A stretch of 32,793 bases of DNA from a virus (taxonomy: Duplodnaviria; Caudoviricetes): IMG/VR virus record IMGVR_UViG_3300048599_000293, positions 1 to 32,793 of that record; one strand, 5' to 3'. Below, in pieces: positions 1-32,793 of the stretch. Numbering within the stretch: the stretch's first letter is position 1; each line of letters opens with the position of its first letter. The position numbers and the translations under genes are program-made. The notes under the pieces were generated by a model. It had not been told where the DNA came from, searched no databases, and was given only the letters and a program-made list of their open reading frames with translations.

Positions 1-47
1 CGCTGTATTGTTCCGGGGCAAGACTTGAGACTGAAAGTCGAGAGCGG

Positions 48-248
48 GTGCACGGCACCGTCAAGAGCTATAACCGCGATCGCGGCTTCGGCTTCATCAA
101 GCGCGACAGCAACGATCCGGACGTGTTCGTCCATATCTCCGAACTGCAGGTCAACAAGCTCTACACATTGCAGACCGGGCAGCGCGTCTCCTTCGCAATG
201 ACCGAACACGAGAAGGGGCCGCGCGCATCCGACGTGCGGCTTGCGTGA
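48..248 (+). CDS. Cold-shock domain protein (CspA family)
   Basis: 66 aa with GTVKSYN...RGFGFI (RNP1), DVFVHIS (RNP2) and C-terminal KGPRASDV; GTG start. Confidence 0.93.
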   Translation: MHGTVKSYNRDRGFGFIKRDSNDPDVFVHISELQVNKLYTLQTGQRVSFAMTEHEKGPRASDVRLA

Positions 249-252
249 GTGA

Positions 253-885
253 GTGGCAATTTCGTCCGCGCGCTTCAGCCAGAAGACCGACAACAATCCG
301 CGAGCCTTCGCCGCAAAGGTCGATGTGAGGCGCCGTGTCCTGCAGGCGATCGGCGCCGATGCCGCCGCCGTGTTCGATGCCTTCGCCGGCACCGGAGAAA
401 TGTTTTCGGCCGTCTGGAAAGACGCCAAGCGGTATGTCGGCTGCGACCTCAAGCACGTCCGCGACGGCCGCATGATGTTCGCAGCCGATAACCGGCGGGT
501 GATGCGAGCCATCGACTTGTCGCCGTTTAACGTGTTCGATCTCGACGCCTACGGCTCGCCGTGGGAACAGGCGATCATCATTGCGGACCGTCGGCGCGTG
601 GCACCGGGCGAGCTGCTGGGCCTGGTGCTGACCGAAGGCAATGGCCTCGCGTTCAAGGTCAATGTCGTGCCGATCGCGATCCAGCAGCTTGCCGGCATCC
701 GGCGCGGCATGGTCGGGATGCACCGCAACCAGGATGCGGCGATCAACAAGACCATCGCGGGTCTCGCGCGGCGCATGTCATGCACCATCGAAAAGCGATG
801 GGAGGCAGCCGGTAAGACCGGAGCCTCCATGCGCTATATCGGCCTCGTGCTGAAAGGGCGCGGCGCGCTCAATGCAGGTTCCTGA
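253..885 (+). CDS. SAM-dependent methyltransferase-like protein (Trm1/TcmP-like motifs)
   Basis: VFDAFAGTGEM resembles SAM-binding motif I; FNVFDLDAYGSP resembles the DLDPYGSP motif of Trm1-type methyltransferases. Confidence 0.6.
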   Translation: MAISSARFSQKTDNNPRAFAAKVDVRRRVLQAIGADAAAVFDAFAGTGEMFSAVWKDAKRYVGCDLKHVRDGRMMFAADNRRVMRAIDLSPFNVFDLDAYGSPWEQAIIIADRRRVAPGELLGLVLTEGNGLAFKVNVVPIAIQQLAGIRRGMVGMHRNQDAAINKTIAGLARRMSCTIEKRWEAAGKTGASMRYIGLVLKGRGALNAGS

Positions 886-1054
886 ACAGTTCGAGGGCAG
901 CGCCCACGATCTGCCGCCCTTGGCATAGCTCGTCGGGTTGCGCGGTGCATACCCGGTTCATCGAAGCGAACGAGGCACCGCAGCGACCGCAGATGACGCG
1001 ATCGCCGAAATGCTTCAACAGAAATGCGCGGCGCGCCCCGGCGTCGTCGCTCAT
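869..1054 (-). CDS. Small Cys-rich hypothetical protein (possible Zn-binding)
   Basis: ATG at 1054 with GAGAG upstream, just after the radical SAM stop; CGRC plus two further Cys; fills the gap between convergent genes. Confidence 0.45.
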   Translation of the reverse strand: MSDDAGARRAFLLKHFGDRVICGRCGASFASMNRVCTAQPDELCQGRQIVGAALELFRNLH

Positions 1055-1065
1055 GCGGACCACTC

Positions 1066-1884
1066 TCAATGATGCTGCGGAACGCGCAGCGGGTTGTGAT
1101 AGTCGGCCGGCAGGTAGCCCTGCAGGTCCTTCTTGATGTAGTGCGCTTTGCCGAGGCGTTGCAGCTTGTCGATCATGCGCAGCGTGTAGTCACCCCAATC
1201 GGTGGTGCGCGTGATCTCCTTGAGATAGTTGGCGCGGCCGACCTTGTAGAGATCGACGAAGCCGTGCGTCGCATCGACGATGGCGAGGCTGCTGTCGCAG
1301 TCGATGGTGGGCTCCAGGCTGAGCCAAGTGAAGATGCCGCGTTCGTGGAATGCCTTGAGCGCCGCAATGCGATCCGCCGGCAGCGCCGCGCCGCTTTCCC
1401 ACTTCTGGGAAAAGCGATCGTCGAGGCTGGTCATGGTCGAAGCGAAGGCGTCGCGGTCTGGCCGAAAGAGGCTGAGGTCGCGCAGCGCGCGGGTGCCGCC
1501 CTTTGTGAGCGCACAGATCGCGAGACCGTGTTCGATCATGATCTCGAACGATTGCCGCGTAAGCGAGCTATCGCCCGGGTGGTACGGGTCGGACGTGAAC
1601 GAGATCATCACCTGATCGGTGATGCCGGCGGCCTCGTATTTGATGGCATCTTTCTTCAGCTCGGCGAGATAGCTGCGCCGCTCGATCGCGCCATCGTTGA
1701 ACTCGCGCCGATCCTGCTTCGTGATGAGCGGCACGTAGCAATAGGCGCACTTGTGGCCGCAGCCGCGATAAGGATTGGCGGCGAGCGCCGAGTATTCGCC
1801 GGCCTGGCCCTTCGGCGGATAGATGAACTTGCAGCCTTCGACGTAGCGACTGACACCGTCCGCGTTGGTTTTGATTTCGAGCAT
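1066..1884 (-). CDS. Radical SAM protein, spore photoproduct lyase-like family
   Basis: NPYRGCGHKCAYCY (CxxxCxxC), TSDPY, LTKG, RIAALKAFHERGI and SLEP motifs typical of the SPL-like group. Confidence 0.85.
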   Translation of the reverse strand: MLEIKTNADGVSRYVEGCKFIYPPKGQAGEYSALAANPYRGCGHKCAYCYVPLITKQDRREFNDGAIERRSYLAELKKDAIKYEAAGITDQVMISFTSDPYHPGDSSLTRQSFEIMIEHGLAICALTKGGTRALRDLSLFRPDRDAFASTMTSLDDRFSQKWESGAALPADRIAALKAFHERGIFTWLSLEPTIDCDSSLAIVDATHGFVDLYKVGRANYLKEITRTTDWGDYTLRMIDKLQRLGKAHYIKKDLQGYLPADYHNPLRVPQHH

Positions 1885-1963
1885 TTCGATTCGCTCCGCA
1901 TCTGAGAGTGAACCGAAGATTGTATTCGCGATGCCGACCCTTCGCGAGAAAATACGTCAACTT

Positions 1964-1996
1964 CGGACTGCTTGCGGTCTGCTGTCGGTCTGCTTG
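1964..1996. repeat. Three imperfect 11-bp tandem repeats upstream of terS
   Basis: cggactgcttg / cggtctgctgt / cggtctgcttg read directly from the sequence. Confidence 0.6.
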
Positions 1997-2016
1997 CCGT
2001 TCAACTTGAGTCAACG

Positions 2017-2553
2017 ATGGCGAAAAAATCTTCTGCGAAAGAAAAAGCGACATCTGCTTCCGCGAATCTATCGGGCAAGCAGAAGACAACTGGACGACCG
2101 CGAATACAGCTGGATGAGACGCTGATCATGCGTCTTTCCGAATGCGGCTGCTCGGTTGATGAAATGGCCGCGATGCTGACGCGGTCGGGATTGAAGATCG
2201 ACCGCCGCACGATCCTGCGGCGGCTGCAAGAGCCCGACTATCGCGAGGCCTGGGAAACCGGCCAGCTCGTCGGCAAGGCGACGTTGCGGTCGCAGATGTT
2301 CAAGCTCGCGCGCATGACGCAGAATCCGCACGTCGCAAACCAGATGTGCCAATTCCTCGCGCGACACTGGCTCAACATGAGCGAGAAGACCGTCATCGAG
2401 CATGAGGGCAGGATCGACGGACAGGTCGAGGTAACGAGTGCGCGCGAAAGGGTCCACGGCAAGATTGACGCCATCGCCGAACGCATCCACCGCCGAGTTG
2501 CTGGCCTCGCTGCCGCCGCTGGAGCGAAGGCGCCAGCTGGCGAGTCTGTCTGA
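2017..2553 (+). CDS. terS: Terminase small subunit (putative)
   Basis: ATG at 2017; GRP motif followed by an HTH-like segment (GCSVDEMAAML...IDRRTILRRL); lies immediately before terL. Confidence 0.75.
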   Translation: MAKKSSAKEKATSASANLSGKQKTTGRPRIQLDETLIMRLSECGCSVDEMAAMLTRSGLKIDRRTILRRLQEPDYREAWETGQLVGKATLRSQMFKLARMTQNPHVANQMCQFLARHWLNMSEKTVIEHEGRIDGQVEVTSARERVHGKIDAIAERIHRRVAGLAAAAGAKAPAGESV

Positions 2554-3859
2554 CGCCGAACTCTCCGCTCTAGAATTCGACTGGAAGTTCTGGGCTCGCA
2601 AGAACCAGCTGGCGCCCGCCGGCCCCGAATGGGCGACCTGGTTCATCCTCGCCGGCCGCGGCTTCGGCAAGACCCGCTGTGGCGCCGAGTGGATTCGGTC
2701 GGTCATGTGCGGGCCGACACCGCTCGCCCGCGGCGTCTACCAGCATGTCGCGATCGTCGCCGAGACCGCGAAGGACGCTCGCGACATCATGATCGGCGAA
2801 GGCCGGCCGACCGGACAGGGGTCCGGCATTCTGCAGGTCCACCCGGTAGACTTTCGGCCGGTTTACGAGAAATCGAACCGTCGGCTCGTGTGGCCGAACG
2901 GCGCGATCGCCTCCATCTACAACGCGACCGAGCCCGACCAGCTCCGTGGCCCGGAACATGAGGCCGCGTGGTGCGACGAGATTGCCAAATGGCAATATCT
3001 CGACGAGAGCTGGGACAATCTGCAATTCGGCCTACGCATCGGCCTCAACCCGCGCGTGGTGATCACCACCACACCGAAGCCGATCCCGCTGCTCAAGGAA
3101 ATTCTGGCCGATCCGGCGACGATCCGCACGCACGGGTCGACGTTCGAGAACGAGGCCAATCTAGCGCCGAAGTTCTTGGCGACTATGCAGCGCAAGTATG
3201 AGGGCACGCGCATCGGTCGGCAGGAGCTGAGTGCCGAAATCCTCGACGACGTGCCGGGCGCTCTGTGGACACGCGCCATGATCGAGGCCTCGCGCAAGAA
3301 CGCGCAAGGCCGCGCATGGACACGCGACAACCTGCCCGAGTTGCAGCGCATCGTCGTCGCGATCGACCCGTCCGGATCTTCGGGCGACGAGGACGATAAC
3401 TCGAACAGCATCGGCATCGTGGCCGCTGGTCTGGGCGTCGATGGCCGTGGCTATGTGCTGGCCGACCGCACCTGTTCGCTTTCGCCGGCTGGCTGGGGGC
3501 GCCGAGCGGTCGAGACCTATCACGAGCTGGAAGGCGATCGGATCGTTGCCGAAAAGAACTTCGGCGGCGCGATGGTCGAGCATGTGATCCGCACCGCCGA
3601 CAAGAACGTCCCGGTGGTGATGGTCAACGCGTCACGCGGCAAGACCACCCGTGCCGAGCCGGTGGCTGCGCTCTACGAGCAAGGCCGCGTCAGTCATGTC
3701 GGCACCTTCGGCGACCTCGAAGACCAGATGTGTGCGTTCAAACCGGAAGGGTATGTCGGCGGCGGCTCGCCGGATCGCGCTGACTCGCTGGTCTGGGCGA
3801 TCACCGATTTGATGCTGGCGCCGACCATGACCCACAAAGAGGAACGGATGCCCTTCTGA
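2438..3859 (+). CDS. terL: Terminase large subunit (GTA-like family)
   Basis: Walker A AGRGFGKT, LRGP...AWCDE Walker B, TTTP coupling motif, nuclease motifs VVAIDP and SPDRAD. Start uncertain (GTG 2438 has GAGG 6 nt upstream). Confidence 0.95.
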   Translation: MRAKGSTARLTPSPNASTAELLASLPPLERRRQLASLSDAELSALEFDWKFWARKNQLAPAGPEWATWFILAGRGFGKTRCGAEWIRSVMCGPTPLARGVYQHVAIVAETAKDARDIMIGEGRPTGQGSGILQVHPVDFRPVYEKSNRRLVWPNGAIASIYNATEPDQLRGPEHEAAWCDEIAKWQYLDESWDNLQFGLRIGLNPRVVITTTPKPIPLLKEILADPATIRTHGSTFENEANLAPKFLATMQRKYEGTRIGRQELSAEILDDVPGALWTRAMIEASRKNAQGRAWTRDNLPELQRIVVAIDPSGSSGDEDDNSNSIGIVAAGLGVDGRGYVLADRTCSLSPAGWGRRAVETYHELEGDRIVAEKNFGGAMVEHVIRTADKNVPVVMVNASRGKTTRAEPVAALYEQGRVSHVGTFGDLEDQMCAFKPEGYVGGGSPDRADSLVWAITDLMLAPTMTHKEERMPF

Positions 3860-5388
3860 TGGCAAAGCGCACGAGAAGGCTTGCCGCCGGCACCGCCGGC
3901 CAGGATGCCGCCAACAACGACAAGGTCGAGACCCCGACCAGCACCTATGAGGAGCAAAAACTCGGCTGGGCCTTGCCGACTGCGCTTATGGCCGGGACCG
4001 CGGGCATGCGCGCGGCCGGCATCGAATATCTGCCGCAGGAGCAAGGCGAGAGCAAAGACGAATACGACAAGCGTCTGGCCCGCTCGTTTCTGTTCAACGC
4101 CTTCCGCCGCACCGTCGAGACCGTCAACGGCAAGGTATTCTCCAAGTCGATCGTGTTGCAGGACGATGTCCCGCCTCAGATCAAGACATGGACAGAGAAC
4201 ATCGACTTGGCGGGGCGCAACATCAACGTCTTCGCCAGCGAAGTTCTGAAGGAGGCGATGCAGAAGGGTCTGACGCATGTCCTGGTCGACATGCAAAAGC
4301 AGATCGAGACGAGGGATGCAGCGGGCAACCCGCGCCCGCCGAGCGTGGCCGAGGTGAAGGCCGCCGGCCGCCGTCCGTATTTCGTTCACATCAAACCCGA
4401 GAACCTGATCGGGTGGCAGTCGGAAGTGAAAGACGGCGTGCCGACGCTCACGCAAATCCGCGTGAAGGAATGCGCGAAGAAAAAGGACGGCAAGTACGGA
4501 GAAAAGACCGTCGAGCGCGTCCGTGTGATCGAGCCGGACAAGTTCGAGCTGTACGAGAAAGACCAGGAGACCGGCGATTTCACCTTGGTCGATAGCGGCA
4601 CCACCACGCTGGGCTTTATCGCGCTCGCGACCTTCTACACGAAGCGCTCCGGCTTCATGACCGCCGAATGTCCGCTTCAGGACCTCGCCGATCTCAACGT
4701 GATGCATTGGCAGTCGAGTTCGGACCAGCGCAATATCCTTCATTTCGCGCGGGTGCCGATCCTGTTTCGTGCCGGCTTCGGCGATAAGGACGGCGGCGTT
4801 CAAGAAGTCGGCGCGAACCGCATGTTCACCGCCAAGGACGCGAATGCCAAGATGGAGGTGGTTGAGCATTCCGGCGCTGCGATTGACGCAGGCCGGCAAG
4901 ACCTCCTCGACACCGAGGACCGCATGCGCGTCATGGGTCTGGAGCTGTTCATCGGCAAGCCCGGGCAGGTGACGGCGACCAGCCGCAACATCGATTCCGA
5001 GGAGGTCAATTCGACGGTGAAGTCGTGGGCTCAGGAGCTGCAAGACACGCTCGAGCTGGCTCTCGACTATATGGGCCGCTGGGGTGGTCTCGGCGACGAC
5101 AAGGCCGGGCAGATCAAGGTCAACACCGATTTCGGCATCACGCTTCGCGGCGCGGATGACATCCGCTCGCTTATCGACATGCGCAAGTCGCGCGAGATTT
5201 CGCGCGAGACCTTCTGGAAAGAGATGAAGCGCCGCACGCTGCTAGCCGATGACTTCGACGCGGTGAAGGAAGCCGTAGAACTCGAAACCGAGGCCGAATC
5301 CTTGGCCAACATTCCGCCGGCCAGCGGCGACAACCAAGGCGGCAACGCTGGCGCGGGTGACAATGCCGCCGGCGGCGCCGAGGCATAG
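3859..5388 (+). CDS. Portal protein (DUF4055-like)
   Basis: Follows terL; MRAAGIEYLPQ...ESKDEYDKRL N-terminus, PLQDLADLNVMHWQSSSDQRNILH and ISRETFW motifs. Confidence 0.88.
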   Translation: MAKRTRRLAAGTAGQDAANNDKVETPTSTYEEQKLGWALPTALMAGTAGMRAAGIEYLPQEQGESKDEYDKRLARSFLFNAFRRTVETVNGKVFSKSIVLQDDVPPQIKTWTENIDLAGRNINVFASEVLKEAMQKGLTHVLVDMQKQIETRDAAGNPRPPSVAEVKAAGRRPYFVHIKPENLIGWQSEVKDGVPTLTQIRVKECAKKKDGKYGEKTVERVRVIEPDKFELYEKDQETGDFTLVDSGTTTLGFIALATFYTKRSGFMTAECPLQDLADLNVMHWQSSSDQRNILHFARVPILFRAGFGDKDGGVQEVGANRMFTAKDANAKMEVVEHSGAAIDAGRQDLLDTEDRMRVMGLELFIGKPGQVTATSRNIDSEEVNSTVKSWAQELQDTLELALDYMGRWGGLGDDKAGQIKVNTDFGITLRGADDIRSLIDMRKSREISRETFWKEMKRRTLLADDFDAVKEAVELETEAESLANIPPASGDNQGGNAGAGDNAAGGAEA

Positions 5389-5390
5389 TG

Positions 5391-6464
5391 ATGGCCGTCA
5401 ATGACGACATTGCCGACCTTCAGGTCCGGCACATGGTCGGCTTGCAGCGTTACTCCACCAGCGTGGTGCGCAAGATCATAGCGTTGCTCAACCGGGTTGA
5501 GCCCGACCTGATCGCGCAAATCCTGAAGCGCGACCCGACCGCGGTCAGCGGCGAGTTTTCGCAGCGTCGCCTTGAAGCCCTGCTGGAAGCGATCCGCGAG
5601 ATCAACGCCGCCGCCTATCGAGAGGTGCAGCGCGACCTGCGGGACGAACTAGGCCAGCTCGCGGTCTATGAGACCTCGTTCCAGCAGCGCCTGGTCGGCG
5701 GCGCAATCACGGTCGAACTCGACGTAGTGACGCCATCGGCCCAGCAGCTGAAGGCAGCGGTGCTGGCCCGCCCGCTCCAAGGCCGCCTTCTAAAGGAATG
5801 GGCGCAAGGCCTCGAACAGCAAGCCTATGTCCGGGTGCGCGATGCCATCCGCATGGGCTTCGTGCAGGGCGAGACCATCGACCAGATGGTGAGACGCATT
5901 CGCGGCACGAAGGCCGCCAGCTTCGCGGACGGCGTCCTCGAAATCTCCCGGCGCGCGGCCGAGCGCGTTGTCAGGACTGCGGTCAATCACACCGCCAACT
6001 ATGCGCGCGAGCTGTTCTACGCCGAGAACGACGACCTCATCAAAGGTGTGATGTGGGTTGCCACTCTCGACACCAGGACCTGCACCGAATGCATGGCCCT
6101 CGACAAACAGGAGTTCGACGTTGACGAGGGGCCGCGCCCGCCCCTGCACCTCAACTGCCGGTGCACGACAACGCCGATCACCAAAAGCTGGAAGGAGCTT
6201 GGCATCAATCTGCCGGAAGCGCCGGAAGGCACGCGCGCCAGCATGAACGGACAGGTCCCGGCCTCTCTCAGCTACAACGAATGGCTAAAGAACCAGACCG
6301 CCGCGGTCCAGGACGAAGCTCTCGGGCCGACCCGGGGCGCACTCTTCCGAAAGGGCGGCCTCCCCGTCGATCGCTTCGTCAACCGCAACGGCGATCAGAT
6401 CACGCTCGATGAGCTGGAGGAGCAAGAGGCCGCAGCGTTCCGGAAAGCCGGGCTCGCCGCATGA
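5391..6464 (+). CDS. Minor head / head morphogenesis protein (SPP1 gp7 / Mu F family)
   Basis: VVRTAVNH, WVATLDTRT...C and PPLHLNCRC motifs; follows the portal gene. Confidence 0.9.
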   Translation: MAVNDDIADLQVRHMVGLQRYSTSVVRKIIALLNRVEPDLIAQILKRDPTAVSGEFSQRRLEALLEAIREINAAAYREVQRDLRDELGQLAVYETSFQQRLVGGAITVELDVVTPSAQQLKAAVLARPLQGRLLKEWAQGLEQQAYVRVRDAIRMGFVQGETIDQMVRRIRGTKAASFADGVLEISRRAAERVVRTAVNHTANYARELFYAENDDLIKGVMWVATLDTRTCTECMALDKQEFDVDEGPRPPLHLNCRCTTTPITKSWKELGINLPEAPEGTRASMNGQVPASLSYNEWLKNQTAAVQDEALGPTRGALFRKGGLPVDRFVNRNGDQITLDELEEQEAAAFRKAGLAA

Positions 6465-7036
6465 TCCGCCGCCGCTTCCTGCAGATGCTTGGCTTCGCGC
6501 CCGTCGTAGCCCCGATGGCGGCTGCCGCCGCGACCGAGACAGCGACGCACTTGGGCTTCGCCGGCGGCGAGTTTATTGGGCCCGGCGTGCCGACGCATGT
6601 CTTCGGTGAAGCTGCGAGCGATTACGTGATGCCGCGCGATACGGTAGAGCGAATGTCGGCCAAGGGAATGACCTTCGATAACGTCGGGATCAAACCGCAG
6701 GAGCTGTCAGAAATAGCCCGAATTTCGGGCATGGAAGGCCCTGCCGGCTGCGGCTATGATGCGGCGATGCCAGATGAAGACCGCAAGCTGACCGTGATCG
6801 ACGGCGACCGCCCAGCCGATCGGCCGCGCGCCGGTCGTCGTCGCGATATCGCCGAAGACGAGCAAGTGACGTGCTGGCGCTGCCTCGCCGATATCAAGGT
6901 CGAGACCTCGGCGGTCGTGCCGGTCACTCTGGCGCCGCGCCGCACGCCGGACGGCAGGAAGACCGGCGGCACCAAGATTTGGGCCTGCGCGCATTGCCTA
7001 GCGCGCGGCGTCGTCACCGAGCTGATCGGCTCCTAA
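6461..7036 (+). CDS. Hypothetical protein with a twin-arginine-like N-terminus and a C-terminal CxxC...CxxC Zn-ribbon-like domain
   Basis: ATGA overlap with the upstream gene; MIRRRFLQ start; CWRC and CAHC near the end; possible internal start at ATG 6767. Confidence 0.6.
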   Translation: MIRRRFLQMLGFAPVVAPMAAAAATETATHLGFAGGEFIGPGVPTHVFGEAASDYVMPRDTVERMSAKGMTFDNVGIKPQELSEIARISGMEGPAGCGYDAAMPDEDRKLTVIDGDRPADRPRAGRRRDIAEDEQVTCWRCLADIKVETSAVVPVTLAPRRTPDGRKTGGTKIWACAHCLARGVVTELIGS

Positions 7037-7051
7037 CCGCAACGGACATCG

Positions 7052-8131
7052 ATGGACCTTGGGGCGCGACGGCGACGCACGCTGTTTCGCGAGTGCTTCC
7101 GCCATTTGCCGGAGGTCAAGCGCAAGCGGATAGCGCCGACGCCGGCGAACGATATGCGCCTGCACCGTCTCGAGCGGCCGGAGCCTTGGGAGCTTGAGGT
7201 CCTTGACGCGATCGCCGACATGCCGGAGACCGCGGTCAACCACTACCCGGACTATGCGGCCTTCTATCGCCGGCTGGCAGACTTCGTCGGCATTGGTCCG
7301 GATCAGATCGTGGTCGGTCAGGGTATCGAGGAATTCATCCGCACGCTGGTGCTGCTCTGCTGCGAGCCCGGCGAAGAATTCGCCTACACATGGCCGACCT
7401 GCGCGATGTTCGATGTCTACGCCGAGGTCTTCGGCGCAAAGCCGTGCCGCATCGTCACAGATCCGGCCCGACCGCTGCGGGCCGAGGACATCAAGCTGTC
7501 GGCCGCCACTCGCCTGCTGATCCTGCCGAACCCGGGCCAGCCGGTCGACGAGTGTTTCTCGATCGAGGAATTGCGCGCGATCGCGGCGCTCTGCGAGAGC
7601 ATCGGCGCCGTGCTTGCCATCGATGAGGCGTATCACTGGTTCGGCGCGCCGTCGGCTTTGGCGCTGACCATGGAATTCGACAACGTGGTGGTGCTGCGCA
7701 CTTTCTCGAAGGCGTTCGGTGCTGCAGGCCTGCGCGTCGGCTTCGCGATCGGCAGCCAGCAAATCGTGAGGACCCTCGACGCCATCCGGTTGTCGGGAGA
7801 GATCGGCGGCCCGTCGATACACGCGGCCACGGTGCTGATGGACCGGTGGGAAAGCCACATCCTGCCGGGCATCGCCCGCGTCGTCGCCGGTCGTGACTGG
7901 CTGCGCCAGAAGCTCGAAAGCGAGGGCTTCCCGGCGCGCGGGCGTTGGGCGAACCACGTTCTCGCCAACCTGTGCGACGCGAGAGTGGCCGACGCGACCG
8001 CGACCAGGCTGAAGGCGCGCGGCGTTCATGTTCGAGTGAACGAGCCGCCGCTTCATCGTCACCTGCTCATCACCTGCGGCAGCGTCGACCTGATGCGCCG
8101 GTTCTATCGGGAGTTCAGGGCCGCCCTATGA
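7052..8131 (+). CDS. PLP-dependent enzyme, aminotransferase class I/II (HisC/CobD-like)
   Basis: YPD, LPNPGQP, IDEAY and LRTFSKAFGAAGLRVG (PLP lysine) motifs. Confidence 0.92.
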   Translation: MDLGARRRRTLFRECFRHLPEVKRKRIAPTPANDMRLHRLERPEPWELEVLDAIADMPETAVNHYPDYAAFYRRLADFVGIGPDQIVVGQGIEEFIRTLVLLCCEPGEEFAYTWPTCAMFDVYAEVFGAKPCRIVTDPARPLRAEDIKLSAATRLLILPNPGQPVDECFSIEELRAIAALCESIGAVLAIDEAYHWFGAPSALALTMEFDNVVVLRTFSKAFGAAGLRVGFAIGSQQIVRTLDAIRLSGEIGGPSIHAATVLMDRWESHILPGIARVVAGRDWLRQKLESEGFPARGRWANHVLANLCDARVADATATRLKARGVHVRVNEPPLHRHLLITCGSVDLMRRFYREFRAAL

Positions 8132-8796
8132 GTGAGTTCGTTTTCGCTGAGAAAGACGGCGCGCTGCAATTCGTCGGCGACTTCGACGCGCTGTATCGAT
8201 CCGAGCGCGACCCGTGGTTTCAAGGCGACGATCGCGGGCCGATGGCGGCGTACTATCTGGCGTCGCGGCGGCGCATCGTCCGCGCGCTGTTCGAGACTAG
8301 GGCCACGCCTTCCGGGCGCGGGCTCGAAATCGGATGCGGCCACGGGCACGCCATTCGTCATCTTCGCTGTCACAGCCCGGTCCATCGTTGGACCGGGATC
8401 GACATATCGAAGGTCGCGATCGAGCAAGCGCGCGAGCTGTGCCGCGGGGTCGAGTTCGGGGTTTGCGACATCAGGATCGAGCCGCCGCACTTCGAGCCGT
8501 TCGATGTCGTCGTGATGAACCAGATCCTCTGGTACGTCCTCACCAAGATCGACGCCACGGTCCATAACGCTGGCCGCAAGCTGAACACCGGCGGCCTCTT
8601 TGTGGTCTCACAGGCCTTTCTGACCGGCGAGCAACGTTTCGGCCGCGACATCGCCGATGGCTTCGTCGGAACGCTTCGTCTCTTCCTCGACCGTTACAAG
8701 TGGCTGAGTTTGCTGTTCGCGGACTACGAAGACACCTCGGCGCATCAGCACAACGACGGCGTCCTTGTTTTTCGAAAGATCGCCAATGCTGACTGA
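8128..8796 (+). CDS. Class I SAM-dependent methyltransferase (NodS-like features)
   Basis: ATG 8128 overlaps the upstream stop (ATGA); RDPW, GLEIGCGHG, GIDIS and FDVVVMNQILWY motifs. Confidence 0.88.
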   Translation: MSEFVFAEKDGALQFVGDFDALYRSERDPWFQGDDRGPMAAYYLASRRRIVRALFETRATPSGRGLEIGCGHGHAIRHLRCHSPVHRWTGIDISKVAIEQARELCRGVEFGVCDIRIEPPHFEPFDVVVMNQILWYVLTKIDATVHNAGRKLNTGGLFVVSQAFLTGEQRFGRDIADGFVGTLRLFLDRYKWLSLLFADYEDTSAHQHNDGVLVFRKIANAD

Positions 8797-9658
8797 AGCC
8801 ACGCGCGCCAATCTGGAACGCAAGGCCGCCTATGCCGATCCGCTGCACCTGCACGATGGGGTGCCGGTCTTCTCCTGGGTCGACCTGAACGTCACCGAAC
8901 TGTGCAACCGTTCAGCGGGATCGCCGAAGGCATGCCGGTTTTGTCCGCGGATCGATCCGGCCTTCTATCCGAACCAGCGTCTGCACATGCCGATCGGGAT
9001 GGCGCGCAAGATCGGCGACGAATTGCGAGCCCTGCCCTATCACGGGGCGATCGCGTTATGCGGCTTCGGAGAGCCGCTGTTGCATCCGGAGATATTGGCG
9101 ATCGTCGGCGCCCTTGCAGGATTGCGGGTCGAGATCATCACCAACGGCGACCGGCTGACGCCAGCAATGATCGCCGAGCTGTACGAGGCCGGCGCCAACT
9201 ATCTCGTCGTGTCGCTCTATGACGGACCCGAACAGGTCGAGCGTATGCACCAGATGTTCGAGGCCGCCGGCCGCGATCAGCACGACTATGTTCTGCGCGA
9301 TCGCTGGTACGACGACGGTGCGGATTTTGGGCTAAAGCTCACGAACCGCGCCGGCACCATCCATGTCGGGAGTCAGGCACCCGTGCCGACCGGCCGCCCT
9401 TGTCACTATCCGGCCTATCAGCTGACGGTCGACTGGAACGGCGACGTGCTGCTCTGCGTCCAGGACTGGAACAAGCGCCTGCGCTTCGGCAACGTCCAGT
9501 CGCAGAGCCTCTGGTCGATTTGGACCTCGCCGGCCCTCAGCAAGCGCCGCACCCAGCTGTTGCGCGGGGACCGATCCGGAGCGCCATGCTCTGCCTGCAA
9601 TGCGGATGGGTGCCTGCACGGCACCCTTCACGCTGAGGCCTGGCGCGGCGCCCGGTAG
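8786..9658 (+). CDS. Radical SAM protein with SPASM/Twitch domain
   Basis: CX9CX2C (CNRSAGSPKACRFC), GFGEPLL, ITNG; C-terminal PCHYP...VDWNGDVLLC...FGNV...PCSAC. Confidence 0.88.
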   Translation: MLTEATRANLERKAAYADPLHLHDGVPVFSWVDLNVTELCNRSAGSPKACRFCPRIDPAFYPNQRLHMPIGMARKIGDELRALPYHGAIALCGFGEPLLHPEILAIVGALAGLRVEIITNGDRLTPAMIAELYEAGANYLVVSLYDGPEQVERMHQMFEAAGRDQHDYVLRDRWYDDGADFGLKLTNRAGTIHVGSQAPVPTGRPCHYPAYQLTVDWNGDVLLCVQDWNKRLRFGNVQSQSLWSIWTSPALSKRRTQLLRGDRSGAPCSACNADGCLHGTLHAEAWRGAR

Positions 9659-9666
9659 CGTCGCCC

Positions 9667-10302
9667 ATGTCGAGCTGCGCGATCATCGGTCACGGGCGAT
9701 CGCCCGAAGGTAAGGCGTGGGCCTCCCTCATCGACGCCTGCGACACCGTCATCCGCATGTGGGACTGCCAATGGCAGGACCCGGCGGTCCTCGGCAATCG
9801 GTACGATATCGGGCTCTACGAACTGCATCCGACGATGATGGCGACGTTCCATGAAAACGTGCGCCGCAACCCCCGACGCGGCTGGGTGGCGTCCCTGCTT
9901 AAGCCGGTGGCGCGCAGCCAGATTTTGCCGCGGACGCAGATCGTCGACCAGCAGCGATGGAACGAGATCGGCATCGCGATGGGTGGTCTCGGTATGACCG
10001 GCCGGCTTCAGTTCACGCGCGGCACCATCGCCGCCTGCTGGGCGATCGAGGATGCCGAGCCCGGCGACCGCGTGATCCTGGTCGGCTTCGACAACATTCG
10101 GCGCGGGGTCACGCTGCCGCTCGATCAGGCCTTCTGCCCTGCCTATCGAGGCAACCCGGGCAGCTATTCGTTCGAGGGCTACCGCGCGCAGCGGACCAAG
10201 GACGGCAACCACGATTTCGCGATCGAGCTTCCGGTTATGCGCCGGCTCGCGGCCGATCATGGCGTGTCGGTCGTGTTCGCCGAGGATGTCTGGCCGTGCT
10301 GA
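9667..10302 (+). CDS. Glycosyltransferase family 29 (sialyltransferase)-like protein
   Basis: CAIIGHG...IDACDTVIRM resembles sialylmotif L; FTRGTIA...VILVGFD resembles motif S; HDFAIE matches motif VS (HxxxxE). Confidence 0.72.
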   Translation: MSSCAIIGHGRSPEGKAWASLIDACDTVIRMWDCQWQDPAVLGNRYDIGLYELHPTMMATFHENVRRNPRRGWVASLLKPVARSQILPRTQIVDQQRWNEIGIAMGGLGMTGRLQFTRGTIAACWAIEDAEPGDRVILVGFDNIRRGVTLPLDQAFCPAYRGNPGSYSFEGYRAQRTKDGNHDFAIELPVMRRLAADHGVSVVFAEDVWPC

Positions 10303-10832
10303 CCGCGCTGGTCCTGGGCGACGCAACCTGTGTTCACGAGGACGCGGCACGCGCGCTCGCGATGTTCACGCCCGACGCGATCGCGGCAACGAACAATATC
10401 GGGATCTCGTGGCCCTCGCGCATCGACTATTGGTGCACGCTGCACCCGCGCCCATGCCCGGACTGGCCCGGGATCGTCGTGGCTATGGAGCGTCGTCGCG
10501 CCGCAGGCCTCAACCGGCCACAGACCTGGGCGCACGCGCCGAGCGAAGGCATCGACCGCACGACGACCGACTGGCACGCATCGAGCGGCGGGCTGTGCGT
10601 CAAGGTGCTGCGCGAGGAAGGCTTCGAGCGGATCGTCCTCGCCGGCGTCCCCATGAATGCCGAGGGCGGCCACTTCTACGACGCGCGGCCCTGGCTTCAG
10701 GCCCATCGGTATCAGGCAGGCTGGACCAACAAGATCAAGATCATCAGGCCATTCGTTCGATCGATGAGCGGATGGACGAAGGAATTGTTGGGCGAACCTT
10801 CGCCCGACTGGATCGCCGGCATCGCCGGATGA
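10296..10832 (+). CDS. Second GT29/GT42/MAF-fold-like transferase (putative)
   Basis: GTG 10296 overlapping the upstream gene; ALVLG...AATN...WCTLH and SSG...GFERIVLAGVPM...HFY pattern resembles this Rossmann-like transferase fold. Confidence 0.55.
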   Translation: MLTALVLGDATCVHEDAARALAMFTPDAIAATNNIGISWPSRIDYWCTLHPRPCPDWPGIVVAMERRRAAGLNRPQTWAHAPSEGIDRTTTDWHASSGGLCVKVLREEGFERIVLAGVPMNAEGGHFYDARPWLQAHRYQAGWTNKIKIIRPFVRSMSGWTKELLGEPSPDWIAGIAG

Positions 10833-10840
10833 TCGAACCG

Positions 10841-10918
10841 CGGCCCTGAGGCGCGAAGGCGCCGACTGAGGCCGATCACCGCGGCGAATGCCGCAACCGA
10901 ACCGGGGCGAACGCCTCG
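10841..10918 (+). promoter_or_regulatory. Three GC-GAAN-GC hairpins in the scaffold gene leader
   Basis: ggcgc-gaag-gcgcc (10850-10863), gcggc-gaat-gccgc (10881-10894), cggggc-gaac-gcctcg (10903-10918, adjacent to the RBS). Confidence 0.7.
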
Positions 10919-10934
10919 AAGGGAAAGAGCGACA

Positions 10935-11729
10935 ATGAAACTGAAGCTTGACGCAAACGGCAACGCGGTCCTGCAAGACGGCAAGCCGGTCTATGTCCGC
11001 GAGGACGGCACGGAGGTCGCATTCGACGCCCCGGCCACGATCAACACCATCACCCGTCTGACCGACGAATCCAAAGGGTACAAGATCCGCGCCCAGACCG
11101 CCGAGGAAAAGCTGAAGGTGTTCGAGGGCATCGAAGACCCGGCGGCCGCCAAGAAGGCCCTGGAGACCGTTGCCAATCTCGACGCCGGCCAGCTCGTGAC
11201 CGCCGGTAAGGTCGAGGAGATCAAGACCGCGGCCAAGAAGGCCGCCGACGATCAGGTCGCGGCCGCAACCAAGGCCCTCAACGACCAGCTCGTGGCCCAG
11301 AAGGCAGATCTTGCCAAGGCCCACGGCACCATCGATGAGCTGCTGATCGGTGGTGCGTTCAGCGGATCGAAGACGATTCAGGAAAAATTCGTAGTTCCGT
11401 CCGATATGATCCGCAACACATTCGGAAAGAACTTCAAGGTCGAAGAGGGTAAGGTCGTCGCCTACGACGCCTCCGGCAACAAGCTCTACTCGCGCGCGAA
11501 GCCGGGCGAGCTTGCTGATTTCGAGGAAGGGCTCGAGCTGCTGGTCGCGGCCTATCCCCACAAAGACCAAATCCTCAAGGGGAACTCGAACGCCGGCAAT
11601 GGCGCGCATAACGAGGGCGGCGCCGACAAGGGTGGCGACAAGGGTGGCAAGTCCGGCGATCTGACGGGCACCCGCGCGGAACGCACCGCCACGATCGGCA
11701 CCATGTTCAAAGACCTGCCGCTCTCTTAG
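10935..11729 (+). CDS. Capsid scaffolding protein (DUF6651-like)
   Basis: MKLKLDANGNAVLQDGKPVYV start, coiled-coil middle, FKVEEGKVVAYD...YSR..PGELADFEE; directly upstream of the major capsid gene. Confidence 0.85.
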   Translation: MKLKLDANGNAVLQDGKPVYVREDGTEVAFDAPATINTITRLTDESKGYKIRAQTAEEKLKVFEGIEDPAAAKKALETVANLDAGQLVTAGKVEEIKTAAKKAADDQVAAATKALNDQLVAQKADLAKAHGTIDELLIGGAFSGSKTIQEKFVVPSDMIRNTFGKNFKVEEGKVVAYDASGNKLYSRAKPGELADFEEGLELLVAAYPHKDQILKGNSNAGNGAHNEGGADKGGDKGGKSGDLTGTRAERTATIGTMFKDLPLS

Positions 11730-11744
11730 ATCGCGGGTCGTACT

Positions 11745-11906
11745 GCCTCTCGAATGAGGCGCGTCACGGCGAGGGCGAAGGCTTCTCGACGCATTCGGGG
11801 CGAAGGCCTCACCACCACGATCACGTCCGTTGCGGGGCGAACGCACCGCACCTGAACTGCCCAGAGGCGAATGCCTCGAATGCGTCGGCGAATGCCGCAC
11901 GCCGAC
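11745..11906 (+). ncRNA. Putative structured cis-regulatory RNA between the scaffold and major capsid genes
   Basis: Six C-GAAN-G hairpins plus an alternative 15-bp helix (11787-11801 with 11873-11887) in a 216-nt intergenic gap. Confidence 0.6.
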
Positions 11907-11945
11907 AACGCGTCAACCCATCATCATTCGAAAGGACCACGAGAC

Positions 11946-12926
11946 ATGCTGTCTCATATGCAGGTTTTCAACAAATACATCATGCCGGCGACGATCGAGA
12001 CGCTGGCGCAGATGGTCAAGAAGTTCAACGCGGCTTCCGGCGGCGCGATCCGCCTGACCACCGAGGGCTTCACCGGTGACTTCCTCCAGGAGTCGTTCTT
12101 CGCCTCGATCCAATCGGCGCGACGCCGTGTCGATCGCTATGCGTCCAACACCGATGCTCCCGTCACCGACCTGTCCGAGCTGAAGCACTCGACGGTCAAG
12201 GTGGCTGGCGGCTTCGGTCCGATCCGGTTCGAGCCGGGCCAACTCACCTGGCTGGAGCGCCCCACCCAGCAGGGCGTCGAGGTCGCGTCCCGCAACTTCG
12301 CCGAGGCGTTGATGCAGGACCAGCTCAATACCGCCATCATGGTGCTGGTCGCCGCAATCGAGGCCAACTCCGCGCTGGTCAATGACGTGTCGACCGGATC
12401 GCCTGCGCTGCCGGTCAGCTACTCGGCGATGAACGGCGCACACGCCAAGTTCGGCGATCACTCCGGGTCGATCGTCGCGGACGTGATGACCGGCGCCGTT
12501 GCGCATCGCCTCATCGGTCAGAACATCGCCAATCTCGAAGGCCTGTTCGACGCCAAGTCCGTCCGCATCATCGAACTGCTGGGCAAGGTGGCGATCATCA
12601 CCGATGCCCCGGCCCTCTTCGAGGCGGTGTCGGGCGACGACGACCTCGAAAAGGTGCTGAGCCTGGTCGACGGTGCCGCGATCATCCACGACGCCGGCGA
12701 CGTGATCTCGAACGTCGAGACCTCGAACGGCAAGCAGCGCATCGAGACCACGGTGCAGGTGGATTACACCTTCGGCGTCGGCGTGAAGGGCTACACCTGG
12801 AACGAGACCGCCGGCGGCAAGTCGCCGACCGACGAAGACCTCGCCACCGGCTCGAATTGGGTGAAGGTCGCGTCGAGCAACAAGCACACCGCAGGCGTGC
12901 TGACGGTCGGCTCGGCCGACGTCTAG
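11946..12926 (+). CDS. Major capsid protein
   Basis: ATG 11946 preceded by AAAGGA; FNAASGGAIRL N-terminal motif, GVKGYTW...GGKSPT...NW...KHTAGV C-terminus; followed by a terminator. Confidence 0.9.
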   Translation: MLSHMQVFNKYIMPATIETLAQMVKKFNAASGGAIRLTTEGFTGDFLQESFFASIQSARRRVDRYASNTDAPVTDLSELKHSTVKVAGGFGPIRFEPGQLTWLERPTQQGVEVASRNFAEALMQDQLNTAIMVLVAAIEANSALVNDVSTGSPALPVSYSAMNGAHAKFGDHSGSIVADVMTGAVAHRLIGQNIANLEGLFDAKSVRIIELLGKVAIITDAPALFEAVSGDDDLEKVLSLVDGAAIIHDAGDVISNVETSNGKQRIETTVQVDYTFGVGVKGYTWNETAGGKSPTDEDLATGSNWVKVASSNKHTAGVLTVGSADV

Positions 12927-12948
12927 TCGTTGCCGACAATGGACTGAG

Positions 12949-12979
12949 CGGCCGGGTGAGAGCCCGGCCGTCTTTCTTT
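12949..12979 (+). terminator. Rho-independent terminator after the major capsid gene
   Basis: cggccgggt-gaga-gcccggccg stem-loop followed by tctttcttt. Confidence 0.8.
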
Positions 12980-13003
12980 GCGCAATCCAGCGAGTGAGGC
13001 ACC

Positions 13004-13480
13004 ATGAAGGAAATTGTCTATTCCGGGCAGAAGTCCGGCTTCGTCGCGGGTGTGCGGTACGTAAACCCGCGCCTGTTCAATCGTCCGCGCGAGAGCGTCA
13101 CCAGCGTCATCATCATCGGAGGCTGGGAACAGGTCGCGACCGCCTATCGGATGCGCGGCGCGAAGGTTCGCCGGTTCGCAACCCCGGAGGAATTCGAGGC
13201 TTGGCACCGCAATCGGCCGGAGTCGTCGACCGATGGCGAAGGCGGTGACGGCGGCGATCCGGGCGCTGCCAAGGACAACGATCCGAGCACGATCGATCTG
13301 CCGGCCGAGGCCATCGTCGCGGAAATGACGTGGCCCGAAGTCCGGGCGCTGGCGAAGGCTATCACCGGCCATTCACCCAAGAACCGCGAGAGCTGTTTGA
13401 CGGTCATCGCCGACGAGCGGGCCCGCCGGCAGGCCGCAACTGAGGCCGCCGCGGCCGAAGCCGCCAAGACCTCCGAGTAA
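13004..13480 (+). CDS. Hypothetical head-associated protein
   Basis: GAGG RBS; position after the capsid gene; short helical C-terminal module (MTWPEVRALAKAI). Confidence 0.65.
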   Translation: MKEIVYSGQKSGFVAGVRYVNPRLFNRPRESVTSVIIIGGWEQVATAYRMRGAKVRRFATPEEFEAWHRNRPESSTDGEGGDGGDPGAAKDNDPSTIDLPAEAIVAEMTWPEVRALAKAITGHSPKNRESCLTVIADERARRQAATEAAAAEAAKTSE

Positions 13481-13495
13481 TCGAAGGGCTGATCG

Positions 13496-13909
13496 ATGCT
13501 GAACTACACGACGGAATATCTGACGGTCTCGGCCGCTGATTCGTACCACAGCGCGCGCGCAAATGGCGGGTGGTCGGGGACGAACGAGGCCAAGGCCGCG
13601 GCTATCCGTCGTGCCACCGATTATATCGCGGGTCGCTACAACGCCCGCTGGAATGTCGCGTTCGACGAAAGCGACATTCCCGATGAGGTCGAGTACGCGA
13701 TCGCGGAGGCCGCCTTGCGCGAGCTGATGGTCCCGCGATCACTCACGCCGGACCTCAAACGCGGCGGCGCCATCAAGAGCGTGCAGGCCGGCTCTGTCGC
13801 CGTCACCTATATGGACGGCGCCACCAACGAGACGGTATTCACCGCGATCGACAATCTGCTCTCGTCGCTCGTGCTTGGATCTGGCGTGGTCAAGCTCGTG
13901 AGGGCGTGA
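13496..13909 (+). CDS. Head-tail adaptor (DnaT-like family)
   Basis: YLTVSAADSYH...AIRRATDYI...IPDEV..A.AEAAL...AGSVAVTY pattern and gene position. Confidence 0.75.
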   Translation: MLNYTTEYLTVSAADSYHSARANGGWSGTNEAKAAAIRRATDYIAGRYNARWNVAFDESDIPDEVEYAIAEAALRELMVPRSLTPDLKRGGAIKSVQAGSVAVTYMDGATNETVFTAIDNLLSSLVLGSGVVKLVRA

Positions 13910-14271
13910 TGTCGTCGATCCTTGACGATCTCCCCGGCATCATCGGCGACGCGCTGGGAGACATCTTCCTCGACGCGGTGCTGACCCGCGACGTCCCCCA
14001 GGTTGAGAGCCCGCCGGCTCAGCCGTGGAAGCGACAGGAGACAGAGCCGCAGACCTTCGCCTGCAAGGCCATCCCCGAGCAATATGCCGAGCGATACCGG
14101 GTCGACGGCACGATCAAGGCCGGCGAGCGTCGGGTGATGATCCTCGCCAACAGCCTCGCCACGACGCCTGTCGTCGGCGACCGGATCACGGTCCGCAACG
14201 AGACATTCAAGGTCTCGGAGATCGCCACCGATCCGGCCCAGGCGGTCTGGGTGCTGCGCGCGAGCAAGTAA
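13909..14271 (+). CDS. Head closure / head-tail joining protein
   Basis: VDGTIKAGERRV...PVVGDRI...DPAQAVW pattern; coupled to both neighbours. Confidence 0.7.
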   Translation: MSSILDDLPGIIGDALGDIFLDAVLTRDVPQVESPPAQPWKRQETEPQTFACKAIPEQYAERYRVDGTIKAGERRVMILANSLATTPVVGDRITVRNETFKVSEIATDPAQAVWVLRASK

Positions 14272-14672
14272 TGGCCTCGTTCTCGCTCGATGTCGCGCGC
14301 TTCGTCAGCGAGTTCAAAGAGAGCGCGACGCTGATCGTGCGCAAGGTCGCGATCGACGCCTTCTCGCGGGTCATCCTGAAGACCCCGGTCGACACCGGCC
14401 GCGCGCGCGCGAACTGGCAATGCGCGATCGGCGAGGTGCCCCAATCGTCGTTGCTGCTGAACGACAAAGAGGGCACGGCAACAGTCGACCGCGTGACGGC
14501 AGAGGCCATGAAGCTGAAGGTCGGCGACACGATCTATCTCATCAACAACGTGGTCTACATTCTGGCGCTCGAGCACGGCCACTCCAAACAGGCGCCCGCC
14601 GGCATGGTCGAGATCACCGTGCGCGAGTTTCAGACCATACTGGATCAGGCAGCGCCGGGGATGACCGCATGA
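14271..14672 (+). CDS. HK97 gp10-like neck / tail completion protein
   Basis: TPVDTGRARANW and LEHGHSKQAPAGMV motifs; ATG overlaps the upstream TAA. Confidence 0.85.
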   Translation: MASFSLDVARFVSEFKESATLIVRKVAIDAFSRVILKTPVDTGRARANWQCAIGEVPQSSLLLNDKEGTATVDRVTAEAMKLKVGDTIYLINNVVYILALEHGHSKQAPAGMVEITVREFQTILDQAAPGMTA

Positions 14673-15118
14673 GCGATCAGGCCATCACCGACCTCTTGTT
14701 CGCGCACTTCGCCGGGCTCACGTTCTCGCCAGCAATCCCGATAGCGTGGCCCAACAAGCCGTTCTCGGAAAAGCCGTCGCCGGCACCCGGGGCCATGTGG
14801 ATGCGCGTCACCATCCTGCCGGCAGAGGGCCGCGTGGTGAGCTTGCAGAGAACCGCCACCAATATCGGGACGCTGCAGATCGACGTGTTCGCCTATGTCG
14901 ACGACGGCGAAGACGACGCGATCGCGGTCATTGACCAGATCAAGCAGCGCTTCGCGATGGGTACGCCGATCGAGGGTGGCGGCGTCAAGGTACGGATCGT
15001 CTCGCCGCCCTTCCGCGGTCCGAATGTGTCGTCGGTCGGCGGCCGCCAACTCGGCGACCCGTCGTGGAGCATGATGCCGGTCCGCATCCGTTACACCGTC
15101 TATGAGCGTGCGAACTAA
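14669..15118 (+). CDS. Tail terminator protein (DUF4128-like)
   Basis: IAWPN, GTLQIDVF and PVRIRY motifs; precedes the tail tube gene. Confidence 0.75.
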   Translation: MSDQAITDLLFAHFAGLTFSPAIPIAWPNKPFSEKPSPAPGAMWMRVTILPAEGRVVSLQRTATNIGTLQIDVFAYVDDGEDDAIAVIDQIKQRFAMGTPIEGGGVKVRIVSPPFRGPNVSSVGGRQLGDPSWSMMPVRIRYTVYERAN

Positions 15119-15148
15119 ACCGCCTCTATCAACAAGGAGCACCACCAC

Positions 15149-15655
15149 ATGCCCAATCCAAATCTGATCGACTCGCTCGGGACGCTACTCTACATCGGCC
15201 CCAGCGACACCAGCGACGTCCCGCCGGCCGAGTCTCCGGACCCGTGGACACTGATCGGCGAACTTGCATCGATCGGAGCCATCGCGTTCGACGCAAACCA
15301 GGACCGCAACACGTCGCTCACGCGCGTGAAGGACTATGTCGCCAAGGGCGTCGAACCGATGCCGTCGGTCGCGATCACCTACAACAAGATCAGCGGCGGT
15401 GACGAAGGTCAGGACGCCCTGCACGAGGCGCAGCGCGATCGCACTCAGAACCAGTGGTACTGGTTCAAGATGGTCGCGCCCGACACGCCCGATGGTTCGC
15501 CGGCCGGCACGCCGACGACCGTGACCTTCAAGGCGAAGGTGTTCGGCTATACGCCGGTTGCGCAGGTCGGCACCTCTGGTGTCTGGACCGGCGGCTCCAC
15601 CATCGTCATCGATCCCGACACGTTCGATTACGAGGAAGCCGAAGCCGGCGCCTAG
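15149..15655 (+). CDS. Tail tube (major tail) protein
   Basis: AAGGAG RBS; GTLLYIG...WTLIGEL, DEGQDAL and FKAKV pattern; position before the chaperone. Confidence 0.75.
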   Translation: MPNPNLIDSLGTLLYIGPSDTSDVPPAESPDPWTLIGELASIGAIAFDANQDRNTSLTRVKDYVAKGVEPMPSVAITYNKISGGDEGQDALHEAQRDRTQNQWYWFKMVAPDTPDGSPAGTPTTVTFKAKVFGYTPVAQVGTSGVWTGGSTIVIDPDTFDYEEAEAGA

Positions 15656-15684
15656 TTTTCTTCTCAATGGAGTGAGTGCGACCC

Positions 15685-16017
15685 ATGTCGACTGTGACTG
15701 AAGTGAAGACCAAACTTGTCGGGAAGGACGCGGTGTTGCGCCCTTCCCTGCGCGCGGCCAAGAAGCTCGATGCCTTCTTCGGCGGAATCGGAAACGGCTT
15801 CCAGCCGCTGCGGCAGTTCAATTTGGCCGCCTACACGGCGGTGATCGCCGCCGGTCTCGGTAAGACCGACGAAGAGGTAGAGGAAGCGGTCTACGAAACC
15901 GGCCTCGCCAATCTCGCCGGCGACGCCTCGTTGTTCCTGTCGTTGCTGACGTTGGGCGGCTCGATGCCCGAAAAAGACGACAAAAAGAACGAGGGCGAGA
16001 ACAAGTCGGGGGAGTAG
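15685..16017 (+). CDS. Tail assembly chaperone (gpG-like)
   Basis: Between tail tube and tape measure genes; ends GGGGGAG-TAG. Confidence 0.75.
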   Translation: MSTVTEVKTKLVGKDAVLRPSLRAAKKLDAFFGGIGNGFQPLRQFNLAAYTAVIAAGLGKTDEEVEEAVYETGLANLAGDASLFLSLLTLGGSMPEKDDKKNEGENKSGE

Positions 16018-16325
16018 TCCTGCTCACTCCGTCGCAAACCTTCGACCGGCTTTTCGAAGACGCGATGGGGGTGCTGGGCTGGAGCGAGGACCAGGCGCTG
16101 GACGCGCTGATGTCTTCGATCCGGGCGGCGCTGAAGGGCCGCAACAGGCTGATCTCGAATGTCCTTCTATCGATATTCGGCGCACCCGCTCAGCCGGGCG
16201 CGAAGTCCACCACCACCACGCCTCCGAACGCCGTGCCGGCGACGCCTCGGAACGTGCACAACTTCTTCAAACTGATCGGCGGCAAGAAAGGAGCCAGAAA
16301 GAATGGACGCAAGTCTCGTTCTTAA
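16008..16325 (+). CDS. Tail assembly chaperone extension (gpT-like), probably reached by -1 frameshift
   Basis: The -1 frame is open across the gpG stop and reads GGVVLLTPSQTFDRLFEDAMGVLGWSEDQ... Confidence 0.7.
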   Translation, partial: GGVVLLTPSQTFDRLFEDAMGVLGWSEDQALDALMSSIRAALKGRNRLISNVLLSIFGAPAQPGAKSTTTTPPNAVPATPRNVHNFFKLIGGKKGARKNGRKSRS

Positions 16326-18636
16326 AATTGACTCCGGTCCGGCCGCCGCCGCCGTCCGCGAACTCGACAAGCTGACCGAAAGCTCCAAGCAGGTCGAGGA
16401 TCAGTTCAAGAAGGTCGAGGCCGCAGCGGGAACGAACGCAGAGGCGTTCGATGCGGCCGCGGCCAATATGAGGATGTATCAGGCGATCGCCCGTCGCACG
16501 GGCGAGACCGCCGAGGAGGTGAAGAAGCGGTTCGAGGCCAAGGCCGCTGCGATGAAGGCCATGAACGACGCCGCGGCCCAGGTGTCGAAGGTCGAGGGCC
16601 AGAGCGCCCAGATCATAGACCTCGCGACAAAGAACCAGCTCAAGCAGGAAGACGCACTAAAGCGGTCGTCTGTTGCGGCGGATCTCTTCAACAAGAGCGT
16701 CAAGTCGCTGCAAAGCGAGCTGTCGGGGCTCGGAGGCGGCGCCTCTATCCTGTCGAAGCTGATCGGCGGCGCCGCGTCCGGCGGTGCGGCCGGTGCCGGG
16801 TTCGCCGCCGCAGAGATGGCGATCGAGGCCGCGATCGCGGCTGCGGTCAAATATTATCAGACGATTGTCCCGCCGCAGAAGACCGTCGACGAGCTGCTGG
16901 CCGAACAGGCCCGCCTCATCGGCGTCGTGTCCGATGGCTATAAGGACGCGGCCAGCTCGGCAGAGAAGTTCGCCGCCAACCTGTCGGCAGTCACCCGCAT
17001 TCAGAGCGACCTCATCGAGAAGGAACTTAGGGGCCGGCTCAATCAGGGCACCAACGACGCGCTCGGCGGGATGACCTTCAACCGGGTGCAGAGTGCCGGC
17101 ATCCCGGGCGTCGATCAGCTTGGCATCGCCGATCCGCAGGTACTGCCAAAATACAAGGACTTCGCGGACGCGATTGAAAAGCTGCGCGCCGGGCTTTCCG
17201 CCGGCAGGCCCGACGTGCAGGCCTTCCGTGAGGAGGTGGCGCGGATCGCCGAGGCCAATCCCGGCCTTGCCAAGACCGCTGCCGAACTGCTGGCGCTGAC
17301 CGAGGCGATCGCCAAGCTAGACCCGAGCAAGCTCACCAAGACCCGCGAGGAACTGGAGCGCACGGCGCAGATCGGCGCCGAAAAGGCGTTCACGAGCGCG
17401 TTCCGGTCGCTTCTCGACGAAGACCCGGAAACCAACAAGGCGGCGCTGCGCCAGCAGAAGATTATCGAGCTGGCGCAAACGCGCGCCAAGGCGATCGACG
17501 CAATCAACCGCAGCGACGCCCTGTTCGGGGAAAAGCAGAAGCTTGTCGCCCAGGTCGAGGGGGCTTATGCGACCGCGGTCGCGAAAGCCAACGAGGAAAC
17601 CAAAAAGGCGGCCGACCGCTATGAGACCGCGACGCAGGCGATCCGCGACAACATCGCCGAAATGGAGCTCCAGGCGCAAAGCGCGGGGCGCTCAACCGCC
17701 GAGGTCGTAAAGCTCAAGATCGGCCACGACCTCCTGCGCGCCGCGATGCGCGCCGGGCGCGAGGACACGCCGGCGCTGCGCGAGGAAATCGACAAGCTAT
17801 CCGACAGCTACGCCAAGATGACCGACCGCTTGCAGCGGTCGAAGCTCATCGGCGACATCAGCTTCGAGCGCGATCAGCTCGGGCGCGACCCGACGGAACA
17901 GGCGGTAGCAGCTCGCATGCGGGCGGCTGGTCTGGCGGTTGATCTCAATTCCGAGACCGCCGGCCTCATCCGCCTCAACGAACAGCTGCGCGAAGTCAGG
18001 GACGTCGGCTCCGAAGCCTTCGTTGGCTGGGGCCGCGAGATTCGAAATAATGTCGGCGCGCTGCAGGCCCTCGAAAACCAGCTGCGACGTGTCGCCGACC
18101 GCGCGATCGATCTGGCGATGCAGAAGTCGTTCGCGGGTATCTATGGCGGCATCGGTCAGATGTTCAACCCGACCGGGGTCGGCCTGCACAATCCCGGCGG
18201 ATATTCAATAGCGTTCCCGCGGCCGATCGGCACGCCGGCCGCGTCTGCGCGGGGCAACATTTTCGATTCTGGCCGCCTCATCCCTTACGCGCAGGGCGGC
18301 GTCCTCGATCGCGCCATCGCCTTCCCGATGGCGAACGGCACCGGCATCGCCGGCGAAGCCGGCCCCGAGGCCATCATGCCGTTGCGGCGCGGCGCCGATG
18401 GACGGCTCGGCGTATCGATGGCTGGAAGTGGTGGCGGGATCAAGATCGAACTCATCAACCAGTCGGGCCAGCAGCTCCAACAGCGCGACGGCGGCCGCCG
18501 ACAGGACGGAGGCACGTCGGTTCAGCGCGTCATCATCGAGACGGTCGCGGGCAACATCGCGTCTGGGAACGGCGAAATTAACCAGGCGATGGAGGGGCGC
18601 TACGGCCTCGATCGCACCAAGGGCATGAGCGCCTGA
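16303..18636 (+). CDS. Tail tape measure protein
   Basis: 777 aa, Ala-rich and helical; C-terminal ARGNIF...AQGGV...GEAGPEAIMPLRRGADGRLGV motif. Confidence 0.92.
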   Translation: MDASLVLKIDSGPAAAAVRELDKLTESSKQVEDQFKKVEAAAGTNAEAFDAAAANMRMYQAIARRTGETAEEVKKRFEAKAAAMKAMNDAAAQVSKVEGQSAQIIDLATKNQLKQEDALKRSSVAADLFNKSVKSLQSELSGLGGGASILSKLIGGAASGGAAGAGFAAAEMAIEAAIAAAVKYYQTIVPPQKTVDELLAEQARLIGVVSDGYKDAASSAEKFAANLSAVTRIQSDLIEKELRGRLNQGTNDALGGMTFNRVQSAGIPGVDQLGIADPQVLPKYKDFADAIEKLRAGLSAGRPDVQAFREEVARIAEANPGLAKTAAELLALTEAIAKLDPSKLTKTREELERTAQIGAEKAFTSAFRSLLDEDPETNKAALRQQKIIELAQTRAKAIDAINRSDALFGEKQKLVAQVEGAYATAVAKANEETKKAADRYETATQAIRDNIAEMELQAQSAGRSTAEVVKLKIGHDLLRAAMRAGREDTPALREEIDKLSDSYAKMTDRLQRSKLIGDISFERDQLGRDPTEQAVAARMRAAGLAVDLNSETAGLIRLNEQLREVRDVGSEAFVGWGREIRNNVGALQALENQLRRVADRAIDLAMQKSFAGIYGGIGQMFNPTGVGLHNPGGYSIAFPRPIGTPAASARGNIFDSGRLIPYAQGGVLDRAIAFPMANGTGIAGEAGPEAIMPLRRGADGRLGVSMAGSGGGIKIELINQSGQQLQQRDGGRRQDGGTSVQRVIIETVAGNIASGNGEINQAMEGRYGLDRTKGMSA

Positions 18637-18637
18637 C

Positions 18638-19267
18638 ATGACGATCGCCGCTTGGCCTGCCGACATGGAATATAGCCTCAGCGACAGCGGGTTTTCTGCC
18701 GAGCTGTTCCTGAAGCCGATTTCCTCGGAAATGGATGGCGGCAATCTGCGCCAACGCGGGCGGCCCGGCGATGAGGTTCAGGTCGTTCAACAGACCATCG
18801 GCGTCTGGAAACAGGACTTCGCACAAACGCTCAAACCGTTCCTATTGGCGAACCGAGGTCGCCGGGTCTTGATGCCGGTGCTGATCGAAGAAGACCTGAC
18901 GAACTGCGTCGCGATGATCGTCGACCCCCGGGTGGTGCGCCGCACCTTGAGCCGTGTCGACGTCTCAATGACAGTCCGCGTCCTGCGCGCGGTGGTGCCG
19001 CTGGCGATCGCCGGGACCCCGGTGCTGACCGCGACCCACGATGTCGCCTATGCCGGGTTTCAAGTGGCAGCGAGCGGCGGTGTGCCTGGCTACAGCTATT
19101 CCATCCATTCGGGGACGCTGCCGGCCGGCCTCTCTCTCAATGCCGATACCGGCGTGGTGTCGGGCACGCCGACCGGCGCCGGCGTGTCGGCCGGGATCGT
19201 GATCCGCGTCACCGACGACGCCGGCTCCCACGTCGATCTCGATCCGTTCACGCTGACGGTGGGTTGA
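18638..19267 (+). CDS. Distal tail protein-like with a C-terminal putative Ig domain
   Basis: AWP...SEMDGGNLRQR N-terminus directly after the tape measure gene; LPAGLSLNADTGVVSGTPT is a He_PIG-type motif. Confidence 0.7.
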   Translation: MTIAAWPADMEYSLSDSGFSAELFLKPISSEMDGGNLRQRGRPGDEVQVVQQTIGVWKQDFAQTLKPFLLANRGRRVLMPVLIEEDLTNCVAMIVDPRVVRRTLSRVDVSMTVRVLRAVVPLAIAGTPVLTATHDVAYAGFQVAASGGVPGYSYSIHSGTLPAGLSLNADTGVVSGTPTGAGVSAGIVIRVTDDAGSHVDLDPFTLTVG

Positions 19268-19270
19268 TGA

Positions 19271-19810
19271 ATGAGCGATCCGTTCACAGCCGCCTGGGAG
19301 GAAGCCGAAGCCTCGGTACCGCCCGGGAAAGAACCGTTTTCGACGCTGGAATTGCAGCACCCCGCCTTTATCAACGAAGATGAGGAGGAGGAGCCGGTTC
19401 GTATCGTCGCCGGCACGCCGGACGATCAGCTGTTCACGATCGAGGATGGCGCCGATTTCAACGGCGGCGAAATCGTGAAGTTTCAAGCGTGTCCGTTCTA
19501 TGCGGACCCGCCGTCATTCGCCGAAGGCAAGATGCCGGAGGTCCAGGTCACGGTCGACAACGTCGCCCGCCATCTGATCCCGAAGCTCGAGGCCGCCGTT
19601 CAAATAAATGCCGATCTTGTGGTGACGTTTCGGCAATACAGCCCGGACGACAGAACCGAGCCCTGCTATGGCCCGGTGTCGTTCGTCATGCGCAACGTGG
19701 TCATTACCGGCGCGTCCGTCACCGGTACGGCCCAACTCGACAACCTCGCGAACTCGAAGTTCCCGAGCAAGGTCTACAACGCGACCCAATTCCCCGGGCT
19801 TGTGCCTTGA
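19271..19810 (+). CDS. Tail tip / hub protein (DUF1833-like)
   Basis: TLELQHP...VRIV...FQACPF...VTVDNV...FP pattern; position in the tail tip module. Confidence 0.75.
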   Translation: MSDPFTAAWEEAEASVPPGKEPFSTLELQHPAFINEDEEEEPVRIVAGTPDDQLFTIEDGADFNGGEIVKFQACPFYADPPSFAEGKMPEVQVTVDNVARHLIPKLEAAVQINADLVVTFRQYSPDDRTEPCYGPVSFVMRNVVITGASVTGTAQLDNLANSKFPSKVYNATQFPGLVP

Positions 19811-20247
19811 TCGACCGTGCCGCCTTTCTGAACTCGCTCATCGGCAAGCGATGGGCGGCCAATGCGCGCGGTCCGGAGGCCTACGACTGCTTCCATCTGA
19901 TGGCGCATATCGAACGCACGCTCGCCGGCAGGGACGTCGGCGACCTCAGTATGCCGCCAGATCCAAGCTGGTCATGGATGGTGCAGGCCGTCGAGGCGCA
20001 CCCAGCTCGCAAGCGTTGGCGTGAGGTCCCCATCGGCAAGATGGGCGTCGTGAAGGCCGCCGATCTTTCAGTGGTCCTGATGGCGCGGCGAAATAACCCG
20101 GCGCATGTCGGGGTGTGGCTGAAGCCGGAAACCGTCGTGATCCACGCCGAGCAGACTCGCGACAATGATGGCCGCGTCGTCTGCGACTCGCTTGCCAACC
20201 TTCATGTGAAGGGATGGCAGAAGCTCCGCTTCTACGAACCGATCTGA
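19807..20247 (+). CDS. NlpC/P60-family tail assembly protein (gpK-like)
   Basis: TTG start overlapping the upstream TGA; IGKRW...RGPEAYDC and HVGVW...VIHA catalytic motifs. Confidence 0.85.
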   Translation: MIDRAAFLNSLIGKRWAANARGPEAYDCFHLMAHIERTLAGRDVGDLSMPPDPSWSWMVQAVEAHPARKRWREVPIGKMGVVKAADLSVVLMARRNNPAHVGVWLKPETVVIHAEQTRDNDGRVVCDSLANLHVKGWQKLRFYEPI

Positions 20248-23200
20248 ATGAGCAAGACAGCCCTGAAAACCAGCGCAGCACGCATGCGGGCCGCGAGCAC
20301 CCCCGCCTTGCCGCAGCGCCGGCGCGCGCGCCGGTCCGAGAATGCGCGCGTGCGCGTCTCGCGGGTGGTGCTGCCCGGCCACGAGATCGAGGCGGTCGAG
20401 GCCGGCGCCGGAGAGAGAATTTCAGAACTCCTGCTGAGGACCGGCTGGTCGCGCGAGGAAAAGGTCAACGATCGCCGTCGCTGGGTCTGGGCGATCCCGA
20501 CTATCTGTCTCATCAATGGAAGGCCGGTCCTCCAGCGCCACTGGAAGCGACGTCGCCTGAAGGCATCCGATGTGGTCGCGTTCGTGGCGCGCCCGCATGG
20601 CGGTGGCGGCGGCCGCGGCAAGCAGATCGCAGGCATCGTCGCCGTGATCGCGCTTGCGGCCTTTGCGCCGTGGGCTGGCGGCGCGCTCGCGGGCGCTATC
20701 GGGTTGACTGGCGCCGCCTTCACGGTAGGCAGCGCGATTATCGGCGGCGTCATCGCCGCCGGCGGCTCCTTGCTGCTGTCGACGCTGTTCAAGCCCAAGC
20801 CAGCATCGCAAAGCGACTCCAACTCCACGGGGCAGATTGACCAGCTCTACACGGTGCAGGCGCAGGGCAATACCGCGCGCCCCTTCGCGCCGATCCCGGT
20901 TCAATATGGTAGGCTAAAGATCATCCCCGACTATGTGACGACGCCGTTCTCAGAATATGATGGCAATGACCAATATCTGAACATGCTGCTTTCCCGCGGC
21001 ATGGGAAAGTACGAGACCGAACAGGTAACGACCGACGACACCGAAATCTGGAACAGCGTCGACGGTTACAGCGAGGCGTTCCCGGGCGTCGAGCTAGCGC
21101 ACTACAATCCGGGCGAGCCGGTCACGCTGTTCCCGACCAACATCGTAAGCGCGGTCGAGGTCAACGGTCAGTCGATCGAGGACGCCTATGTCGGCGGGTT
21201 CATTGGAAATGCAGCCGGCACGCAGACGAACGCGTTGGCAATCGATCTCGTGTTTCCGGGCGGCTGCTTCAATGTCAGCCAGGACACCGGCCAGATCGGC
21301 AATGCGACGATATCGGTGTCGGCCGAATATCGCCCGGTCAACGATGCCGGTGCTCCCATAGGTTCCTGGGCGAACCTGTTCTCCGATAATTTTCAGTTCG
21401 CGTCGCGCACGCCGATCCGCATCAGCCGAAAGGTCGGTGTTGCGTCGGCTCGGTATGAGGTCCGAATGATCCGGACCGCATATGACAATCGCGACGGGTC
21501 TGTCACCGCTATCGCATGGGCCGGCCTGCGATCTTTCATCGTTGGTGCGCCGTCATCCTTCCCCTGCTCGGTAACCGCGCTGAGGATCAAGGCCAGCGCA
21601 TTTACTCAGGATGCGGCACGGCGCATCGGCATCGTGCAAACCCGCATTCTTCCGGTATGGGATAGCGAGTTAGAGGAATGGGTCGAGCAGCCCACGCGCA
21701 ATCCTTATTGGGCGCTCTACGACGCGGCGACCAACAGCGAATATGGGCCACGCCGGCCGGTGTCGACCATCGATTTCCAGACGATCGTGACGCGGGCTGC
21801 CGATGCCGATGCGCGCGAGAAGTATTTTGACTATCAGTTCGTTTCGACTGTCCCGGTGCCGGAGGCGTTCGACACGATCCTGAAGCCAGATAGGGCTCGC
21901 CATCGATGGTCCGGCGATCGCCTTTCGGTGATCAGAGACGAGTATCGCGCGTTCCCTCGCATGCTTCTGACCGATCGAGAGAACGTCCGCGACTCGGTCT
22001 CGATCAGGTACGAGCTGCAACCCGAGGACGCCGCCGACTGCGTCGTCCTTGAATATGTGGACGAAGATACGTGGCGTGGCGCCGAGGTCCAGTATCCGCC
22101 GAACTCGGAAGTGTTTACGGCGGAAAGGCCGTCGCGCTGGCAAATCGACGGCATCGTCGTTCGCGCGAACGCCTATGAAGAGGCGGCGTTCCTCTACCTT
22201 CAAAATCTGAAGCGCCGCATCTTTCCGTCCATACAAACCGAGCACGATGGCAAGCTCCTAGGCTACGGGGATACTGTCGCGCTCCAGTGTGAGTTGCCGG
22301 AATCATGGGGTCAATCTGGCGCAATCATCGATCGCGTCGGCCGGTTCCTGACCTCAGAGCGCGAGATTGATTGGACGCCGGACGGCGACGGTCAATTCTA
22401 TATCCGCATCAGAACGAAGACCGGTCGGCAATTCGGCCCGATCAAGTGCTCGCCATTCGGCGGCGGCGATAACCAGATTGAGCTAGACGCCGCCAATCTG
22501 GTCGAGGTCGAGACACAGTTGGGTATGATGCTTGCCGACGCGCTGGATCGCGCGGATGGCGCCGAAGAACCAAGCTTCGAGATCGGGGTCGGCGTCAAAC
22601 GCGCTCGCAACTGCCTGATCTTGAAGGGCACTGTCAACGGCGACCACGTAAAGCTGGATCTCGTCGTCAATAGCGAGGTCGCTTATCCGACCGATCTTTC
22701 CGGGCTGCCAGCGGTGCCAGCTCTACCGGCTCTCCGCGACCCGAAGGTTCCGGTCATCGCCCAGCTTTATGCGAGTTTCGATCAGGGCGTCGCCGAGCCT
22801 GTGCTGCATGCCTCATGGCGCCCGGCCGCCGGCGCGCAATACTATATCGCCGACGTTTCCTACGACGGCGGCCTCACCTGGGCTCCGGCCTATGAGGGTC
22901 AGGAGCCGACCTTCTCCCGGGTCGTGGAATATGCGGCGCTGCGTCTTCGTGTGCAGGGCATTGGCCGTGCGCGCGGCGGCTACTACACGGTGGATGTCGC
23001 GGCACCAACCATCGAAGTGGCCCCGAATGTTGTGGGGATGCCTTCGCTCAACATCCCGCTGAGGGGCTATCTAGGGCCGGAGATTCAGGCCCAAATCGCG
23101 AGCCTTGAAGCCGCTGCGGCCGGTCTGGCCACGACGCTCTCCGAGCAGGCGGCGCTTCAAGAGATTCAGAAGCAGGAAACCCGCCGCATCGTCGGTGTGG

Positions 23201-24120
23201 TCAAGGGCGGCCTGTTCGCCTCGGTCGAAGAAGTCGCTGTCGCGCTCGCTTCCAATGTGGCGGCGCTGGCGTCACTCACTACCACGGTCGCTTCGCACAC
23301 CGACAGCATTTCGGCGATCGACGGTTCTGTATCCACCCTCGCTGCGTCGGTTGCCACCAACTCGACCGCGATAACCACGCTGGCTGGTTACGCGGCCGCC
23401 AAGTATTCGGTGACGCTGGATGTCAATGGCTACGCGATAGGATTCGGGCTGATCAACGGAGGCGCGTCGTATTCGGTTGCAGCCTTCAGCGTCGATTATT
23501 TCCAGGTCGCGAAGCCTGGCGTGTCGGGCGGTTCTCCAAAGGCGGTCTTCGAAATTGCTACCGTCGGAGGGGCCGCATCCATCGCGATCAAGGGCAGCGT
23601 GATCGCAGATGAGACAATCACCGCGGCAAAGATCGCAGCCGCTACGATCACCGGGAACAAGATCGCGGCAGCCACGATCGACGGTGACAGAATTAAAGCC
23701 AACACGATCGTCACGGAAAATATCGTTTCGCAAGCCGCGACGTCTCTTGTTACCGCAAACGTCAGCGGTGGCGCCGTAAATAACGGAGATACGCTGGTAT
23801 CTGGAGCAATCACAACGACAACCAATAATGGTGTGTTGCTGACGTTCAGCGCCAATATGTTTGGCCTCTCTTATACGAACCTCAATATCTCGGTTTCAAT
23901 TTTGATTGATGGGTCCAGCATATTGACGCTGGCATATCCGGCGTTCGGATCAACTTCTTCGGATGGCGCCTTTTATATATTGAACAACAATCTAACCCTT
24001 CAGCAGCATTTTTCGGTGTCCGCGGGATCGCACACGTTTGCCATCGTCATAAATTTTTCGACACCAGCAGACTGCAACGTCTCAAGACGGACCCTTTCTC
24101 TGATGGAGAGCAAGAGGTGA
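20248..24120 (+). CDS. Central tail tip / host specificity protein (gpI+gpJ-like)
   Basis: 1290 aa; ubiquitin-like N-terminus ending GGGGG, IPVQYG, TRNPYW, coiled coil, DUF1983-like LDVNGYAIGFGL, ITAAKI-type repeats and a beta-rich C-terminus. Confidence 0.9.
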   Translation: MSKTALKTSAARMRAASTPALPQRRRARRSENARVRVSRVVLPGHEIEAVEAGAGERISELLLRTGWSREEKVNDRRRWVWAIPTICLINGRPVLQRHWKRRRLKASDVVAFVARPHGGGGGRGKQIAGIVAVIALAAFAPWAGGALAGAIGLTGAAFTVGSAIIGGVIAAGGSLLLSTLFKPKPASQSDSNSTGQIDQLYTVQAQGNTARPFAPIPVQYGRLKIIPDYVTTPFSEYDGNDQYLNMLLSRGMGKYETEQVTTDDTEIWNSVDGYSEAFPGVELAHYNPGEPVTLFPTNIVSAVEVNGQSIEDAYVGGFIGNAAGTQTNALAIDLVFPGGCFNVSQDTGQIGNATISVSAEYRPVNDAGAPIGSWANLFSDNFQFASRTPIRISRKVGVASARYEVRMIRTAYDNRDGSVTAIAWAGLRSFIVGAPSSFPCSVTALRIKASAFTQDAARRIGIVQTRILPVWDSELEEWVEQPTRNPYWALYDAATNSEYGPRRPVSTIDFQTIVTRAADADAREKYFDYQFVSTVPVPEAFDTILKPDRARHRWSGDRLSVIRDEYRAFPRMLLTDRENVRDSVSIRYELQPEDAADCVVLEYVDEDTWRGAEVQYPPNSEVFTAERPSRWQIDGIVVRANAYEEAAFLYLQNLKRRIFPSIQTEHDGKLLGYGDTVALQCELPESWGQSGAIIDRVGRFLTSEREIDWTPDGDGQFYIRIRTKTGRQFGPIKCSPFGGGDNQIELDAANLVEVETQLGMMLADALDRADGAEEPSFEIGVGVKRARNCLILKGTVNGDHVKLDLVVNSEVAYPTDLSGLPAVPALPALRDPKVPVIAQLYASFDQGVAEPVLHASWRPAAGAQYYIADVSYDGGLTWAPAYEGQEPTFSRVVEYAALRLRVQGIGRARGGYYTVDVAAPTIEVAPNVVGMPSLNIPLRGYLGPEIQAQIASLEAAAAGLATTLSEQAALQEIQKQETRRIVGVVKGGLFASVEEVAVALASNVAALASLTTTVASHTDSISAIDGSVSTLAASVATNSTAITTLAGYAAAKYSVTLDVNGYAIGFGLINGGASYSVAAFSVDYFQVAKPGVSGGSPKAVFEIATVGGAASIAIKGSVIADETITAAKIAAATITGNKIAAATIDGDRIKANTIVTENIVSQAATSLVTANVSGGAVNNGDTLVSGAITTTTNNGVLLTFSANMFGLSYTNLNISVSILIDGSSILTLAYPAFGSTSSDGAFYILNNNLTLQQHFSVSAGSHTFAIVINFSTPADCNVSRRTLSLMESKR

Positions 24121-24305
24121 AGCAATACGTGATCCGCAACAACGGACAGTTCGTCCGCTCCGGAACCTGTCCGGAGTCGCAGTTCGAATTGCAGGCTCAC
24201 AATCCTGGCGATGAGGTTTTTGAGCCCATCGAACCGATCTACGATCCAAGTCAGGCTGAGTTCGACGAGAATGGCAGAGTTCGTCGAAAGTTGAATCCGG
24301 CCTGA
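24117..24305 (+). CDS. Small hypothetical tail-associated protein
   Basis: GTGA overlap with the gpJ stop; 62 aa. Confidence 0.55.
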   Translation: MKQYVIRNNGQFVRSGTCPESQFELQAHNPGDEVFEPIEPIYDPSQAEFDENGRVRRKLNPA

Positions 24306-24370
24306 CCGGCGCGAGGTGCGCCTTCCGTCGCACAACCTAACATCCGCAGCTTCGCTTCAGGGGCATCGCA

Positions 24371-25351
24371 ATGTCGTATCTTGAGCCCTATCGTTTGGGG
24401 ACAATTTCGGTCGCCTCCGGGTCGACGGCTGTTACGGGCGCGGCCTGCCTTTGGCTGGTCGATCCGGTCAACCCGAACATCAGACCGGGCGACAAGCTGG
24501 TAAAGGGCAGTGTCTCGGCAACGATCAAAAGCGTCGAGGACAATACCCATCTCACGCTTGAAGATGGCTGGCCCGGCCTTTCCCTTACCGACTCCTCGTA
24601 CAAGATCGAGCGCAATTCGCTCGTGCGCGCGTCGGGCGTAGCTCAAACAGACGCGATTTCAAAAATTCTGCTGACGCTGGGCAAGCTGACACCGATCTAC
24701 CGCGTGCCGGCGGATCAAGACGCTCCTGACCCCTATCTCGGCGAGAACGGCCAAGCCGCGATCAAGGTCTCCGGCTCCGTCTGGAAAATGTGGATCAAGG
24801 AAGACGATGTTTGGGTCTACCTCGGCGGCCTCGGCTTCACCCCGAAGGGAGCCTGGAACAATGTCACGACATTCAGCATCGGCGATTTCGTTTCCGATTC
24901 TGGTGAGACGTACATTTCGCTTCAGGACGACAACCTGAATCACGCGCCGTCCGGCGATGAGACCGACACGGCCTACTGGATGTGGATGCCGTCCGGCGGT
25001 GAATACGGCGCCAAGGTTTTCATCCTGAACTTTTCGATCGGGGGCAGGCCGAAGGCGGCCGAGATCATCGACGGCCACGTCTTCGCCGCGGCCACCGATT
25101 TCCCGGCCGGCCTCGGCACGAGCCAGGCCTATGCGCGGGTCGCCCCAACAGCAGATGCCGTCATCAACATCCTTCTGAACGACAGCGTGGTCGGTACCGT
25201 CACCTTCGCGGCCGGAGAGAACGCCGGAGCGGTCGAGTCCGGCGGGGCCATCAGCGCCATTGTCGGCGACCGGCTCGACCTTGAGGCACCGGAGACGCGC
25301 GACGTCACCCTTTCCGGAATCAAGATCGCAATCCGCGGTCTTCGCAACTGA
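24371..25351 (+). CDS. Tail fibre / adaptor protein with a CBM5/12-like module
   Basis: GTISVASGSTAVTG fibre N-terminus; KGAWNNVTTFSIGDFVSDSGETYIS...YW module. Confidence 0.7.
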   Translation: MSYLEPYRLGTISVASGSTAVTGAACLWLVDPVNPNIRPGDKLVKGSVSATIKSVEDNTHLTLEDGWPGLSLTDSSYKIERNSLVRASGVAQTDAISKILLTLGKLTPIYRVPADQDAPDPYLGENGQAAIKVSGSVWKMWIKEDDVWVYLGGLGFTPKGAWNNVTTFSIGDFVSDSGETYISLQDDNLNHAPSGDETDTAYWMWMPSGGEYGAKVFILNFSIGGRPKAAEIIDGHVFAAATDFPAGLGTSQAYARVAPTADAVINILLNDSVVGTVTFAAGENAGAVESGGAISAIVGDRLDLEAPETRDVTLSGIKIAIRGLRN

Positions 25352-25364
25352 GCAGGAGAGACCA

Positions 25365-25619
25365 GTGCCGCAATCGATCAATCTTGGTGATCGCTTCGTC
25401 GTGATCGAGGAGCGCGAAGTGCGAGACGCACGCAACCGCTTGCTGGCGCGCTATCGCCCCGGATTCGAATACACCGCAACCCCACTCAACATCGGCATCA
25501 TCGCGGCGATGGCCGCACAGGATAAAGCTTCGGCGGTGGGCCGATCGCCGGAAAAGCGCGAGGCTCTGCTTCAGGCTTCACAGGCGCGCATGTCGGGCGT
25601 CGCCGATACCGGCAAATAG
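25365..25619 (+). CDS. Hypothetical protein
   Basis: GTG 25365 with AGGAG RBS; fills the gap in the operon. Confidence 0.6.
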   Translation: MPQSINLGDRFVVIEEREVRDARNRLLARYRPGFEYTATPLNIGIIAAMAAQDKASAVGRSPEKREALLQASQARMSGVADTGK

Positions 25620-25667
25620 CGCCGCCGTCATTTCGTACACCCTCATCAAACTCGGGAGAAAATATCG

Positions 25668-26048
25668 ATGTCGGTCACCCACGCCTCCGGCCTTCGCGAC
25701 ACCATTGCGACCGCCGTCAAAGACGCACACGATGCCGGATCCGGCAGCGGTAAGTCCATCGACCTGCGCGACGGCTCGACCAAGGTCGTCGGCTTTGTGC
25801 CCTCTGCAACGGCTTTTGCCGTGCCGTCGTCGCATGTGATTGCGCTCAACGGCGTGCCGATCGACGCCGTCGCCGTCGCGAGCGGCGAGGTCGACAATTT
25901 CATCACCCGAGACAAGAGCGGCAATGCGGTCCTGTCAGGATCGGTGACGGCCGTGGGCATGGGTGGCGATATCGAGGTGACTAATACCAATATCGCCAAC
26001 GGTCAGGACTGCACGCTGGAATCGCTGACCTACACGCCTCCGGTGTGA
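25668..26048 (+). CDS. Putative virion structural protein
   Basis: GGGAG RBS; small beta-rich protein in the fibre region. Confidence 0.65.
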   Translation: MSVTHASGLRDTIATAVKDAHDAGSGSGKSIDLRDGSTKVVGFVPSATAFAVPSSHVIALNGVPIDAVAVASGEVDNFITRDKSGNAVLSGSVTAVGMGGDIEVTNTNIANGQDCTLESLTYTPPV

Positions 26049-26049
26049 T

Positions 26050-26964
26050 GTGGTCCAGCAGATCCGCATCAAGCTGTCCGGCGACCAGCAGTCGGGCAGC
26101 GATCTTCTGTTGCTGTCCGGCGACCAGCAGTCGGGCGCGGATCATGAGACGGTAACTTATCGGCTTGCGGCTGGCAGCCTGGTGGCTGGCGGCTCGCAAC
26201 TCGCCGGCGCGGCGAATGCCGTCGTCAGGGCTGTTGGCGTTCTTCTTTCAGAATCCGGCGACGTCGAAGGGTTCGCGAGCCTTTCGGACCAAATTATCTT
26301 CTTTGGCGCGATGAACAGTGCCCCGGCGCTTGTCGAGGGCGTCGGAAAGCCGCAGATCTGCGCCGTCGGCGCGCTCTCCGCGGCGGATGCCTCAGTCGAG
26401 GCCGATGTTGGTGTCCTGATCGGCGCCGCCGGCGCGCTTCAGGCCGAACCGGCACTATTGGCCGCGACCCTCAAGGCGCTCGTTTCGGCTACCGGCGCGC
26501 TGGATGCGAGCCCGGCGAGCGTCGAAGCGATCGCTGCTGCGCTGATCAGGGCTTCCGGCGGGCTGCAGAGCGAGCCAGCCGGTCTCGATGCTGCGGCAAG
26601 GGTCGTGGTCTCGGCAAACGGCGAACTGCTTGCGCAAGCCGGAAGCGTCTGGGCGCTGACCCAGACCGCCGACCGGATTCAGGCTTTCGGCACCCTGCAT
26701 GCAGCCAACGCGGCCGTGATTGGTGTCGTCGCCGCCAAGATCGCGGCTTCTGGCGCTCTGCACGCGGCATCTCCACTGGTCGAAGCCGCCGCCAGCGCGA
26801 TCGTCAAGGCGATGGGCGACCTGCTCTCAGGCCCGGCCGCGGTCGATGCTGCCAGCAAGATCATCGTCACAGCGTCGGGCTCGCTTGAGACCGGCAACGC
26901 AACCATGACCGCGCACGTCGAAACCGAGGACGCGCGCCGCATGGTCATGGTCATTCTCTCGTAA
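26050..26964 (+). CDS. Ala-rich repeat protein (about 12 repeats of 21 aa), putative fibre
   Basis: Repeating A-x-G-x-L unit; duplicated LSGDQQSG at the N-terminus. Confidence 0.7.
   Translation: MVQQIRIKLSGDQQSGSDLLLLSGDQQSGADHETVTYRLAAGSLVAGGSQLAGAANAVVRAVGVLLSESGDVEGFASLSDQIIFFGAMNSAPALVEGVGKPQICAVGALSAADASVEADVGVLIGAAGALQAEPALLAATLKALVSATGALDASPASVEAIAAALIRASGGLQSEPAGLDAAARVVVSANGELLAQAGSVWALTQTADRIQAFGTLHAANAAVIGVVAAKIAASGALHAASPLVEAAASAIVKAMGDLLSGPAAVDAASKIIVTASGSLETGNATMTAHVETEDARRMVMVILS
26073..26136. repeat. 25-bp exact direct repeat, in frame, 39-bp period
   Basis: gctgtccggcgaccagcagtcgggc at 26073-26097 and 26112-26136. Confidence 0.9.
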
Positions 26965-26974
26965 GGGCGCCGCA

Positions 26975-28639
26975 ATGGCTGATTTGGAAATCTCAGGCCT
27001 CACCGACGGCGGTGCGGCGCAGGATGGTGATTTGGTTCATGCCGTCCGCGGCGTGAACTCGCGCAAGGTCGAGATGGGCGACGCTGCCGGCAAGAATGTC
27101 GGGACTGGAAGCGGACAGGTCGCGGCCGGAGATCACACGCACGCGCATTTCAGCGACACCGGCAATCCACACAGCGTCACCAAAACCCAGATAGGTCTTG
27201 GCAACGTCACGAACGACGCGCAGATCCCGCTTTCCTATCTCGATACCGATACGGCGCTGACCGCCAACAGCGACACCAAGGTCGCAACGCAGAAGGCCGC
27301 CAAGGCCTATTCGGATACGAAGATTCCGCTCTCGTATATCGACACGGACACCTCGCTCGCCGCGAACAGCGATTCGAAGATAGCCTCGCAAAAGGCGATC
27401 AAAGCCTATGTCGATGGCCTGCTGGCCGCCAACGACGCGATGGTGCTGAAAGGCGTCGTCGACTGCTCGTCGAATCCGAACTATCCGGCAGCGAGCGCTG
27501 GCCATGCCTATCGCGTCAGCGTGGCCGGCAAGATCGGTGGTGCCAGCGGGCCGAATGTCGAAGCCGGCGACTATCTGCTTTGCCTTTCTGACGGCACCAG
27601 CGCGGGCGATCACGCCACTGTCGGGTCGAGCTGGGGAATTATCCAGGTCAACATTGATGGCGCCGTCGTTGCGGCATCGAATTTCGGGACCGATAACCGA
27701 CTTCTTCGCTCGGACGGAACGGGAAGGGGCGTCCAAGCGAGCGGCATCACGGTTGATGACTCCAACAATATGTCGGGGGTCCTTTCCGCCACTCTCGGCG
27801 GCAGCTCCGCTCAATTTCCGACCGCGATCACTGTTAACCCATCCACTCACGCCACCTCAAGGCGTGCGGCTGTGGCACTCGACAACTGGTCGTGGAATCA
27901 GGACACGGCTGGCAACGGAACGAAGGATTTCGGCCTCTATAGCGCCGTTCTTGGTGTTTCCGTATTTACGTTTAATACAGCCGGCGCTGCGACGTTCGCG
28001 TATGCGGTCTCTCTCGGCATATCGAACGCATTCACCTGCGGCTCCGTTGAACTCGGCCACGCCACTCAGAATACGCTGACCGCCGCGAGCGGTGTCCTCT
28101 CTATCGAGGGCAAGCAGCTCTTGATGTCGGGCAAGCACACCATCGCCATGCCGGCGGGTGCCTGGAAGGCGAAGGCATCGGGTGGCGCGACCGCTGTTAC
28201 TTACCAGGATGTGCCGGGCTTTTCATTCAACGGCACGAGCGCGACCCGCGTGCGCTTTATCATCCCTATGCCGAAGGGGTGGGACGAAGGAACGATATCC
28301 TTCAAGGTCTACGGAGTTGTCGATACCGGCGGCTCTTCCGGCAACGTTGCGGTCTGGAAACTGGCTGCCAAGGCTTTCAGTCACGACGATGCGATCTGGA
28401 CGACGACCGATCTTTCAACCGGTGCCCAAGCCGCCAATATGTCGTGGACGGCAAATGACGATTTGCTGATCTCCGCCGAGAGCAGCGCCCTTACGATCGA
28501 CGGCACGCCCGCCGAGGGCGACCTGGTTCTGTTCGAGCTTTGGCGCGACCCGGCCGATGCGTCAGACAACAATACGGCCGACTTCATCGCGCTCGCCGTC
28601 CACATCTATTACTCAATCAACGCGGCCACCGATGCCTGA
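26975..28639 (+). CDS. Tail fibre protein
   Basis: NVGTGSGQVAAGDHTH and NPHSVTKTQIGLGNVTN fibre motifs; duplicated IPLSY.DTDT.L.ANSD.K.A.QKA.KAY.D unit. Confidence 0.8.
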   Translation: MADLEISGLTDGGAAQDGDLVHAVRGVNSRKVEMGDAAGKNVGTGSGQVAAGDHTHAHFSDTGNPHSVTKTQIGLGNVTNDAQIPLSYLDTDTALTANSDTKVATQKAAKAYSDTKIPLSYIDTDTSLAANSDSKIASQKAIKAYVDGLLAANDAMVLKGVVDCSSNPNYPAASAGHAYRVSVAGKIGGASGPNVEAGDYLLCLSDGTSAGDHATVGSSWGIIQVNIDGAVVAASNFGTDNRLLRSDGTGRGVQASGITVDDSNNMSGVLSATLGGSSAQFPTAITVNPSTHATSRRAAVALDNWSWNQDTAGNGTKDFGLYSAVLGVSVFTFNTAGAATFAYAVSLGISNAFTCGSVELGHATQNTLTAASGVLSIEGKQLLMSGKHTIAMPAGAWKAKASGGATAVTYQDVPGFSFNGTSATRVRFIIPMPKGWDEGTISFKVYGVVDTGGSSGNVAVWKLAAKAFSHDDAIWTTTDLSTGAQAANMSWTANDDLLISAESSALTIDGTPAEGDLVLFELWRDPADASDNNTADFIALAVHIYYSINAATDA

Positions 28640-28640
28640 C

Positions 28641-29057
28641 ATGATGCAATTTGCAGAGTTGCGGGACGCGACGTTCGCGCGGTTCGAGGTGCGCGAAGAC
28701 CGGCCTGCCGATATCCCGCACAAGGGGGTCACCTGGCATCCCGTGGTGAGCGAATACGGCTCGCCGTTCGAAGGGGTCGAGGGCGACAGCTACGTAATCC
28801 GCACCATCGATCCGGCGACATTGCCGCCGCCGATTCCGTCAGTCGTATCTGCCAGCGCCGCCCGCCGCGCGCTCTTGGCAGCGAACCTTTTGGATACGGT
28901 AGAGATCGCGATAGCTTCCGCTGATCGTCAAACACAAATCATGTGGGAGTACGAGACGCGGTTTCGTCGCGCCCATTCAAAGATTGTTGCGCTTGGCGCT
29001 TCATTGGGTCTCGACCTGGACGCCCTCTTTGTCGCGGCGGGTGAGCTCGATGTTTGA
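28641..29057 (+). CDS. Tail fibre-associated (assembly-like) protein
   Basis: Follows the fibre gene; C-terminal helical WEY...FRR...LGL.LDALFVAA module. Start could be 28632, 28641 or 28644. Confidence 0.6.
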   Translation: MMQFAELRDATFARFEVREDRPADIPHKGVTWHPVVSEYGSPFEGVEGDSYVIRTIDPATLPPPIPSVVSASAARRALLAANLLDTVEIAIASADRQTQIMWEYETRFRRAHSKIVALGASLGLDLDALFVAAGELDV

Positions 29058-29679
29058 TCTTGGCCCACCTCCGCAATTTCCTAGGCCGGCGATCATTCTG
29101 CCGCGACCGGCAGAAATCATTCGTCCGGGTGATCCGCGCTTTGTCGTGCCGAAACCTAAGCAGGGGATGTTTTCTCTCATTCACCTTGGCGGATTTGCAT
29201 CCATTGTCAGCGCTGATTTGCAGGTCGGCACGACAGGCACCTTTGGTGTCTCAGAGCTTGGTTCTTACCAGGTAAATACGGATAACCCGCACGGCGGTCT
29301 GAGGTGGACATCTCCAGCGTCCGGCTTCGTGGCGCAGGTCAAAGTCAAGGCCGTAGCTGTTTTCTCAGCGGGTTATTGGCAAGCGAGGCTATACACCAAC
29401 AATTCCGGCTCACCCGGAACACAGATCGGGTCCAGTAGCGGCGCGCAAACGGTCAACACCGATGGGGCGAACTATACGTTTGTGTTTGCCTCGCCGCCCT
29501 CGATCTCGAACGGCGTAACCTACTGGATGGTGATTACGCCAGCGAGCGGCAGCCCGGCCTTTGCGCTGTCTGCATGCGAGGATCAGCCCGCATATGGGTC
29601 TGGCTTGGCGGCTTCGATCACCTCCATCACTGCCTGGCTCGGCGGCGAGTTACGCATGGAAATTACTTACCTGTTCTAA
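29050..29679 (+). CDS. Putative receptor-binding / fibre tip protein with a beta-sandwich domain
   Basis: Pro-rich N-terminus, then lower-GC Ser/Thr/Gly-rich domain (RLYTNNSGSPGT...GVTYWMVI). Confidence 0.6.
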   Translation: MFDLGPPPQFPRPAIILPRPAEIIRPGDPRFVVPKPKQGMFSLIHLGGFASIVSADLQVGTTGTFGVSELGSYQVNTDNPHGGLRWTSPASGFVAQVKVKAVAVFSAGYWQARLYTNNSGSPGTQIGSSSGAQTVNTDGANYTFVFASPPSISNGVTYWMVITPASGSPAFALSACEDQPAYGSGLAASITSITAWLGGELRMEITYLF

Positions 29680-29715
29680 TTTCCCAGAGATCCACAACAA
29701 CTCAAGGACCCCCAT

Positions 29716-30201
29716 ATGAAACTGACAATCAACAAGGTGAACGCGCTTCTGCAGACGATTCTGCCGATGACGCTCGACGGCATGCGGCCCATGGTCGTGC
29801 CCGGCGGCAAGGCAGAGCTGCACGCTGCGGATCGCTTCGTGTTCCCGCTGAACATGAAAATCTGCGATGTCACGAACCGGAAGAACCTGAAGACGGCGTT
29901 CGAAGTTTTCGAGGTCGCGCGCGCTGATATCTCGGTGAGGCTCACCGGCAAGCCCGATATTCCGGCCGCCGATCACCCGGCGCATGAGGCCTGGCTGGCG
30001 GAAGTAAATGCGCTAGCCGATCAGCCGATCGACGTGAAGCTGCGTCCCTACAAGCTCTCGGAATTCAATTTCGAGGTGAACTCGTCTTATCCGTCGCGGT
30101 TCATTTCGATGCTCGATGACTACGGACTGATCAAGTTCGACGTCGAGCCCGTCGAGGACGCAGAAGAGCTGGCAGCGGCTCCCGTCGCAAAGGCCGCGTG
30201 A
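29716..30201 (+). CDS. Hypothetical protein
   Basis: AAGGA RBS; codon usage like the rest of the operon. Confidence 0.7.
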   Translation: MKLTINKVNALLQTILPMTLDGMRPMVVPGGKAELHAADRFVFPLNMKICDVTNRKNLKTAFEVFEVARADISVRLTGKPDIPAADHPAHEAWLAEVNALADQPIDVKLRPYKLSEFNFEVNSSYPSRFISMLDDYGLIKFDVEPVEDAEELAAAPVAKAA

Positions 30202-30542
30202 TGGCCGACGGGAAGCGCTGGCACAATTTTCGGATCGAGGTGTTTTGCGATGCCTCGGTCCCGCCGGCCGAGCATCGCATCGAGTTCTATCGGGGCTATG
30301 TGCCGTGTGATCCGTCTGGTAACCAGACCGGCGACGAATGCCAGAACACCGGGGTGATCCTGCGTCATCGGGCGGCGGAGATCATCGGGAAATCTTGGAA
30401 GACCAAGAGCGGAAAAGTTGTCACCGGAGCAGAGCTGCTGGAACTGCTTGAGGCGGCGGGCGACGATCTTCACAACGACAAAATTGAAGTCGAAGCCAAA
30501 ACGGCGAAAGAAGTCGAGGGTACTGTCAGCACTTCACTTTGA
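30201..30542 (+). CDS. Hypothetical protein
   Basis: TGATG coupling with the upstream gene. Confidence 0.65.
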   Translation: MADGKRWHNFRIEVFCDASVPPAEHRIEFYRGYVPCDPSGNQTGDECQNTGVILRHRAAEIIGKSWKTKSGKVVTGAELLELLEAAGDDLHNDKIEVEAKTAKEVEGTVSTSL

Positions 30543-30846
30543 TCGCGTAGGTGCGGGCCCGTCGGCCGATGAGGAAAGCTCCTGTGTCGATCACGTCCTC
30601 GCCAACTATGCGGCCTTTCGGGCATTGGTCGCGAAGCATCCTGGTGGCAATGCCTTCTCGTGTGGCCTTGTCGTCAGGGTCGTGCCCGAAATCGACAGTG
30701 TTCTTGACCGAGACGATATAGTCAGCGCCGGTCGTTTGCGATTTCTCGATGCGCACGTCACCGCTACGATCGAGCGCACGATCGTGGATATCGCCGCCAG
30801 CGCATCCGCCCAACAGCGACGCCGCCACGGTTAGCCAAAAACGCAC
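30526..30846 (-). CDS. Small lipoprotein on the opposite strand
   Basis: GTG 30846 with a G-rich RBS; MRFWLTVAASLLGG-C signal peptide and lipobox. Confidence 0.7.
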   Translation of the reverse strand: MRFWLTVAASLLGGCAGGDIHDRALDRSGDVRIEKSQTTGADYIVSVKNTVDFGHDPDDKATREGIATRMLRDQCPKGRIVGEDVIDTGAFLIGRRARTYAIKVKC

Positions 30847-30978
30847 CCTAGCCCCCCTATGCAACCGCAGCGCGAAACGTAATGCGCAGCGGCCGGCAAG
30901 GTCAATCGGCTTGTCAGGTCAAATCACACCGACGTTCGTGCGGAATTAGCCCGAACGCCCTACCCATCAGGAGCATCC

Positions 30979-32175
30979 ATGTTGCGTCTCGATCGCGCCG
31001 CGCTGAAGCGCGCGCTAGCGGATTCTGCGCTGTTCAGGCCCAAGCTGACGGCCTCGCAATGGGCCGGCATTCAGGCGCTCCTCGACGCATGGGAGGAGCT
31101 GGGCGACGACGACCCGAACAAGCTCGCCAACTCGCTGGCCCAGCCCTATCACGAGACCGGCCACACCATGCAGCCGGTCCGCGAGACCTTCGCCAAAAGC
31201 GATGCGCAGGCCATCGCCAATCTCGATCGAGCATGGAAGGCCGGTAAGCTCGGTCAGGTAAAGGCGCCGTATTGGCGCGATGGCTGGTTCGGCCGCGGCC
31301 TCATCCAGCTCACGCATGAGCCGAACTACATCAAGCTGGGCAAGCGTCTCGGCATCGACCTTGTGACAGATCCGTCGCGCGCGATGGACCTTGCGATCAG
31401 CGCCCGCATTGCCGTGGTCGGCATGTTCGAGGGGCTGTTCACCAGCAAGAAGCTCTCGGACTATTTCGGGCGCGGCAAGAACAATCCGACCGGCGCGCGC
31501 GCGATCGTCAACGGCAGGGACAAGGCGGCCCTCATTGCCGGCTATCACAAGGCGTTCCTGGCCGCGATCAAAGAGGCGATGGGCGGCGAGGAGACCGCGC
31601 CATCCCCGGCAAAGCCGCGGCCGAGAGTTGAGGCCGCCGAGGTCGTCACCCAGCAGGCGATCGACGACAAGGAAACGGTCGAGAAGGTCCAAGCCAATCT
31701 GCGCGCGCTCGGATACTTTGGCGTCGGGGTGCCGGACGGCGACGCCGGCGACATGACAAAGGACGCCATTCTGGCGTTCCGCCGGCGCAACGGATTGCCG
31801 CTTCGCGACACCATCGACGACGAGCTGTTGGCCGCGATCGCCAAGGCGAAGCCGAAAGAGGTGCCGAAAGCTCGAGCTGAGGCAACCGTCACCGACATCA
31901 AGGACAAGGCGCCGGCGGTGAAACCGACGCTCAGAATGCGCGCGCTCGGCTTCTGGGGCACGATCACCAGCGCCGTGGGCGGCATCGCGGCGGCCATCAG
32001 CGACTGGTTCGAAGACGTCTGGGAGAAGATGGAGCCGGTGCGCGACATCTTCGAGGCCGTGCCGGCCTATGCATGGTTCGGCATCGCGATCGGCGTTTGC
32101 CTGATCGTCTACCTCAACAGCCGATCGGCGGTGAAAGAGACCGAGGCCGCCTATCAGGAAGGCCGGGTGCTGTGA
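30979..32175 (+). CDS. Endolysin: GH19-like catalytic domain, peptidoglycan-binding domain and C-terminal hydrophobic helices
   Basis: HETG..MQPVRE, GRGLIQLTH..NY, ARAIVNG; VQANLRALGY...DGDAGDMTKDAILAFRRRNGL; two hydrophobic C-terminal segments. Confidence 0.88.
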   Translation: MLRLDRAALKRALADSALFRPKLTASQWAGIQALLDAWEELGDDDPNKLANSLAQPYHETGHTMQPVRETFAKSDAQAIANLDRAWKAGKLGQVKAPYWRDGWFGRGLIQLTHEPNYIKLGKRLGIDLVTDPSRAMDLAISARIAVVGMFEGLFTSKKLSDYFGRGKNNPTGARAIVNGRDKAALIAGYHKAFLAAIKEAMGGEETAPSPAKPRPRVEAAEVVTQQAIDDKETVEKVQANLRALGYFGVGVPDGDAGDMTKDAILAFRRRNGLPLRDTIDDELLAAIAKAKPKEVPKARAEATVTDIKDKAPAVKPTLRMRALGFWGTITSAVGGIAAAISDWFEDVWEKMEPVRDIFEAVPAYAWFGIAIGVCLIVYLNSRSAVKETEAAYQEGRVL

Positions 32176-32642
32176 TGGCGGGAATTCTCACCTTCATCGG
32201 ATGGCTCGTGTCGCACTGGTACATCGTGGCCGCACTGGCCGCGATCGCGTTTGCGGTCGCCTATTTCTTCATGGGCCGCGCGCTCATCGAGCTTCTTCGC
32301 GCCTTCGTGGAGTTCTTCAAGACGCCGGCCGGACAAATGATGGCGATCGCCTGTGTCATCGTATTGATGATCGCCACCGCATTCTCGACCGGCCGGAACT
32401 ACGAGCGCAAGCTGTGCGACGCCGAAGACCTGCGCGAGGAATTGAAGAATCTCAAGGCCGATATCGCCGCCAAAGAAAAGCAGATCAAGGACGGTGAAGC
32501 GGCTCAGGCGCGCGATGCGGCGCGCGCGTCGGAAGCTGAAAAAGAACTTTTGAAGCTCAGGAGTAAAGTTGATGCGACACCTGCGAATTCCCGTCCTTGT
32601 CTCGATCCTGATGCTGCTCGCCGCGTGTACGACATCAAATAG
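32175..32642 (+). CDS. Inner-membrane spanin (Rz-like)
   Basis: TGATG coupling to the endolysin; N-terminal hydrophobic segments, coiled coil and a C-terminal Cys (PCLDPD). Confidence 0.7.
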   Translation: MAGILTFIGWLVSHWYIVAALAAIAFAVAYFFMGRALIELLRAFVEFFKTPAGQMMAIACVIVLMIATAFSTGRNYERKLCDAEDLREELKNLKADIAAKEKQIKDGEAAQARDAARASEAEKELLKLRSKVDATPANSRPCLDPDAARRVYDIK

Positions 32643-32793
32643 CGACGTGCCGACCCTAGGGCAGACCGCAAGACTCGCAGGGTCGAACCACGTACCGCCG
32701 GTGCCGACAGATATCGACAATTGCTACCGCCGGCCGGTGCAGGGCGACCCTAACAAAGGCTTGGACGCTGGCCGCGAGGAGCGCGAGCGCAAG
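32572..32793 (+). CDS. Outer-membrane spanin lipoprotein (Rz1-like), truncated by the window end
   Basis: Not in the ORF track. AGGAG RBS, ATG 32572, MRHLRIPVLVSILMLLAA-C lipobox, Pro-rich VPPVP...C; overlaps the 3' end of the i-spanin. Confidence 0.8.
   Translation, partial: MRHLRIPVLVSILMLLAACTTSNSDVPTLGQTARLAGSNHVPPVPTDIDNCYRRPVQGDPNKGLDAGREERERK

Follow-up and report, generated by a model that had tools for sequence, protein, structure and literature searches.

Loops of a conserved hairpin array at DUF6651 phage scaffold genes change with scaffold residues 41-55, and free scaffold is their likely reader

Autoregulation of the phage P22 scaffold was reportedly described by Wyckoff and Casjens in 1985. 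The MS2 coat hairpin, T4 gp32 and lambda N/boxB are other phage operators that work autogenously or through the reading of a hairpin. According to passages of one report, the N-terminal part of the P22 scaffolding protein (gp8) is implicated in the control of its own translation (10.1101/2022.12.13.520362). Another survey describes, ahead of Phage_GP20 scaffold genes, the RNAs GP20-a (RF02991) and GP20-b (RF03003) together with six more candidates; its passages on the GP20 RNAs name no reader, and the autogenous control by T4 gp32 is mentioned (PMC10690425). Its Supplementary Table 3 lists a candidate preceding P22-type coat genes, DNAVirus_7287, but nothing for DUF6651 (PMC10690425). Scaffold autoregulation and, from these passages, candidate RNAs before GP20 scaffold genes (PMC10690425) are already known. 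What is new is that the scaffold is named as the candidate reader of the DUF6651 leader hairpins and that, in sequence comparisons, the loop class tracks residues 41-55. In the literature covered, largely that outside subscription journals, no description of the DUF6651 array, of the helix-loop correspondence or of the capsid switch was found.

The locus lies in a virus record of 32,793 bases, analysed over its whole length and referred to as the window. Like P22 gp8, its protein of interest is a head scaffold; in its family, residues 41-55 co-vary with the hairpin loops. Unlike in P22, where the portal-scaffold gap is 13 nt, the scaffold-coat junction overlaps and no spacer array of such a kind was seen, the sites are repeated, their loop code tracks a helix and they recur before the capsid gene; the PHROG and Pfam matches of the window scaffold include no P22 gp8 family. 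Like GP20-a and GP20-b, as far as these are covered by the passages above, the array is a predicted cis-regulatory RNA directly upstream of a phage scaffold-type gene, but it scores below the gathering threshold and the downstream gene matches PF20356 only, not Phage_GP20 (PF06810). Tandem short fixed-loop hairpins beside the RBS also characterize the GGA leaders bound by CsrA/RsmA; unlike these, the DUF6651 array has a C-G-closed tetraloop, rarely an A two before GGA, loops that vary with a phage protein, and an occurrence in hosts where CsrA was not found. As in lambda N/boxB, a phage protein helix would read a short hairpin with phage-specific loop preference. Unlike MS2 coat, gp32 or N, the reader would be an assembly scaffold, acting at multiple sites with predicted opposite effects on two adjacent genes.

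The window contains genes for terminase, portal, head, tail and lysis (PHROG and Pfam profile matches), and early genes are absent from its 32,793 bases. Its scaffold was identified as the head scaffold gene directly upstream of the coat gene from phrog_206 (head scaffolding protein), gene order and weak fold matches to annotated phage scaffolds; phrog_784 and phrog_206 match it at E 8e-16. A Foldseek search of the scaffold model against the PDB gave nothing at E < 0.001 (best E 0.6), and an Atlas search with residues 1-70 gave unnamed clusters only, PF06810 being merely a sub-0.9 lead. The AlphaFold model (mean pLDDT 86, pTM 0.50) has two helices, one at 32-61 and a long one at 69-143, besides a small beta region and a C-terminal domain. 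The capsid start was set by the N-termini of homologues and a Shine-Dalgarno sequence (SD) at 11930-11936, and a sigma-70 promoter scan of 9600-13100 found none (Table 1). Between the head morphogenesis and scaffold genes, a cassette (6461-10832) encodes a HisC-like aminotransferase, a SAM methyltransferase, a radical SAM/SPASM protein, a weak glycosyltransferase-like ORF and unknowns, and is possibly a virion or metabolite modification cassette; at three loci with a different scaffold family (L022, L039, L062), the sequence just 5′ of the scaffold leader resembles the end of its last gene. Just before the terminase genes lie three further ORFs: one with a cold-shock domain, one that is possibly methyltransferase-like and, on the opposite strand, a radical SAM gene.

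Table 1. Positions of the features in the window
Feature	Position	Strand	Basis or remark
Three pre-terminase ORFs	48-248, 253-885, 1066-1884 (minus)		cold-shock domain; possibly methyltransferase-like; radical SAM
Scaffold leader	10833..10934	+	spacer 3′ of upstream ORF stop (10832); fold -43.4 kcal/mol, z -2.2
Leader hairpin 1, C-GAAG-G	10850..10863	+	closing-pair probability 0.99; outer stem about 10841-10872
Leader hairpin 2, C-GAAU-G	10881..10894	+	closing-pair probability 1.0
Leader hairpin 3, C-GAAC-G	10903..10918	+	abuts RBS region 10919-10929
Head scaffold gene, DUF6651, 264 aa	10935..11729	+	PF20356 E 3e-38; phrog_784, phrog_206
Candidate RNA-reading segment, codons 36-55	11040..11099	+	within predicted helix 32-61 (AlphaFold); mutual information peak 41-55
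TDESKGYK, scaffold residues 43-50	11061-11084	+	within predicted helix 32-61
Capsid-leader H1, C-GAAU-G	11745..11760	+	loop and 3′ arm alternatively pair with anti-H1 segment
Capsid-leader H2, GAAG	11770..11788	+	folding
11-bp long-range helix, 11787-11797 with 11877-11887	11787..11887	+	sequence and constrained folds; can close junction of H3, H4, H5
Capsid-leader H3, GAAG	11797..11810	+	folding
Capsid-leader H4, GAAC	11831..11850	+	folding; 2-bp tip over 1x1 mismatch
Capsid-leader H5, GAAU	11864..11877	+	folding
Capsid-leader H6, GAAU	11886..11897	+	folding
Anti-H1 segment	11908..11935	+	11908-11914 and 11924-11931 pair with 11750-11764 (H1 loop, 3′ arm)
Major capsid protein gene, Gp13-like	11946..12926	+	PF20036 E 1e-115; phrog_247; relatives
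Terminator-like hairpin 3′ of capsid gene	12948..12981	+	-

A first-pass annotation of the window had described nine hairpins around the scaffold gene, eight of them with a GC-GAAN-GC tip and one adjoining the scaffold RBS. All nine were recovered at their coordinates and each folds alone as a hairpin, eight contain GCGAANGC, and leader hairpin 3 abuts the purine-rich RBS region. Whether the motif is equally common elsewhere depends on its form. Over the whole window, the bare 8-mer GCGAANGC shows no enrichment (25 matches on the two strands versus 17.6 +/- 4.3 in shuffles, with 6 of 100 shuffles reaching 25), whereas the stemmed form is strongly clustered in two spacers: of 13 plus-strand C-GAAN-G sites with a stem of at least 4 bp, eight fall within the 319 nt of these spacers, a density of 25 per kb versus 0.15 per kb (binomial p 1e-13). 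The annotation had also read RNA structure from differing stems that remain paired, in part by G-U. Compensatory changes among relatives are strong evidence for single-strand structure, whereas the excess of G-U over A-C is only modest (9 G-U pairs versus 3 A-C mismatches in 97 RBS-proximal hairpins).

Relatives were gathered from IMG/VR, metagenomes, GTDB and named phages through scaffold or capsid homology, yielding 424 DUF6651 loci with 238 unique leaders. A typical leader has its two or three hairpins at about -65, -42 and -21 relative to the start codon, the RBS-proximal one lying mostly at -19 to -26. The majority loop is GGAN in 184 leaders, AGNAA in 17, GNGAN in 9 and GAAN in 7; two have others and 19 none. 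Coliphage HK639 is an example with a GGAN leader. Comparison with relatives had been proposed as a check, and both conservation and covariation were present. The first three stem pairs under the closing pair hold in 96, 94 and 95 of 97 leaders, versus means of 42.7, 77.8 and 77.3 in a shuffle that ignores relatedness, and GC, CG and UA are all common at the first pair; these 97 leaders were those already labelled as hairpin-bearing, with the RBS-proximal site picked by loop alone. In the window and a complete GAAN record (G408), own-type hairpin clusters are found only before scaffold and capsid, and in a complete GGAN record (G411) one cluster precedes the scaffold, with a single weak pair at another place. 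A scan for triple GCGAANGC in 4 of 64 IMG/VR parts returned 121 loci, mostly coding repeats and none in scaffold context. Rfam gave no match in the window or 35 related loci, save one tmRNA; a permuted alphaproteobacterial tmRNA gene lies inside a late-gene region (L022:5784-6115).

Several other features of these loci were recorded. Most of L081-L160 and L360-L519 have a terminator-like hairpin and U run directly before the hairpin array, which the window is without. The scaffold-capsid spacers of L329 and L398 contain a TTGACA-like promoter sequence 5′ of the downstream hairpins, which, as judged from sequence, suggests a separate capsid transcript. Seven loci with unrelated or distant scaffolds and the same capsid family (L002, L016, L045, L048, L065, L076, L078) have fixed-loop hairpins of their own, with C-AGU-G, C-AAU-G, C-UGU-G and other loops before scaffold or capsid, and in L045-L059 the leader loops differ from the spacer loops.

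The loop class follows a short segment of the scaffold. In the first three GAAN leaders (window, L430, L329), scaffold residues 43-50 read TDESKxYK, where the family has NxEAKxHR. Among the 238 leaders, TDESKxYK-type helices are accompanied by GAAN loops in 6/6, TGEN(T/V) helices by AGNAA in 17/17, and NxEAKxHR helices by GGAN in 148/162, the rest being 11 unlabelled and 3 other. NxESAxxR/EKDRH helices go with GNGAN in 8/8, a class partly defined after seeing the loops, and 45 leaders have other helix sequences, 36 of them with GGAN. Excess mutual information with loop class is 0.38 at residues 41-55, 0.19 at 31-40 and 0.04-0.07 elsewhere, with 0.06 for residues 1-30 (124 non-redundant rows; L053, L331 and L107 dropped for single or tied calls). 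Scans made on the protein only predicted the loop class correctly. A TDESK motif scan of IMG/VR gave seven loci, of which two were already known and one had a duplicate scaffold and leader; the remaining four, from two lineages, all have GAAN hairpins before scaffold and capsid. One TDESK phage (L525) has, besides GAAN, a single retained GGAU hairpin. A second scan, for scaffolds lacking Ala46 (119 loci), gave L595 with GAAN and 14 TGEN(T/V) leaders, all AGNAA, an outcome foreshadowed by three earlier TGEN leaders.

The correspondence extends to the downstream hairpins, which lie about 700 nt from the helix codons: these are GAAN in 12/12 for TDESK phages and GGAN in 64/73 for NxEAKxHR phages. 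What the data show is that helix and loops agree on either side of the scaffold gene. A second scaffold family is a remote homologue (98% probability, helices aligned; the alignment included one capsid row at 13% identity); a GTDB sample for it, giving 7 of 401 genomes, was set aside. In this family, with relatedness uncorrected, ER in the helix is accompanied by a (G/A)NGAN loop of five letters in 41/46 and non-ER in 1/8, and G at one helix position goes with GGGAN in 16/16 hairpins versus 35/64.

These observations point to the array being bound as mRNA by the free scaffold, which would repress itself and, as predicted, open the capsid RBS; we regard this combined reading as likely. For its parts, there is good reason to expect that free scaffold binds the hairpins directly through the predicted helix at residues ~41-55. 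Repression at the scaffold leader is probable, in view of the last hairpin abutting the RBS and the P22 precedent, and activation at the capsid leader, predicted by folding, is put forward tentatively. Scaffold unbound by coat would recognise the loops through helix residues ~41-55, and a bound proximal leader hairpin would block the adjacent scaffold RBS. At the capsid leader, bound scaffold would keep H1 closed and set the anti-H1/SD segment free. Scaffold not taken up by coat protein would by this feedback lead to less scaffold synthesis and more coat synthesis.

The prediction for the capsid leader stems from its folding. The three scaffold-leader hairpins dominate their ensemble, with closing-pair probabilities of 0.99-1.0. 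In the whole capsid spacer of the window, H1-H6 have probabilities of 0.00, 0.01, 0.00, 0.63, 0.00 and 0.01. The free fold of this spacer has -97.5 kcal/mol (z -3.7), versus -89.1 with five hairpins held and -77.5 with all six. Because the long-range fold beats the six-hairpin state, the six downstream hairpins do not dominate; on the evidence of folding and H1-tail duplexes, a two-state fold of which they form one state describes them better than six independent operators. The AGG of the capsid SD (11933-11935) pairs with 11746-11748 in the computed free fold. With H1 closed, unpairing in the window increases at 11920-11937 (0.39 to 0.72) and at the SD (0.43 to 0.63), whereas closing the other five with H1 left free does not change RBS-side unpairing. 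In both computed states, part of the capsid start codon lies within a 6-bp hairpin (11941-11955). The spacer shows a near two-fold symmetry, with H2/H6 and H3/H5 around H4, and H3 and H5 with their flanks (11787-11887) make up a long inverted repeat, complementary except at the GAAN loops.

The six-hairpin spacer of the window is an expanded form of the usual two. The survey of relatives covered 45 de-duplicated capsid leaders of 69, six of them from the second scaffold family, after wrong starts, long spacers and near-copies had been dropped; the window itself falls outside the length filter. H1 has a probability below 0.5 in 32/45 capsid leaders versus 11/45 scaffold leaders (the first 45 of 74). 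Holding the hairpins raised RBS-side unpairing in 26 and lowered it in 2 of the 45 capsid leaders, compared with 6 and 3 scaffold leaders, bearing in mind that forcing any hairpin closed tends to free other bases. An anti-H1 helix reached p < 0.05 in 17/45 capsid leaders; among the 28/45 without a significant one are L430, L521 and L525, which belong to the GAAN group. Own H1-tail duplexes are stronger than permuted ones (-18.2 versus -15.6, p 2e-4), a difference to which shared base composition could contribute; in this test the row of the window had a wrongly cut tail, which worked against the result, and the window was analysed separately. With shuffled tails, mean H1 probability was 0.46 versus 0.28 in the real leaders; shuffled tails thus lower H1 as well, so part of the H1 effect is non-specific. 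The competing long-range fold over the capsid RBS is a pattern of many relatives and is not universal.

Most relatives' capsid genes follow the scaffold without a spacer, and AGNAA and GNGAN phages have no scored downstream hairpins. The absence of a leader array at many capsid genes, together with an anti-H1 helix significant in just those 17 leaders, fits a reading in which the scaffold binds all hairpins through the same helix and only represses, or stabilises or recruits the mRNA, the capsid-leader fold being static or serving translational coupling. The same loop/helix data fit it. We consider it unlikely, however, since H1 is specifically outcompeted in capsid leaders by their own SD-side tail, and since repression of coat under scaffold excess would presumably worsen the imbalance.

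A second alternative is that a third factor, from phage or host, reads the loops and contacts the scaffold helix, or that helix and leader are merely linked. The leader and the helix codons lie within about 250 nt, and early genes, which are outside the window, could encode such a reader. In an independent-pairs test, 5/5 pairs went in the same direction (p 0.0625, not significant), which also leaves room for linkage. Against this, residues 1-30, closer to the leader, are almost without signal. Between the window and a GGAN phage (L362), identity is 89% over residues 1-35 and 50% over 36-55. Between L329 (GAAN) and L398 (GGAN), identity by region is 74, 35, 84 and 95%, with 35% for residues 36-55 and 95% for 131-216, and their downstream loops differ too, i.e., the loops switch across a 95% identical stretch. 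Leader/N-terminus linkage is insufficient because residues 1-35 are alike but 36-55 have diverged, with the downstream loops also differing. In addition, judged by capsid, portal and terminase, most neighbours of GAAN phages carry GGAN loops. We therefore hold this alternative to be quite unlikely.

Ancestry bears on the same question. On a tree of scaffold residues 61-216 (115 rows), GAAN needs 4 changes and AGNAA 10, and grouping the six GAAN scaffolds as one clade on these residues was rejected (AU p 3.8e-5, 26 rows); on the tree of the remaining scaffold, the loop/helix pairing thus appears in more than one branch. Single alleles spread by recombination may account for the shared helix variants. 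The window and complete GAAN phage G408 share only portal (27%) and scaffold (45%), and the window portal is closer to that of GGAN phage G411 (38%) than to that of G408 (27%). Codon-level RNA pairing was rejected as the cause, as many residues that are identical among GAAN phages differ at the third codon position; for the window and L430, this position is the same in 7/14 identical residues. This freedom of third positions points to selection on the protein.

The first-pass annotation had left the reader open between free scaffold, capsid protein and another RNA-binding protein. Support was found specifically for the scaffold, whereas capsid and the cold-shock protein (Csp) are disfavoured. 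For capsid, the proteins of two GAAN phages, L329 and L525, are 94% identical over 198 aa and 88% identical over 268 aa, respectively, to those of GGAN phages. For Csp, the window has one (PF00313) and none was found in five GAAN records, one of them complete.

A role of the hairpins as DNA, in single-strand or cruciform sites, is very improbable, as is one as stabilisers or processing signals that involve no protein. The leader hairpins do also form with DNA parameters and the G-U bias is modest, but their spacing from start codons is fixed on the sense strand, no hairpin clusters are found on the opposite strand of the window, and a protein-free role leaves the loop/helix correspondence unexplained.

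The CsrA/RsmA analogy of the annotation is disfavoured by loop context and by hosts without detected CsrA. That the array is a host CsrA/RsmA target through GGA loops, with GAAN as a drifted or escaped copy, is extremely improbable and, for this window, largely refuted: GGAN does predominate among the 238 leaders, many hosts are Gammaproteobacteria and a CsrA turned up in one of the five tested, but not in the other 4/5 host genomes with DUF6651 scaffold loci, some of them incomplete (among 14 controls only E. coli, B. subtilis and T. maritima scored, and Caulobacter did not), GGAA hairpins occur in Caulobacter phage DMCA, an A stands two bases ahead of GGA in just 6/209 GGAN sites where the CsrA consensus context is ANGGA, and the window loops are GAAN without GGA, in copies that are expanded, not decayed.

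To return to the free scaffold as reader, a broader generalization can be offered with caution: many tailed-phage scaffolds may carry an exchangeable RNA-reading helix with a simple code, making free scaffold a two-way translational regulator that shuts its own RBS and, through an RNA switch, opens that of the capsid gene. The code proposed as part of this tentative reading would be TDESKxYK for GAAN, NxEAKxHR for GGAN, TGENT for AGNAA and ESAxxR/ER for GNGAN. What the locus offers is a candidate site together with a candidate reader of 15 residues and natural variants of specificity. If true, phages and prophages sharing a host would be insulated by their differing codes, and these would constitute a natural set of orthogonal helix-hairpin pairs, i.e., of small RNA-binding helices. 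If the capsid-leader switch holds, it would be a general way for phages to set the stoichiometry of scaffold and coat.
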